Shown piece by piece: positions 1 to 64,000 of a stretch of 64,000 nt of DNA. Positions within the stretch are counted from its first letter, which is position 1; each line of letters begins with the position of its first letter. The position numbers and the translations under genes were made by a program. Source of the stretch: a phage. The notes beneath the pieces are model-generated. The model did no database searches and had not been told where the DNA came from. It saw only the letters and a list, made by a program, of their open reading frames with translations. The DNA lies in the sequence record PX246730.1; one strand, given 5' to 3'.

Positions 1-2292
1 ATGACACCTGAAATGTTCAGCCTTCTGAGTTCTGGTGTATACACGTTTAAAGAGCGAGCAGTGATTCGTGAACTGTCATGTAACGCAGTAGATGCTCAGA
101 AAGAAGCTGGAAAAGAAAACATCCCATTCCATGTGCATTTACCTACTCGATTTGAGCCTTACTTTGAAGTCCGTGACTTTGGAACTGGTTTAACCCATGA
201 CAAAGTAATGAATTTGTATATGAACTACGGGGCTTCTACGAAGAATGACTCTAATGATTACATTGGTGCAATGGGCATCGGCTCAAAGTCACCGTTTGCA
301 ATTGCTCAGTCATTCACAGTATCTAGCTATGTTGATGGTGTTGTTAATAAGTACTCTGTTTACCTTGAGAATGGCATCCCTCAAGTAACTAAGCTTACTA
401 CTAACCAAACAAATGAACCTAATGGCTTAGCTGTACGTGTGGCTGTTGCTGACCATCGTATTTCAAAGTTCTTTGAAGAGGCTGGTAACGTATACTCATA
501 CTTTGCTGTAAAACCAGAAAGTAATATTGTATATGATGACGTGTTAGCAGATATGAACGTCATTGCTCGTGAAGAAGGTGTTTATGATGCTATGATTCAT
601 AAGCAAAGCTGGCGTTCTAGTGGCAACAGGACAGAGTTTAATGTGGTGATGGGTAATATTGCCTATCCAGTGAGCATGGAAGCATTACTTGGTGATGATT
701 TCTTCAAAGTCTTGCCAGAATTTTTCCGTAGGAGCGTAGACCTTGTAAACATTTACATGCCTATTGGTTCAGTTGCTATTGCAGCTTCTCGTGAAGCATT
801 GCAGATGAATGATACGACAAAGAATGTTATCATCGAGGCTACCAAAAAGATAACTGAAGCAATTACAAGAGATGTTATTAAGGGAGTTAATAACCAACCT
901 ACACTCATGGATGCTGCACAGGCTTATGCTGAGTTACGTTTGAACTCACGAGAGATGTTTAATGCTGTGTGTCCAAAGTTAGAGTGGGGAGGCGTTAAGC
1001 TTGATTCTCTGGAAGAAGAATTACTAAACATTCGTCGTGGAATTATCTACGCAGAAGACGGCTCAGTCATCTATGAACGTGACGGCAAAGGCAATATTAA
1101 GGTTGATAGGAACGGGAACAACATCCCTAAAGTAGATTATCTTTATAACCCAGTTGCTTATGTCAAGTTCAACTCTTTAGAGAGTAAGATTCGTGCAACA
1201 GCACTTTCCTACACTCAAGAGGCAAGTATGTTCAATATCTTTGGTGCAATGCGTAAAAGCCAAATTGAACAGTTTTTGTTCGTGATTAATGACCGTCGCA
1301 ATAAAAACGGTACTGAGAAGACTGTAGGACGCAATCAAATCTTGCGTGGTGCATGTCGAGACTACGCTAATGAGTCAAGTCTGTTCCACAGATACAATGG
1401 TATTGTGTTTGTATTCTCGACTGAAAAAGAGTTAGATGATTTAATCAATCTACACAAACTTGATAAAAGCTTGTTGAAGATTGTGAAGATGTCTGATAAG
1501 GAACACCATTATCAGCGTAAAGAAGCTGTGAGGGGTGTTGTAAAACTCTGGAAAGCTGTTCCAGCAGAAGGTGTAGCTTCCTATAAAGAGGTTTCAGAAG
1601 ACTTAGATACGATTGAAGAGCCTCAACTTTATATTAAGGCAGTAGGTGACACAGTTGATGGCGAATGTTTTTGCTCATCTCCAGAAGATGTAGCTAAGTC
1701 AGTTGCTAATGTTACAGGGAAGACAGTCTATGTTTTCCGAAAAGCAAATTGGAAAAAGATACCAGAAGACTGGATTGAAGTAGATGAGAAACTCTTGAAC
1801 GACAGCTTAACTGATGTTCATTGGATTAATCATAACAGGTATATGACACGTATCTATATGAATGGTGTCCTTGACCTTACAAGCAGTTGGATTATTGCCA
1901 GAAACTTTACGTTCAATAACAGGAAGATTTCTCGTGGCTATTGCTATTCACGAGACACAAACAAAACTATCTTCTTAGAAGGTAATGAAGATGCTGTCGA
2001 GGCAATGTTTGGTAAAATCCAATACGTTGCTGCACCGTTTGCATACACTTACACTATTAGTGTGTTGAAGACTTTGAAAGACTGTCTTGACAATGATACA
2101 AAGCTGTACAAGAAAATTAAGAAAGCTGGTGACCGTATGGCCATTAAGGTGACAAACTACCTTTCAAAAAGAAAACAAGAAAACTTCTTGCTTTCTCATT
2201 TAGATTGGAATAAAGTGTCACCCGTCGAAGTGAGTAAGTTCTTAGGATTTGATGTGAAGTGTGTCCCAGAAGGGACTACAATTTACGATTAA
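1..2292 (+). CDS. rIIA: rIIA-like protein with GHKL/HATPase-type N-terminal domain; probably 5'-truncated at window edge
   Basis: 763-aa ORF; motifs RAVIREL..NAVDA, RDFGTGL, NDYIGAMGIGSKSPF resemble the T4 rIIA N-domain (recalled from memory); followed by an rIIB-like gene. Confidence 0.8.
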   Translation: MTPEMFSLLSSGVYTFKERAVIRELSCNAVDAQKEAGKENIPFHVHLPTRFEPYFEVRDFGTGLTHDKVMNLYMNYGASTKNDSNDYIGAMGIGSKSPFAIAQSFTVSSYVDGVVNKYSVYLENGIPQVTKLTTNQTNEPNGLAVRVAVADHRISKFFEEAGNVYSYFAVKPESNIVYDDVLADMNVIAREEGVYDAMIHKQSWRSSGNRTEFNVVMGNIAYPVSMEALLGDDFFKVLPEFFRRSVDLVNIYMPIGSVAIAASREALQMNDTTKNVIIEATKKITEAITRDVIKGVNNQPTLMDAAQAYAELRLNSREMFNAVCPKLEWGGVKLDSLEEELLNIRRGIIYAEDGSVIYERDGKGNIKVDRNGNNIPKVDYLYNPVAYVKFNSLESKIRATALSYTQEASMFNIFGAMRKSQIEQFLFVINDRRNKNGTEKTVGRNQILRGACRDYANESSLFHRYNGIVFVFSTEKELDDLINLHKLDKSLLKIVKMSDKEHHYQRKEAVRGVVKLWKAVPAEGVASYKEVSEDLDTIEEPQLYIKAVGDTVDGECFCSSPEDVAKSVANVTGKTVYVFRKANWKKIPEDWIEVDEKLLNDSLTDVHWINHNRYMTRIYMNGVLDLTSSWIIARNFTFNNRKISRGYCYSRDTNKTIFLEGNEDAVEAMFGKIQYVAAPFAYTYTISVLKTLKDCLDNDTKLYKKIKKAGDRMAIKVTNYLSKRKQENFLLSHLDWNKVSPVEVSKFLGFDVKCVPEGTTIYD

Positions 2293-2371
2293 AGTGTTTG
2301 ACAAGGGGCTTTGAATCCCCTTAGAATAACCTAACAAAATGATTTATTAACTAACAAGAGAGAGTAATAAG

Positions 2372-3481
2372 ATGACTACTAAAACTAAAGCACAGATTGA
2401 CGCAGAAATTTACAAACTGGTTAAAGAGGGCAAGCTGACTAAAACAGCTATTGCACAGAAGTTCAATACTTCAACCCGTTCAGTTGGTCGTGCTGTAGAG
2501 CGTCATGAAGCAACTTTAAAAGGGAATAAGAAGGCGTCTTCTACACCAGCTACGAAGACTTTGAAGCAAGTTGCTAAGACCTTTAAAAAGAAAGCTGACA
2601 AACCAGTTGAAAAGATTGTTAAAGATGCTGTACAGAAAGCTCCAGTAAATAAACTGCACGAAGCTATGCAGAAAGATGACAAGATTGAGTACATGATTAC
2701 TGGTGACTCTGTAATTATGACTTACGGTTCAGAATCTGAAATTGTTGAGTCTACTCATCCGAACTATCAAGAGATTGTAGTTCATGTTGTGAAAGGTGAG
2801 TTTAAGAAAGCCTTTGAACTGATGAACATTCGTAAGTCTATCGAAAACTTCACTCAGGGTGCTATCACAATCAAAGGTGACAAGTTATTCTACGGTGCTG
2901 TTGAGATGCGTTCTACTCTGGTTGACCGTATTCTTCACATGATGAAGACTGGAGATAAAGGTTTCGAACGCCTTGTGATGTTCTTCGAAAAACTGATGGA
3001 AAACCCATCTAAAGATTCCGTAGAACAACTTTGGGGCTTCGTATCTCACCTTGATGTTGAAATTGATGAAGAAGGCTACATCATTGGTTGGAAGAAAGTA
3101 TCTACTCGTGAAGGCAAGCTGGTTGACTCCCACACCTACAGAGTACCTAATGATTTGGGTAACATTGTAGAAATGCCACGTTGGATGGTTGATAATAACC
3201 GTAACGTAACTTGCTCTCAAGGTCTTCATGTTGGTGCTTGGGATTATGTTCGTTGCTTCTCAGGTGATACCATCCTGAAGGTTCGTGTCCATCCACGAGA
3301 TGTTGTATCTGTACCAACTGATTACAACGATATGAAGATGCGTTCATCTCGTTATGAAGTTGCAGCAATCGTTGATAATCAGCGTAAAGTGCTGAAAGCG
3401 TGGGATGGTAAGACTGAAGCTTTGCATGTCATCGTTGGCACTGCTGGTGAACTCATCTCTCAACGTAAACGTGAAATCTAA
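2372..3481 (+). CDS. rIIB: rIIB-like protein
   Basis: 369-aa ORF directly downstream of rIIA; segment RSTLVDRIL..FFEKLMENPS resembles T4 rIIB (from memory); ATG preceded by AG-rich RBS. Confidence 0.7.
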   Translation: MTTKTKAQIDAEIYKLVKEGKLTKTAIAQKFNTSTRSVGRAVERHEATLKGNKKASSTPATKTLKQVAKTFKKKADKPVEKIVKDAVQKAPVNKLHEAMQKDDKIEYMITGDSVIMTYGSESEIVESTHPNYQEIVVHVVKGEFKKAFELMNIRKSIENFTQGAITIKGDKLFYGAVEMRSTLVDRILHMMKTGDKGFERLVMFFEKLMENPSKDSVEQLWGFVSHLDVEIDEEGYIIGWKKVSTREGKLVDSHTYRVPNDLGNIVEMPRWMVDNNRNVTCSQGLHVGAWDYVRCFSGDTILKVRVHPRDVVSVPTDYNDMKMRSSRYEVAAIVDNQRKVLKAWDGKTEALHVIVGTAGELISQRKREI

Positions 3482-3495
3482 TAAGTAATTTCTTA

Positions 3496-3522
3496 AAAGG
3501 CTGCTTCGGCGGCCTTTTTTAT
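3496..3522 (+). terminator. rho-independent terminator after rIIB
   Basis: GGCTGC-TTCG-GCGGCC hairpin followed by TTTTTT. Confidence 0.75.
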
Positions 3523-3550
3523 TTGTATTTTGTGCAGAGTGCTGTATAAT
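3523..3550 (+). promoter_or_regulatory. sigma70-like promoter (TTGTAT-N16-TATAAT)
   Basis: hexamers read directly; sits between terminator and next RBS. Confidence 0.4.
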
Positions 3551-3581
3551 TGTTGTCACGATAAACTAAACAGGAGAACCA

Positions 3582-4130
3582 ATGAAGAAATTGATTCTAG
3601 GTTTGTGCTTAATGTTTACAGCACACTTATCTTATGCAGTTGACTGCCCAGAGCTATCAATTAGCCAAAAAGTAAACATGTTAAAAGCTTACCAGTATGG
3701 TGAGAATAACATGGGTAAAGGTTGGGGTATCACTCTAGCTGCTATAGCCTTACAAGAGTCAGAGCTAGGTCTGAAGGTAGAGAATAAAAAGACACACGAT
3801 TATGGTATTTTCCAGAATCACTTGAAGACTGTTGTAAAGCGTAACAAAATCAGCCCTAATGTGGCTAAAAAGAAACTCTTAAGAGACTTTGATTATGCTG
3901 CGAAGGAAACTCACAAAGAGCTTGAGTTTTGGACAAAGGTGCATGGTCAGCCAAAGTCAAAGAAGACTTTACAAAAAGTTTTAGCATCATATAATGCTGG
4001 GTATTCGTACAGAATCCCTAAAGCTAAGAAATATTCTCAAGATGTCTATAACAACATGAAAGTCATTGCTCAATGTGAATTTGCAATAAACATTTCTAAG
4101 GTAAACCATGAAAAAATTAAAAAAGTCTGA
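3582..4130 (+). CDS. secreted lytic transglycosylase-like protein (SLT domain)
   Basis: N-terminal signal peptide MKKLILGLCLMFTAHLSYA; SLT motifs LQESELGL, GIFQNH, SYNAGYSY; RBS AGGAGA. Confidence 0.5.
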   Translation: MKKLILGLCLMFTAHLSYAVDCPELSISQKVNMLKAYQYGENNMGKGWGITLAAIALQESELGLKVENKKTHDYGIFQNHLKTVVKRNKISPNVAKKKLLRDFDYAAKETHKELEFWTKVHGQPKSKKTLQKVLASYNAGYSYRIPKAKKYSQDVYNNMKVIAQCEFAINISKVNHEKIKKV

Positions 4131-4803
4131 TGAAGTACTGTGTCATGCTTACGACTTACATCCTCATGAGTTAGGTCTTGATTCCTGTGTATGGACTCCA
4201 GAACAGTGTAGGGATTTTGAAGACACTGCAAGAGAAGTTGTATGTTCACTCGAAGAGTTCCACACATCAGAGCCAATTGTGAATGTTGTAGATAAAGAGA
4301 CTGGACAAACTATAGGTGTAAGTCGTGATAGCTTAGTCATAGTCAATAGAGACCTTGTAGAAAAAGGTAACCTCATCTTAGCAGATATTGATGGTGTTCT
4401 TACAAATTTTAATCACGAAGATTGCTCAACGGAATTGACTGATGGGTCATTCTCACAGTACACTAATCTTCTTGACTCTGTAAGAGCAAAACCAACGTAT
4501 GTCTTTAGTATTATTGATGCAATTGCTAATCATGCTGCCATTGGACTCTTGACAGCGAGAGGTGAATCTCAGAGAATACCTACTGAGATGTTTTTAAGGC
4601 ATAACACAGAGCATGACTATATGCTTTTTATGCGTGGTTTTGGGACTAACTCTATAAGTGCAGAAAGTTTGAAAGTGAGGATGATTCAGTCTTGCATTCT
4701 GCCTTACTTTAATATAGTATGTTTTATAGAAGACACAGAGAAGAATGTGCAGAAGGTGAACAGAATACTTCCACACATCAAAACCATGTTAGTTAAACAT
4801 TGA
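4108..4803 (+). CDS. HAD-like phosphatase-fold protein (hypothetical)
   Basis: 231-aa ORF; HAD motif I-like ADIDGVLTN; no P-loop. Confidence 0.4.
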   Translation: MKKLKKSDEVLCHAYDLHPHELGLDSCVWTPEQCRDFEDTAREVVCSLEEFHTSEPIVNVVDKETGQTIGVSRDSLVIVNRDLVEKGNLILADIDGVLTNFNHEDCSTELTDGSFSQYTNLLDSVRAKPTYVFSIIDAIANHAAIGLLTARGESQRIPTEMFLRHNTEHDYMLFMRGFGTNSISAESLKVRMIQSCILPYFNIVCFIEDTEKNVQKVNRILPHIKTMLVKH

Positions 4804-4813
4804 GAGAAAACTT

Positions 4814-5278
4814 ATGAACAATATCATTACGGTAGCACTGGACGTTACGGCAAACAAATCTGAAGTAGTTCGTAACATTATCAAGAGCAACTTTGAGGGT
4901 AAAATTTTCCGTGCTGTCAACGTAAAAGCAGATGGTAACATTCGAGAGTATCGCGCTCTTTTGAATGTTAAGAAACACGTAAAAGGTTCTGGCTCAACGA
5001 CAGCACACAAAGAAAACCTGATGACTATCTATGATATGGGTATGGCTTCAGAGTTAGGTGCTGAAGGTATCGTTAAAGAAGGTGCTCCGTATCGCTCTTT
5101 CAATCTGGAAACTGCTCTTATGCTTTCCTTTACAAGTGGTTCTAAAACAACTACTTATCTCTTTACTGATGCTGCAACGGTATCTGCTATCAAGGATAGT
5201 ACTGTCAAAGCTGGGGTAGCTGCTGCTGCAAAAGCTTCTTCGATGGCTGCAAATGTCCTTGCTAAAGTCCTCGGTTAA
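4814..5278 (+). CDS. hypothetical protein
   Basis: 154-aa ORF with RBS; followed by strong terminator. Confidence 0.5.
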   Translation: MNNIITVALDVTANKSEVVRNIIKSNFEGKIFRAVNVKADGNIREYRALLNVKKHVKGSGSTTAHKENLMTIYDMGMASELGAEGIVKEGAPYRSFNLETALMLSFTSGSKTTTYLFTDAATVSAIKDSTVKAGVAAAAKASSMAANVLAKVLG

Positions 5279-5288
5279 GGTTAAGATA

Positions 5289-5317
5289 CAGGCTCCTTCG
5301 GGAGCCTTTTTCATTTT
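5289..5317 (+). terminator. rho-independent terminator
   Basis: GGCTCC-TTCG-GGAGCC hairpin plus T-tract. Confidence 0.8.
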
Positions 5318-5330
5318 AGGAGATTGTTAA

Positions 5331-5678
5331 ATGACATTTAAAGAGTTCTGTCAAGCTACTTTCATAATTGTTTTCTTAGTTGGGGCAGGTGTCTGGGGAG
5401 GATACTCTTACAGAGACTATCAAGTTGCTGAAACTGAGCTAAACAATGAGAAACTCATCAGTGTTGCTAAAGATGCTTACCAGGAAGGTTTAGCCACACT
5501 GAGCACCAATTACAAAAATGATTTGAAAGATGTGCTTGCTAAGAATAAGCATACAAAAGAGGTACTAACGTATGAAAAGGCTAAGCCAGAGTTTTATAAT
5601 GTTTGTGTTACTGATAATTATGTCAGGGTGTTCAACGAACAAAGTGAGCAGTACATTCAAAAACTCCCAAGTAAGTGA
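5331..5678 (+). CDS. i-spanin-like membrane protein (N-terminal TM + coiled coil)
   Basis: TM segment FIIVFLVGAGVWGG then charged helical region; 3' end overlapped out of frame by a lipoprotein ORF. Confidence 0.45.
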   Translation: MTFKEFCQATFIIVFLVGAGVWGGYSYRDYQVAETELNNEKLISVAKDAYQEGLATLSTNYKNDLKDVLAKNKHTKEVLTYEKAKPEFYNVCVTDNYVRVFNEQSEQYIQKLPSK

Positions 5679-5841
5679 GAGTGATAAGTACACTCAAGAA
5701 GAATCACGGTATATCATCAAAGGCAACACAGGTAGTGATGTAGCAGCAGCACTTGAGTTCTACCGTGACGGATTTTACCAGTGTACAATCAAAGCTAATA
5801 ACCTTATTGACATGATTTTATTAGGGAATAAGCAGCAATGA
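5572..5841 (+). CDS. o-spanin-like lipoprotein
   Basis: lipoprotein signal with lipobox LIIMSGC; embedded/overlapping arrangement typical of Rz/Rz1. Confidence 0.45.
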   Translation: MKRLSQSFIMFVLLIIMSGCSTNKVSSTFKNSQVSESDKYTQEESRYIIKGNTGSDVAAALEFYRDGFYQCTIKANNLIDMILLGNKQQ

Positions 5842-6107
5842 CAGAGAACGAAGATACTTTCTATGTAGAAGGGTACTTACTGCTACCACGACCAAAAGAA
5901 ACTTATATGCGGGTTGATTTCTCACCAACCATTATGGATAATGTGATGTGTCATATCTTTATGCAAGGTGTCACAGCACAGCTTAAGCATGTTGGTAAAG
6001 AGTGCAAAATAAAGGTTGACACTCATCCAGAAATCAAAGAGAATCATTACACATGGTTCTTACCAGATTCTAAAGAAATCTTAGCAGTTCTTAAAACGAG
6101 GAAGTAA
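5838..6107 (+). CDS. hypothetical protein
   Basis: 89-aa ORF, start overlaps previous stop. Confidence 0.5.
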   Translation: MTENEDTFYVEGYLLLPRPKETYMRVDFSPTIMDNVMCHIFMQGVTAQLKHVGKECKIKVDTHPEIKENHYTWFLPDSKEILAVLKTRK

Positions 6108-6109
6108 CT

Positions 6110-6436
6110 ATGCAGATTAATGGAAGAGACTTTGTAGCCGTTTACTACGAGAATGATAAAGAGGTTGGTGTAGCACAAGTAACTTATGGCAATGGTAAGT
6201 GGCTATATGGAACAATCGCAGTAGTAGGAACAAGGAGTGATACAAAAACTTTTAAAGATTGTGTTGACCTTCTTGAAGAATCCATCCAGAATCATTGGTG
6301 TCTGATATGGATGACTGATAACGAAGTGATAGAACGCTTCAAAAAGATTGATATCAACATTGATAGTATTGAGCATGTTGATTTATATGAACTGACTGAG
6401 AAGGTAAATTATGAGAGTAATTCTAGCCAGAGATAA
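6110..6436 (+). CDS. hypothetical protein
   Basis: 108-aa ORF with RBS. Confidence 0.5.
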   Translation: MQINGRDFVAVYYENDKEVGVAQVTYGNGKWLYGTIAVVGTRSDTKTFKDCVDLLEESIQNHWCLIWMTDNEVIERFKKIDINIDSIEHVDLYELTEKVNYESNSSQR

Positions 6437-6638
6437 AAAGACACGGAAAATTATCCGGTCAGCAGTATTCATTGGAAGAAATAAAGTGATTCCATTTACA
6501 GCAAATGATGTGATAGCCTACAGGGAAAAATTAGCATTTAGTTATTGCTTGCGTGGCTTCATCTCACAACCATTGGAAGACTTCAAAAGTCGTTGTGGTA
6601 AAGGTATCATCATTCAAGAGGCAATTATCAATGGCTGA
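6411..6638 (+). CDS. hypothetical protein
   Basis: 75-aa ORF, tightly packed. Confidence 0.45.
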   Translation: MRVILARDKKTRKIIRSAVFIGRNKVIPFTANDVIAYREKLAFSYCLRGFISQPLEDFKSRCGKGIIIQEAIING

Positions 6639-6831
6639 CTTCTGCAAAGACTGTTCTATAGAAATGTTTGGACGTGATACAGGTGACTTAAAAGGTCTTA
6701 TCACTGAAGATGACTTTAAAGCTGGCTACGCAATGCCAGTAATCTGTGAAGGTTGTGGGTGCATCTGGGTAGACCACGAAGGACAGCGTGTAAAACCTTC
6801 AGAAGATAAAGAATCTTGGGAGAGATGTTAA
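6631..6831 (+). CDS. small Cys-rich (zinc-ribbon-like) protein
   Basis: CxxC...CxxC spacing (CKDC, CEGCGC); start moved to internal ATG with GAGG RBS. Confidence 0.4.
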   Translation: MADFCKDCSIEMFGRDTGDLKGLITEDDFKAGYAMPVICEGCGCIWVDHEGQRVKPSEDKESWERC

Positions 6832-7617
6832 ATGGGTATTGTAAAAATAATCAATGGTGATATCTTTGCCGCATTTGATAAAGGTAAGTTTGACATCATC
6901 GGTCACGGTTGCAACTGTATGAATTTAATGGGTGCAGGTATCGCTGACAAGATTTCTAAACTTTACCCAAAAGCATATGAGACTGATACAGAAGTTTATC
7001 TGTATGCAGGTGGCATAGGTCACAAACCCTGTGAAAATTTACTAGGCAATTTCTCTGTAGCACGTTTAGAACAAGGCCGTATAGCTAACCTTTACACTCA
7101 GCTTAAGACTGGTAAAGATGCCCGATACAGTGCTTTAGAGTTATCTTTGAAACAACTTAACAGATACTGTGAAGTCAATCAGTTGAAGAAAGTCGGGTTA
7201 CCTATGATTGGTGCAGGTATCGGTGGACTTGACCCTCAAGCTGTCACAGTTATCATTAATCAGGTGATGAAGAGTGTAGATGTTTATCTATATGTCTATG
7301 AAGGAGAAATGTACCACAAGTTACGCTCAGGTTGGAAGAACTACTGTGAACCAGAATACTTTGCAGGTGTAGCAGTGTTCACAGATAACGCAGTTACCCT
7401 CTTCAGACGAAGAAAAGGTAAGATACATCAAAGTAACCCTCCGGTTGAAAAGATGTCTCTAAGTAACGCTCTAGTTACCCACCTGTCGAAGAGCAATCAC
7501 AGGATTGCAGTAACATTTGGCAGTGATGCAGATGCTTATATCTATGCAAGAACTGATGAGAATATTGAGACGATTTTCTCTTCACCAGAAGTTACCTTCT
7601 TAGACGCAAAGAACTAA
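6832..7617 (+). CDS. macro-domain (ADP-ribose binding/processing) protein
   Basis: 261 aa; macro-domain motifs NGDIF, GHGCNCMNLMGAGIA, LPMIGAGIGG. Confidence 0.55.
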   Translation: MGIVKIINGDIFAAFDKGKFDIIGHGCNCMNLMGAGIADKISKLYPKAYETDTEVYLYAGGIGHKPCENLLGNFSVARLEQGRIANLYTQLKTGKDARYSALELSLKQLNRYCEVNQLKKVGLPMIGAGIGGLDPQAVTVIINQVMKSVDVYLYVYEGEMYHKLRSGWKNYCEPEYFAGVAVFTDNAVTLFRRRKGKIHQSNPPVEKMSLSNALVTHLSKSNHRIAVTFGSDADAYIYARTDENIETIFSSPEVTFLDAKN

Positions 7618-7689
7618 GAAACTCTGTAAAATATTCACAATAGGTTAAGCCTTTCTTATCTGGTAAAATTTTCAGGTAAGGAGGGCTTT

Positions 7690-7868
7690 TTCATTTCAGA
7701 ATTGTGCAGGTAGAGTTCTGTAGAGAAATCTGTAGAGAGAATTTTGAACTCCAAAGAGAAAATTCATTTTCAAACTGTGCAGGTAATCTCCAAAGAGCTT
7801 TTTCATTTTCAAAACGTGCAGAGAAAATCAGGTCGGGCAAGAAAAATCATTTTAGAATTGTGCAGGTA
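7690..7868 (+). repeat. four direct repeats of a ~23-bp motif TCATTTTCARAAYTGTGCAGGTA
   Basis: copies at ~7690, 7763, 7801, 7846, read directly. Confidence 0.7.
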
Positions 7869-7884
7869 AATTTTTATAGACAGC

Positions 7885-7924
7885 CAGCCCAACCCCTCTC
7901 CCCCTCTTACTCCCCCTCTCCCCA
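7885..7924 (-). repeat. C-rich tract (CCCCTCTCCCCCTCTTACTCCCCCTCTCCCC); G-quadruplex-prone on the minus strand
   Basis: four or more G-runs of >=4 on the complement within 40 nt. Confidence 0.6.
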
Positions 7925-8044
7925 AAAGTCAAGAGAAAAATTTGTAGCGGATTGAAAAATAATTCTTGATTTGCGTTCTGTTTTGTGGTAGTCGTGCGCA
8001 CCCGTTTCATTACAGTTTTGCCAAAAATATTTTTAAAATTTTTA

Positions 8045-8104
8045 TTGACTCTTTGAACGTGGTTATCTAATATTTACATCAACGGGGAGGGAATGACCTT
8101 CCCC
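8045..8104 (+). promoter_or_regulatory. early promoter (TTGACT-N17-TAATAT) + 5' stem-loop A + conserved RBS leader
   Basis: hexamers; hairpin GGGGAGGGAATGACCTTCCCC; leader CCTAAACTGGAGATTCAAAAATG. Confidence 0.6.
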
Positions 8105-8136
8105 ACTAAATAAAATCCTAAACTGGAGATTCAAAA

Positions 8137-8325
8137 ATGGCATCAAGAAAAATTAAAGTTGGCGATGAGGTTAACATTAAGCACGAACACTCTTACAAAA
8201 TGCTAACTATACGCTCTTATAAGGTTTATCAGGTGGAAGCTATCCACAAAGATAATACTTTTTCCTTAAAAGGGTATAGCGAACGTTTCCCTGCTGAACT
8301 CTTTGAGAAATGGAGCGCGAAATAA
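8137..8325 (+). CDS. small protein, KIKxGDxV paralog family
   Basis: 62 aa; conserved leader/RBS; motif KIKVGDEV shared with ORFs at 10680 and 13068. Confidence 0.55.
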   Translation: MASRKIKVGDEVNIKHEHSYKMLTIRSYKVYQVEAIHKDNTFSLKGYSERFPAELFEKWSAK

Positions 8326-8531
8326 TGCTTTACAGTCGTGAATTGATGGTTACAACTAACGTTAACACAAAGGTAAAACGTTTTTACATGCAAATTTGTG
8401 ACGTATGGTCTAGAATATCAGAAGCTGACTATTGCAACTATGTAGAAACAGCTATAAACTCTAATTGCTACCTTACAAGAAATACTAAGAATTTTACAAG
8501 GCAAACAGCGATTTACTGTTACGATAAATAA
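8325..8531 (+). CDS. hypothetical small protein
   Basis: start ATG overlaps upstream stop (TAATG). Confidence 0.4.
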   Translation: MLYSRELMVTTNVNTKVKRFYMQICDVWSRISEADYCNYVETAINSNCYLTRNTKNFTRQTAIYCYDK

Positions 8532-8544
8532 AAGTACTTTACAT

Positions 8545-8573
8545 GGGGCTTATAGTTCGATAAAGTAAGCCCC
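8545..8573 (+). repeat. intergenic hairpin B (GGGGCTTA-13nt-TAAGCCCC), copy 1
   Basis: perfect 8-bp stem; same sequence found 5 times. Confidence 0.7.
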
Positions 8574-8620
8574 AGATAAAGAGCTTTACCAAATTAAACC
8601 TTAAACTAGGAGATTCAAAA

Positions 8621-9001
8621 ATGGCTTATCGTGCACCGAAATTCATCAACAAAGACAACTTCCGCAACGCACTGGAGAAGTCACTTGATGAAAAATTTAA
8701 CGGCAAATTGATTGTTGTTCACGCATTCAATTTTAAGTATGATGTAAACGGGAATAGAATCAACCATTACACGGCAACCATGTTAGATGGTACACTTTCA
8801 AGTGAAAAAGCCGTACTAAATGCACTGGCAGGACGTGGAAAGGTATTAGTAAGATGTGATAAGAGACGTTATCAGGGCGGCGCATATGGTTATGATGATG
8901 CTGTTTACCATCTTGAAAATATGGGCTATCAAGTAGAAAAAGCTGGAGCATCACAAATCATCGGCAGCGATGGTTATGTAACTATCTTCAAAATTAACTG
9001 A
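8621..9001 (+). CDS. hypothetical protein
   Basis: 126 aa; conserved leader ACTAGGAGATTCAAAAATG. Confidence 0.55.
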   Translation: MAYRAPKFINKDNFRNALEKSLDEKFNGKLIVVHAFNFKYDVNGNRINHYTATMLDGTLSSEKAVLNALAGRGKVLVRCDKRRYQGGAYGYDDAVYHLENMGYQVEKAGASQIIGSDGYVTIFKIN

Positions 9002-9016
9002 TAAAGTACTTTACAG

Positions 9017-9045
9017 GGGGCTTATAGTTCGATAAAGTAAGCCCC
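9017..9045 (+). repeat. intergenic hairpin B, copy 2
   Basis: identical stem-loop. Confidence 0.7.
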
Positions 9046-9090
9046 AGATAAAGAACTTTACCACTAAATCCTAAATTGGAGGACTTAAAA

Positions 9091-18198: not shown

Positions 18199-18780
18199 TC
18201 AAGAGTATTTTTTAGGCAGCAATGCACTGCGCTTATTGCTCTCTTCACTCAACAGTGCAATGAAATCATCACTTTTACCTTTCCACGGGCTGAATGAAGG
18301 GATATGTTCGCGGATAGCCTCAATCACTGTTTTAAGTGCTGTGTTCTTCATCCACCAATCAGAATCTGCTGATGCTACCACGTAGTATCCACCATCATCA
18401 GTTAGAATTGGCTCTGAGATACATGGTGAAATCAAAGTGGTGATGATTGAACCGTTGTTCATGTAGTATGTTCGTTTCATAACCTTTTCAAGAAGCTTGT
18501 GAAGGTCACCAAACAGTGTTACAAGCTCTTTGTGGTCAATGTCTTTTTCGAGATTTGCACGATACTTCAACAAAGCTGCATCAACTTCTCTGTCATTGAA
18601 CTTGAAGTACTGAACTTCATCAACAAGACAAACACTGATATTGTTGATATTCATAGTCAACTTACAAACTTTTGCAGGAGAGTTGATACTTGGTTGAAAA
18701 AGTGCAACACACCCTTCAATGTTTCCAAAGTGTTGGACTAGTGTAACTTGTGGAGTGATATTCTGTTGCTCTTCTGACAT
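18199..18780 (-). CDS. hypothetical protein
   Basis: 193-aa ORF. Confidence 0.5.
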   Translation of the reverse strand: MSEEQQNITPQVTLVQHFGNIEGCVALFQPSINSPAKVCKLTMNINNISVCLVDEVQYFKFNDREVDAALLKYRANLEKDIDHKELVTLFGDLHKLLEKVMKRTYYMNNGSIITTLISPCISEPILTDDGGYYVVASADSDWWMKNTALKTVIEAIREHIPSFSPWKGKSDDFIALLSEESNKRSALLPKKYS

Positions 18781-19124
18781 TACAGTTTCCTCATTAAATA
18801 CTTTTTAAGTTGTGTGTTAGGTTTCTCAAAAACTTCTATAGAAGATATCTTGACAGATTCACCACGCATACCAGTATGTTTGAATATGTAGTACTCTAAC
18901 ATTCCTATGTACTTTGCTGGTAAGTCATGCTTGACATATACCGTCACAGAATCTTCAAACTCAACAACCTTTGTACCATCTTTGTAGTTAAACTCTTTAG
19001 GATGGTCGTAGTTGTCTATGTCATACATTAAAAAGAGTCTTTTACGTTGTAAGTCAAGCTTATTTGTTAAAGACTCTTTGATATCTGAGAAGTTTTTGTA
19101 AACTGTGACATGGAGCTTACTCAT
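18780..19124 (-). CDS. hypothetical protein
   Basis: 114-aa ORF, start/stop overlap with neighbours. Confidence 0.5.
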   Translation of the reverse strand: MSKLHVTVYKNFSDIKESLTNKLDLQRKRLFLMYDIDNYDHPKEFNYKDGTKVVEFEDSVTVYVKHDLPAKYIGMLEYYIFKHTGMRGESVKISSIEVFEKPNTQLKKYLMRKL

Positions 19125-19410
19125 CGTTAAACTCTCTGACGAAGAAATAGTTGACTTTGTTATTACCTACCATAAGGTCAAAACAGGTATTCTCAAAAGG
19201 CTTGTTGTAGGCATCATATGAAACATATGGGTCAGCTACTTGCTTAGTGCTTAACTTCTTACTTGATGGGTTTAAGAGGCCACCATACAGCTTCTTGATA
19301 GCCTCTTCTACAACAGACCAGATAATCTCGTCAGTAATTTCTTCGTACAGGTCAAGTTCACGCTCTAGTGAGAAGTCACAAATAGGGAAAACAACCTGTA
19401 CTTTACTCAT
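19117..19410 (-). CDS. hypothetical protein
   Basis: 97-aa ORF. Confidence 0.5.
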   Translation of the reverse strand: MSKVQVVFPICDFSLERELDLYEEITDEIIWSVVEEAIKKLYGGLLNPSSKKLSTKQVADPYVSYDAYNKPFENTCFDLMVGNNKVNYFFVREFNDE

Positions 19411-19805
19411 TAACGAATAACCTGTGTTACCTGAATAGCTTCAGTTACTGACAAATCACCAACCGTTTCTTCTTTGACGAAGGTGAAGGTCAGTTCAACA
19501 GGCTCTTGCTCTTCTTGCTCAACTGGAACACCATTAAGCTCATCAAAGATTGACTGAGTTGTCCAGTCCTCTCCACCATCTGGATAGTGGATTGCATAAA
19601 GAGGAAACTCTAAATTATACCAAGCAAAAACAGGGCAACCATCTACATCATCTCGGCATCTGTGGAGATATGTGTTTGTACCTTCAAAATGTAAATGCAG
19701 ATTACCATTCTTCTCATAGAGAATCGCATCTCGCAGGTCTAATTCTTCATCCCCACTGTAACGGCTAACATCGACTTTAACTTTAATCTGATTGATATTA
19801 CTCAT
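19410..19805 (-). CDS. hypothetical protein
   Basis: 131-aa ORF. Confidence 0.5.
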   Translation of the reverse strand: MSNINQIKVKVDVSRYSGDEELDLRDAILYEKNGNLHLHFEGTNTYLHRCRDDVDGCPVFAWYNLEFPLYAIHYPDGGEDWTTQSIFDELNGVPVEQEEQEPVELTFTFVKEETVGDLSVTEAIQVTQVIR

Positions 19806-20196
19806 AAAAACCTCTCTCTGCTAGTTTTATCTTTTCTTTGAGAGTTTCGCAACGCTCTATGTGGTATTTTGCTTCACACTCATGGGTTGCTAACTCTCTT
19901 TCAAGTAGAGTTTTATAATAACTCGACAACTGCTCTGCTGTCAATGGGTGTTCAGAAATAATATCTAATCCACTTTCTCCAAGATGGTTGAACCGACCGT
20001 ACTCATCTACTTTGTAAGTCTCGAACCTGAAAAACCCATTCTTAGCACGGGTAATAGGTGATAGTTCAGCTAACTCTACAGTGAACTTTGTACAAACCTC
20101 ATCGCCCCTTACTACAATCTGGCTGCCAATAATTCTCACCATTGAACCATCACGAGTGTACTTAAAAGTTCCAAAGTCACTAGCCCAAAGTTTCAT
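19798..20196 (-). CDS. hypothetical protein
   Basis: 132-aa ORF with AGGAG RBS. Confidence 0.5.
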   Translation of the reverse strand: MKLWASDFGTFKYTRDGSMVRIIGSQIVVRGDEVCTKFTVELAELSPITRAKNGFFRFETYKVDEYGRFNHLGESGLDIISEHPLTAEQLSSYYKTLLERELATHECEAKYHIERCETLKEKIKLAERGFYE

Positions 20197-20210
20197 AGTT
20201 TTCTCCTTAG

Positions 20211-20240
20211 AAAATAAAAAAGGCTCCCGAAGGAGCCTAT
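20211..20240 (-). terminator. terminator/attenuator downstream of endolysin
   Basis: GGCTCC-TTCG-GGAGCC hairpin with T-tract on minus strand. Confidence 0.6.
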
Positions 20241-20247
20241 GAAGATA

Positions 20248-20712
20248 TTACTTTGGGTATACACTGTCAAGATAAATGTCAGCTTCCATTCTACGTCTGT
20301 TTTTCAGGCCGTTTGAAGTGACCTTCTTACCTTTGACTGTAACCTTGTTCCACCATTGCATAGCTTCTGCACAACCTACCTTATTACCATCGTTGTGGCG
20401 CTTGATAAATGTAGAGTCCTGCATAGCTGTGATGCCAATGTTGTATGTTTCACTTACAAGTGCATCAAACTCGTTCTGAGAAGTTGGAACCTTGACGGAT
20501 TTGTTCACTGCTGCAACGAACTTTTCAACATCTGCGAGAAGATACTGTTCAGCTTGTTCAGCGGTAATCTTCATACCCATCTTAACAGGTTTACCAGCAA
20601 TACGAATTGTTCCATACCCAATTGTAGGGATTCCAGCAGAATCTTCGTAAGCCTCTAGCTTAAGACCTTCAAAGAACTTAATAGCTTCTAAGCCTTTCTG
20701 TGAGAGTTGCAT
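20248..20712 (-). CDS. endolysin, T4-lysozyme-like (GH24)
   Basis: N-terminal catalytic region FEGLKLEAYEDSAGIPTIGYG matches the E..D..T motif of GH24 lysozymes. Confidence 0.85.
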   Translation of the reverse strand: MQLSQKGLEAIKFFEGLKLEAYEDSAGIPTIGYGTIRIAGKPVKMGMKITAEQAEQYLLADVEKFVAAVNKSVKVPTSQNEFDALVSETYNIGITAMQDSTFIKRHNDGNKVGCAEAMQWWNKVTVKGKKVTSNGLKNRRRMEADIYLDSVYPK

Positions 20713-21596
20713 TATGCCCCTCCTGCTGGGTTAACTGTAACTGTTGCTGCATTAGATGTTACAGAACCACCTGCACCAGTAACTACACAAGTGTAGCTTC
20801 CTGCATCAGCAGCGGTTGCACCTTCTTTGGTGTAAGTTGCAGCAGTTGCATCGAGGATATCTTCCTCACCTTTCTTCCACTGGTAACCTGTTGCACCTGT
20901 TGCCACAACATTCAGTGTTAAGGTCTCACCCTCATTGATAGTCTGGCCAGAAGGTTGCTGTGTAATCACAGGTAGTGCGTTGACAGTAACTGTTGCTGCA
21001 TCTGAGGTAACACTTGTCCCAGCCTCTCCAGACACAACACAAGTATAGGAACCTGCATCTGCTGGCAGTACACCAGACTTGCTATAGGTAGCATTTGTAG
21101 CTGAAGGGATGTCAGAGCCATCTTTCTTCCACTGATATCCAGTGGCATTAGTTGCAATAACACTTAGGGTGAGTGTGCCGCCTTCATTTACTGTTTGATT
21201 GGTTGGTTGCTGAGTGATTGATGGTGGCTGGATAGCATCCTTCAACTTAGCATTCAACATTGAGAATGGTTTAACTCTTGCCAGCCATTCACAATAAACT
21301 GTATCAACGTCTTTACCATTGATAATTGCATATTGTAAGTCCATGAAGAAGTCAGAAGTTCTCATTTGAGCACCAATGCTGTAAAGCAACTCATCACTAA
21401 ATGGGACTTTATAGGCTGGCTTGTAGTCAAACTTCTTAACCTCTGCAATATCAGCTTCAGGCCAATACGAGCTATAGGTAAGCGGTAAAATAGCCTCTTG
21501 ATATGTTCTAAAATCATATCTCTTACCAGCCTTTACGTTTGCAACAAAACCTTTTACAAACTCTTTGAAGTCTGGGTAAGTCTTTGCTTTAATCAT
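20712..21596 (-). CDS. protein with two tandem Ig-like domains
   Basis: repeats GYQWKK..GSYTCVV occur twice; tandem duplication also visible at DNA level. Confidence 0.6.
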   Translation of the reverse strand: MIKAKTYPDFKEFVKGFVANVKAGKRYDFRTYQEAILPLTYSSYWPEADIAEVKKFDYKPAYKVPFSDELLYSIGAQMRTSDFFMDLQYAIINGKDVDTVYCEWLARVKPFSMLNAKLKDAIQPPSITQQPTNQTVNEGGTLTLSVIATNATGYQWKKDGSDIPSATNATYSKSGVLPADAGSYTCVVSGEAGTSVTSDAATVTVNALPVITQQPSGQTINEGETLTLNVVATGATGYQWKKGEEDILDATAATYTKEGATAADAGSYTCVVTGAGGSVTSNAATVTVNPAGGA

Positions 21597-21781
21597 TTCT
21601 TTTTATCCTCTAAATGTGCGTTTAATCTTAAATAAACTTTATGTAGTGGGACACATCACCAACAATGACGCACTTCACTATTTTCACGGAATTGATGTGT
21701 AGTTGTGGGAGCAATAAAAGTCTTTTACCCTTATAGGGTGTGCTTATAAATAATTAAAGGGGCATTAGCCCCTATTCACAC

Positions 21782-22372
21782 TCAAGCTTTGGTCTTAAGT
21801 AGGTTCTTAAGTTTTTTGAGATTCATGCTCTCATCAAACTTAAAACCAAATCCATTGACATAATCAATGAACTCGGATTTCTTACTAAGTGACAATGCGT
21901 AACTCATATCAAAGTTCTTACCTGTTTCTGCATCTGGACTAGAGTTCACATCAAATGAAATTTCTGTAGGTTCAAGCTTGCCACTTCCCATATTATCAAT
22001 CAACAAACATGTATAGTTTGCTGGATAGAAGTTTACACTACCATCAACGTAGCTGTACTTATTATTATGGATAAGGTTGGAAAATACCTTAAGAAATGTT
22101 TCTGAGTCGTGGCATACAAGTTTAAATTGATTTAGTTCTCCAAGAGCCACTAAAGAGTAAGGACTTCCACTATCAATATCATAATTTGGATTCGATGTCG
22201 TCACTGTTACACGCATCAAGTTATTGGCAATAGTCTTCTGTTTAAAAGAATTTGGAACATAGTGAAGACCTCTATCACACTGATTAACTAATTCTTTCAA
22301 TAGGTCGTTTGCATACGGTGAATTAATTGATACAGAGCCATCACTATTGTAATTAAAACTTACTGTTAACAT
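21782..22372 (-). CDS. hypothetical protein
   Basis: 196-aa ORF. Confidence 0.5.
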   Translation of the reverse strand: MLTVSFNYNSDGSVSINSPYANDLLKELVNQCDRGLHYVPNSFKQKTIANNLMRVTVTTSNPNYDIDSGSPYSLVALGELNQFKLVCHDSETFLKVFSNLIHNNKYSYVDGSVNFYPANYTCLLIDNMGSGKLEPTEISFDVNSSPDAETGKNFDMSYALSLSKKSEFIDYVNGFGFKFDESMNLKKLKNLLKTKA

Positions 22373-22599
22373 TTTTCAGTTCTCCTGCGGTTTATAATTT
22401 TGCTGCAATAGAGAAACGAAGTAAACTCACTGGAAGAAACCATTAAGTGTTGTTCACTAGATTGAGCCATTGCCCTGAAATACATTCCAGTCAAAGCATC
22501 ATAGTGACTATTCTTTCCAATTGAGGTTATATAGCCATGACTCTTTGCAGTTTTATATAAATCTATAATATCTGCGATTTCTAATTGGGAACTACACAT
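22366..22599 (-). CDS. hypothetical small protein
   Basis: 77-aa ORF, weak support. Confidence 0.3.
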   Translation of the reverse strand: MCSSQLEIADIIDLYKTAKSHGYITSIGKNSHYDALTGMYFRAMAQSSEQHLMVSSSEFTSFLYCSKIINRRRTEKC

Positions 22600-22991
22600 A
22601 GATAATCCTCTTGTCTTCTGTAATTTTGAAAGAACAGGTACAGACCAATTTCAGAGGATGAATAGTAGAGTAACTCTACCCTTTTTGATTCCTTACAGTG
22701 ATTGGTATTTTTACCTTTCTTCGGGTTGTTTGATTTTCTCATTAAGTCTCCTTTGTAGAACAAGGCAGACCTACAGCTTTAAGTAAGATGGTACAGTAAT
22801 CCATACAACAAGTCAAGAACTATTGCAAGTTAAAAAAGTTGTTGACAAGGTACTTGACAAGGTGTAGGCTTATAAATACTTAGAAGATTACTTAAAAGGT
22901 TCCTCTAAAAAGGCTATTTAAACAGATATCTTTCTGGATATCTATCTTTTATCTTAAAAGCCTTTTAAGAGGTCTTATAAGAGGCATACCA

Positions 22992-23363
22992 ATGAAAAAC
23001 AGAACAAACAAAGGCCAGTTTAAAAAAGGCCAGTCTGGAAACCCATCTGGAAGACCAAAAGGCTCTCGTAACAAAAGCTCTCTCGTAAAAGCTCAACTGA
23101 CCATTGATAATTCTGCTGAGTTTGCTGCAAAGTTGTTTGAGGCGATTGTTACAAGGGACGCTGCTAAGCTTGCAGAGTTCGGTTTGACGACTGACGATGT
23201 AAACCTGAAGTCGATGATGGAAGCTGGTAAAACTATCATGACCCACTCAGCAGGTGAGATGAAAGCCATTGCAGCAGATACTAAGAAGACCCCTGATAAC
23301 GGTGGTCAGTCTCAGACAGATAACAAACCAACGTTCTCTGCTGTAGCGACTCTCAAAAAATAA
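22992..23363 (+). CDS. basic protein with GNPSGRPKG motif
   Basis: 123 aa; ATG with RBS. Confidence 0.5.
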   Translation: MKNRTNKGQFKKGQSGNPSGRPKGSRNKSSLVKAQLTIDNSAEFAAKLFEAIVTRDAAKLAEFGLTTDDVNLKSMMEAGKTIMTHSAGEMKAIAADTKKTPDNGGQSQTDNKPTFSAVATLKK

Positions 23364-23444
23364 TTTTAAAAGGTGTTGACAGACTCTACAAAGTTGCTCT
23401 AAAGTCTGTCACATCAAACAACAAATGAGAGAAGAGAGTAAAAT

Positions 23445-24860
23445 ATGAGCGAGTTATTCAAACATGCGCACCTTCATGCAGGTCGAACTGAAAATGGTGC
23501 TGTAAACCATACTTCATCAATGTCTGCTCTGGTAGACTTCTACAAAGCCGCTGGCTCAAGCCGTAGCAATGTAGAAATCTTACCAGACCTGTTCTACAAA
23601 GCTTTGCGTGAGGATGTTGATGTTGCAGTTCGTATTTTACTGCATATGCGAGATGTACGAGAAGGTATGGGTGAGCGTAAAGCCTTCAGAACTGTTTTGC
23701 TTCAAGCGATTGAAGACAAAGTTTTAGAGCCTACACAGGTTCTTCGCATTATGGATAAGATTGCAGAGCTTGGTCGTTTTGATGACTTCAAAATCTTCGT
23801 AGGTACTCGTTTTGAGACAGATGCCTTTAAGCATTTAGAAGCAGCATTACTAGACCCTGAGACAGCAGGTTTAGCAGCCAAGTGGTTACCACGAGTAAAA
23901 CCACGACACAAACAGTTTGTAAAACGTTTCTGTAAGTTTGCAAACTTAAGCGAGAAAGAGTATCGCACACTGTTATCTGCACTGTCTGATACGGTTGAGC
24001 AAAAAATCTCTGCTAATGAGTTTGGTAAGATTGATTACAGTAAGATTCCTTCTCTTGCTGCTGCACGTTACCAAAAACTCTTTAACCGTAAAGATGGAGA
24101 ACGCTACAAAGCTTACATTGAGTCGCTATCAAAAGGTGAAGCTAAGATTAATGCTGGTGCTGTCTACCCATACGATGTGATTAAATCTATCAAGCATGGT
24201 AATGCAGATGTTGCTAATGAGCAGTGGAAAGCACTACCAAACTGGATGGCAGAAGGTGAGAACATCTTGTGTATGACTGATGTCTCAAGCTCAATGTCTT
24301 GGGTGAATCTTGGTTCAATCACGGCTCTTGATATTGGTGTATCTCTTGCCCTGTATGTAGCAGAACGCAATACTGGTTGCTTTAAGAATGAGTTAATGGT
24401 TTATTCAACAAACCCTCATTTCATTGAACTGAGTGGTGATTTACGAAACCGTCATCGTCAGGTGATGCGACACGTTGAATATGGTTCAACTAACTTACAA
24501 GCAGCTTTTGACCGTATTCTTGAGACAGGTAAAAGAAACAACTTGACTCAGAAAGATATGCCAAGTAAGCTTATCATCTTCTCAGATATGGAATTCAATC
24601 AGGTTGATGGAGCTAATGGTCGTACAAACTTTGAAGCAATTCAGAGTAAGTACAAAAAAGCTGGATATGAGATGCCACAACTGGTATTCTGGTACTTAGC
24701 AAACCGTAATGGTACTTGCGAAGTGTCTGTTAAGGATAACGGTGTAGCAATGGTATCTGGTTTCTCTCCAGCCACTTTAAAAGCTCTGCTTGGTGGTGAG
24801 AAGTTTGACCCAACCAGCGTAATGCTCAAAGCAGTAATGATTGACCGTTACATCTGGTAA
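23445..24860 (+). CDS. vWA-domain protein resembling Ro60/Rsr (TROVE + vWA)
   Basis: MIDAS motif DVSSSM followed by LGSI; C-terminal IIFSDMEF and GFSPATLKAL segments resemble Ro60 vWA (from memory); N-domain not verifiable. Confidence 0.55.
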   Translation: MSELFKHAHLHAGRTENGAVNHTSSMSALVDFYKAAGSSRSNVEILPDLFYKALREDVDVAVRILLHMRDVREGMGERKAFRTVLLQAIEDKVLEPTQVLRIMDKIAELGRFDDFKIFVGTRFETDAFKHLEAALLDPETAGLAAKWLPRVKPRHKQFVKRFCKFANLSEKEYRTLLSALSDTVEQKISANEFGKIDYSKIPSLAAARYQKLFNRKDGERYKAYIESLSKGEAKINAGAVYPYDVIKSIKHGNADVANEQWKALPNWMAEGENILCMTDVSSSMSWVNLGSITALDIGVSLALYVAERNTGCFKNELMVYSTNPHFIELSGDLRNRHRQVMRHVEYGSTNLQAAFDRILETGKRNNLTQKDMPSKLIIFSDMEFNQVDGANGRTNFEAIQSKYKKAGYEMPQLVFWYLANRNGTCEVSVKDNGVAMVSGFSPATLKALLGGEKFDPTSVMLKAVMIDRYIW

Positions 24861-24878
24861 AAAGTTTTAAAAAGGGTA

Positions 24879-24907
24879 TTGACAATGTGTTTGATACCCT
24901 TTAATAT
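24879..24907 (+). promoter_or_regulatory. sigma70-like promoter TTGACA-N17-TAATAT flanked by 8-bp inverted repeat
   Basis: AAGGGTAT...ATACCCTT brackets the promoter. Confidence 0.55.
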
Positions 24908-24969
24908 GTCCTACATAGAAACGAAATGAGAGCTTTTCTAAGATACTGAAAAATATTTTAAAAAAGTTC

Positions 24970-24998
24970 TTGACAACCACTAAAAAATAATGTTAAAG
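24970..24998 (+). promoter_or_regulatory. candidate promoter (TTGACA-N17-TTAAAG) with dyad ACCACT/AGTGGT, upstream of tRNA array
   Basis: read directly; -10 weak. Confidence 0.35.
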
Positions 24999-25025
24999 TG
25001 GTTACATAGAGTTTGAAAAGTTTAT

Positions 25026-25102
25026 CTCTGTTTAGCTCAGCTTGGTAGAGCGTTCCGTTTGGGGCGGTAAGGCCGGAGGTTCAAGTCCTCCAACAGAGAC
25101 CA
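25026..25102 (+). tRNA. tRNA-Pro(TGG)
   Basis: 7-bp acceptor CTCTGTT/AACAGAG, D-loop AGCTTGGTA, anticodon loop TTTGGGG, T-loop TTCAAGT, CCA encoded. Confidence 0.75.
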
Positions 25103-25109
25103 AATTAAT

Positions 25110-25187
25110 GTTCCAGTAGACAAAATGGTATAGTCACCACTCTTTCAAAGTGGATATTTGAGGGTTCAAATCCCTTCTGGAACGCCA
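25110..25187 (+). tRNA. tRNA-Glu(TTC)
   Basis: acceptor GTTCCAG/CTGGAAC, anticodon loop CTTTCAA, T-loop TTCAAAT, CCA encoded. Confidence 0.7.
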
Positions 25188-25192
25188 GTTTT

Positions 25193-25267
25193 GACAGAAG
25201 ACCAATTGCAGCAAACTTAATCTTATTCATCTGAAGGTAAATCGGACAAAGAAGAGATTTGGTCTGG
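25193..25267 (+). ncRNA. framed element a (ACAGAAGACC ... GGTCTGG closing stem)
   Basis: member of 4-copy family with covarying closing stem; function unknown. Confidence 0.3.
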
Positions 25268-25279
25268 TCATTAAGAATT

Positions 25280-25355
25280 GCGGGTATAGAGAAAGGGCGT
25301 CTCACATGTCTCATTAGCATGGTATCGGCAGGTTCGACTCCTGCACCCGCCTCCA
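25280..25355 (+). tRNA. tRNA-Met/Ile2(CAT)
   Basis: anticodon arm CATGT-CTCATTA-GCATG, T-loop TTCGACT; acceptor register ambiguous. Confidence 0.55.
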
Positions 25356-25360
25356 AATTT

Positions 25361-25436
25361 ACAGAAGACCGTTTACAGCAATACTTATTAAATTTTTAGC
25401 GGAAAAAATTGAAAGATACGGTCTGGTAATACTAAA
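25361..25436 (+). ncRNA. framed element b
   Basis: AGACCG/CGGTCT closing stem (compensatory change versus element a). Confidence 0.3.
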
Positions 25437-25439
25437 CAT

Positions 25440-25513
25440 GGTTAGGAAGCACATAAGGTATGTGCGGTCGCCTGTTAAGCGAATGGCACAGGGTTCGAAT
25501 CCCTGACTAACCG
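25440..25513 (+). tRNA. tRNA-Asn(GTT)
   Basis: D-stem GCAC/GTGC, anticodon loop CTGTTAA, T-arm CAGGG-TTCGAAT-CCCTG. Confidence 0.7.
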
Positions 25514-25525
25514 CAAAATTTAAAT

Positions 25526-25613
25526 GTGTCGTTATCCCGTAGATGGTAGCGGTGGGGACTGTAAATCCCTTGTCATTGAGACTCGGTAGGTTCGACTCCT
25601 ACACGGCACACCA
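25526..25613 (+). tRNA. tRNA-Tyr(GTA), long variable arm
   Basis: acceptor GTGTCGT/ACGGCAC, anticodon loop CTGTAAA, 15-nt variable arm, CCA encoded. Confidence 0.7.
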
Positions 25614-25674
25614 ATTTTGAGAGGGCTATTTAGCCCCTCCCTTAAAGAGTTCTTACGAGTATTCTTTAAAGGAG

Positions 25675-25748
25675 CAGAAGACCAAATACAGCAAGTTACT
25701 TAAAATTTCAAGCCAATTTAATTTTGAAAAATTTAAAACTTGGTCTGG
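25675..25748 (+). ncRNA. framed element c
   Basis: AGACCA/TGGTCT closing stem. Confidence 0.3.
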
Positions 25749-25760
25749 CTCAACAAATTT

Positions 25761-25893
25761 ACAGAAGACCGTTTACAGCAAAACTTAAACAATCTATTTC
25801 TCTGGTAAAGAAAAGGCGAAGGTTCGATTCCTTCACTCGGCAGATGTCGAGTTGGTGTAATGGTAGCACTTAAGATGATAAACAACGGTCTGG
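25761..25893 (+). ncRNA. framed element d enclosing permuted tRNA halves
   Basis: GACCGTT/AACGGTC closing stem surrounds 25797-25870. Confidence 0.35.
25797..25870 (+). tRNA. candidate circularly permuted tRNA-Thr(GGT): 3' half precedes 5' half
   Basis: 3' half = anticodon arm TTTCT-CTGGTAA-AGAAA + T-arm GAAGG-TTCGATT-CCTTC + ACTCGGC; 3 nt later 5' half GTCGAGT + D-arm GTGT-AATGGTA-GCAC; acceptor strands complementary at 7/7 with one GU. Confidence 0.4.
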
Positions 25894-25896
25894 TAA

Positions 25897-26036
25897 TTAT
25901 CTTTGTAGATAAGTTATTAAGCTTACCTGTGAGTATGCGACCACAAAGGGTGAAAGGGTAAATTCTAGATTTAAACCCAACAAGGCACATCGCTACAGAC
26001 CTTAAGCAAGTCTGGGTAGCTTATCTACAAAGATAA
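25897..26036 (+). ncRNA. ~140-nt element closed by 15-bp stem (TTATCTTTGTAGATAAG / CTTATCTACAAAGATAA)
   Basis: long-range perfect inverted repeat. Confidence 0.3.
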
Positions 26037-26042
26037 TTTAAT

Positions 26043-26118
26043 GGAAGTGTAGCAGAATGGTGATGCGGCAGACTTTTAATCTGACAGGCGATGGGTTCGA
26101 ATCCCTCCACTTCTACCA
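26043..26118 (+). tRNA. tRNA-Lys(TTT)
   Basis: acceptor GGAAGTG/CACTTCT, anticodon loop CTTTTAA, T-loop TTCGAAT, CCA encoded. Confidence 0.7.
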
Positions 26119-26122
26119 ATAT

Positions 26123-26199
26123 GGTTCAGTCGCAGATAAGGTAATGCAGGGGTCTCATAAGCCCTATGAATGTGGGTTCGATTCCCATCTGAACCTCCA
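26123..26199 (+). tRNA. tRNA-Met/Ile2(CAT)
   Basis: acceptor GGTTCAG/CTGAACC, anticodon loop CTCATAA, CCA encoded. Confidence 0.7.
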
Positions 26200-26201
26200 A
26201 T

Positions 26202-26277
26202 GCTGTGAAAGCACATATGGATGTGCATTCGGCTGATAACCGAAAGGAAGAAGGTTCGAATCCTTCTCACAGTACCA
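26202..26277 (+). tRNA. tRNA-Ile(GAT)
   Basis: D-stem GCAC/GTGC, anticodon arm TTCGG-CTGATAA-CCGAA, CCA encoded. Confidence 0.75.
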
Positions 26278-26290
26278 ATTTCAATAAAGT

Positions 26291-26319
26291 TGTTGACACT
26301 GAGATGTGACTACTTTATA
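26291..26319 (+). promoter_or_regulatory. strong sigma70-like promoter TTGACA-N17-TATAGT inside tRNA array
   Basis: read directly. Confidence 0.6.
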
Positions 26320-26526
26320 GTAACCTTAGTTTTCGTTGCGTAGCGTCTATTTTGCAAATTTAAAATAAATGCAAACGACAATGTTTTTCTGGCAGTAGCT
26401 TGATAGGCTAAACACCAGTGAGGTCTTCCAATCCCTCATCAAAGAATTTGGCGTACTAGCCCACGGTATGATTAATAAGGTGGGCATCTTTAAGGGCTTT
26501 CTAAGAGAGTCTTTAAAGATTAATTA

Positions 26527-26608
26527 CGGGGCGTATCTCATCTGTCTTCTAAACAGACGTTAACCGAGTAAGTGGAGTATGCGGGTTCGAGTCCTGCCGC
26601 CTCGACCA
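26527..26608 (+). tRNA. non-canonical tRNA-like element with Arg(TCT)-type anticodon hairpin and no recognisable D-arm
   Basis: acceptor CGGGGCG/CGCCTCG, hairpin TCTGT-CTTCTAA-ACAGA, 23-nt extra segment, T-arm GCGGG-TTCGAGT-CCTGC, CCA encoded. Confidence 0.4.
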
Positions 26609-26751
26609 ATTTAGTTAGCAGATTACTTAGACGACCTAAGCGGGTCTTCCTGTAGGGAGGTGGTCTGTATCTCATGTTTTCCAGAACATGTAAATAATCT
26701 GAGAAGGGGCTTTACAGTGTTGAGATAATACGGTAAGCTTCGAATTATAGT

Positions 26752-26834
26752 ATGGGACGATGTTAAGACTCTAAGGCATGAGCAACGGCTTCCAACACCG
26801 TTTCAAAGGGGTTCGACTCCTCCGTCCCATGCCA
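26752..26834 (+). tRNA. tRNA-Trp(CCA), atypical (extra nt between acceptor and D-arm)
   Basis: acceptor ATGGGAC/GTCCCAT exact, anticodon loop TTCCAAC, CCA encoded. Confidence 0.55.
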
Positions 26835-26847
26835 AAGTCTTATTAGG

Positions 26848-26935
26848 GGTAGGTAGCGGCTAATGGTAGCCAAACTGTCTTGAAAACAGTTGCCACTGTA
26901 GAGATACGGTGAGGGTTCGACTTCTTTACTTACCG
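26848..26935 (+). tRNA. tRNA-Ser(TGA), long variable arm
   Basis: anticodon arm ACTGT-CTTGAAA-ACAGT, 20-nt variable arm, T-loop TTCGACT. Confidence 0.7.
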
Positions 26936-27091
26936 CCTAATAAGATTTTAAAGCCAAGCTTCATTCGGATGTTGCTTTGGTATCCCTCGTGTTGTCGAAC
27001 ACACTAATAAAGCACCTAGTAGGTGTCACGGAGAAGAGATAATATCAAGCTCTCCAAAGGTTCTAGTCACCGGATTAAACAAGACTATGCA

Positions 27092-27112
27092 AAGACCTTT
27101 TTAGGTCTTTTT
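27092..27112 (+). terminator. hairpin AAGACC/GGTCTT plus T-tract inside tRNA array
   Basis: read directly. Confidence 0.45.
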
Positions 27113-27191
27113 AGAGGGCTTCTAAGGTTATTACAGCTTGTTGTGGAACCTTGTTGCTTAGGTTCTTAGAAGTTCTCTAAAAAGATTTAAT

Positions 27192-27269
27192 GGGAGATTG
27201 ACGGTAATTGGTAAACCTATCTCGCTTAGAACGAGATGTTTGAGGGTTCGAATCCCTTGTCTCCTACCA
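27192..27269 (+). tRNA. tRNA with anticodon TAG (Leu-type), short variable loop
   Basis: acceptor GGGAGAT/GTCTCCT (GU ends), anticodon arm TCTCG-CTTAGAA-CGAGA, CCA encoded. Confidence 0.6.
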
Positions 27270-27276
27270 AATTAAT

Positions 27277-27352
27277 GCAGGTGTAGCAAAATGGTTATGC
27301 GGCTGACTCTTAATCAGTAAGACGATGGGTTCAATTCCCTCCACCTGTACCA
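27277..27352 (+). tRNA. tRNA-Lys(CTT)
   Basis: acceptor GCAGGTG/CACCTGT, anticodon loop CTCTTAA, CCA encoded. Confidence 0.7.
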
Positions 27353-27358
27353 GATATT

Positions 27359-27434
27359 GGGGATGTAGTTTACATGGTTAAAACATAAGTTTTGCAAAAT
27401 TAAGTACAGGGTTCAATTCCCTGCTTCTCCACCA
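27359..27434 (+). tRNA. tRNA-Ala(TGC)
   Basis: D-stem GTTT/AAAC, anticodon loop TTTGCAA, T-arm CAGGG-TTCAATT-CCCTG, CCA encoded. Confidence 0.65.
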
Positions 27435-27440
27435 ATTAGT

Positions 27441-27515
27441 GCATCCATAGTTTAAACGGGAAAATTACAGTCTTCCAAACTGAGGTTGAGGGTTCGATTC
27501 CCTCTGGATGCTCCA
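27441..27515 (+). tRNA. tRNA-Gly(TCC)
   Basis: acceptor GCATCCA/TGGATGC exact, anticodon loop CTTCCAA, CCA encoded. Confidence 0.7.
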
Positions 27516-27521
27516 AATAAT

Positions 27522-27598
27522 GCTGCTTTCGTATAATTGGCTATTACACATCCCTTGTAAGGATGGAAATGCAGGTTCGAGTCCTGTGAGCAGCACCA
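27522..27598 (+). tRNA. tRNA-Thr(TGT)
   Basis: anticodon arm CATCC-CTTGTAA-GGATG perfect, T-loop TTCGAGT, CCA encoded. Confidence 0.75.
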
Positions 27599-27602
27599 AT
27601 TC

Positions 27603-27688
27603 AGAGGTCAAGTGAAAGACCGCTGGTGTCAACTGAAGACCGTAACAAATTCCACGGAGTTGAGTTAGCGGCACAACTTCAGACCTCT
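27603..27688 (+). ncRNA. framed element f (AGAGGTC ... GACCTCT) containing GAAGACCG motif
   Basis: long-range 7-bp inverted repeat between tRNAs. Confidence 0.3.
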
Positions 27689-27693
27689 TTCAC

Positions 27694-27768
27694 ACTCGCT
27701 TAGTTTATATGGTAAAACACCACCCTTACAAGATGAAGAAAAAGGTTCAAGTCCTTTAGTGAGTACCA
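27694..27768 (+). tRNA. tRNA-Val(TAC)
   Basis: acceptor ACTCGCT/AGTGAGT, D-stem GTTT/AAAC, anticodon loop CTTACAA, CCA encoded. Confidence 0.6.
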
Positions 27769-27769
27769 T

Positions 27770-27847
27770 GTTCCAGTATCCCAATTGGCAGAGGATGCAA
27801 GCTCAAACCTTGTACTAGTGACGGTTCGAATCCGTCTTGGAACACCA
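27770..27847 (+). tRNA. tRNA with anticodon CAA (Leu-type), short variable loop
   Basis: acceptor GTTCCAG/TTGGAAC, anticodon arm GCAAG-CTCAAAC-CTTGT, CCA encoded. Confidence 0.6.
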
Positions 27848-27852
27848 ATTTT

Positions 27853-27928
27853 GCAGGATTAGTTCAAATGGATAGAGCAACAGTCTACGAAGCTGTTAAT
27901 AGGGGTTCGAATCCCTTATCCTGCGCCA
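27853..27928 (+). tRNA. tRNA-Arg(ACG)
   Basis: acceptor GCAGGAT/ATCCTGC exact, anticodon loop CTACGAA, CCA encoded. Confidence 0.7.
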
Positions 27929-27947
27929 ATTTAAAGAGGCTATTTAG

Positions 27948-28505
27948 ATGAGATATTTGAAGTATGCTTCATGGATTTTCTTAGCTTTGTTAGAGCCATT
28001 TGCAGCAATCTTAGCAGTAATTTTAGCACCCTTTGTGGTTCCATTCTACAGTGAAAAGAAAGGACACTTACCTTTTGGATTCAGATGGATGGAGACTTAT
28101 GATAACCCAATTGATGGTGACAAAGGCCACGTTGAGAGATGGGCTAAGATTAGAAAGATTGGTAAGCTCGGTGTTTATATGCAGAGAGTTGGATGGCTCT
28201 GGAGAAACAAAGCTTATAACTTCTCTTACCATGTGCTAGGAAGAGATGTAAAAGATGTTACTAAGTGGAAAGGTAATATCAACGTAAGTTCTAACCCTGA
28301 AGATAATCAGACAGGTTATCTCCTAATGTGGAACAGTAATGCTTGGGGATTATTCGCTTTTACCCCATCAATTAAAATCTTTGGTAAACAATTCTACTGG
28401 AGAATTTATGTTGGATGGAAACTTAAAAGTGTTGTCCCAGAAGAAAGAGCATTCTCAAGGGAAAGAGTTATGTTGGCATTCTTTATTCATCCACTAAGAA
28501 AGTAA
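27948..28505 (+). CDS. membrane protein encoded inside tRNA array
   Basis: 185 aa; N-terminal TM IFLALLEPFAAILAVILAPFVVPF; ATG verified. Confidence 0.45.
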   Translation: MRYLKYASWIFLALLEPFAAILAVILAPFVVPFYSEKKGHLPFGFRWMETYDNPIDGDKGHVERWAKIRKIGKLGVYMQRVGWLWRNKAYNFSYHVLGRDVKDVTKWKGNINVSSNPEDNQTGYLLMWNSNAWGLFAFTPSIKIFGKQFYWRIYVGWKLKSVVPEERAFSRERVMLAFFIHPLRK

Positions 28506-28513
28506 AGATTTAA

Positions 28514-28589
28514 AGGGGATTAGTTTACAAGGTTAAAACCTCGGTCTTTGAAATCGAAGAAGTTGGTTCAATTCCAACATCCCCCACCA
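28514..28589 (+). tRNA. tRNA-Gln(TTG)
   Basis: D-stem GTTT/AAAC, anticodon arm TCGGT-CTTTGAA-ATCGA, T-arm GTTGG-TTCAATT-CCAAC, CCA encoded. Confidence 0.7.
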
Positions 28590-28591
28590 AT

Positions 28592-28670
28592 GCTCCATTA
28601 CTCCAATTGGCAGAGAGGCCAGACTTAAAATCTGTGTTATGTATCGGTTCGAATCCGATATGGAGTACCA
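28592..28670 (+). tRNA. tRNA with anticodon TAA (Leu-type), 7-nt variable loop
   Basis: acceptor GCTCCAT/ATGGAGT, anticodon loop CTTAAAA, T-arm ATCGG-TTCGAAT-CCGAT, CCA encoded. Confidence 0.55.
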
Positions 28671-28675
28671 AATTT

Positions 28676-28751
28676 AGCGGTATAGCATAACTGGCAATGC
28701 AGCAGTCTCTGAAGCTGTCCTATTAAGGTTCAAATCCTTATGCCGCTGCCA
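28676..28751 (+). tRNA. tRNA-Gln(CTG)
   Basis: D-stem GCAT/ATGC, anticodon loop CTCTGAA, T-arm TAAGG-TTCAAAT-CCTTA, CCA encoded. Confidence 0.7.
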
Positions 28752-28782
28752 CTTCTAAGGGTTCTTACGAGAGTCCTTAAAT

Positions 28783-28858
28783 GTGGCCTTATCATAAAAG
28801 GTAATGACCCATGCTGTGAACATGGTCTATACGGGTTCAAATCCCGTAGGTCACCCCA
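28783..28858 (+). tRNA. tRNA-His(GTG)
   Basis: anticodon arm CCATG-CTGTGAA-CATGG perfect, T-arm ACGGG-TTCAAAT-CCCGT, CCA encoded. Confidence 0.75.
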
Positions 28859-28863
28859 ATTTA

Positions 28864-28937
28864 TAGTCCAAGTAGCTTATATGGTAAAGCGCGTGTCTGA
28901 AAAACATGAGAAGAGGGTTCAAATCCCACTGGACTAC
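28864..28937 (+). tRNA. tRNA-Phe(GAA)
   Basis: acceptor TAGTCCA/TGGACTA exact, anticodon loop CTGAAAA; 2 extra nt before D-stem. Confidence 0.6.
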
Positions 28938-28955
28938 CAATTTCAAAGGTGCTTA

Positions 28956-29690
28956 ATGAAAGAGATGACAGAACAAGGTAAGGAGATTTTTAATCTCTTA
29001 AAAACCGGTAGAGGGTTTTCTAATCCCCTTATTACTGGTGCAGCAGTTCTCGGTGGAACCGTAGCTGCCTCTACATCACTTGTAAGCTCTATTAGCTCTG
29101 TAACAGACCCTACAATAAAAGATAAGCTTGTTGCTGCTGGGCTTACAACAGTCCTCCTAAACAGCTTTACAACAAGCCTGACAAGCACTACAGCAACTAC
29201 TAAGACCCTGACAGACTACGGTCAAAAGTCTATTGATGAGTTTTCATCACGTATGCAGGTAGCAAAGGGATACTCCAATGTTATGGGTGCAGCAGGAGAA
29301 CAAGTTGGTTGTACACCATTCAGTGGTATTATGGGTGTTGCTACAGAGTATGGTCAAAAAGCTATTGACATGATGAACAGTACACTAGATAGTGTTAATG
29401 GTGTGTTAAGTGACTTACAAGATGCTATTGATAAGGGTCTTGATACTGTTTCTGATTTAGCTAACCAAGCTGTTAGTAAGATTAATGAAGGTATCTCGAA
29501 GATTACAGCTTATGCAGATGAAGTTGTGCAGATGATTGAAGAAGAAGCTGCCCTTATTGCAGAGTACCTTAAAACGAATATCAATGGGTTCTTAGCAGGT
29601 ATCTTACCAGACTGGTTTGATGATGCCTGTAAAACTGGTGTAATTGACACTATTGCAACACCAGAAATGAAGAGCGCATTACAGAAATAA
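28956..29690 (+). CDS. hypothetical protein (Ser/Thr-rich N-region)
   Basis: track ORF 28740 reads through three tRNAs; start moved to first ATG downstream of tRNA-Phe. Confidence 0.4.
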   Translation: MKEMTEQGKEIFNLLKTGRGFSNPLITGAAVLGGTVAASTSLVSSISSVTDPTIKDKLVAAGLTTVLLNSFTTSLTSTTATTKTLTDYGQKSIDEFSSRMQVAKGYSNVMGAAGEQVGCTPFSGIMGVATEYGQKAIDMMNSTLDSVNGVLSDLQDAIDKGLDTVSDLANQAVSKINEGISKITAYADEVVQMIEEEAALIAEYLKTNINGFLAGILPDWFDDACKTGVIDTIATPEMKSALQK

Positions 29691-29691
29691 T

Positions 29692-29784
29692 GGAAGATTA
29701 ACCCTAAAAGGTAAGGGAGCAGTTTGCTAAACTGCCAGTAGCTGAGAAATCGGTGTACCAGTTCAAGTCTGGTATCTTCCTCCA
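29692..29784 (+). tRNA. tRNA-Ser(GCT), long variable arm
   Basis: acceptor GGAAGAT/ATCTTCC exact, D-arm CCC..GGG, anticodon arm GCAGT-TTGCTAA-ACTGC, 21-nt variable arm, CCA encoded. Confidence 0.75.
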
Positions 29785-29788
29785 ATTT

Positions 29789-29864
29789 GAATCCGTGACA
29801 GAAATGGATATGTGCCTGTCTGCAAAACAGGTTTATAAGGGTTCGAGTCCCTTCGGATTCTCCA
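29789..29864 (+). tRNA. tRNA-Cys(GCA)
   Basis: acceptor GAATCCG/CGGATTC exact, anticodon arm CCTGT-CTGCAAA-ACAGG, CCA encoded. Confidence 0.75.
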
Positions 29865-29901
29865 AGTTATTTTACTCTCTCTCAATTAAAATAATAATAA
29901 T

Positions 29902-29961
29902 GCCCTGCTATAAGTATTCTTCCTTTCGCTACCGAAGAGTATTTTTAGACAGGGCTTTTTT
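29902..29961 (+). terminator. long hairpin terminator after tRNA array
   Basis: GCCCTG ... CAGGGC enclosing inner stem, then TTTTTT. Confidence 0.6.
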
Positions 29962-30026
29962 ACAGAGTTATACTTTATAGGAAGACTTATACAGTATGTC
30001 TCTGACGTACATTGTGGTTTCTCCTT

Positions 30027-30050
30027 GACGGTCTCTGTGCCGTCTTTTTT
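30027..30050 (+). terminator. rho-independent terminator
   Basis: GACGG-loop-CCGTC plus TTTTTT. Confidence 0.6.
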
Positions 30051-30086
30051 AAGGAGAAACAAGATTAATTATTTGGAGAAAACATA

Positions 30087-30287
30087 ATGAGTGAGAACGT
30101 TTATAAAGAACTTTATGAAGCTAACAAGAAGTTAGAGTTTATGCAGAATACTATCATGGCAATTGCAGATAGATTATCTGTAGCAACAGGTATTGATATT
30201 AAAGAAGCATCTATGGATGCACTTCTTGATGCTGTTGATGCAAAGTTCGAAGTTAAGAAAGAAGAGACTGCTACAGACTCTGAATAA
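30087..30287 (+). CDS. hypothetical small protein
   Basis: 66 aa; GGAGA RBS; ATG verified. Confidence 0.5.
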   Translation: MSENVYKELYEANKKLEFMQNTIMAIADRLSVATGIDIKEASMDALLDAVDAKFEVKKEETATDSE

Positions 30288-30308
30288 TTCTATTTGCGGA
30301 GGCGCTTA

Positions 30309-31910
30309 ATGGACTTAAATGCTGTTAAGCAGAAGCGAGTGGAAGATGTTAGGAAAGTCCTAGCTGGAGAGTTGGGGCTTTCTGATGAAGTAAAAGAAAT
30401 TATCAAATCATTCGGTAAAGACCCCTCTAAATTCCTTCCAACTCAAATTCTGACTTTATTAAGATATACACCAGACCAAGTTCGCCTCATCTTTAAATTG
30501 ATGACTGATAAGAACTATGTAGCCCCTCAACCGGGTTCTCAAGAGGTCTTTTTAAATACTAATGCTGACTTGGTTCTTTATGGTGGTGCTGCTGGTGCTG
30601 GTAAAACTGCTGCATTGTTAATGGACTCTTTAAGGTTTATTGAAGACCCTAACTATAATGCTGTATATTTCCGTCGAAACACAACACAGTTACAAGGTGG
30701 TTTATGGCCTGCTGCAAAGAAACTATTTGGTAAGTTTGGTGGGGTTCCTCACGAGCAGAAAATGACTATCACATTCCCTTCTGGGGCGACTATCAAGTTT
30801 ACCTACCTAGAACTTGAAAAGCACGCTGAAGGTCATCAGGGTATTGAATACTCAGCTATTTACTTTGACGAAGGTACACACTTCTCTGCTTCACAGATTT
30901 CATACCTACAAACCCGTCTACGTTCTGGTGCTGAAGGTGATTCATACATGAAGATTTCCATGAACCCAGACAGAGACCACTTTATTTATGATTGGGTAGA
31001 ACCATTCCTAGATGAAGAAGGTTATCCAGACCCTGAAAAGTGTGGTCGTATTCGTTGGTATGTAATGAACGATGGTGTGATGGTTTCTGATTGGGAGAGA
31101 GACAAGATTCTTGAAATGTTCCCTCTTGAGATTCCTCAAACATACACCTTCATTTCTGGTACGATTGATGATAACCCAATTCTTGACTTCTTAGAACCAA
31201 AGTATCGTGGTAAGCTTGAAAACAACACTCCTGTAAACGTTGCAAGACTTCGTTTCGGTAACTGGAAGGCTCGTGCAGAAGGTTCAAACTATTGGCAAAG
31301 ACAATGGTGTGAAATTGTTGATTCACTCCCAGAAGATGTATTTGATGTTAGAGCATGGGACTTAGCAGCAACTTTACCATCTGAGGTTAACCCTAATCCA
31401 GACTGGACAGCAGGTGTTAAGATGGGTAAATCTAAAAAAGACGGTTGCTATTATATCATTGATGTAGTAAGATTTAGAGATAGACCCTCTGGAGTCGAAA
31501 CACAAATTAATTTGACTGCTGAAAGTGACGGTAAGCGAACTGGTATTTTTATCCCTCAAGACCCAGGCGCTGCTGGTAAATCCTACGCAACATCCCTCAT
31601 CAGGAAACTTGCCGAGAAAGGTTATCGAGCAAGAGCTAAACCAACAAATAAAGATAAAGTTACCCGATTTGCGGGGTTTTCTGCTGCTTCTGAAGCTGGA
31701 CTTGTAAAAGTCTTGAGAGGTAGCTGGAATGAAGCTTACTTCCAAGAGCTTGAAGGCTTTTGTGGTGATGGTAAAACTAAAGATGACCAAGTGGATGCTA
31801 CCAGTGATGCTTTCAACAGTCTTAACGAAGTTAAATTATTCAAGCCACCATCAATGGGTGCTCACACAGACTTAGTGAGAGGAAACCCATATGAGGGGCT
31901 TAGACGTTGA
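30309..31910 (+). CDS. terminase large subunit
   Basis: Walker A LYGGAAGAGKTAAL, Walker B-like IYFDEGTHF; start set at ATG after GGAGG (track start is TTG at 30294). Confidence 0.85.
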   Translation: MDLNAVKQKRVEDVRKVLAGELGLSDEVKEIIKSFGKDPSKFLPTQILTLLRYTPDQVRLIFKLMTDKNYVAPQPGSQEVFLNTNADLVLYGGAAGAGKTAALLMDSLRFIEDPNYNAVYFRRNTTQLQGGLWPAAKKLFGKFGGVPHEQKMTITFPSGATIKFTYLELEKHAEGHQGIEYSAIYFDEGTHFSASQISYLQTRLRSGAEGDSYMKISMNPDRDHFIYDWVEPFLDEEGYPDPEKCGRIRWYVMNDGVMVSDWERDKILEMFPLEIPQTYTFISGTIDDNPILDFLEPKYRGKLENNTPVNVARLRFGNWKARAEGSNYWQRQWCEIVDSLPEDVFDVRAWDLAATLPSEVNPNPDWTAGVKMGKSKKDGCYYIIDVVRFRDRPSGVETQINLTAESDGKRTGIFIPQDPGAAGKSYATSLIRKLAEKGYRARAKPTNKDKVTRFAGFSAASEAGLVKVLRGSWNEAYFQELEGFCGDGKTKDDQVDATSDAFNSLNEVKLFKPPSMGAHTDLVRGNPYEGLRR

Positions 31911-31926
31911 TAGCTAGGTGAGAAGA

Positions 31927-33393
31927 ATGGCAGATATTACAGAAACACAAGAAAGCTTACCACCATTTAGAATGGGTGAAGTAGGTTCTTTGGGTCTGAA
32001 GGTTAAGAATGGAAGAATCTATGAAGAACCTCGTCAGGCACTAAGGTTCCCTGAAAGTATTAAAACTTTCCAATTAATGATGCGTGACCCTGCTGTAGCA
32101 GCATCTGTAAATATTATTAAGATGTTTGTCAGAAAAGTCAACTGGAGATTCGTACCTCCAAAGGGAAAAGAGCAAGACCCTAAAATGCTTGAAAGAGCAG
32201 ACTTCTTTAATTCTTTAATGGATGACATGGAGCATGATTGGGCAGATTTTATTAACTCTGTAATGTCATTCTGCACTTATGGGTTCTGTGTTAACGAAAA
32301 GGTTTATAAGAAACGTCAGGGTAAAAAAGGAAAGTACCAGTCAAAATTTGATGATGGTCTAATTGGGTGGGCTAAATTACCAATCAGAAACCAATCAACA
32401 CTTGATAAGTGGTATTTTGACGAAGACTTTAGAAAAGTTACTGGTGTCAGACAGAATCTGAGAAATGTTTCACATATTGCTGGAGCAATTAATCTTGGAG
32501 AAAGACCACTAACAAGAAAACTTCCACGAGCTAAATTCATGCTGTTTAAGTATGATGATGAGTATGGTAACCCAGAAGGTCGTTCACCATTGCTTAATGC
32601 TTATGTACCGTGGAAGTATAAAGTTCAGATTGAAGAGTACGAAGCTGTTGGTGTTTCAAGAGACTTGGTAGGTATGCCAAAGATTGGTTTACCACCAGAT
32701 TATCTGGATGAAAATGCAGAACCTGAAAAGAAAGCTTTCGTACAATACTGCAAAACTGTTGTTAATGATATGATTGCTAATGACAGAGCAGGTTTAATCT
32801 GGCCTAGATATATTGACCCAGATACTAAAGAGGATATTTTTGAGTTCTCATTAGTTTCTAGACAGGGTGCTAAAGCATACGATACAGGTTCTATTATTGA
32901 CAGATATTCCAAGCAGATTATGATGGCATTTATGTCAGATGTTCTTGCTATGGGTCAGTCAAAATATGGTTCATTCTCTCTTGCAGATTCTAAGACAAGC
33001 TTACTAGCAATGTCAGTAGATATTCTGCTGAAGCAAATTAAGAACGTAATTAACCGTGATTTAGTTGCACAGACTTATGCTCTTAATATGTGGGATGATG
33101 AAGAACATGTGCAAATCACATATGATGATATCGAAACCCCAGACCTTGAAGTAATTGGTTCTTATATCCAGAAGACTGTTGCAGTAGGTGCTTTGGAAGT
33201 TGACAAAGAGCTATCTAACAAACTTAGAGAGCATATTGGTCTTCCTCCTGCTGATGAGTCTCAGCCAGTATCTGAAAAGCTTTCTCCAAATAGCCAAAGC
33301 CGTTCAGGAGATGGTTATAAGACCGCTGGGGAAGGTACTGCAAAGACACCTTCAGCGAAAGACCCAAGCACAGCAAATAAGGCAAATAAATAA
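31927..33393 (+). CDS. portal protein (by position and size)
   Basis: ~488 aa directly after terminase; start set at ATG (track start GTG at 31918). Confidence 0.55.
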   Translation: MADITETQESLPPFRMGEVGSLGLKVKNGRIYEEPRQALRFPESIKTFQLMMRDPAVAASVNIIKMFVRKVNWRFVPPKGKEQDPKMLERADFFNSLMDDMEHDWADFINSVMSFCTYGFCVNEKVYKKRQGKKGKYQSKFDDGLIGWAKLPIRNQSTLDKWYFDEDFRKVTGVRQNLRNVSHIAGAINLGERPLTRKLPRAKFMLFKYDDEYGNPEGRSPLLNAYVPWKYKVQIEEYEAVGVSRDLVGMPKIGLPPDYLDENAEPEKKAFVQYCKTVVNDMIANDRAGLIWPRYIDPDTKEDIFEFSLVSRQGAKAYDTGSIIDRYSKQIMMAFMSDVLAMGQSKYGSFSLADSKTSLLAMSVDILLKQIKNVINRDLVAQTYALNMWDDEEHVQITYDDIETPDLEVIGSYIQKTVAVGALEVDKELSNKLREHIGLPPADESQPVSEKLSPNSQSRSGDGYKTAGEGTAKTPSAKDPSTANKANK

Positions 33394-33893
33394 TGGCTGA
33401 AGTTATCTCTATTTCAAATGCTACACGAGTGCATTCGTATAGGGGTGTCCTTATCATTACTGATAAGTTATCTGTAGAGGCTGGCTCAAGGGTCAGCCTT
33501 TCAGGTTATGTTAGTGATGGTGGAACCTCTGACGTTTTCACTATTTGCAGGTTACTTGATGCTTCAATGAGTGGAAAACCGTTTATTTCAGGAAATTGTA
33601 GTGAAATTGTTAAAATTCCATTTGACAGTTCATGCCTTTTGGGTGTAAAGTTATATAACTGCGAGAATAAACGTATCAATGTTAATAGCATTGAAGCCGC
33701 TTTCATTACCCTCGACACTGCATTTCAATCTCCAATGACAGTTGATAAAGAAACAAACAGACTTGAATACATTTTTTCACAAAATGATTACAAAGTACTT
33801 GTCAAAGGTAAAGTATATGATATGATTGTAAATGTGGTAGATGAATCTGGTAACCATTCAACAGTCCTTAAACAAAAAGTAAGGTTTAATTAA
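33393..33893 (+). CDS. hypothetical protein (head module)
   Basis: 166-aa ORF. Confidence 0.45.
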   Translation: MAEVISISNATRVHSYRGVLIITDKLSVEAGSRVSLSGYVSDGGTSDVFTICRLLDASMSGKPFISGNCSEIVKIPFDSSCLLGVKLYNCENKRINVNSIEAAFITLDTAFQSPMTVDKETNRLEYIFSQNDYKVLVKGKVYDMIVNVVDESGNHSTVLKQKVRFN

Positions 33894-34225
33894 TGGGAAC
33901 ATTAACTATTGATGGTAAGAATAAAATCCTCGCCACGCTAACCCCAACGACTATTATTTTACACAATGTAGACCCAACGGCAGACCCTACAGCAAATAAG
34001 GTTACTCAGCCAGTGGCTATTTATTTTTCTGAACCGGATAATGGCTTAATTGCCTCAGAAGACACAGTTAACATTACTGTTCCAGCTTCTGTAACGGTCT
34101 CACACTATAGCTTGTGGGATGCTAACGATAAATGCGTGGCAACTGGTGCTCTTAGCAAACCTCAATTCTTTGCTGAAGAAGGTATCTATGTTATCTCTTC
34201 AGTCTCTGTAGATTTAAACAAATAG
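33893..34225 (+). CDS. hypothetical protein (head module)
   Basis: 110-aa ORF. Confidence 0.45.
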   Translation: MGTLTIDGKNKILATLTPTTIILHNVDPTADPTANKVTQPVAIYFSEPDNGLIASEDTVNITVPASVTVSHYSLWDANDKCVATGALSKPQFFAEEGIYVISSVSVDLNK

Positions 34226-34236
34226 GGTGAGTAAAA

Positions 34237-35583
34237 ATGAGTTCGAATATCTTCAGACTTGCTGATAGATTATTCAACCAACCTTTACTAGCCACTGAAT
34301 CATTAGCTCACTCAGCAGCAACTTATGTGAATAACAGATTGCTGGGTGATGTCCAAGCAGCAGTAAACTTTGATAAACCCAAAGGTGAAGCAAGAAGTCT
34401 TTTAAAAGTAAAAGATGACATTGCTATTATCCCTATTATGGGTGGTTTAACCCATCGCATGACATTCATTGATGCAATGTGTACAGGTGGATTAAGCTCT
34501 TATGAGGGTTTACGTAGAGGCTTTGACGAAGCTTTAGCAGATGAGTCAATTAAGACTATCGTTCTGCATATTGATTCAGGTGGTGGTGAAGCTTCAGGTT
34601 GCTTTGAATTAGCACGTCACATTATGGCTTCAAGAGGCCAAAAGAAAATTATTGCTTATGTAGATGAGTTCGCTTGTTCCGCTGCATACGCTCTTGCATC
34701 TTCTGCTGAAGAAATTATTGCATCACCAGATGCAGATGTTGGTTCTATTGGTGTAATTATGGTTCATCAGGAATTAACTAAGGCATTTGAAAAGAATGGC
34801 GTAACAATTAACGTCATCAAAGCTGGTGAGTTTAAAGGTATGGGTTCACCATTCCAAGCACTTTCAGAAGAAAGCAAAGAAAGACTTCAAAAGAGAATTA
34901 ATGATACCTACGCAACCTTTACAGGTTTTGTAGCCGAATCCCGTAATCTCTCTGAAGAAGCTGTAAAGAATACTGAGGCGAATGTTTATTCTGCTCAGGA
35001 AGCTCTTGAACTTGGTTTAATTAACTCAATCATGTCTCAAGATGATTTCTTAAATTACTTACAAGGTTCTGAAGAGGCTCCTGTAAGTTTAAACGTTAAC
35101 AATTCAGGTGAAGAAATGACTGAACAAGAAAAGCAAGAACTAGAAGCTTTGCGTCTTCAGGTTGCTCAAATGAAAGCTAAAGAACAGGAAGCTGCTTTGT
35201 CAGATTTGACTAATAAGATTTCTGCTTCTGCTGAAGCTTTTGGATTTGATGCAAAAGAAGCTGCAACGACTATTTTAGGTGCTGGTCTTGATAACCCTCT
35301 GAGTGTTCTGTTTATGAATGCTATGGAAGGTGCTAACCAGAAACTTAATGAAACTATCGCGTCCCATGCTTCTGCAATGGAAGAAAAAGAATCAGAAATT
35401 ACCAAGCTGAAAGAAACTGCTGGTGCTGTTCTTGAACATTCCAACGCTATGGAAGAAGTGGGTAATGACGGTGAAGCTGATTTGGTTGAAGAAGAAAAAG
35501 AACCAGCTAAGAATGCTTCCGAAGACACTGCTGAACAACGCAAACTGGCTCTCCAGAATGCTCTAAAATCTCTTATCAAATAA
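34237..35583 (+). CDS. prohead protease (ClpP/S49-like) with C-terminal coiled-coil scaffold-like region
   Basis: segment IVLHIDSGGGEASG ... DEFACSAAYALAS resembles ClpP-like serine protease; Ala/Glu-rich helical tail. Confidence 0.6.
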   Translation: MSSNIFRLADRLFNQPLLATESLAHSAATYVNNRLLGDVQAAVNFDKPKGEARSLLKVKDDIAIIPIMGGLTHRMTFIDAMCTGGLSSYEGLRRGFDEALADESIKTIVLHIDSGGGEASGCFELARHIMASRGQKKIIAYVDEFACSAAYALASSAEEIIASPDADVGSIGVIMVHQELTKAFEKNGVTINVIKAGEFKGMGSPFQALSEESKERLQKRINDTYATFTGFVAESRNLSEEAVKNTEANVYSAQEALELGLINSIMSQDDFLNYLQGSEEAPVSLNVNNSGEEMTEQEKQELEALRLQVAQMKAKEQEAALSDLTNKISASAEAFGFDAKEAATTILGAGLDNPLSVLFMNAMEGANQKLNETIASHASAMEEKESEITKLKETAGAVLEHSNAMEEVGNDGEADLVEEEKEPAKNASEDTAEQRKLALQNALKSLIK

Positions 35584-35594
35584 GGAACACAATA

Positions 35595-35972
35595 ATGGCA
35601 TATCAAGGTTTTACTAAGTTAGGTAACAGAGAACCTCTGAATGATATCATTCTTTGGGAACAGATTACCCCAACAGGCCACTCTCGCAAAGAGTACACTC
35701 CGGTTGCTTCAACAGAATACCGTGTAGGTGAAGTTCTGAAAGCAGATGGTACTAAGGTTACAGCAGGGCAAGAAGCTCAGGCTGACTCTGTATGTATCGT
35801 TAACTTCTACGCAGACTCACAACTGTCTTATCATGGTCAGTTGAAAGTGGTAGGTATCTACCGTGATGCAGAACTGAAAGACATGCTTACTCTTGAGGCA
35901 AGCGTTGACGCTGCCGCAGTCAAGAAAGCTCTAGCTGCTAAAGGTATTGATTTCGTACCAACTGGCCTGTAA
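35595..35972 (+). CDS. small capsid-associated protein (decoration protein candidate)
   Basis: 125 aa between protease and capsid genes. Confidence 0.35.
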   Translation: MAYQGFTKLGNREPLNDIILWEQITPTGHSRKEYTPVASTEYRVGEVLKADGTKVTAGQEAQADSVCIVNFYADSQLSYHGQLKVVGIYRDAELKDMLTLEASVDAAAVKKALAAKGIDFVPTGL

Positions 35973-36005
35973 TAACAATAATAAGACATTCTGGAGAATT
36001 TTACA

Positions 36006-37118
36006 ATGTTGACTAATTCTGAAAAAAGCAGATTTTTCCTTGCTGACCTGACTGGTGAAGTCCAGTCTATCCCAAATACTTATGGGTATATTTCCAACTT
36101 AGGTCTGTTCCGTTCAGCACCAATCACCCAAACTACTTTCCTGATGGACTTGACTGATTGGGATGTTAGCTTGCTTGATGCGGTAGACCGTGATAGCCGT
36201 AAAGCAGAGACTAGCGCACCTGAGCGTGTTCGTCAAATCAGCTTCCCAATGATGTACTTCAAAGAAGTTGAAAGCATTACTCCTGATGAGATTCAGGGTG
36301 TACGTCAGCCAGGCACTGCAAATGAACTGACTACTGAAGCTGTAGTACGTGCTAAGAAGCTGATGAAGATTCGTACCAAGTTCGATATTACTCGTGAGTT
36401 CCTGTTTATGCAAGCTCTGAAGGGTAAAGTTGTTGATGCTCGTGGTACTCTGTACGCTGACCTGTACAAGCAGTTCGACGTTGAGAAGAAGACTATTCAC
36501 TTCGACCTTGACAATCCTAATGCTGACATCGACGCTGCTATTGAAGAACTGCGTATGCACATGGAAGACGAAGCTAAGACTGGCACTGTAATCAACGGTG
36601 AAGAAATTCACGTAGTTGTTGACCGTGTATTCTTCAGCAAACTGGTTAAGCATCCTAAGATTCGTGACGCTTATCTTGCACAGCAGACTCCACTGGCTTG
36701 GCAACAGATTACTGGTTCTCTGAGAACTGGTGGTGCTGACGGCGTTCAGGCTCATATGAACACTTTCTACTACGGTGGTGTTAAGTTTGTCCAGTACAAC
36801 GGTAAGTTCAAAGACAAGCGTGGTAAGGTTCACACTCTGGTTAGCATTGATGGTGTTACTCAGGATGGAACTGTAGGTGTAGGACATGCTTTCCCTAACG
36901 TTTCTATGCTGGGTGAAGCAAACAACATCTTCGAAGTGGCATATGGCCCATGTCCTAAGATGGGTTATGCGAATACACTTGGTCAGGAACTGTACGTATT
37001 CGAATACGAAAAAGACCGTGACGAAGGTATCGACTTTGAAGCTCACTCTTACATGCTGCCATACTGTACTCGTCCTCAGTTGCTGGTAGATGTTCGTTCT
37101 GACGCTAAAGGCGAATAA
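36006..37118 (+). CDS. major capsid protein
   Basis: 370 aa, position after protease/decoration genes; strong RBS. Confidence 0.6.
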   Translation: MLTNSEKSRFFLADLTGEVQSIPNTYGYISNLGLFRSAPITQTTFLMDLTDWDVSLLDAVDRDSRKAETSAPERVRQISFPMMYFKEVESITPDEIQGVRQPGTANELTTEAVVRAKKLMKIRTKFDITREFLFMQALKGKVVDARGTLYADLYKQFDVEKKTIHFDLDNPNADIDAAIEELRMHMEDEAKTGTVINGEEIHVVVDRVFFSKLVKHPKIRDAYLAQQTPLAWQQITGSLRTGGADGVQAHMNTFYYGGVKFVQYNGKFKDKRGKVHTLVSIDGVTQDGTVGVGHAFPNVSMLGEANNIFEVAYGPCPKMGYANTLGQELYVFEYEKDRDEGIDFEAHSYMLPYCTRPQLLVDVRSDAKGE

Positions 37119-37139
37119 TATTCTTAAGGAGGGTTATGA

Positions 37140-37589
37140 ATGTGTTATACAGGCGACCCAGCCAATAACCCTCTTGATAGAGTAAGAATCCTCTGCACAG
37201 ACACTAATAATGATGAAATTCTTATTGAACAGTCTGTGCTAGAGTGGTTCTATCTAGAATCTGGAAAGGATGAAAAGAAAGCAGCCATCAAAGCTCTTAA
37301 ATATTTACTCTTTCAAGTAGCCAAGATGGGAGATGAGAAGGTTGGTGGTGTTTATTTACGTAACTCTTCCAGATTCAAGTCTCTGAAAGCTGTTTATGAC
37401 GACCTTGTTAAAAGCTCTGTTTCAGGACTACCCTATGTAGGTGGTATTAATCAGTGTGATATTGACATGCGTCGTCATAATCCTTGCTCTGTCAAGAAAT
37501 ACACAGAATATGGTGATGCTGCCAGATACGAAGGCAGAGATTACTGCAACCGTGTTAATGGCGTATTTATTATCGAGCGAGATGAATAA
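37140..37589 (+). CDS. head-tail connector/completion protein candidate
   Basis: position between capsid and sheath. Confidence 0.35.
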   Translation: MCYTGDPANNPLDRVRILCTDTNNDEILIEQSVLEWFYLESGKDEKKAAIKALKYLLFQVAKMGDEKVGGVYLRNSSRFKSLKAVYDDLVKSSVSGLPYVGGINQCDIDMRRHNPCSVKKYTEYGDAARYEGRDYCNRVNGVFIIERDE

Positions 37590-38071
37590 TGGTTAAAAGG
37601 GTTATTCACCCCGCTAGAGCAAAATTAGTCGGGGCTATGAAGAACTTGCAAACGGCTAATGCTCAAGTTGGGTATTTTCAAGAACAAGGTCAACATAGCT
37701 CTGGTTTTTCTTATCCTGCTTTAATGTATTTACAAGAAGTTATTGGGGTTCCTTCAGCTTCTGGTAAAGTATATCGTAGGTTGTTTGAAATCACTATGAT
37801 GCTAAACAAACAGACCTTGTTAGAGCAGACTAAGAAGAATCTATATAAGCAACTTAGTAGTCTTAACACAGACCCTTCAAATACCTTAGAAGCATTTGCA
37901 AAGAATGCTCAAAAGGCAATTAAAAGGGGCTTTGGTAATTCTGCTATCCTCCCTCCTAACGCACCTTCCACAGTCAAGAAAAAAGGCTTTAACGCACCTC
38001 TTGTTGAGACAGGTGACTTAAGAGATAATCTTGCTTATAAAATTTCTACTAAGAAGGGTATTAAGAAATGA
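37589..38071 (+). CDS. head-tail connector/completion protein candidate
   Basis: 160-aa ORF, overlapping starts. Confidence 0.35.
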   Translation: MVKRVIHPARAKLVGAMKNLQTANAQVGYFQEQGQHSSGFSYPALMYLQEVIGVPSASGKVYRRLFEITMMLNKQTLLEQTKKNLYKQLSSLNTDPSNTLEAFAKNAQKAIKRGFGNSAILPPNAPSTVKKKGFNAPLVETGDLRDNLAYKISTKKGIKK

Positions 38072-38469
38072 GACTCTTAAACAGACACAGCTTTGTAGTA
38101 AAGCGTAAAGTCTCTGAAGACGGTTATTACAATGATGATGGTGATTGGGTAGCTTCACAAGATATTGTAGAGGTTAACTGCAAAGGTAATATCCAGCCAT
38201 ACATTAAAGGTTCTGTAAAGAACGGTACACAGATTGCTTTACCGGAAGGTATCAGGCTTACCGATACAAGAATCCTGTATACCACATATAAACTTAGAAC
38301 TTCAGATGATGTAGAGTGGAATGAGTCTGATATTGTTATGATTGATGGTCATGAGTATGAAGTATTTATGACTATGGATTGGTCACAGCAATTAGCCCAT
38401 ACGTCCCATTATGAATATATCATTATTAGAAGGGATAAAATGAATGCAGTTAGAAACAGCAGAACTTGA
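38068..38469 (+). CDS. head-tail connector/completion protein candidate
   Basis: 133-aa ORF. Confidence 0.35.
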   Translation: MRLLNRHSFVVKRKVSEDGYYNDDGDWVASQDIVEVNCKGNIQPYIKGSVKNGTQIALPEGIRLTDTRILYTTYKLRTSDDVEWNESDIVMIDGHEYEVFMTMDWSQQLAHTSHYEYIIIRRDKMNAVRNSRT

Positions 38470-39043
38470 AAAAGGTCTAGTTAGAACCTTAGTGGATGTT
38501 ATTGGTCACAGATTGGCTCGTGATAAGAATAATAGACCAAATGTAATTAGAGCTTACCCTTCTGATAACTCAAATGACAAAGGTTTAAAACCTGACCAGC
38601 CATTTATTACCGTATACTGTCAAGATGCTGCAACACCTTATGGTTGGGTTCTTGATAAGTTTGTTGAGGATGATGTAGTTTGCTACAGAATTGCTTTTCA
38701 GATTCCAGTATTAATTACGGTAAATGGCAAAGGTGCTCACAGTATTATGCTTGAGCTTAAACAAAGATTAGAGATGAGTTCAGTCAGAGATTTAATCCTT
38801 GAAGAAACAGGAGCTACAGTACTGGACACTGGAGCAATCCCAAATGATTACACTTATCTCAATACAGATTTCGAAAATTCTGCACCTCTTGTTGTAACTC
38901 TTGTAAAAAACTCAGTCCTGAAAGATGAACGTGGAAGTATTATTGAGCGTGTCATTGTTGATGGTGAGTTAGTTTATGAAGAAGGACAAGAGCCACCAGA
39001 ATATACTATCCATCTAGATGTAGACTCCAAAGGGGTAAAATAA
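38444..39043 (+). CDS. tail completion/neck protein candidate
   Basis: 199-aa ORF. Confidence 0.35.
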   Translation: MQLETAELEKGLVRTLVDVIGHRLARDKNNRPNVIRAYPSDNSNDKGLKPDQPFITVYCQDAATPYGWVLDKFVEDDVVCYRIAFQIPVLITVNGKGAHSIMLELKQRLEMSSVRDLILEETGATVLDTGAIPNDYTYLNTDFENSAPLVVTLVKNSVLKDERGSIIERVIVDGELVYEEGQEPPEYTIHLDVDSKGVK

Positions 39044-40396
39044 ATGTGGAATCCAATTGTTAATGTAGATATTACATTGAACACCGCAGGAACTACAAGA
39101 GAAGGTTTTGGTTTGCCACTATTCTTAGCTTCAACAGATAACTTTGAAGAAAGAGTACGTGGCTACACTTCCTTAACTGAAGTTGCTGAAGATTTCGATG
39201 AGAGGTCTGCTGCATATAAGGCTGCTAAACAACTTTGGAGTCAGACTCCTAAAGTAACTCAGCTTTATATTGGTAGACGTGCTATGCAGTACACTGTATC
39301 AATTCCTGATGCCGTTGCTGAAAGTACAGACTATTCAATTACTGTAGCTGCTGGCGGTGGAATTTCTCAACCATATCAGTATACAGCACAAAGCTCAGAT
39401 ACTGCTGAGGTAGTTTTGCAACAGTTTAAAACACAGATTGAAGCTGACCCAACAATCAAAGATAAGGTTTCTGTGAACGTAACTGGTAGTGGTGCTTCTA
39501 CCACAATGATTATTACTAAAGCTGGTGATAATGACTTTGTGAAAGTAACAACCACAGCACAGACTGTATATATTGCAGGTACAACTGCTGATACAGCATC
39601 AACTGCTCTGGCAGCCATTGAGGCTTATTCTACCGACTGGTATTTCATTGCAGCAGAAGACAGAACTCAACAGTTTGTCTTAGCAATGGCTTCTGAGATT
39701 CAGGCTCGTAAGAAAATCTTCTTCACTGCTAACTCTGATGTAACAGCACTGCAAGGTACAGAATTAGCCAGTGCAAATGATGTTCCAGCACAGCTTGCTA
39801 AGAGTATGTATACTCGCACAGTTTGCTTGTGGCATCACGCAGCGGCAGAAGACTATCCAGAAATGGCATACATTGCTTATGGTGCTCCATACGATGCAGG
39901 TTCAATTGCTTGGGGTAATGCTCAGTTAACTGGTGTAGCAGCTTCTCTACAACCATCTAATAAGAGACCTCTGACAAGTATTCAGAAGTCTGCTTTAGAT
40001 GCACGTCACTGTAACTTTATTGACCTTGATGGTGGTGTTCCAGTGGTTCGTAGAGGGATTACTTCTGGTGGGGAATGGATTGATATCATCCGTGGTGTTG
40101 ACTGGTTAGAATCAGACCTGAAAACTTCTCTGAGAGACTTGCTAATTAACCAGAAGGGTGGTAAGATTACTTATGATGATACTGGTATTACCCGTATTCG
40201 TCAAGTCATTGAAACCTCTCTGCAAAGAGCAGTCAACAGAAACTTCCTGTCATCTTACACAGTTAATGTTCCTAAAGCCTCTCAAGTTGCTTTGGCAGAC
40301 AAGAAAGCGCGTATCCTGAAAGACGTTACCTTCGCAGGTATCTTAGCAGGGGCTATCTTGGATGTTGACTTGAAAGGTACAGTGGCTTACGAATAA
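39044..40396 (+). CDS. tail sheath protein (by synteny)
   Basis: 450 aa immediately upstream of small tube-size ORF, chaperones and tape measure. Confidence 0.5.
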   Translation: MWNPIVNVDITLNTAGTTREGFGLPLFLASTDNFEERVRGYTSLTEVAEDFDERSAAYKAAKQLWSQTPKVTQLYIGRRAMQYTVSIPDAVAESTDYSITVAAGGGISQPYQYTAQSSDTAEVVLQQFKTQIEADPTIKDKVSVNVTGSGASTTMIITKAGDNDFVKVTTTAQTVYIAGTTADTASTALAAIEAYSTDWYFIAAEDRTQQFVLAMASEIQARKKIFFTANSDVTALQGTELASANDVPAQLAKSMYTRTVCLWHHAAAEDYPEMAYIAYGAPYDAGSIAWGNAQLTGVAASLQPSNKRPLTSIQKSALDARHCNFIDLDGGVPVVRRGITSGGEWIDIIRGVDWLESDLKTSLRDLLINQKGGKITYDDTGITRIRQVIETSLQRAVNRNFLSSYTVNVPKASQVALADKKARILKDVTFAGILAGAILDVDLKGTVAYE

Positions 40397-40411
40397 TAGA
40401 GGTAAATTGGA

Positions 40412-40858
40412 ATGGCTATGTATCAGCAATATTCCCCTAAAGACGTTGTATGTAGCTGGAATGGTATTGCCATTGAAGGCTTTGCCCCAGACTCATTCTT
40501 ACGTCTACAGAGAACATCACCACTTATCACACCAGTTGTAGGTGCGGGTGGTCAGGTTGCTCTGACAAGAAATGCAGACAAGACAGGTACTATCGAGATT
40601 GAGCTAATGCAGACTTCTCTCTCTAACCAGATGCTTTCTGCAATTCAAGCTAAACAAGACAATATGGAACTTGAAGAAGATATCTCTTCTAACTTCGTAA
40701 TCTACGACCCATCAGGCTCTGTTCTGGCAACTGGTATTAATGCTTGGTTGCAGGAATTACCACAGATTGAACTTGGTCGTGACCAGAACTCTAAAACTTG
40801 GATTTTTGGTTGTGAGAAGCTAGACTACACTTCTACAATTCCAGCGTCAAGTGTTTAA
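40412..40858 (+). CDS. tail tube protein (by synteny)
   Basis: 148 aa, followed by strong terminator. Confidence 0.45.
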   Translation: MAMYQQYSPKDVVCSWNGIAIEGFAPDSFLRLQRTSPLITPVVGAGGQVALTRNADKTGTIEIELMQTSLSNQMLSAIQAKQDNMELEEDISSNFVIYDPSGSVLATGINAWLQELPQIELGRDQNSKTWIFGCEKLDYTSTIPASSV

Positions 40859-40870
40859 TAAATCCTATAA

Positions 40871-40903
40871 GGGGGAGACTTTAAAAGGTCTTCCCCTTTT
40901 TTT
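40871..40903 (+). terminator. strong rho-independent terminator after tube gene
   Basis: 9-bp stem GGGGGAGAC/GTCTTCCCC plus TTTTTTT. Confidence 0.8.
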
Positions 40904-40932
40904 GTTTCTTTTAAAAGTATTAAGGAATCACA

Positions 40933-41331
40933 ATGAAAACAGAATTTAGAGTAATTAATGGTAAGAAAGTAAATATCGTTCTGCTTGGGGCAAGAGATGG
41001 TATTAAGATGTCTATGAAGTTGGGTAAAATTGTTGTTCCAACTTTTGCGCAGATGCTGTCAAGTCTGACTGACAAGGGTAAGAAAGAAGCTCCGACGGTT
41101 CCATTCAAAGAGCTTGTTGAAGCTTGTTTTGACAGAATTGAAGAAATTAACCTTGAAGAAATGGCTACCCTGTTATTTCAAGGGGCAACTGTTGATGACT
41201 TCCCACTTAATATTGATACGTACTTCCAAGCAAACTACGGTGAATTTATTGATTACTTAGCATTTGCGCTGGAGGCAAACTTCGGAAGTTTTTTCGAAGC
41301 AAGCATTTTCAAAAGCCTAACTTCTCAGTAA
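40933..41331 (+). CDS. tail assembly chaperone candidate
   Basis: 132 aa upstream of tape measure. Confidence 0.4.
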   Translation: MKTEFRVINGKKVNIVLLGARDGIKMSMKLGKIVVPTFAQMLSSLTDKGKKEAPTVPFKELVEACFDRIEEINLEEMATLLFQGATVDDFPLNIDTYFQANYGEFIDYLAFALEANFGSFFEASIFKSLTSQ

Positions 41332-41333
41332 AC

Positions 41334-41572
41334 ATGGGTAACACTCTACAGACACCACTGACTGATGCTGCTGTAGAGTCAACCTATGAAGAAGCAGACG
41401 AGATGAAATTTGTGCTTGCTATTTATGGTATGGAAGGGTGTAAAGAAACACTTGACCAACTCTTTGCTATGACATTCTCTGATTTATTATCATTGAGACA
41501 ATTTCTTGAAATTCAGAGGTCGTATAAAGAGGAAATTGCTTACAACGAACTTAGAAGAGCAGGAAAAATGTA

Positions 41573-41573
<1 letters not shown>
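41334..41573 (+). CDS. tail assembly chaperone candidate
   Basis: 79 aa upstream of tape measure. Confidence 0.35.
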
Positions 41574-49574
<8,001 letters not shown>

Positions 49575-49576
49575 TA

Positions 49577-50749
49577 ATGGCAGTAGGTGAAATTCAAATT
49601 AGTGCCTTGCCTCAAGCAGCCTTACCAATTGACCTTAGTGATATCTTCCATCTTAAGCAGGGTATTGAGGATAAGAGATGTACTCTTGAGCAATTACTTG
49701 CTCCACACTCAAGCCTAAGAAATAACCCTCATGGTGTTACTAAAACACAAATTGGTTTAGATAATGTTATTAATGCTCTTCAGTTAGTTGCTGCAAATAA
49801 CTTATCAGATATTGTTGATGTATCTGAGGCAAGAGCAAATCTACAGATTATGTCTTCCGAAGAGGTCAATAGTCTTGTTCAACAGCATATTAATGATAAG
49901 AGTAACCCGCACAATACAACTAAGGCACAGGTCGGGTTGAGTAATGTCCAGAACTGGACAACATCTAACCTTTATAATGAAGATGCAGATAAGTACGCTA
50001 CAGCAAGAGCAGTAAATAACTTGTACAAGGCTGTTCAGGCTTCTTATCCAGTAGGTACTATCCATCTTTCTATGAACTCTGCAAACCCTTCTACATATTT
50101 AATTTGTGGAGGTACTTGGGAGTTAGTTTCAAAAGGTAGGGCATTAGTTGGTTATGACTCTGATACAAGACCAGCAGGTTCTGTATTTGGTGCTTCAACT
50201 GTCACTTTGTCAGTTAATAATATGCCTCAACACTCTCACTCTGTATCTCTTAGTGGTGGTGGTCATACCCATAATGCAACTGTGTCAATTTCAGCTTTTG
50301 ACTATGGGACTAAGACTACCAACTCTTTTGACTATGGAACAAAGGATACCAATACAACTGGTAACCATACACACAACGTATCAGGGAACACAAGTACAAA
50401 TGGCACTCACAACCATGATGTATACCCTAGAGAAAATGATGGTACTGGTAATGCTGTAGCTGACTCTGATGGTGGTGGTGCATGGAGAACATCAAGAACT
50501 TCTAGTGACGGTGCACACTCACATAGTTTTAGCGTTACATCTGGTACATCTGGTAACCACAGCCACTCTGTAGGTATTGGTGCTCACAGCCACACAGTCG
50601 GTATTGGTTCACATACACACAGTGGTACTGTGACAGTTTCTTCTTCTGAGCATACACATAGTGGGAACACTAACAGTGTTGGTGGAGGTCAGGCAGTTAA
50701 TATTGAACAGCCATCCTTCGTACTATATGTGTGGCAGAGAACAGCTTAA
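49577..50749 (+). CDS. tail fiber protein with His-x-His repeat C-terminal domain
   Basis: repeats GGHTHN, GNHTHN, GTHNHD, AHSHS, NHSHS, AHSHT, SHTHS; C-terminus homologous to next ORF. Confidence 0.6.
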   Translation: MAVGEIQISALPQAALPIDLSDIFHLKQGIEDKRCTLEQLLAPHSSLRNNPHGVTKTQIGLDNVINALQLVAANNLSDIVDVSEARANLQIMSSEEVNSLVQQHINDKSNPHNTTKAQVGLSNVQNWTTSNLYNEDADKYATARAVNNLYKAVQASYPVGTIHLSMNSANPSTYLICGGTWELVSKGRALVGYDSDTRPAGSVFGASTVTLSVNNMPQHSHSVSLSGGGHTHNATVSISAFDYGTKTTNSFDYGTKDTNTTGNHTHNVSGNTSTNGTHNHDVYPRENDGTGNAVADSDGGGAWRTSRTSSDGAHSHSFSVTSGTSGNHSHSVGIGAHSHTVGIGSHTHSGTVTVSSSEHTHSGNTNSVGGGQAVNIEQPSFVLYVWQRTA

Positions 50750-50795
50750 TTTCTTTACAGGGGCTTTATAGCCCCTTTTAAGAGGAAAAATTATA

Positions 50796-53153
50796 ATGGC
50801 AGATTACAAGTTGAGTGAATTAAACTCAATTGATACAATTCGTTCAGATGACCTTCTTCATGTCAGGGTTAAAAAGAGACCTGAGATGTTGGGTGATGAA
50901 GACCGTCGAATGACCTATCAAGACTTCTTAGCATCTTTTAAACTTGAAAGATTTGTTCAGATTGCTGGTAGTACTATGACGGGTGACTTAGGGATTGTTA
51001 AGTTACTTTATGGTGGTAAGGCAGTATTTGACCCTACAGGTTCTTCTGAAATTACTATTGGGGATGTTTTAAAGACTTTTAAACTTAACGCAAGTGGTCT
51101 TAAACTAACTATTGCAGATGCTTCAAGGTCAGCAACTGTTTATCATACTCTGAATAAGCCAAGTCCTAATGAGCTTGGTATGAGAACTAATGAAGAGAAT
51201 GACGCAAGATATGCAAGACTTGCTGTAAATAATACCTTCAGGGGCACTCAAACTATTTTATCTGATAATGAAGCACTTATTGTTAAGAATAACACACAGG
51301 GTATGCCACTAGGTATTCGTGGTCGAGATGCAGATGGAGCTAATAGATGGTATTTTGGCAATGATAATAGAGACTCAAATACTCTTGTATTATCGAATGT
51401 AAAGACTGGTGTTTCAATTGGTATTCTTGAAAATTTGGTGTCAGTCAACAGAACTCTTCAAATTGCTGGTCAAGTTCAGCCTTCAAGTTTTGCTAACTTA
51501 GATGCTAGATACTTTACTCAGACGGCAGCTAATCAGAGATTTGCACAGTTAGCTGCTGATAATACTTTCAGAGGCGCGAACACATTTACCCGACTAAGTG
51601 TTTTCAAAAAAGATGGTGAGGCGATTAGGCTACAGAATAACAATGCTACACAGCCATTGTACATTATGGCGATGGATAGCGAAGGTGCCAAAAGATGGTA
51701 CGTTGGTAATACTGATAGTAGTGGTAACGTAGTTCTAGAAAACTACAAAACTGGTGGAAAAATTACTGTAGGGACAAGTGTTAATATCAATAAAACACTA
51801 ACTGTAACTGGTCAGGTTCAGCCTTCTGACTGGGCTAACATTGACTCTAGATACATTCCAGCAGCTACTTTGAGTAATCTTGCTAAACTCAGTGACATGA
51901 ATACCTTTAGGTCTGCACAAATTATTACACAAAATGGTTCATTGTTGCGACTAAAAAACACTGTTCAGGATAATGAACTGTACTTGTCTGGTCATAATGC
52001 TGATAATGTGAGAAGGTGGTACATCGGGACTGCTGATAGAACACACCCATCTAGATTCATTATCCACAATGATAAAACTGTGACCACTATTTTTATGGAA
52101 GATGACTTTTTGCTAAATAAAACTGTAAGGATTACTGGTCAAGTTCAGCCTTCAGATTGGGCTAACATTGATGCAAGATACTACGGTAAATCAGAAACTG
52201 ATTCGAAGTATTTCTGGTCAGCATCCAGAGGTCTGGTAGAAGAGACTGAAGGTGGTGTAGCTTGGAATCAACCTTCAGGAATCTATCTTGAGACAACTGA
52301 GACTGGTTGGTCAAACCGCTTAGTCTTGCACCTGTTTGCTAATACGACAGCATCGACACCATCTGCACAATTAAGGTTTGATTACAGAAATGGTGGAATG
52401 TGGTATAGAACAGCCAGAGATGCAAATGGTTTTGAGATTGAATGGTCTAGGGTTTACACTAGCGCCGACAAACCAACCCCTGCTGAGATTGGTGCATACA
52501 CTAAAGCAGAAACTGACCAGAAGATTGCACAGGCAATTAGTGACTCCACAGACCTTAATAAAATCTATCCAGTAGGTATTGTAACATGGTTTAATAGTAA
52601 TGTTGACCCTAATACAGCACTACCTGGGTTAACTTGGACGTACCTTAACAATGGTGTTGGTAGGACTATCAGGATTGCAGCAGCAAATGGTTCAGATGTT
52701 GCTACAACTGGTGGTTCAGATTCTGTGACGTTAGCTGTTGGTAACTTACCATCACACACCCATAGTTTCTCTGCAACTACTTCATCTTTTGATTATGGTA
52801 CGAAGGGAACTAACACTACGGGTGGACACACTCACTCTGGTAGTGGTTCTACTAGCACAAATGGTGAGCACACCCACTACATTGAGGCGTGGAACGGTAC
52901 TGGTAGAGGTGGTGATAAGATGTCATCATATGCCGTATCATACAGGACGGGTGGGAGTTATACTAATGCAGCAGGGAACCACAGTCATACTTTCTCTTTT
53001 GGTACTAGTGGTGCTGGTGACCATTCCCACTCTGTAGGCATTGGTGCTCACAGCCACACAGTTAGTGGTAACACTGGTGGTACAGGTTCTGGTTCAGCAT
53101 TTAGTGTTACTAACCAGTTCTACAAGTTAATGGCTTGGGTAAGAACTGCTTAA
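50796..53153 (+). CDS. long tail fiber protein with three tandem ~105-aa repeats and His-x-His C-terminal domain
   Basis: repeat ends [16 protein letters not shown] occur three times; C-terminal [19 protein letters not shown] ... AHSHTVSG. Confidence 0.65.
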
Positions 53154-53232
53154 TCCCTTGTTGACTGATTGTTAAGATGGTGTTAATATTCTTTATAGGT
53201 ATTCTCACCATCTTGGCTGATGAGGTGATTAA

Positions 53233-53427
53233 ATGCCTACAATCCTAGCAATTCTTCTAAAAAATCTAGGTAGCTTCTTCTGGAAACTCATTTTATCCCT
53301 TCTAAGTGAATACATGATTGAGAAAGTGTTCTTTAAGCTTGCAAGATACCTTGCGAGTAAAACAGACACACCTATTGATGATGAGTTCGTAGATAACTTA
53401 GAAAAAGCTTTTAAGGGGGAGAAATAA
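53233..53427 (+). CDS. small membrane protein (holin-like candidate)
   Basis: 64 aa, hydrophobic N-half. Confidence 0.3.
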   Translation: MPTILAILLKNLGSFFWKLILSLLSEYMIEKVFFKLARYLASKTDTPIDDEFVDNLEKAFKGEK

Positions 53428-53799
53428 ATGAAGTGGCTAGAGGAAGCTTTTAAAAATAATATTGGTGCAATTGTAGTTGGTATTTTTAGTGTTATTGGGA
53501 TGTATACCACGATGCAAGTCTCAAGTGGTAAGCAAGAAGTATCTGTCACAACAAAGTTACAGCAGCTAGATAATTATTCCAAAAGTAACTATTCAGCTAT
53601 TCGTGATTTGCAGTCTGACATGAGACTGATTCAGCTAGGGATGGAGAACCAGAAAGTTCAGTTAGAGAATGTTAAGGGTGAAAACGCAAAACTTACCAAA
53701 ACTCTTGATAAATTCTCTGACAGTGTGAATAATCTGGCTCAATCAGTATCAGCCCTCCAAGCTATTACTGAGAAGAACACAAAGAATACTGAAAAGTAA
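53428..53799 (+). CDS. membrane-anchored coiled-coil protein
   Basis: N-terminal TM IGAIVVGIFSVIGMY then heptad-like region. Confidence 0.35.
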   Translation: MKWLEEAFKNNIGAIVVGIFSVIGMYTTMQVSSGKQEVSVTTKLQQLDNYSKSNYSAIRDLQSDMRLIQLGMENQKVQLENVKGENAKLTKTLDKFSDSVNNLAQSVSALQAITEKNTKNTEK

Positions 53800-53805
53800 A
53801 GTTTA

Positions 53806-53836
53806 AGGCTCCTTTTGATGGGAGCCTTTTTTGTTT
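53806..53836. terminator. bidirectional terminator between convergent blocks
   Basis: AGGCTCC-loop-GGAGCCT flanked by A-tract and T-tract. Confidence 0.7.
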
Positions 53837-54736
53837 TTACTTACCTACTGACAAAGGCGCTTCAATCTTTCCTGCATGTTGGTAGTTGTTAATTCCACCG
53901 ATAAAATCACTTGCAGTAAGGTGTTTTAAATCACTTAGAGTGTTAAGCTGCACACCAATCTCAAAAGTAGGTGCATGGAACTCTTCATTATTCATCAGTT
54001 CATAAACCTGTTTCATATGGTTCTGATAAATCTGAGTATCTCCAAAGACACCTATCAAGTACCGTGGAGTGTATCCAGTCATCTTGCAAAGAACTTCCAG
54101 AATAAAACCATAAGATGCAATGTTAAACGGAAGTCCTAAAAAGGTGTCTACAGAACGTTGATACCATTGTAAGTCAACTTCACCTTCGTTAGTGATATAA
54201 ATCTGAAACAGAACATGACAAGGTGCTAAAGCCATTGAGTTAGCTGCAATATCTGCTGCATTCCAAGCATTAACAAGCATGTAACGGTCTGTGATATCAC
54301 CTTTCATCTTCGTTACTAAGGTCTCTAACTGGTCTACAACACAACCATTATGACCTTCAAAGTTTCTCCACTGAACCCCGTAGATTCTCCCACCTGCATC
54401 CTCTAACCAGTCTTGTTCAGAAGAATAGTTAGAGCTTAACCAGCGTTTAAAATCATCTGACCAGATAGTCCAGCGTTCCCCATCATTTTCACCCCAAGTG
54501 CGATAACGGAGTTCACCAAGTTTATTCTCGCCATTCATGAACCATAAAGCTTCCCCAATAACTTGCCGTGTAAACACCTGTTTAGATGTTAAGAGTGGGA
54601 AACCAGTTCGCATATCAAAACGAAACTGTGGTGGAGCAAATGCAGAGATAACATCTCCAGTTCGTGTAGTACGCAGTTCACCAACGGATAAAACATGGTT
54701 CAGGATATTTTTGTAACTCAAATCAGCTTGTGACAT
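53837..54736 (-). CDS. thyA: thymidylate synthase
   Basis: catalytic Cys in LAPCHVLFQ; motif GLPFNIASYGFIL; 299 aa; ATG verified. Confidence 0.9.
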   Translation of the reverse strand: MSQADLSYKNILNHVLSVGELRTTRTGDVISAFAPPQFRFDMRTGFPLLTSKQVFTRQVIGEALWFMNGENKLGELRYRTWGENDGERWTIWSDDFKRWLSSNYSSEQDWLEDAGGRIYGVQWRNFEGHNGCVVDQLETLVTKMKGDITDRYMLVNAWNAADIAANSMALAPCHVLFQIYITNEGEVDLQWYQRSVDTFLGLPFNIASYGFILEVLCKMTGYTPRYLIGVFGDTQIYQNHMKQVYELMNNEEFHAPTFEIGVQLNTLSDLKHLTASDFIGGINNYQHAGKIEAPLSVGK

Positions 54737-54737
54737 A

Positions 54738-55283
54738 TCAAAAGTGTCCTTTTACTTGTGGAACATAAATTTCAAAGGTTGCTTTACCATCATCCGATGG
54801 CCTTGACTGTACCTTTGCAAATACACGGCTATCATACAGCTTCTCAAAGAAGTTTTCAAAAGGTAAATACACAGTGGCCTCTTCAGTAACTTTATGGAAA
54901 ACTGTATGGAAAACTACACCAGCATACGGTAAAGCACTGACAAGAACACCTGCACCACCAATTACAAAGACATCTTCATCAATAGAGCTATCAAGATACT
55001 TCAAAAATGCTCCAAATGACTCTTTGCTGGCCTTAGCATACATTACATCATCTTTGTCAAAGTCTATACCCAAATATGGAACAGAGTTCGTTAAGACGAG
55101 GTTTGTGCGTTCTGGTAAAGGTTTACTACCCAGAGTCTTAAAAGTTTCATTACCCATGACTACTAAGTTGTCTTTAGTGAGTCTCTTAAACTCTTGCATA
55201 TCCTGTTTATGTCGAGGCCACGGCATACCAGTTGGAGTACCAAACTCCCCATTTTCACCACTTGCAAAGATTAATTTAATCAT
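54738..55283 (-). CDS. folA: dihydrofolate reductase
   Basis: N-terminal IFASGENGEFGTPTGMPW and VVMGNETFKTLG motifs; adjacent to thyA. Confidence 0.85.
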   Translation of the reverse strand: MIKLIFASGENGEFGTPTGMPWPRHKQDMQEFKRLTKDNLVVMGNETFKTLGSKPLPERTNLVLTNSVPYLGIDFDKDDVMYAKASKESFGAFLKYLDSSIDEDVFVIGGAGVLVSALPYAGVVFHTVFHKVTEEATVYLPFENFFEKLYDSRVFAKVQSRPSDDGKATFEIYVPQVKGHF

Positions 55284-55540
55284 TTTGTAAACCCTTTCTT
55301 AATGAACCAGTTGATAACATTCTTCACAGCTTTATTGCTATGGTAGATTAAGTGCGGTGTAGGTTGGTATAAACCATAAGCCCAGAAAGCAATGATTTCA
55401 TTACATCCTGTACACCTTGTACTCTCTTCAGCAATATGACCGTTGACTATTTCACTTACCTCGCCTTGTAAGTCTGTACACCCACAATGTGGGCATCGGA
55501 TAGGTGTTCCATCAGACTCATAGCAGTGTTCAATTTTCAT
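55280..55540 (-). CDS. small zinc-ribbon-like protein
   Basis: CPHCGC ... CTGC pairs. Confidence 0.4.
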   Translation of the reverse strand: MKIEHCYESDGTPIRCPHCGCTDLQGEVSEIVNGHIAEESTRCTGCNEIIAFWAYGLYQPTPHLIYHSNKAVKNVINWFIKKGFTK

Positions 55541-56056
55541 CTATTTAACCTCAAAAACTGGCTCAAGAACCAATATAAAGTCTACACAGTCATCTTCTTC
55601 ATCCAGAATACCATCAAAGTTCTTAGGAACGAAGTCGAAGAGGCTCATCACAAAGCAGTCAGAAGTGACCTTGATAGTTCCTCCCATGTTCTCTACAGTT
55701 AACACTGTACGACTTTCTTTTACCTCCCTCAGAAGATTACCCACAAAGTCATCTAAGAAGTACTTCATTAGTGACTTAAAACCTTTAGGATAATCTGTAC
55801 CAGAGTATGTTTCAATCTGAGGCACAAGCTTAACATTTATACTAGTCTTTGTTAAGAACGTGTTAGAGAACATACTATCAGGTAACTTACAAACACTCTT
55901 TCCAGTACCTTCATGTTCAATCTCAACAAAACCAGCTTCGTCGCCACATGTAACTATTTTAAAAGATGCTTCATTCTCATACTGTGAAGCCATAAACTTT
56001 TTAAGCATCTCTTTAAGGAAATCTGCATGAGCATCTTGTAAGTAGATATCAATCAT
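55541..56056 (-). CDS. hypothetical protein
   Basis: 171-aa ORF. Confidence 0.5.
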   Translation of the reverse strand: MIDIYLQDAHADFLKEMLKKFMASQYENEASFKIVTCGDEAGFVEIEHEGTGKSVCKLPDSMFSNTFLTKTSINVKLVPQIETYSGTDYPKGFKSLMKYFLDDFVGNLLREVKESRTVLTVENMGGTIKVTSDCFVMSLFDFVPKNFDGILDEEDDCVDFILVLEPVFEVK

Positions 56057-56069
56057 AGTTAATCACCTA

Positions 56070-56429
56070 TTATGGGAACAAACACTTAATGTCATCGTTT
56101 TTGAAAACGAAACTTGTGTAGTTATGACCATCAACATCCAACCAAACAGCCTGAACATCTACACCATCAAGATTCTGGTAAAGCTCTTTGATGAAGTGGT
56201 CTTTCACAATCTGGCTACTAGTGGTTTCCAGCTTGATGTTTGAGATTGCTGAACCTACAGCCATATAGCCCATGACACGTTTCTTCTCAGTGTGCTTAAT
56301 CTTACCATCTTTGTAAGCCATAATGAGATTGGAGAGAACCTTCACACCATAATACTTTTCAAGGTGAGTTGGTACGCCATAAAAGCCTAATGCGAAGTTT
56401 TCAGAGTGGATAATGTTTTCACGTTTCAT
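56070..56429 (-). CDS. hypothetical protein
   Basis: 119-aa ORF. Confidence 0.5.
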   Translation of the reverse strand: MKRENIIHSENFALGFYGVPTHLEKYYGVKVLSNLIMAYKDGKIKHTEKKRVMGYMAVGSAISNIKLETTSSQIVKDHFIKELYQNLDGVDVQAVWLDVDGHNYTSFVFKNDDIKCLFP

Positions 56430-56430
56430 A

Positions 56431-56760
56431 TTAATCTGCCAACCTTAAATTGAAATTAACACCAAATTTTTCACACACTTCCAACATATACTCAAGAGAG
56501 ACATTACCAGTGAGGTGGATTATGTTGGATACACGAGCCTGAGAGATACCACAAATTTTAGCAACTTGCTCTTGAGAAAGACCTCTGGATTTAATCTCTC
56601 TCTTAAAACGATGTGCAACGAAATCTCTCATTTCGTCTACATCCATTGGACAAATATAACTCTCCATTTCAGCCTCTCTGTCAGCCCCCCAATCATCTTG
56701 TGGAGCATAAGGGTCAAAAACCTCATTCATCTTTCTTCTTCCGTTTTCGTGAAGTGTCAA
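56431..56760 (-). CDS. helix-turn-helix DNA-binding protein candidate
   Basis: segment LSQEQVAKICGISQARVSNI resembles an HTH. Confidence 0.45.
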   Translation of the reverse strand: MTLHENGRRKMNEVFDPYAPQDDWGADREAEMESYICPMDVDEMRDFVAHRFKREIKSRGLSQEQVAKICGISQARVSNIIHLTGNVSLEYMLEVCEKFGVNFNLRLAD

Positions 56761-56935
56761 TCAATGAATCTATGTTTGTAGCCCTAACCTTTTCACGTTC
56801 ATCATTAAGATAATCATCAAGAGTCTTTTCAATCTGTGAATCATCTTGACAGATAACGGTAAAGACTGTAAAGCCATCTGTATCGTCAATTATCTTACCA
56901 TAACCGCTTCTGGGATGTAACTTTTTAAGAGCCAT
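56723..56935 (-). CDS. hypothetical small protein
   Basis: 70-aa ORF. Confidence 0.35.
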   Translation of the reverse strand: MALKKLHPRSGYGKIIDDTDGFTVFTVICQDDSQIEKTLDDYLNDEREKVRATNIDSLIDTSRKRKKKDE

Positions 56936-56936
56936 A

Positions 56937-57320
56937 TTAGATACCTGTACAGCTTCTGTTTTCTAAGAAATACTCAACACCATACATAGCTTTTTGCATC
57001 AAATCTTCTTTAAACTGAATACGATGATTGAGCATAGTTTGTACATCAATATCGTCATGGTGTTTCTCTTTAATATTTGCAGATTGTAGGAAATACTCTG
57101 CAAGAACACGATACTGATAGTCAGTTACCTTATCAGTCATCTCTGTCAAAGACTCTTCAGAGATTGGTTTAAGTAACTCACCATTAGATAGAGCAACACC
57201 TTTTACAATCTGGCAAGTGTCTTCTGGGACACCTGATAAGTCCACATTTGGGAGTTCTGTTGCATTGACTGGTAAATTCATTGCCATAACCATTGCAGCA
57301 GCTAATAAAATCTTTTTCAT
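56937..57320 (-). CDS. secreted protein
   Basis: signal peptide MKKILLAAAMVMAMNLPVNA. Confidence 0.45.
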   Translation of the reverse strand: MKKILLAAAMVMAMNLPVNATELPNVDLSGVPEDTCQIVKGVALSNGELLKPISEESLTEMTDKVTDYQYRVLAEYFLQSANIKEKHHDDIDVQTMLNHRIQFKEDLMQKAMYGVEYFLENRSCTGI

Positions 57321-57405
57321 AATGACCTCAAAGTTATATTAAATTTTGTATTACATTGAGTATAAAATAAGCTATAACACCTGACTTGTCAACAGATTTT
57401 ATAGC

Positions 57406-57830
57406 TTATTTAGCAGATTTTTTATAAGGCTACTGCCATCCTTCCATACATTACCTTACCACACCCTACCATACCTAACCAAACTACACCATACCATACC
57501 TAACCAAACTACACCATACAATACCTTTTTAAAAGACCTTGTTTAAAGGCCTTTTAAAAAGGTAAGTCTCATTTTAATGTAGCTGAGACTAACTACCCAT
57601 ACATTACCTTACCATACCAGACCTCACCCTACCTTAACTTACCTTACTCTATCCTACCAAACACCACTTAAAAACCCTCTTAGAAGACTCTTAAGTGATG
57701 TAATCGGATTTTTATGTAGCTCCGATTAACTACCCATACCAAGCCTAACCTGACCGCACCAAACCTTACAACACCACACCATACCAAACCTCATTAAAAG
57801 ACCCTCTTAAAGACCTTTTAAAAAGGAGCC
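57406..57830. repeat. left copy of ~0.4-kb composite direct repeat (C/A-rich tracts, TTAAAAG boxes, covarying hairpins)
   Basis: near-identical blocks shared with 58965-59265. Confidence 0.7.
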
Positions 57831-57853
57831 TCCGAAGAGGCTACCTAGTCAAC

Positions 57854-58294
57854 TTAGAAAGGTTTTCTACGTTGCTTGTTAATGTTAGCTTTCATAGCAG
57901 CTAAATGGTTTTGCTGTTCAATCAGTCGTGAACGTTCTTGATGACTAAGTGCCATAGTGTTCACATTCTCAATCGCTTGAGTGGCTTGCTTTAAAGCGCG
58001 ACCAATCTTACCAGACATTTTACGTTTTGCAATAGTTGCTTGATGCTTAGGTTCAACCACACGATAACCAACACCCATTGAAGCAACCAGATAAATCTTC
58101 TCTTCTTTAAGAAGCTTCTCAATAAACTTCTCAAGTCGGTTTAGACGTGTAAGCGCATAAGCCTTCATTTCATCTTCGTACTTAACAATGTCGCCTTGAT
58201 AAGTTGGCTTCACAATACCTAAGAAGGTATCCATCTCAGAGTGTGATACAGTGTCACCGTAACTAAACTTTGCTGCTAATGCTTTTGTATTCAT
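57854..58294 (-). CDS. hypothetical protein
   Basis: 146-aa ORF inside repeat-bracketed unit. Confidence 0.5.
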   Translation of the reverse strand: MNTKALAAKFSYGDTVSHSEMDTFLGIVKPTYQGDIVKYEDEMKAYALTRLNRLEKFIEKLLKEEKIYLVASMGVGYRVVEPKHQATIAKRKMSGKIGRALKQATQAIENVNTMALSHQERSRLIEQQNHLAAMKANINKQRRKPF

Positions 58295-58296
58295 AA

Positions 58297-58902
<606 letters not shown>

Positions 58903-58964
58903 TTAGTTGATTGTTAAGTTGTTTGTAAAGAACCCTCAACAGAAGACTCTTTAGAAACTTGGCA

Positions 58965-59265
58965 GATTTTTTATAAGGCTACTGCCATCCTTCCATACAT
59001 TACCAAACAGTACCGTGCCACAACACACCATACCCAACCCCACCTAACTCTACCACACCTCATTAAAAGACCTTGTTTAAAGACCTTTTAAAAAGGTAAG
59101 TCTCATTTTAATGTAGCTGAGACTAACTACCCATACATTACCTTACCATACCGTACTTTACCTTACCGTACCGTACTTTACCCTACCGTACCGGACAATA
59201 CTTAACCCGACCTCGCCCTACCGGACATCACTTAAAAACCCTTTTAAAAGACTCTTAAGTGATGC
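58965..59265. repeat. right copy of ~0.4-kb composite direct repeat
   Basis: shares GGCAGATTTTTTATAAGGCTACTGCCATCCTTCCATACATTACC and GTCTCATTTTAATGTAGCTGAGACTAACTACCCATAC blocks with left copy. Confidence 0.7.
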
Positions 59266-59329
59266 TGGTGAGTACCCGTTGGTTTATGCTGCTCAGTATA
59301 CTCACCAAATTTTCTATGTCAACAACTTT

Positions 59330-60433
59330 TTATTCGTAGTCTCGAATAACTAACCCAACAGGGAACTGTAAAGAACCTTTACGAGTCATCTTCTGGAACT
59401 GAACCGTTAAAGGCTTCCCGATAAACTCTTCAGGATGTTCAGCAAGATACTGTTTCTTCTCATGAGTAGTCTTCCATGAGACATCTACAAAGACGTTAGG
59501 AAGAGTCTCTACAACAAACTTGCCATGACCACGCTTATCAGTCTTTACACCAGTCACTTTAAACTCTTCAGTGTGCATCTTCTTGTGCTTAATCAAGAAG
59601 TATGAACGGTGACAACACTCATAGAAGGAGTCTTCAGAGATTGAACGGTACATTGCACCTTCAAACTTAGCTTCAACCCACTTATCATGAGCTTCATCGA
59701 ACTCTTCCCAAGAATTTACACGACGAGACTTAACAGGGACAACTTTACAACCATCTCTCAAATCATTCAATGGTGAAGTCTCAATAATATCTCTACGCTC
59801 AGGCCACGTTTTAGTACTGTCACAGATATCATACCAGTAGAACTTAAGTAAGTGTCTGTCAGGATTGTCTTCATTTTTAATCATGGAGACAATATCTTCT
59901 AAGTCCCAACCATGAGCATAAATCTCTCCATCAAATTCATCAACATCTTTGTGGAGCCTTAACATTGCCATAATGTCGGGTATTAGTTCAGTAGGGATTT
60001 TATAAACAGTATTTTCACGAGAGTATGCTGTGAATACACTACCAATGCTTAAGTGTCTTGAAATTCTACAACGGACACCATCAAGTTTTGGTTGAGCATC
60101 AGCAGGGAACTTCAGATACTTTGCATGACTAACCTTTGCAGCATCATGAGCAAGCTGTACACCTACCTTCTCAGTATTCTGTGCAGACTCTTTTGTGTAA
60201 GCGTAACCTTTGCGGTCAACTTGCTTTTTATACTTAGCAGCAACTTCAAAGAGAGCTTGCTGTTCAGCGTTACGCTCATTCTTTTTACCGATGTTTTTAG
60301 GTTCTGCTGTATACTCTTCAAACATCATCTTGCCATTTTCTTTACCATAGGTTGTAATAACTTTGTCACCTACAGCAACACACGACCAGACGTTGAAGGA
60401 ACCATCTTTATTTTGTTTGTACAGAATTGTCAT
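59330..60433 (-). CDS. ATP-dependent DNA ligase
   Basis: adenylation motif KLDGVRC (KxDGxR); 367 aa; ATG verified. Confidence 0.8.
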   Translation of the reverse strand: MTILYKQNKDGSFNVWSCVAVGDKVITTYGKENGKMMFEEYTAEPKNIGKKNERNAEQQALFEVAAKYKKQVDRKGYAYTKESAQNTEKVGVQLAHDAAKVSHAKYLKFPADAQPKLDGVRCRISRHLSIGSVFTAYSRENTVYKIPTELIPDIMAMLRLHKDVDEFDGEIYAHGWDLEDIVSMIKNEDNPDRHLLKFYWYDICDSTKTWPERRDIIETSPLNDLRDGCKVVPVKSRRVNSWEEFDEAHDKWVEAKFEGAMYRSISEDSFYECCHRSYFLIKHKKMHTEEFKVTGVKTDKRGHGKFVVETLPNVFVDVSWKTTHEKKQYLAEHPEEFIGKPLTVQFQKMTRKGSLQFPVGLVIRDYE

Positions 60434-60636
60434 TTTCTCTTACCACCAATTTCTACGTCAATAACTTGAACATCGCCAGCAACATCAAACTTATGAATGA
60501 TGCTTTCCACAGTGTAAGTCCAATCCTCAATGCGAACCAACTCACCTTCTCGTGGGACGATTGGATTACGTTGAGCTACCGTTGTAGTGGAGTGAACAAC
60601 ATCATAACGGTAGATATAGTTTACTAGGACTTCCAT
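60430..60636 (-). CDS. hypothetical small protein
   Basis: 68-aa ORF. Confidence 0.35.
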   Translation of the reverse strand: MEVLVNYIYRYDVVHSTTTVAQRNPIVPREGELVRIEDWTYTVESIIHKFDVAGDVQVIDVEIGGKRK

Positions 60637-60645
60637 AGTTTTTCC

Positions 60646-60879
60646 TTAAAAGGGTAAGTCGATATCAATACGTTCACCCTTAAGGACTCCAGTACGGTCT
60701 TTTGCAATCTTCCCTTCAACAATAAGAATGTGTGCAGACCTTAAAGTGTCACTGTTAAAGGCTTTTACGAACTTACTAGGCATCACTACAATGGACATCT
60801 CCTGAATCAACTCTGGAGTATAGCAATTGTCGTGAAGTTGCTGAATAACGTCTGCAAGTGTCATTTTTGATGTCTCCAA
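60646..60879 (-). CDS. hypothetical small protein
   Basis: 77-aa ORF. Confidence 0.4.
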   Translation of the reverse strand: METSKMTLADVIQQLHDNCYTPELIQEMSIVVMPSKFVKAFNSDTLRSAHILIVEGKIAKDRTGVLKGERIDIDLPF

Positions 60880-61070
60880 TACTCAATGTCAATAAGTTCT
60901 TGTGCAATGCTTTTCAGATTACCTTTCAAGAAAACCTTCTCAGAACCTGAAAGAGATGAATTGTCAATTAACCTGTTCATTCTCTCAAACAACTTCTGTT
61001 TACGATTCTTGATAGTTTCCTTTGAAGCATCTTTCATCATCGCTGCATGGGTTCTTCCACGGTGGCTCAT
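60861..61070 (-). CDS. hypothetical small protein
   Basis: 69-aa ORF. Confidence 0.35.
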   Translation of the reverse strand: MSHRGRTHAAMMKDASKETIKNRKQKLFERMNRLIDNSSLSGSEKVFLKGNLKSIAQELIDIEYWRHQK

Positions 61071-61121
61071 AAGCCCTCCTATACAAGATGTAGTATAAGG
61101 TACTCTTCCCTGAGCACCTTG

Positions 61122-61634
61122 TCAACTTAGTTTTGCAAACTCTCCGTGAAGTTTAATAGCAGCTTCACAGTAAGCTTTATGGGCTTCTTCTTCTGTTGTG
61201 TATGTCCCTATATGTATAGTCTTGCCATTATGGTTAATCTGGGCTTTCCACTTACCAGACTTACTTCTACTTGTACCTTTTAAGTTTTTTGATGTTCTAG
61301 GTTGTCTCCTATTAGACATATTCTGTTCTTTTGTGGCCTCTCTTAGATTGTCCCAAGCGTTATTCAAACCATCTCCATCTTTGTGGTCAATTTGCTTATC
61401 AGGCCACTTGCCTGTCATCCAGAACCAAGCAATTCGGTGATTGCCTGTCCTGTATCCTAAAATCTGTGTGTGCATATACACACCAGACCTTGTGCGCTTA
61501 ATTGCTCCGGCTTGGCTTCCAATAACCACCCTACTACTGTGTGGAGGTCTGCCAATCCATGTTAAGACCCCTGTTTCGGGGTCATAATCTAACCAAGATT
61601 TTAACTGTTCATGTGTGAATCCACAATCTCTCAT
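61122..61634 (-). CDS. HNH endonuclease with AP2-like DNA-binding domain
   Basis: HNH motif IDHKDGDGLNNAWDNLREATKEQN; AP2-like GKWKAQINHNGKTIHIGTYTTEEEAHKAY; ATG overlaps polymerase stop. Confidence 0.7.
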   Translation of the reverse strand: MRDCGFTHEQLKSWLDYDPETGVLTWIGRPPHSSRVVIGSQAGAIKRTRSGVYMHTQILGYRTGNHRIAWFWMTGKWPDKQIDHKDGDGLNNAWDNLREATKEQNMSNRRQPRTSKNLKGTSRSKSGKWKAQINHNGKTIHIGTYTTEEEAHKAYCEAAIKLHGEFAKLS

Positions 61635-62193
61635 CAATGTACCTCATACCACGATTTACCAACCTTTGCTGTACCAGTTACAAGTGTTTCTTTCCTCAAA
61701 CCTAAGTTTTTTGAAGCTTGTCCATACATCCAGTCAGCAATTGCTTTCATATCCTGTGTCATACCCTCTGGACATTCCCAACTATTTTCATCGTGATATG
61801 CCAGAAGTAACCTTGCTCCGATAGCTGGTTTTCGAGCATTCAGTTTTGTCAGGCCATCTTCACAGGCTTTTCTTGCTGCTAGGTTGATGGCCTCATTCTG
61901 AATCTGGGCTTCCGAACTCATCAAGAGGTAGTTCAGTAGTTTATGTGGAGATTTGCACCATATCCATGCTCCAGCGACCCTGATATAACCACCTTTAGCA
62001 ATTGAAGAATTCTTCCCAAAAACCTCTTCCAGAGCCTTTTTAGACGCCTTAAAATCGGCTTCTAAGCTATCAAGTAACTTCTTAATCTTTGGCAGACGCA
62101 TATAGTAAGTTTGTTTAGTCAATGCACCTTCTTCCGTAGATGATGCTTTGATAGTTTTTGCAAACTTCTCATCACCTGCACCAAACAATACAT
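61634..62193 (-). CDS. DNA polymerase (family A, T7-type), exon 2 (C-terminal palm)
   Basis: LFGAGDEK, SPHKLLNYLL, AYHDE (motif C), KVGKSWYEVH align with T7 gp5 C-terminus. Confidence 0.8.
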
Positions 62194-62464
62194 CTGGTCA
62201 ATACACTCGCAAGGTGTACCAGTTCTCTTATGAACTTCTCCGCATTTCTACGGAGTGTCGGACTATATCACGTAGTAGTAATACTACCGTTGCACTTGGG
62301 AATGGTCATTAGCTTACCACCCTACTCTACTCAGTTCATACATTAAGTATGCTTTTCGATAGTCTCTGAACGTTCCTCTTAAGAGGCTTCGCTGCTGATT
62401 ACCATATCTTTACAGACTTAGGCTTCCAGCAATTCACAACGTTTTACATGCGCCACTGACGCAT
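62194..62464 (-). mobile_element. group I intron (ORF-less) in DNA polymerase gene
   Basis: on the RNA strand, in order: P AAUUGCUGGAAGCC, Q AAUCAGCAGC, R GUUCAGAGACUAUCG, S GAUAUAGUCCGACA; interrupts reading frame within motif B; splice sites approximate. Confidence 0.8.

Positions 62465-64000: not shown

What the first reader, a model, noticed from the sequence alone, without database searches (positions are those of the whole stretch)
25761..25893. Candidate circularly permuted tRNA-Thr(GGU) gene framed by a long-range stem
At 25797-25842 there is an anticodon arm (TTTCT-CTGGTAA-AGAAA, anticodon GGT), a 4-nt variable loop, a canonical T-arm (GAAGG-TTCGATT-CCTTC) and a 3' acceptor strand ACTCGGC plus discriminator A. 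No 5' acceptor or D-arm lies upstream. Three nt later (25846-25870) comes a 5' acceptor strand GTCGAGT, complementary to that 3' strand at 7/7 positions with one GU, followed by TG and a canonical D-arm (GTGT-AATGGTA-GCAC), with no anticodon or T-arm after it. This is the gene order of permuted tRNA genes known from Cyanidioschyzon merolae and a few archaea and algae; I am not aware of any in phages. The unit is enclosed by a 7-bp inverted repeat (GACCGTT at 25767, AACGGTC at 25884) that would bring the two ends to be joined together. A relic of tandem duplication plus deletion is the alternative explanation.
Basis: partly seen in the sequence, partly recalled or inferred. Interest (0 to 1): 0.8.

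Follow-up and report, generated by a model that had tools for sequence, protein, structure and literature searches.

The report
Permuted tRNA mimic in phage Y-like RNA
The "scrambled tRNA gene" is real and conserved, but it is most likely the tRNA-shaped domain of a small non-coding RNA that partners with the phage's Ro60-like protein, and it belongs to a widespread RNA family I found no description of.

Summary
Positions 25797-25869 hold every arm of a tRNA in the order anticodon-like arm, T arm, acceptor 3' strand, acceptor 5' strand, D arm, enclosed by an 8-bp stem. Rejoined in silico, ARAGORN calls it tRNA-Thr(GGU).

It is not a decoding tRNA. In relatives the "anticodon" loop is CUGGUAA, CCGGUAA, 6-nt CGGUAA, CUAUAAA or a different hairpin. 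The acceptor hairpin covaries; the T and D arms are invariant.

The window is a Felix O1-like phage. The enclosing stem plus an adjacent UACAGCAA motif is a module present four times in the tRNA cluster. The cluster lies downstream of a DUF2828/DUF7788 gene whose model matches only Ro60 full-length.

The same stem+CAGCAA modules flank DUF2828 genes in most of the unrelated phages examined. Some carry tRNA-derived inserts in several permutations. The layout matches bacterial YrlA Y RNAs, but neither the Rfam YrlA model nor its GNCGAA motif matches.

Best reading: a YrlA-type tRNA mimic in a new Y-RNA-like family. The modules also resemble Dictyostelium Class I RNAs. No expression or binding data exist for this phage.

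The parts
23445..24860 (+). Gene for a 471-aa Ro60-like protein (Pfam DUF2828 + DUF7788; vWA MIDAS residues D279/S281/S283/T349/D381 invariant)
   Evidence: Pfam and PHROG hits. AlphaFold model pLDDT 87. The Foldseek PDB top 9 hits are all Ro60/TROVE, full length, E 3e-8 to 5e-7. Invariant columns. The Bas63 orthologue gp130 is reported as Ro60-like.
25200..25266 (+). Module A: GACCAA-U-UGCAGCAA ... UUGGUC-UG, between tRNA-Glu and tRNA-Met
   Evidence: Descriptor scan. RF01414 full-length hit, 16.5 bits. Sequence.
25367..25425 (+). Module B: GACCGU-U-UACAGCAA ... ACGGUC-UG, between tRNA-Met and tRNA-Asn
   Evidence: Descriptor scan. RF01414 full-length hit, 20.7 bits.
25680..25747 (+). Module 1: GACCAA-A-UACAGCAA ... 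UUGGUC-UG, directly upstream of the finding
   Evidence: Descriptor scan. RF01414 hit, 15.3 bits. Fold.
25766..25892 (+). Module 2: the whole Y-like RNA that carries the permuted tRNA-like domain. Frame stem 25766-25773 with 25884-25891, followed by UG.
   Evidence: Conserved in more than 240 phage records.
25774..25781 (+). UACAGCAA motif next to the 5' strand of the frame stem; proposed protein-recognition element
   Evidence: Invariant in 16 variants. The same motif holds the same position in modules next to DUF2828 genes of unrelated phages.
25797..25813 (+). 'Anticodon' hairpin, corresponding to the poorly conserved V stem-loop of YrlA. The window loop is CUGGUAA.
   Evidence: Only 82.5% of cells paired, and loop length and sequence vary. 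The V stem-loop is described in PMC4201824.
25818..25834 (+). T arm GAAGG-UUCGAUU-CCUUC
   Evidence: Invariant apart from one G.U change. Matched by the Rfam tRNA model and by model R1.
25835..25852 (+). Closed acceptor-like hairpin: ACUCGGC / GUCGAGU, 7 bp, loop AGAU
   Evidence: 99.1% of cells paired. Three pairs show compensatory changes (UA/AU/CG; GC/UA; GU/UG/UA). The loop is 4, about 4-6 or 8 nt in relatives.
25855..25869 (+). D arm GUGU-AAUGGUA-GCAC, preceded by UG at tRNA positions 8-9
   Evidence: Stem invariant. Matched by R1.
25894..26040 (+). Module 3: a further structured RNA closed by a stem of about 20 bp, with an internal hairpin whose loop, CUUAAGCAA, resembles the motif. Function unknown.
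   Evidence: MFE fold. Compensatory changes in the long stem and inner hairpin between Felixounavirus and Mooglevirus/Suspvirus.

Best explanation
The locus encodes a non-coding RNA of about 127 nt (25766-25892) in the polycistronic tRNA cluster of a Felix O1-like phage. Its 5' and 3' ends pair in an 8-bp stem, followed by a single-stranded UACAGCAA motif. The interior folds into a tRNA-shaped domain made of a V hairpin, T arm, hairpin-closed acceptor stem and D arm. This is a tRNA circularly permuted so that the chain ends lie away from the acceptor.

I propose that it works like a bacterial YrlA-type Y RNA. The stem plus motif docks onto the phage Ro60-like ring protein encoded at 23445-24860. 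The tRNA mimic serves as the effector or tethering domain and is recognised by tRNA-binding host factors such as modification enzymes, RNase P, the CCA-adding enzyme, PNPase or tRNA-targeting defence nucleases. Three sister modules (A, B, 1) lack the tRNA-like insert.

Shown here: the anatomy, conservation and covariation; the Ro60-like fold of the neighbouring protein; and the recurrent, strand-specific association of stem+CAGCAA RNAs with DUF2828 genes across phages of several bacterial phyla.

Inferred: transcription and release by processing of the flanking tRNAs; binding to the protein; and the biological role. One published lead for the role is that the Bas63 orthologue counters the ppl defence system.
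For: 1. Anatomy and tRNA-likeness.

2. The anticodon is not under decoding constraint, while the acceptor hairpin covaries and the T and D arms are invariant.

4. The topology is that of YrlA: terminal stem, V, T arm, closed acceptor stem, D arm.

5. Rfam YrlA hits lie next to DUF2828 genes in Mycobacterium phage Snenia (39.3 bits, E 2.6e-7 in a local search) and Sinorhizobium phage phiM12 (35.2 bits). Both RNAs carry a CAGCA(A/C)-type motif after a terminal stem (Snenia CACAGCAA, phiM12 AACAGCAC).

6. The frame is a family.
- A strict descriptor finds exactly 4 hits in the 64-kb window, all on the + strand in the tRNA cluster. Shuffled windows give 0.14 on average.
- In ten annotated DUF2828 phage loci there are 11 strict hits, all on the gene strand and none opposite.
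- In 65 IMG/VR loci with homologues 39-47% identical, there are 58 hits on the gene strand against 8 opposite (p = 9e-11). Of the 53 tallied, 38 lie within 700 nt of the gene.

7. A model built from T-acceptor-D units of seven other lineages hits the window unit at E = 1.2e-9.

8. In a Listeria phage, highly transcribed non-coding regions lie just upstream of the homologous gene.
Against: - There is no expression, end-mapping or binding evidence for this phage.
- The Rfam YrlA model gives no hit at the locus even at E <= 10 in a 146-nt search.
- The YrlA/Ro60 signature GNCGAA is absent.
- The protein matches Ro60 by predicted fold only (12-16% identity). Sequence searches of the PDB were not significant.
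- The gene and the RNA are separated by about 900 nt, two promoter-like sites and five tRNAs, so linkage in this phage alone is weak. The case rests on recurrence in other phages.
- The modules fill inter-tRNA spacers and could instead be processing or stability elements.
- About 40% of the distant DUF2828 loci gave no descriptor hit.
Confidence: 0.68

Rival explanations
1. A functional tRNA mimic that acts independently of the Ro60-like protein. Examples: a decoy or substrate for host tRNA-targeting nucleases or tRNA enzymes, or an RNA opened by RNase P at 25845/25846 into a two-piece molecule with an acceptor 3' end that receives CCA, as shown for M. smegmatis YrlA. In this view the stem+UACAGCAA frame is a processing or stability signal of the tRNA operon.
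For: - The acceptor stem is 7 bp and stacked on a canonical T arm, which is the RNase P determinant cited in PMC4201824.
- In 4 of about 11 lineages the acceptor 3' strand is followed exactly by N-CCA and then a spacer of 4-15 nt: Mordin GCCA, S13/L085 ACCA, L064 GCCA and C-CCA. The binomial p is 1.8e-5.
- S13- and Ah1-type relatives have the same parts in normal tRNA order with an open CCA end.
- The modules occupy inter-tRNA spacers.
Against: - The frame modules cluster on the gene strand beside DUF2828 genes even where no tRNA is adjacent. Staphylococcus phage 6ec has three copies just after the gene, and Aeromonas phage LAh_6 has seven just before it.
- The window copy has A-GAU rather than CCA.
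- The two ideas are not exclusive. M. smegmatis YrlA is both Ro60-bound and RNase P-cleaved.
Confidence: 0.22
2. A genuine circularly permuted tRNA-Thr(GGU) gene. On this reading the transcript is circularised or joined at the ends brought together by the outer stem, then opened at the acceptor to give a decoding tRNA, as in Cyanidioschyzon merolae.
For: - The rejoined halves make a cloverleaf that ARAGORN calls tRNA-Thr(ggt).
- The window encodes only tRNA-Thr(UGU) and no GGU isoacceptor.
- tRNAscan-SE annotated a 129-nt 'tRNA-Thr-GGT' over the 3' half in phage ASO1B.
Against: - The anticodon loop varies in length and sequence among near-identical phages: U33 is U, C or deleted, and a 6-nt loop occurs in 10 of the loci sampled.
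- The Levitt partner, position 48, varies C/A opposite A15.
- Linkers of 23 and 14 nt carrying a conserved motif lie between the frame stem and the halves.
- The fold shows no bulge-helix-bulge motif, and enterobacteria lack the splicing endonuclease that this pathway uses (established knowledge).
- The same frame occurs without any tRNA parts.
- The ASO1B annotation uses a spurious 5' strand, GCCAATT.
Confidence: 0.03
3. A non-functional relic: the 3' half of one tRNA and the 5' half of a tandem duplicate, left by deletion or homing-endonuclease traffic in a variable tRNA cluster.
For: - The cluster is indel-rich. HNH endonuclease genes come and go, and a tRNA-Asp or Thr(CGU) next to tRNA-Tyr is present in relatives but missing here.
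- N-CCA plus a spacer inside some acceptor loops looks like a former inter-tRNA spacer.
Against: - The 429-nt gap is 96-99% identical across most of the roughly 250 phage records that match it, and is more uniform than its surroundings.
- Compensatory changes maintain the acceptor hairpin across three genera.
- The same T-acceptor-D layout, inside the same kind of frame, recurs in unrelated phages.

Duplication plus deletion is a likely origin, but the unit is not now decaying.
Confidence: 0.03

Closest known systems
YrlA-type bacterial and phage Y RNAs (Rfam RF02553; S. Typhimurium and M. smegmatis YrlA; Chen et al. 2014, PMC4201824)
   Same: - Encoded near a Ro60-type ring protein.
- The 5' and 3' ends form a terminal stem with a conserved motif on the 5' side.
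- The interior is a tRNA mimic in the order (V), T arm, hairpin-closed acceptor stem, D arm.
- The V hairpin is poorly conserved.
- A 7-bp acceptor stem, as in the RNase P-cleaved M. smegmatis YrlA.
   Different: - No RF02553 hit at the locus.
- The motif is UACAGCAA rather than GNCGAA(N)G.
- The T- and D-stem sequences differ from the near-invariant YrlA ones.
- The partner protein belongs to the DUF2828/DUF7788 clade, not Pfam TROVE.
- The RNA sits in a tRNA operon with three insert-less sister modules.
- Long linkers (23 and 14 nt) lie between the frame stem and the tRNA-like core.
Thermus phage phiLo Ro60 with Yrl1/Yrl2 (PMC12135203; PDB 9KOP, 9L5Y)
   Same: A phage-encoded Ro60-fold protein with small stem-bulge RNAs encoded beside it. 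9KOP is the best structural match to the window protein.
   Different: The phiLo RNAs carry the CGAA motif, and no tRNA-like domain is reported for them. Binding is shown experimentally there and not here.
Dictyostelium Class I RNAs (Rfam RF01414; PMC7919456)
   Same: - A short terminal stem whose outermost pair is 5' G with 3' C.
- A start of (A)AG and an end of C-UG(U).
- The single-stranded motif CCUUACAGCAA directly after the 5' stem strand.
- A variable A/U-rich loop and a length of about 55-70 nt.
- RF01414 gives full-length matches to all 4 window modules (13-20.7 bits) and to 7 tandem modules of Aeromonas phage LAh_6 (19-29.6 bits, E down to 0.003).
   Different: - All scores are below the gathering threshold (41.5 bits).
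- Class I RNAs were reported as unique to Dictyostelia, have a eukaryotic promoter (DUSE), have Rnp1A/CIBP as a known binder, and have no tRNA-like inserts.
- I could not test whether Dictyostelium has a DUF2828 protein.
Circularly permuted tRNA genes of Cyanidioschyzon merolae and some other algae and archaea
   Same: The 3' half lies upstream of the 5' half, joined by a short linker at the acceptor ends. Rejoining gives a complete cloverleaf.
   Different: There is no conserved anticodon loop, no BHB motif, and no known circularising pathway in the host. The termini are held by a conserved protein-type module rather than a splice helix, and the product probably stays permuted.
Two-piece (permuted) tmRNA
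   Same: A permuted gene in which the T arm and acceptor 3' strand (with CCA in some relatives) precede the acceptor 5' strand. RNase P-type opening of the linker would give a two-piece tRNA-like molecule.
   Different: There is no tag reading frame or pseudoknots. ARAGORN and the Rfam tmRNA models do not match the locus.

Membership tests
Circularly permuted tRNA gene (C. merolae type) | The 3' half is encoded upstream of the 5' half, and the halves reconstitute a cloverleaf | tested here: met
   Sequence. In-silico rejoining gives ARAGORN tRNA-Thr(ggt) of 73-74 nt; the native order gives 0 genes.
Circularly permuted tRNA gene (C. merolae type) | A decoding-competent anticodon loop (7 nt, U33, conserved anticodon) maintained among relatives | tested here: not met
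   Relatives have CUGGUAA, CCGGUAA, 6-nt CGGUAA, CUAUAAA, CUAUGAA or a different hairpin. The Felix O1 copy is called 'tRNA-??? (gt)'.
Circularly permuted tRNA gene (C. merolae type) | A bulge-helix-bulge motif at the leader-trailer junction for the splicing endonuclease | tested here: not met
   The MFE and centroid folds show a plain 8-bp stem followed by 23-nt and 14-nt linkers. The stem belongs to a repeated module. That enterobacterial hosts lack this endonuclease is established knowledge, not tested here.
Circularly permuted tRNA gene (C. merolae type) | A circular intermediate and a mature contiguous aminoacylated tRNA | not testable with these tools
   Needs circular RT-PCR, small-RNA-seq or an acid-gel northern.
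YrlA / bacterial Y RNA (RF02553) | Encoded near a Ro60 orthologue | tested here: met
   A Ro60-fold protein gene ends 906 nt upstream on the same strand. The association recurs in other phages. Caveat: the protein is DUF2828, not Pfam TROVE.
YrlA / bacterial Y RNA (RF02553) | [quoted passage not shown] | tested here: met
   compared with the RF02553 consensus structure and PMC4201824.
YrlA / bacterial Y RNA (RF02553) | The conserved GNCGAA(N0-1)G motif in the Ro60-binding module | tested here: not met
   The 5' side reads CAGAAGACCGUU-UACAGCAA, with no GNCGAA.
YrlA / bacterial Y RNA (RF02553) | A covariance-model score reaching the Rfam gathering threshold (69 bits) | tested here: not met
   No RF02553 hit at the locus at E <= 10 in 6-kb, 436-nt and 146-nt searches. 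Relatives in Snenia and phiM12 score 39 and 35 bits.
YrlA / bacterial Y RNA (RF02553) | Physical binding to the Ro60 protein; tRNA-type modifications | not testable with these tools
   Needs RIP, EMSA and modification mapping.
Dictyostelium Class I RNA (RF01414) | A short terminal stem with a conserved 5' G paired to the C of a 3' CUG(U), and the CCUUACAGCAA motif after the 5' strand | tested here: inconclusive
   The window modules read G-ACC..-(A/G)UU(U/A)(A/G)CAGCAA ... GGU-C-UGG. Phage LAh_6 has AAAGGUUCC-UUACAGCAA...GGGAACC-UGUC. The pattern is met, but homology is unproven.
Dictyostelium Class I RNA (RF01414) | A covariance-model score reaching the gathering threshold (41.5 bits) | tested here: not met
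   Window modules score 13.0, 15.3, 16.5 and 20.7 bits. LAh_6 modules score 19.1-29.6 bits.
Permuted (two-piece) tmRNA | A tag reading frame and pseudoknots joined to a permuted tRNA-like domain | tested here: not met
   ARAGORN finds no tmRNA. There are no RF04321 or RF00023 hits at 25614-26042.

The most novel reading that the evidence does not exclude
Stem+UACAGCAA RNAs are the undescribed RNA partners of the DUF2828 clade of Ro60-like proteins, which occurs in more than 700 sequenced phages of Proteobacteria, Firmicutes and Actinobacteria.

The family is modular. It hosts tRNA-derived domains in at least four circular permutations or topologies. Some of these expose an encoded N-CCA end after RNase P-type opening, giving a two-piece and possibly chargeable tRNA mimic.

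Its minimal form is the same kind of RNA as the orphan Class I RNAs of Dictyostelium. That would imply that Class I RNAs are Y-RNA analogues of a Ro60-like protein.
Probability: 0.3. Interest if true: 0.88.

Novelty: new variant of a known kind. Interest (0 to 1): 0.68.

Why it matters
Two recent papers guessed that Y RNAs lie near this Ro60-like gene, in Bas63 and in Listeria phage CKA15, but neither identified one. This analysis gives concrete candidates with a shared motif, coordinates and a searchable descriptor, so the RNP can be tested directly by RIP, EMSA or deletion on ppl-carrying hosts.

It also shows that tRNA-scanning tools mis-handle these loci. One record carries a spurious 129-nt "tRNA-Thr-GGT", and others carry "tRNA-OTHER" or oversized tRNA-Ser calls.

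The same tRNA mimic appears in several circular permutations around one protein-binding module. That is a natural experiment on how tRNA-like domains are built and used.

The resemblance to Dictyostelium Class I RNAs, whose function has been open since 2004, suggests a specific experiment: look for a DUF2828/Ro60-like binder.

Tried and rejected
- Rfam scans of the locus at three search sizes found only a partial tRNA hit and weak RF01414 hits. There were no hits to YrlA, tmRNA, a group I intron or a ribozyme. My early ideas of a split group I intron (a permuted intron-exon arrangement) or hairpin-ribozyme flanks were dropped for lack of any match.
- PDB sequence searches with the protein and with its profile (Ro60 only at E 0.3-0.9) were not significant. 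NCBIfam gave nothing.
- The afdb50 fold library was unavailable, so I could not see whether Dictyostelium or other eukaryotes have structural homologues.
- A literature search for DDB_G0281243, a Class I RNA pull-down protein of unknown function, found only the preprint that names it.
- Three sources were not held: Avesson 2011, the 2020 Annual Review on bacterial Ro60, and the supplements of Chen 2014.
- The MAFFT alignment of the mini-modules (A5) did not keep the 3' stems in register. I therefore built no covariance model of the frame and used an explicit descriptor with shuffled and opposite-strand controls instead.
- A proposed inner closing helix, AUCU/AGAU (25792-25795 with 25873-25876), is only 85% paired with no covariation. 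I leave it open.
- A literature search for the motif string found nothing relevant.
Full report
**Context**

The window is a Felix O1-like myovirus (Felixounavirus). 2 kb around the finding is 96-98% identical to Escherichia phage REP9, Salmonella phage Mushroom and Felix O1.

ARAGORN finds 24 tRNAs on the + strand between 25026 and 29864. The finding lies in a 429-nt tRNA-free gap between tRNA-Tyr (ends 25613) and tRNA-Lys (starts 26043). That gap is 96-99% identical in most of the roughly 250 phage records that match it.

**Checking the observation**

- an anticodon-like arm at 25797-25813;
- a 4-nt variable region;
- a canonical T arm at 25818-25834;
- acceptor 3' strand ACTCGGC plus A at 25835-25842;
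- a 3-nt linker;
- acceptor 5' strand GTCGAGT at 25846-25852, pairing 7/7 with one G.U;
- UG, then a D arm at 25855-25869;
- an outer inverted repeat that extends to 8 bp (25766-25773 with 25884-25891).

ARAGORN sees nothing in the native order. It calls tRNA-Thr(ggt) of 73-74 nt when the halves are rejoined in silico. The minimum-free-energy fold of the whole gap (z = -4.3) places the four hairpins inside the outer stem.

**It is conserved, but not as a decoder**

I collected 16 distinct variants from Felixounavirus, Suspvirus and Mooglevirus genomes and from IMG/VR contigs. Counting pairs on that alignment gave the following:
- 95.2% of cells pair, against 43-48% when partners are slid.
- The T and D arms and the outer stem are invariant.
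- The acceptor hairpin keeps pairing through compensatory double changes at 3 of its 7 pairs (UA/AU/CG, GC/UA, GU/UG/UA), while its loop is 4, about 4-6 or 8 nt.

This rules out a decaying relic.

The "anticodon" hairpin, by contrast, is the least conserved helix (82.5% paired). Its loop is:
- CUGGUAA in the window;
- CCGGUAA in the commonest variant;
- 6-nt CGGUAA in Felix O1, REP9, Mushroom and others;
- CUAUAAA or CUAUGAA in ESh22-like phages;
- a different hairpin in Mordin-type phages.

Position 33 is therefore U, C or absent among near-identical genomes. ARAGORN reads the rejoined Felix O1 copy as "tRNA-??? (gt)". A decoding tRNA-Thr(GGU) is not being maintained.

**The frame is a repeated module**

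The outer stem is followed directly by UACAGCAA. The same arrangement, CAGAAGACC-NNN-U(A/G)CAGCAA ... NNN-GGUCUGG, occurs three more times in the tRNA cluster without any tRNA-like insert: at 25200-25266, 25367-25425 and 25680-25747. The inner stem positions differ between copies (CAA/UUG versus CGU/ACG).

I wrote a strict descriptor:
- a stem of 6-9 bp whose outermost pair is 5' G with 3' C;
- 0-1 nt;
- NNCAGCAA;
- a loop of 20-135 nt;
- the 3' strand of the stem, followed by UG.

It finds exactly these four sites in the 64-kb window, all on the + strand. One hundred dinucleotide shuffles give a mean of 0.14 hits.

**The neighbouring protein is Ro60-like**

The ORF at 23445-24860, immediately upstream of the tRNA cluster, carries Pfam DUF2828 and DUF7788 and matches PHROG 850 "RNA-binding protein". 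An AlphaFold model built from 41 homologues has pLDDT 87 and pTM 0.88.

Its nine best PDB matches are all Ro60/TROVE proteins aligned over their full length: Thermus phage phiLo, Xenopus, human and Deinococcus Rsr, with E from 3e-8 to 5e-7. vWA-only hits follow a clear gap below them. The vWA MIDAS residues are invariant.

The literature agrees. [quoted passage not shown] Mycobacteriophage homologues are annotated "Ro-like RNA binding protein".

**The layout is that of YrlA**

Chen et al. 2014 (PMC4201824) showed that bacterial and phage Y RNAs of the YrlA type have:
- a terminal Ro60-binding stem;
- a poorly conserved V hairpin;
- a T arm;
- an acceptor stem closed by a loop;
- a D arm.

This is a tRNA whose chain ends are moved away from the acceptor. 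The Rfam consensus structure shows the same order.

M. smegmatis YrlA, the only one with a 7-bp acceptor stem, is cut by RNase P and receives CCA. The window RNA also has a 7-bp acceptor stem.

**Cross-phage evidence**

I fetched DUF2828 loci from unrelated phages. Stem+CAGCAA modules on the gene strand lie beside the gene in:
- Yersinia phage P778 (3 copies, one with a T arm);
- Aeromonas phage LAh_6 (7 tandem copies, each with a different stem);
- Cronobacter phage S13;
- Mycobacterium phage Snenia (2 copies);
- Sinorhizobium phage phiM12 (2 copies);
- Campylobacter phage Los1 (2 copies);
- Staphylococcus phage 6ec (3 copies);
- Listeria phage LP-124 (3 copies).

Rfam YrlA matches the Snenia RNA (39.3 bits, E 2.6e-7 in a local search) and the phiM12 RNA (35.2 bits). 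Both are framed by a stem followed by a CAGCA(A/C)-type motif.

In 65 IMG/VR loci whose DUF2828 proteins are only 39-47% identical to the window's, a relaxed descriptor gives 58 hits on the gene strand against 8 on the other strand (p = 9e-11). Of the 53 hits tallied, 38 lie within 700 nt of the gene.

Several framed RNAs carry tRNA-derived inserts:
- the same permuted T-acceptor-D order;
- a T arm directly followed by a D arm;
- a normal D-anticodon-T order, with the frame stem replacing the acceptor stem;
- in S13 and Ah1, a normal-order tRNA-like RNA with an open CCA end whose anticodon arm is replaced by a hairpin followed by a CAGCA(A/C) or CCGCAA motif (AUUCAGCA[C/U] in S13, UUACCGCAA in Ah1). 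This is a circular permutation of the window type.

A covariance model built only from seven non-Ounavirinae T-acceptor-D units hits window 25814-25870 at 47.9 bits, E = 1.2e-9. tRNA-tRNA junctions score 25 bits or less.

**What it is not a member of**

RF02553 (YrlA) gives no hit at the locus in three searches, and the YrlA/Ro60 motif GNCGAA is replaced by UACAGCAA. I therefore file it as working like YrlA but not as a member of that Rfam family.

It fails the decoding-loop and BHB criteria of true permuted tRNA genes. It has no tmRNA features.

**Mechanism**

Shown here: the anatomy, conservation and covariation; the Ro60-like fold of the neighbour; and the recurrent strand-specific linkage.

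Inferred:
- The RNAs are transcribed with the tRNA operon. Two promoter-like sites lie at 24879 and 24970, though these are consensus matches only.
- They are released by processing of the flanking tRNAs.
- The stem plus UACAGCAA binds the Ro60-like ring.
- The tRNA mimic recruits or distracts tRNA-recognising factors.

One further inference concerns RNase P. In 4 of about 11 lineages the acceptor 3' strand is followed exactly by N-CCA and then a spacer of 4-15 nt (p = 1.8e-5). Some members are therefore probably opened by RNase P into two-piece molecules with a CCA end. The window copy has A-GAU and would need CCA addition.

**The Dictyostelium resemblance**

The only Rfam family that recognises the frame is RF01414, the Class I RNAs of Dictyostelium. 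It gives full-length hits to all four window modules (13.0-20.7 bits) and to the seven LAh_6 modules (19.1-29.6 bits, E 0.003-1.4 in a 1.1-kb search). No RF01414 hit fell anywhere else in any search.

Class I RNAs are defined by a short terminal stem, a start of AAG, an 11-nt motif CCUUACAGCAA after the 5' strand, and an end of CUGU. A phage module reads AAAGGUUCC-UUACAGCAA...GGGAACC-UGUC.

All scores are below the gathering threshold. Class I RNAs were reported as unique to Dictyostelia, and I could not check whether Dictyostelium encodes a DUF2828 protein or what DDB_G0281243 is. This remains a lead, not a finding.

**Verdict**

The interpretation as a decoding permuted tRNA-Thr is not supported.

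The best explanation, at confidence of about 0.68, is a YrlA-type tRNA mimic inside a new, widespread family of Y-RNA-like RNAs tied to DUF2828 Ro60-like proteins. Direct expression and binding data are lacking.

Noticed in passing
window 25200-25266, 25367-25425, 25680-25747, 25767-25892; L012 2990-3960: The stem+UACAGCAA modules look like Dictyostelium Class I RNAs: AAG start, short stem, CCUUACAGCAA motif, CUGU end. RF01414 matches all four window modules and seven tandem modules in Aeromonas phage LAh_6 full-length, but below its gathering score. No RF01414 hit fell anywhere else.
   Followed up: partly
window 25894-26040: A further structured RNA of about 147 nt is closed by a stem of about 20 bp. 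It shows compensatory changes between Felixounavirus and Mooglevirus/Suspvirus. An inner hairpin, CUACAGAC-CUUAAGCAA-GUCUGGGUAG, has a loop that resembles the module motif. There is no Rfam match.
   Followed up: partly
window 25614-25675: Two conserved hairpins lie just after tRNA-Tyr: GAGGGCUAUUUAGCCCCUC and CUUUAAAGAGUUCUUACGAGUAUUCUUUAAAGGAG. Their role is unknown, and there is no T-run terminator.
   Followed up: no
L046 250-378 (MZ726792.1 27251-27379), equivalent to window 25713-25842: Phage vB_EcoM_ASO1B carries a tRNAscan-SE annotation of a 129-nt 'tRNA-Thr-GGT'. It uses the real 3' half but a spurious 5' strand (GCCAATT) from module 1, and it misses the true 5' half downstream.
   Followed up: yes
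L013 5895-6015 and 6025-6137; L019 6140-6270 and 6287-6405: Cronobacter phage S13 and Aeromonas phage Ah1 encode tRNA-like RNAs of 113-121 nt in normal order near the DUF2828 gene (about 0.5 kb downstream in S13, about 2.2 kb in Ah1). S13 #1/#2 and the second Ah1 RNA end in an encoded CCA; the first Ah1 RNA does not. The anticodon arm is replaced by a hairpin plus AUUCAGCA[C/U] or UUACCGCAA. They are annotated as tRNA-Ser or tRNA-OTHER and are not called by ARAGORN.
   Followed up: partly
L007/L008 (Mordin, Michonne) acceptor loop; L013 about 6220-6240; L064 2440-2470 and 2810-2835: In four lineages the acceptor 3' strand of the permuted unit is followed exactly by N-CCA and then a spacer of 4-15 nt. 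This suggests RNase P opening and an exposed CCA end, or a recent origin from tandem tRNA genes.
   Followed up: partly
L118 5328-5428; L108 5191-5315: Here framed RNAs hold a D arm, an anticodon arm (loop CUUUUAA in L118) and a T arm in normal order. The frame stem plus motif takes the place of the acceptor stem. This is a third topology of the same family.
   Followed up: no
L018 929-1480 (Listeria phage LP-124): A ROOL RNA match (87.4 bits, E 3.8e-16, just under the gathering score) lies about 1 kb upstream of the DUF2828 gene. It sits among tRNAs and three mini-modules, and an RtcB ligase gene lies 1.3 kb downstream.
   Followed up: no
window 25613/25614, compared with L001 818-903 and L002 879-955: The window lacks a tRNA that relatives carry directly after tRNA-Tyr. 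That tRNA is tRNA-Asp(GUC) in Felix O1 and Mushroom, and an 86-nt 'tRNA-Thr(CGU)' in REP9.
   Followed up: partly
window 26527-26605 and 26219-26525: The Rfam tRNA model hits 26527-26605 (33.4 bits), a site not called by ARAGORN and annotated 'tRNA-OTHER' in REP9. Weak tmRNA and tmRNA_permuted matches (15.6-24.7 bits) cover 26219-26525.
   Followed up: no
window 28740-29690: The mechanical ORF (316 aa, DUF7217 from residue 80) overlaps tRNA-His and tRNA-Phe at its 5' end. The true start is probably downstream of 28939.
   Followed up: no

Follow-up and report, generated by a model that had tools for sequence, protein, structure and literature searches.

An HNH-AP2 endonuclease gene as an optional cassette beside the intron-containing DNA polymerase gene of a Felixounavirus phage

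The polymerase locus and its group I intron

The window analyzed here, a 64,000-nucleotide stretch of phage DNA (PX246730.1), derives from a Felix O1-like myophage of the genus Felixounavirus. Its segment 60400-64000 matches 260 phage records, the best of which, from Escherichia phages phiWec172, phiWec174, and phiWec177, align over the full length at 96.9% identity. The features considered lie on the minus strand in the order polymerase exon 1, intron, exon 2, HNH open reading frame (ORF), a 55-nt intergenic box, and a small gene at 60861-61070 (PHROG 5180, function unknown); beyond 60861 on the same strand follow further small genes and a DNA ligase gene. The ORFs upstream of the HNH gene encode a family A DNA polymerase that is split by a group I intron. 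Exon 1 (62459..64000) runs past the window end, with the counterpart of Felix O1 polymerase residues 212-724 present, and exon 2 (61634..62190; 554 coding nt plus the stop codon TGA at 61636-61634) corresponds to residues 725-909. Comparisons with relatives draw on 38 usable related loci from GenBank phages and IMG/VR, whose classes were assigned by translated search against reference proteins. Counts across records come from searches with chimeric queries, in which the intron or the intronic ORF was joined to the common 69-nt 3′ end of the HNH gene, hereafter the HNH marker.

The intron matches Rfam family RF00028 (64.2 bits against a gathering score of 50; E 7e-15) and is the sole group I intron in the window. 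The 5′ end of the Rfam match extends into the exon, and the boundaries were therefore derived from the sequence: exon 1 ends at U 62459, the intron occupies 62458..62191 (268 nt), and exon 2 begins at 62190. In the P1 helix, AUGCGU/cagugGCGCAU (the slash marks the splice border), the exonic AUGCGU pairs with the intronic GCGCAU, its last U facing a G, and the intron 3′ end reads ...AGAUG, with a terminal G. Joining the exons yields GIYALLFGAGDEK in frame, identical to the uninterrupted protein of intronless relatives; this stretch is polymerase motif B (T3 counterpart FIYGFLYGAGDEK), which the intron enters between IYA and LLFGAGDEK. Alignment of relatives additionally reveals compensatory pairs in two intron stems, and the intron is predicted to splice. 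The original prediction that the intron contains no ORF is borne out, as none of at least 40 aa is found on its coding strand; the sole frame entering the intron is read-through from exon 1, which stops at 62418. An ORF-less polymerase intron was noted earlier for phage Meda (PMC6486253).

At 96-100% identity, the window's intron is present in 97 of the 260 records, where it falls into three size classes. In the class of ~800 nt, the P6 stem is extended (UCUCUGUUAGGA...UCCUAACAGAGA), and its terminal loop contains a 161-aa ORF. This intronic ORF, found in 40 of the 97 intron-bearing records, is of the endonuclease VII type (Pfam Endonuclease_7, E 6e-20), and the proteins of EC6, JH2, and FSL SP-010 have been described as DHHRN-family homing endonucleases encoded in introns (PMC6083498). 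The ~311-nt class, represented by Mushroom among others, retains both ends of the ORF, indicating that the ORF was deleted there. In the 268-nt class, to which the window's intron belongs, a short P6 hairpin (CCUCU-UA-AGAGG) stands where relatives have the endonuclease VII-type ORF, and the stem differs from that of the long form by a compensatory pair. Most of the 40 records with the intronic endonuclease gene are without the HNH gene; since the intron has an endonuclease of its own in these 40 of 97 records, the HNH gene is not needed to explain its spread. By sequence comparison, the intron is an element separate from the HNH cassette 555 nt downstream.

The 3′ third of the polymerase gene, from ~400 nt before the intron site to the stop codon, is a mosaic of old alleles. 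Among genomes with a different allele, nucleotide identity to the window ranges from 48% to 88% in this region, versus ~95% upstream. Felix O1 exon 2 has 51-88% nucleotide identity to the window across the exon, and the two polymerase proteins are 76% identical over exon 2 versus 98% over exon 1.

The HNH-AP2 gene and its insertion site

The ORF claimed at 61122..61637 on the minus strand exists, with a mechanical start at TTG 61637; the likely start is the ATG at 61634-61632, which gives a gene for a 170-aa protein at 61122..61634 ending in a TGA stop at 61124-61122. Its start does overlap the polymerase stop, as had been proposed: the ATG and the polymerase TGA (61636-61634) form TGATG, with one A in common. 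A GAGG Shine-Dalgarno motif (61642..61645), read from the sequence 7 nt upstream of the ATG, lies within the last polymerase codons GAG GTA CAT TGA. The frame differs from that of the polymerase, and the gene lies outside any intron or intein.

The further claim of a free-standing HNH-AP2 endonuclease agrees with the domain content of the protein and with its position as a separate ORF between genes. Both Pfam matches exceed their cut-offs, HNH_3 over residues 66-106 (E 7.6e-15; 54.7 bits against 24.8) and AP2 over residues 122-164 (E 3.8e-9; 37.2 bits against 33.3), and the protein matches PHROG 99, "HNH endonuclease" (E 3.7e-64). Solved plant AP2/ERF domains match the C-terminal part, WRI1 best (E 5e-9), followed by those of TEM1, ERF096, and AtERF1 (E 0.0015-0.011). 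At the DNA level, the gene is 99.4% identical to a Meda gene annotated "HNH endonuclease," and records of Felixounavirus phages, Meda, BPS17L1, and ASO1B among them, already annotate it; Mushroom has a different allele here, labeled "HNH homing endonuclease, AP2/ERF domain." No paralogue of the protein was found elsewhere in the window.

The HNH core can be aligned to that of I-HmuI (1U3E) with no gaps, though the match is weak (E 0.04). In this alignment, D83, H84, N96, and N105 correspond to I-HmuI D74, H75, N87, and N96, which we take to be the catalytic Asp-His pair, a structural Asn, and a metal-binding Asn. I-HmuI, from Bacillus phage SPO1, is a strand-specific nickase, and a nickase of this kind is a reasonable guess, by analogy, for the window protein; I-HmuI differs from it in being encoded within a polymerase intron and in having different DNA-binding modules. 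We infer nuclease activity for the protein, as we do its target site and mode of expression. The four residues are conserved in 12 of 12 copies of the window's allele, and the gene is intact in all 12 genomes examined, with a dN/dS of ~0.07. The allele is under strong purifying selection, which might also reflect a benefit to the phage and not selfish homing.

The promoter scan gave no promoter-like site between the polymerase and HNH genes, and promoter and terminator matches overall were no more numerous than in shuffled sequence. With no promoter of its own, the HNH gene would probably be read from the polymerase messenger, its translation coupled through the TGATG overlap and the GAGG in the last polymerase codons. 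If this coupling is correct, HNH translation would follow that of exon 2 and would depend on splicing. Downstream, the HNH stop codon overlaps the TTGACA of a conserved intergenic box (61071..61125, minus strand; TTGACAAGGTGCTCAGGGAAGAGTACCTTATAC...AGGAGG) that precedes the gene at 60861-61070. A promoter role for this TTGACA box is conceivable but not claimed, as the scan gave no call there.

Comparison with relatives reveals both empty and filled versions of the site, which align to the nucleotide. The empty site reads GTACAC TAA T-TAGTA-TTGACAAGGTGCTCA (CAC TAA T-TAGTA-TTGACAAGG) and is found in EC6, Tribble, JH2, VpaE1, and six IMG/VR genomes (L008-L012 and L015); the filled site reads GTACAT TGA TG-[HNH]-CTAAG-TTGACAAGGTGCTCA, with the same downstream box TTGACAAGG. 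The cassette thus takes the place of ~5 bases between the polymerase stop codon and the conserved TTGACA box, and the intergenic box is its right-hand border in all relatives. The HNH marker was found in ~136 of the 260 related records and is absent from about half. On this comparison, the HNH gene is an optional cassette, separate from the intron.

At least four HNH alleles occupy the one site: the window, ULIM9, and Felix O1 types and a fourth type carried by Mushroom, L007, and L018. Protein identity between alleles is only 39-53%. HNH_3 is present in all four types; AP2 scores above the cut-off in the window, ULIM9, and Felix O1 types, and the Mushroom type scores below it (26.2 vs. 33.3 bits). 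The last ~70 nt, encoding ...EEAHKAYCEAAIKLHGEFAKLS, are common to the HNH alleles sequenced across this stretch, at 93-100% identity, which suggests that alleles have replaced one another through recombination between the 3′ end of the polymerase gene and the conserved HNH 3′ end. One decayed copy was observed, a ULIM9-type sister allele with a premature stop in phage MBP4696116; decayed copies are typical of homing endonuclease genes. Presence and absence at one exact site, together with the four or more alleles, make intronless homing of a free-standing endonuclease plausible, and this part of the original prediction stands to that extent.

The window's allele is found behind four exon-2 haplotype clusters (A, B, C, and D), and it is 93-98% identical across genomes while exon 2 is only 74-79% identical. 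This allele identity approximates that of the genome backbone, as does that of the downstream flank, and there is consequently no sign of a recent sweep. A reading of these values as recent horizontal spread of the HNH gene was withdrawn, given that flank and backbone are equally similar and the polymerase 3′ region is the outlier. With the HNH gene and its downstream flank at backbone identity, what stands out at the locus is the stretch of polymerase gene that the two endonuclease sites enclose.

The HNH gene in relation to the intron

The original prediction likened the arrangement to collaborative homing, in which the HNH protein would act at the intron insertion site of intronless polymerase genes. 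The genome comparison argues otherwise: intronless carriers of the window's allele have a site sequence identical to that of non-carriers, the outcome that the original prediction itself had named as refuting. Across the 260 records, ~67 contain both the intron and the HNH marker, ~30 the intron only, ~69 the marker only, and ~94 neither; the marker is present in 67 of 97 intron records versus 69 of 163 intronless records.

Insertion sites were compared in detail among carriers of the window's allele. All intron-bearing alleles read TATGCGT/TATTGTT at this site (slash, insertion point). Intronless genomes have two main haplotypes, a Felix O1 type, CTACGCCC/TGTTATTT (site CATCTACGCCC/TGTTATTTGG), and a wV8 type, CTATGCAC/TGCTGTTC (site TATCTATGCAC/TGCTGTTCGG), with a third variant in L013 and L014. 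The window's HNH allele is present in seven intronless genomes and coexists with both main haplotypes: L017 has the Felix O1-type site; L006, L016, PHB11, TH10, and ASO1B have the wV8 type; and SeKF_63 has a one-base variant of the latter (CTATGCGC). The carrier L006 and the HNH-less, intronless L012 are identical from -45 to +37 around the insertion site, and the carrier ASO1B and the HNH-less, intronless L015 are identical over ±31 nt.

A matched set of ten genomes of exon-2 cluster D, four HNH-positive and six HNH-less, was compared over the last 1500 nt of the polymerase gene. Fixed differences occur at the HNH junction only, namely the last base of the final His codon (CAT vs. CAC) and the second base of the stop codon (TGA vs. 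TAA). In an exact 30-mer scan of all intronless carriers of the window's allele against all intronless non-carriers, 30-mers were unshared only at the HNH junction and at -303..-272; the insertion site, at -554, was shared. The -303..-272 stretch was rejected as HNH-linked, because this patch is shuffled and highly polymorphic irrespective of the HNH gene. Likewise, a synonymous serine codon swap (AGC/TCG) 20 nt before the polymerase stop was considered as an immunity mutation linked to the HNH gene and discarded, as the carriers L006, L016, and 35FD have AGC, the codon of the non-carriers. Carriers and non-carriers show no immunity difference where the intron inserts. Were the enzyme to cut the intronless site, the genomes of its own carriers would be cut too, which leaves collaborative homing unsupported for the window's allele.

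An association of a different kind appears when introns are divided by form. ORF-less and ORF-deleted introns are accompanied by the HNH marker in 52 of 57 records, and as the marker-negative JLBYU28, KEP1, and MBP4696116 do contain a ULIM9-type HNH gene, the count rises to at least 55 of 57. For the ~311-nt ORF-deleted class, all listed records have the marker. ORF-bearing introns are accompanied by it in 15 of 40 records, and the four negatives that were checked (EC6, JH2, Tribble, and VpaE1) have an empty site. A naive Fisher test of at least 55/57 against 15/40 gives p ~1e-10 on records that include many near-identical isolates; collapsed to distinct haplotype contexts, the comparison becomes 5/5 versus 2/4 (p = 0.17). 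The pairing of ORF-less introns with the HNH gene could reflect endonuclease turnover, trans-homing or hitchhiking, or plain linkage. The link between HNH type and exon-2 type is only a loose one.

In phage tootiki, an ORF-less intron lies in a Felix O1-type polymerase gene in which the exon is changed only from about -8 to +15 nt. This pattern suggests either a cut near the insertion site by an enzyme acting in trans or recombination inside the intron.

Competing explanations and comparison with known systems

We consider it reasonably likely that the window gene encodes a free-standing homing-type endonuclease whose target is its own insertion junction and which is independent of the intron. 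This reading draws on the domain identity of the protein, its intact catalytic motif, the purifying selection acting on it, its exact presence or absence among relatives, and the existence of several alleles. An HNH (His-Me finger) nuclease head and an AP2 DNA-binding tail are encoded in an optional cassette of ~510 nt, whose ends lie precisely at the polymerase stop and at the TTGACA box that precedes the next gene. The likeliest substrate would be the uninterrupted junction of cassette-less relatives, GTACAC TAA TTAGTA TTGACAAGG, which the AP2 domain would recognize, with a nick or cut made nearby. Insertion would destroy the junction and render the carrier immune, and in mixed infections the nick or break would be repaired from the carrier genome, copying the cassette. 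The junction is proposed as the target by exclusion, because it is the sole sequence that always separates non-carriers from carriers, and we infer it on that basis. Counting against this choice, many free-standing phage endonucleases cut in a neighboring gene and not at their own insertion point.

In an alternative that we regard as unlikely, the HNH protein cuts the 3′ end of the polymerase gene, though not the intron site, and repair tracts sometimes reach the intron. An ORF-less intron would then be carried along, by trans-homing, hitchhiking, or turnover, and could lose or never need an endonuclease gene of its own. Such a process would account for the excess of the HNH gene among ORF-less and ORF-deleted introns (at least 55/57 vs. 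15/40) and for the 311-nt introns, which lost their ORF and carry the marker in all listed records; it has a precedent in T4 mobE and the nrdB intron (PMC2790892), and endonuclease turnover has been proposed by Barth et al. (PMC10448857). However, the counts ignore relatedness and dwindle to 5/5 versus 2/4 (p = 0.17) when contexts are collapsed, linkage alone predicts an association between elements 555 nt apart, and the HNH type goes only loosely with the exon-2 type. The short co-converted exon of tootiki (~-8 to +15 nt) points instead to a cut at the insertion site, and the 268-nt intron, with its compensatory stem pair, is no simple deletion of the ORF-bearing forms. The near-universal pairing hints at a functional link; the preferred explanation, a cassette that homes independently of the intron, treats it as linkage. 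A broader and tentative version, which we think possible but doubtful, views the Felixounavirus polymerase locus as a natural turnover or trans-homing series forming an "endonuclease island." Under it, an intron without its own endonuclease would spread or persist only with an HNH-AP2 cassette 555 nt downstream, and the 3′ third of this essential polymerase gene, unusually divergent and shuffled, would be flanked and driven by the two selfish elements; the basis of this version is the association by intron form together with the mosaic exon 2, rather than cleavage.

Retention of the nuclease for the benefit of the phage, whether in excluding or degrading competitor DNA or in aiding replication or recombination, is a less probable alternative to homing. 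The low dN/dS (~0.07), the 12 of 12 intact copies, an expression apparently tied to the polymerase gene, and a backbone-level divergence suggestive of long residence are all compatible with it, but a gene whose marker is missing from about half of the records, with four checked loci empty, is dispensable, and very different alleles replace it at the same site, one sister allele having a premature stop. Least probable of all is collaborative homing, in which the HNH protein would cut the intronless polymerase gene at the insertion site and the intron would protect the carrier. The layout, in which an HNH_3 gene immediately follows a family A polymerase gene and an ORF-less intron lies in a conserved motif, mirrors that of T3 gene 5.3 and F-CphI/psbA, and the intron and HNH marker co-occur above chance (naive odds ratio 3.0). 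Against this stand the seven intronless genomes that have the window's allele on both main site haplotypes, the identity of L006 to HNH-less genomes from -45 to +37, the 1500 nt in which no fixed difference occurs except at the HNH junction, the ~69 intronless records with an HNH gene at the locus, and the 25 records with an intron and no HNH marker, among which EC6, JH2, Tribble, and VpaE1 were verified as empty. By this comparison of genomes, collaborative homing is close to refuted.

HNH-AP2 homing endonucleases, reported from phages, cyanobacteria, and ciliates (Magnani et al. 2004, as cited in PMC5029118 and PMC10448857), are the closest formal match to the window gene, and nothing substantial differs between them. 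In the literature searched, no published biochemical characterization of an HNH protein at the polymerase-stop site was found. Like the window gene, gene 5.3 of T3 encodes an HNH_3 endonuclease and immediately follows a T7-type family A polymerase gene, and T3 and Felixounavirus are alike in having relatives with a group I intron in polymerase motif B. In the account attributed to Bonocora and Shub in 2009, on T3 gene 5.3 and I-TslI of phage PhiI, gp5.3 reportedly cuts the intron insertion site; the comparison above argues that the window HNH, unlike it, spares that site. The T3 protein also differs in its length of 101 aa and in having no AP2 domain. Homology between the two proteins was considered and rejected, as they have the HNH_3 domain in common only and no pairwise similarity. 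The T3 gene 5.3/I-TslI system is summarized in PMC3984707 and PMC10448857.

T4 MobE, which nicks one strand and mobilizes in trans the nrdB intron with its defunct I-TevIII (Wilson and Edgell 2009, PMC2790892), is comparable in other respects. Both genes are promoterless, free-standing HNH genes on the transcript of an upstream gene, presumptively so in the window, and in both cases the neighboring gene has a group I intron that lacks a functional endonuclease. MobE differs in its DNA-binding part and in having a mapped target, in nrdB. In cyanophage S-PM2, F-CphI and the psbA intron represent collaborative homing in which the insertion site is cut (PMC6083498, PMC3984707). F-CphI has an endonuclease VII (DHHRN) motif, a type that in Felixounavirus relatives sits inside the intron, and the comparison of insertion sites argues that the window's free-standing HNH, unlike F-CphI, does not act at the intron site.

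The HNH gene is of a routine kind, a phage homing-type endonuclease gene, and as both it and the intron have been annotated or published in relatives, the finding itself matters little. Genome sequences were enough to put the collaborative-homing reading to the test, through the question of whether the presumed target has a different sequence in intronless carriers. The locus is represented in ~260 sequenced relatives that include the empty site, four HNH alleles, and intronless genes as well as ORF-less, ORF-deleted, and ORF-bearing introns; with every combination present, it offers a convenient system for crosses addressing turnover and trans-homing.

A related intron occurs in the polymerase gene of the T7-like Yersinia phage YpP-G, where the endonuclease VII-type gene is 46% identical to that of Felixounavirus. 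The YpP-G intron interrupts the same motif B some three codons further upstream, and the two introns together mark motif B as a recurrent landing site.

Mosaic structure of the polymerase gene and the adjoining HNH alleles

In its 3′-terminal third (61634 to about 62860, minus strand), the polymerase gene is a mosaic in which old alleles have been shuffled. This segment, which begins roughly 400 nt upstream of the intron site, ends with the stop codon and is bracketed by the intron and HNH sites, shares 48–88% nucleotide identity with relatives carrying a different allele, as compared with approximately 95% upstream and downstream in the same genomes.

Comparing the 3′ end of the HNH gene (window 61122–61190, minus strand) with the equivalent position in four related loci (L019, L020, L025, and L013) shows that these last ~70 nt are common to four HNH-AP2 alleles, at 93–100% identity; the remainder of the gene is very different. 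This sharing suggests that alleles have been swapped by recombination inside the conserved 3′ end. Where the window protein has N105, the residue aligned with N96 of I-HmuI, ULIM9-type alleles (L020, 5001–5534; L013, 5557–6093) carry a serine; the asparagine three residues farther on is invariant across all HNH alleles. The ULIM9-type gene of Salmonella phage MBP4696116 (OP515798; locus L041, 2907–3440) is interrupted by an in-frame stop (HRLA*LYVYG), and its annotation divides it into two ORFs; either the endonuclease gene is decaying or the stop is an error of sequencing.

Forms of the polymerase intron and T7-like counterparts

Three forms of the polymerase intron occur among the 97 intron records: an ORF-less form of 268 nt; a form of ~311 nt in which the two ends of a deleted ORF are still present; and a form of ~780–805 nt whose P6 loop holds a 161-aa endonuclease VII-type homing gene. 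The loci cited for these forms are the window (62191–62458, minus strand), L023 (EC6), L002 (GEC_vB_B1), and the related loci L027, L030, L024, and L025. In VpaE1 the intronic endonuclease VII-type gene is degenerate, and two of the intron stems differ from lineage to lineage by compensatory base changes.

The T7-like Yersinia phage YpP-G (L043, 2350–3214) also has a polymerase intron, and the endonuclease VII-type gene in it is related to that of Felixounavirus (46% identity). This intron is inserted after the AKTF of motif B, approximately three codons upstream of the position used in Felixounavirus. Directly after the polymerase gene of T3 lies gp5.3 (L042, 2669–2974), which has an HNH_3 domain only, without AP2.

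Doubtful database records

In the record of Salmonella phage GEC_vB_BS (MW006475; locus L026, 4500–4911), the final ~100 nt of the HNH gene begin ~100 nt after the intron, and the record lacks polymerase exon 2 as well as the bulk of the HNH gene. Because both are present in the sister record MG969407, this arrangement is probably a misassembly. Three further records, attributed to Campylobacter phages A132 and A126 (MG065664 and MG065668) and Staphylococcus phage SA1 (GU169904), contain Felixounavirus sequence of the polymerase/HNH locus at 98–100% identity: the Campylobacter phage records match the intron at 100%, and the SA1 record matches the common 69-nt HNH 3′ end at 98.6%. These records are probably contaminated or mislabelled.

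Flanking small genes and tRNA array

Between the ligase and the HNH/polymerase region (window 60400–61070), relatives vary in the number and content of their small genes, as judged against the corresponding part of L008, L012, L023, and L030; for example, an additional ORF immediately follows the TTGACA box in L008 and L030. Elsewhere in the window, 25026–29861 (plus strand) contains an array of 22 tRNA genes, as expected of Felix O1-like phages.

Follow-up and report, generated by a model that had tools for sequence, protein, structure and literature searches.

The DNA polymerase gene in phage record PX246730.1 is almost certainly interrupted by a group I intron of 268 nt, which contains no open reading frame, splits a Felixounavirus family-A polymerase on the minus strand and would splice in the standard way. 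The window, i.e. the whole stretch of 64,000 nt that was analysed, matches the Rfam group I intron model RF00028 on the minus strand at 62238-62521, over the full model (1-253), with 64.2 bits and an E-value of 5.7e-14. The gathering score, i.e. the curated threshold, of this model is 50 bits. An earlier note on this DNA, written by a model that had only the letters and a list of ORFs, had claimed a group I intron here and named the Rfam covariance model as a check; the match passes the curated threshold, and the claim is further borne out by helices that can be drawn and that covary, and by a polymerase that is colinear after removal of the insert. A near-identical copy of the intron in another genome (locus L003) scores 64.8 bits with the same model. 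The RF00028 search of the 64-kb window found no second group I intron, even at E <= 0.05.

The note had also described the intron as free of internal ORFs, and this holds: on the gene strand, the ORF list contains nothing coding within the 268 nt. All that the list shows in the insert is a pair of antisense ORFs (54 and 62 aa), both without support.

The 2.9 kb around the intron are 97% identical to Felixounavirus genomes, e.g. phiWec172 and vB_Si_35FD. Matches to this neighbourhood are found in 254 phage records. The source phage can be assigned to Felixounavirus, i.e. to the Felix O1-like myoviruses of the Ounavirinae. The 22 tRNA genes found above the Rfam threshold on the plus strand of the window (25026-29861) fit this identification, and 22 tRNAs are also reported in the genome paper of Felix O1, which states that there are no introns in that phage (PMC3185647). 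A weak tRNA-Sec-like match is seen at 26848-26934 of the window.

Against solved family-A polymerases, the product of the interrupted gene matches chains of the T7 DNA polymerase with an E-value of 1.9e-9 and Taq polymerase with about 1e-5. Motif B, the O-helix with the pattern R..AK...Y...YG, is present and aligns across the splice junction. From these matches, the gene can be classified as a family A (T7-type) DNA polymerase. The split inside motif B had been recognised earlier from the two frames ...RKKAKNGIY and (V)LFGAGDEK, and both are indeed found on the minus strand. The first frame reads ...TKGRKKAKNGIY and continues for 13 codons into the insert before it meets a TAA at 62418-62420, and the second, (V)LFGAGDEKFAK..., ends at the stop at 61634. 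The 3' end of exon 1 is ...AAA AAT GGC ATT TAT GCG T, and the exon is colinear with the uninterrupted polymerase of the intronless phage SP116. The frame of exon 2 stays open across intron-bearing phages that are 22% diverged in bases. Third codon positions account for 63% of the changes, and the frame can be regarded as constrained among these phages.

The splice sites are given by the pairing of the intron with its exons and by the alleles that lack it. The RF00028 alignment puts P1/P2 at 62465-62521. This placement was ruled out, as the stretch is coding exon that is conserved in intronless phages, and because the Rfam placement falls in the exon, the 5' end was instead set by hand from P1 and the intronless alleles. 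P1 consists of 6 bp, with a CAGUG loop and a final U.G pair at the 5' splice site (U 62459), see Table 1. P10 has five pairs, two of which are G.U. At the 3' end, the intron closes with ...AUG and its final base is the G at 62191. The predicted junction reads ...ATT TAT GCG T/TA TTG TTT GGT... (the slash marks the splice point), i.e. ...RKKAKNGIYA-LLFGAGDEK... in the protein, with a Leu codon that is split T/TA.

The homologues agree with this junction. SP116 encodes a continuous polymerase of 910 aa, ...RKKSKNGIYALLFGAGDEK..., and ...NGIYALLFGAG... is uninterrupted both in SP116 and in ten more intronless phages, including ph2-2, HY02, wV8 and Moogle. An alignment of the spliced protein with T7 DNA polymerase needs no gap at the junction (GRKKAKNGIYALLFGAGDEKFAK versus TRDNAKTFIYGFLYGAGDEKIGQ), and the counterpart of the split codon, within the O-helix, is F528 in T7 and L764 (about 763/764) in E. 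coli Pol I.

The earlier note had placed the intron at 62194-62464 and had predicted the junction as NGIY-VLFGAG or NGIYDVLFGAG. The ends must be corrected to 62191..62458, i.e. they were off by 3 and 6 nt, and both junctions are wrong, since the intronless homologues and the T7 alignment give NGIYA/LLFGAG. Either of the two junctions would require a 5' site after a base other than U or a 3' site that does not follow a G, and the resulting proteins are one residue shorter or longer than the intronless homologues or differ from them. A 3' splice site after ...CCAG was also rejected; it yields IYAYVLFGAG, which is one residue too long, and it makes P10 impossible. The sequence UAUUG is found a second time at 62199-62203 on the minus strand, 8 nt upstream of the 3' splice site, in the 3' strand of P9.2, and this internal copy might compete for the P10 partner.

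Table 1. Features of the interrupted polymerase gene and its intron. Positions are those of the window.
Feature	Position	Strand	Basis or remark
Group I intron, 268 nt, ORF-less, IA2-like	62191..62458	-	RF00028; intronless alleles missing exactly 268 nt
DNA polymerase exon 1	62459..64000	-	open frame; partial, gene 5' end beyond window
DNA polymerase exon 2	61634..62190	-	starts TA TTG TTT GGT GCA GGT; TGA stop 61634-61636
P1	62448..62464	-	exon AUGCGU (62464-62459) with guide GCGCAU (62453-62448)
P10, 3'-exon strand UAUUG	62186..62190	-	partner is the first five intron bases CAGUG (62458-62454)
P3 5' strand, J3/4 AAU, P4-P5-P5a-P6-P6a domain	62371..62441	-	includes P and Q elements
P3	62437-62441 with 62288-62292	-	standard pairs
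P4	62426-62431 with 62393-62398	-	standard pairs
P7	62360-62364 (GACUA, inside R element) with 62261-62265 (S element)	-	
P7.1 (CAUAC/GUAUG) and P7.2 (GGG.GGU/ACC...CCC)	62298..62351	-	between P7 and P3 3' strand
P3 3' strand, P8 hairpin (62272-62287), J8/7 GUGAUA, P7 3' strand	62261..62292	-	
P9, P9.1, P9.2, terminal AUG	62191..62255	-	P9 has 7 bp and a GAAA loop
Free-standing HNH + AP2 endonuclease gene	61122..61637	-	Pfam HNH_3 7.7e-15, AP2 3.8e-9

Structurally, the helices P1, P3 to P9.2 and P10 are formed by standard pairs throughout, and the 268-nt fold contains no P2. The conserved elements P, Q, R and S (UUGCUGGAA, AAUCAGCAGC, GUUCAGAGACUA and GAUAUAGUCC) occur in the order that had been read from the letters, and they build P4 and P7. 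A GUAA loop closes P5/P5a, and P6a is in this form a 4-bp hairpin with a UUAA loop. The P7.1 and P7.2 hairpins, additional elements that characterise subgroup IA, lie at 62337-62351 and 62298-62322. When the sequence is folded without constraints, P3, P4, P5, P7.1, P7.2, P8, P9 and P9.1 are found, and the centroid structure adds P6a. The P3/P7 pseudoknot is absent from this unconstrained fold, as expected, and the z-score of the fold is modest (-2.0), as expected for a pseudoknotted ribozyme.

With P7.1 and P7.2 present and P2 missing, the intron resembles subgroup IA2, an assignment that is made from the architecture and not from a subgroup-specific model. One criterion quoted for IA2 introns is a G-U-A linker that joins P7.1 and P7.2 (PMC3428280). 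Here, the linker is AACUGAGUAGAGUA, which contains GUA twice, yet is longer than the bare GUA.

The fold can also be compared with those of related introns. The closest ribozyme found outside the genus is an intron in the Gamaleyavirus vB_EcoP-ZQ2 (MW630115, hereafter ZQ2), and in IMG/VR a search pattern anchored on P4 and P7 finds 120 related stretches, of which 94 are distinct. The MAFFT alignment of these distant IMG/VR relatives is unreliable from P7.1 to the 3' strand of P3, and for this reason an alignment-free test of P3 and a helix-by-helix comparison with the ZQ2 intron were used. In the nine core helices, 14 out of 41 pairs have changed on both sides between ZQ2 and the window and none is broken; the compensatory changes include pairs in P3, P5, P5a and P6. 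For P3, an exact complement of the 5-nt strand is located between the two P7 strands in 84 of the 94 distinct IMG/VR introns, compared with 10.8 on average and at most 20 in permuted controls, and 41 different P3 words are represented among these related introns. Covariation is also seen within the genus: a U-A pair in P8 is replaced by C-G in REP6, and a pair in P6 is C-G in the 268-nt form versus U-A in two longer forms (805 and 311 nt) of the intron.

Approximately 294 phage records contain the polymerase site and approximately 127 of them carry the intron at an identity of at least 80%. The site exists in four states, i.e. empty or with an intron of 268, 805 or 311 nt. It is empty in SP116, ph2-2, HY02, nataliec, wV8, Moogle, SeKF_63, LF82P5, LF82P9, ASO1B and Henu11. 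The 268-nt form is found in the window of PX246730.1 as well as in 35FD, REP6 and REP12. In the 805-nt form, which is present in at least 26 records, a long P6a stem surrounds an ORF of 161 aa (Pfam Endonuclease_7, 6e-20); the ORF sits in the P6a loop and encodes an Endo VII-type (DHHRN) homing endonuclease. The 311-nt form (Shigella phage Tf, GEC_vB_BS and NJ12) has kept the long P6a stem and lost the ORF. A single genus thus provides a natural series of the homing cycle: the empty site, the endonuclease-bearing intron, the endonuclease-deleted intron and the minimal intron.

The 805-nt sibling is inserted in the identical gene at the identical point, shares the exon bases of P1 and P10, and has a ribozyme that is 97-99% identical outside P6. 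It differs from the intron in the window by the 537 nt of P6a stem and ORF that the latter lacks, and by the pair beneath P6a, which is C-G in the window and U-A in the sibling. The endonuclease-bearing sibling is already noticed in print: JH2, EC6 and FSL SP-010 all match the intron of the window, and their endonucleases are listed as 'intron-encoded' in a 2018 paper on the DHHRN (Endo VII-motif) family (PMC6083498). For the ORF-less form, we found no description in the literature besides a passing remark on 'two introns' in phage SPJ41 (PMC9951933). None of the Felixounavirus records that were inspected has an intron feature; the polymerase appears there as two genes, called 'DNA polymerase' or 'hypothetical'. 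The intron is also found, 100% identical, in MG065664.1 and MG065668.1 ('Campylobacter phage A132/A126'), where the flanks are 95% identical and typical of Felixounavirus. For these two records, the host label looks doubtful, or they are mixed assemblies.

The exon bases next to the insertion point differ between the alleles. At position -1, all six intron-bearing alleles inspected have U and all eleven intronless alleles have C, and the exon strand of P1 is kept in the former (6/6) and altered in the latter (11/11). Intron-bearing alleles read ...TATGCGT/TATTGTT..., and the intronless ones have a Leu codon C/TG or C/TA, not T/TA. The pattern at the -1 base matches the requirements of P1 and P10.

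A wider region of the flanks (window 62170-62482) was compared with SP116, ph2-2, HY02 and nataliec (L001, L128, L129 and L130). Over about 125 nt on either side, the first three hardly differ from the window except for 13-14 mostly synonymous changes, which are clustered at -23..+20; nataliec has part of this patch. The wV8-type intronless alleles are without the part of the patch that lies in exon 2, and in REP6 (L133), which carries the intron, the patch codons exist in a third version. The patch looks like the product of gene conversion around the site, which would be consistent with past homing or with intron loss, or the changes may be a recoding by which the site evades a homing endonuclease.

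The 268-nt form is one state of the homing cycle in the genus. Because it has no endonuclease gene, it is unable to drive its own spread, and any spread most likely depends on the endonuclease of the sibling in mixed infections or on ordinary recombination. It could also be an immobile relic, i.e. an intron that is inherited vertically, is moved by general recombination only and is heading for loss. We consider this a possible but somewhat doubtful explanation. It agrees with the missing ORF, with the 311-nt form, which testifies to at least one deletion of the endonuclease gene, and with an identity of 97-100% between introns from different hosts and continents. However, in near-identical genomes the presence or absence of the intron differs along with the flanking patch at -23..+20, as in a conversion tract, the boundaries of the patch vary between phages, e.g. 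between REP6 and nataliec, and endonuclease-bearing siblings circulate in the same hosts. The relic explanation touches only the mobility of the element, not its identity.

It can be speculated that there is an arms race at the site, on the level of the DNA: the recoded sites would evade the Endo VII-type enzyme of the 805-nt form, and the ORF-less intron would persist as an immunity that destroys the target. We regard this scenario as rather unlikely; if it were true, all stages of the homing cycle would coexist in one well-studied and easily grown phage genus.

The gene that follows the polymerase encodes a free-standing HNH-AP2 endonuclease, and its ATG overlaps the stop codon of the polymerase (TGATG). 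Forty-four phage records contain the full-length gene, and in about 95 more the match is restricted to the final ~70 nt. This pattern suggests that the polymerase is followed by a slot in which HNH genes of different kinds are exchanged for one another. Collaborative homing, in which the HNH-AP2 enzyme would cut intronless polymerase sites and the intron would shield the genome that carries it, has precedents in F-CphI/psbA and T3 gene 5.3 (PMC6083498). The position of an HNH_3 + AP2 gene directly at the polymerase stop codon would fit such a partnership, and so would the ZQ2 intron, which, as the closest related one, contains an HNH-AP2 gene with the same domains. However, five added phages that have the same HNH-AP2 gene (SeKF_63, LF82P5, LF82P9, ASO1B and Henu11) all have an ordinary, uninterrupted and non-recoded site of the wV8 type, and in other intron-bearing phages the slot contains a different HNH gene. 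As all five added phages have a plain site and the content of the slot varies, the presence of the HNH-AP2 gene is no guide to whether the site is interrupted or altered, and we consider collaborative homing with this enzyme very improbable.

Whatever its mobility, the intron would act in the transcript in the following way. The RNA would fold into the group I core, i.e. P3-P8 with the P3/P7 pseudoknot, the P4-P6 domain, P7.1/P7.2 and P9-P9.2. The guide GCGCAU would pair with the exon end AUGCGU and place a U.G pair at the splice site, and a free guanosine would attack after the splice-site U. With P10 (CAGUG/UAUUG) and the terminal G, the 3' exon would be positioned next, and joining of the exons would give an mRNA that encodes ...RKKAKNGIYALLFGAGDEK.... 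A ribosome on the unspliced RNA would meet a stop after 13 codons of intron sequence, and the truncated polymerase would lack motif C completely and one half of motif B. Since the polymerase is essential, the intron occurs in many independently isolated lytic phages and exon 2 is kept as a constrained frame, we infer from the sequences that the RNA is spliced in infected cells by two guanosine-initiated transesterifications. That the polymerase is genuinely split, with two polypeptides that are made separately and assemble and with the intervening RNA retained, has a negligible probability: the GenBank records of relatives do list two separate 'DNA polymerase' CDS and the mechanical ORF list does assign a TTG start to exon 2, but this TTG simply encodes the second of the two Leu residues in ...ALLFGAG..., the break is in the middle of a codon and of the O-helix, the RNA between the frames is a complete group I ribozyme whose helices covary, and P1 and P10 pair exactly with the exon bases that distinguish intron-bearing from intronless alleles, which is inexplicable without splicing.

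The intron is a poorly annotated case of the familiar group I introns of phage polymerases. In a 2012 survey, such introns in phage family-A polymerases are located (in E. coli positions) at 674 in SPO1, SP82, Bastille and Pf-WMP3, at 676 in phiL7, and at 881 in phiI and W31 (PMC3428280). These introns share with the intron described here an IA2-type architecture with P7.1/P7.2, and Pf-WMP3 is also without P2; they likewise interrupt a region of the polymerase that is strongly conserved and important for function, and they carry homing endonuclease genes in P6a (PMC3428280). They differ in the insertion point, which here is in motif B at about 763/764 (T7 F528). Furthermore, the survey introns encode HNH endonucleases and have been demonstrated to splice, while the intron of the window is ORF-less and its splicing is deduced from sequence. 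The motif-B (O-helix) site is thereby added to the three polymerase sites (674, 676 and 881) of the 2012 survey.

A second intron in T7-type motif B is found in the DNA polymerase I of the Escherichia phage KarlSchell_Bas89, which is annotated as a joined CDS (RDNAKTFIYAFN...YGAGDAKLG). It has P4/P7 core sequence in common with the intron of the window and a near-identical P9.1. However, its insertion point appears to be 6 nt further downstream, behind base 1 of the T7 Y530 codon. It also contains an endonuclease ORF, and the phage is a member of another family.

The ZQ2 intron (L004 460-1625) scores 91.8 bits with RF00028 and is 72% identical to the intron of the window over 78% of the intron. 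The order of the helices, including P7.1/P7.2, is identical, and the hairpins are at equivalent places. It is set apart from the intron of the window by its location in a gene for an RNA polymerase, by a P2 and by an HNH-AP2 ORF that follows P9. This kinship suggests that the intron has moved between different genes of unrelated coliphages. In ZQ2, the RNA polymerase is annotated as two CDS and the intron is unannotated.

The introns of T4 in td, nrdB and nrdD (sunY) belong to subgroup IA2 and are self-splicing. The intron of the window falls in the same class of phage introns and, like them, resides in a gene of DNA metabolism, and relatives of T4 are known that have ORF-less or ORF-deleted versions of their introns. 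No similarity at the DNA level was detected between the intron of the window and the td, nrdB and nrdD introns, and the genes are different.

The main value of the finding is in annotation, considering the ~127 records with the intron and the split polymerase, without an intron feature, in the Felixounavirus records inspected. Joining the exons correctly gives the true sequence of the polymerase, and many of these phages have been proposed for therapy or biocontrol. The understanding of how group I introns work is unchanged.

Polymerase genes that are annotated in two parts are also found further away. In the crAss-like phage cr3_1 (NC_055874; L006 3064-4068), the DNA polymerase is given as two CDS around a GIY-YIG 'homing endonuclease' gene, and the stretch right after exon 1 has a P4-P6 core in common with the intron of the window; this insert is probably another unannotated group I intron. 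The DNA ligase is a different case. In the window, it is a single ORF of 367 aa (59330-60433, minus strand), and in the Salmonella phage GEC_vB_B1 (L002 5996-6438) it is annotated as two overlapping CDS, which is probably due to a frameshift or a sequencing error rather than to an intron.
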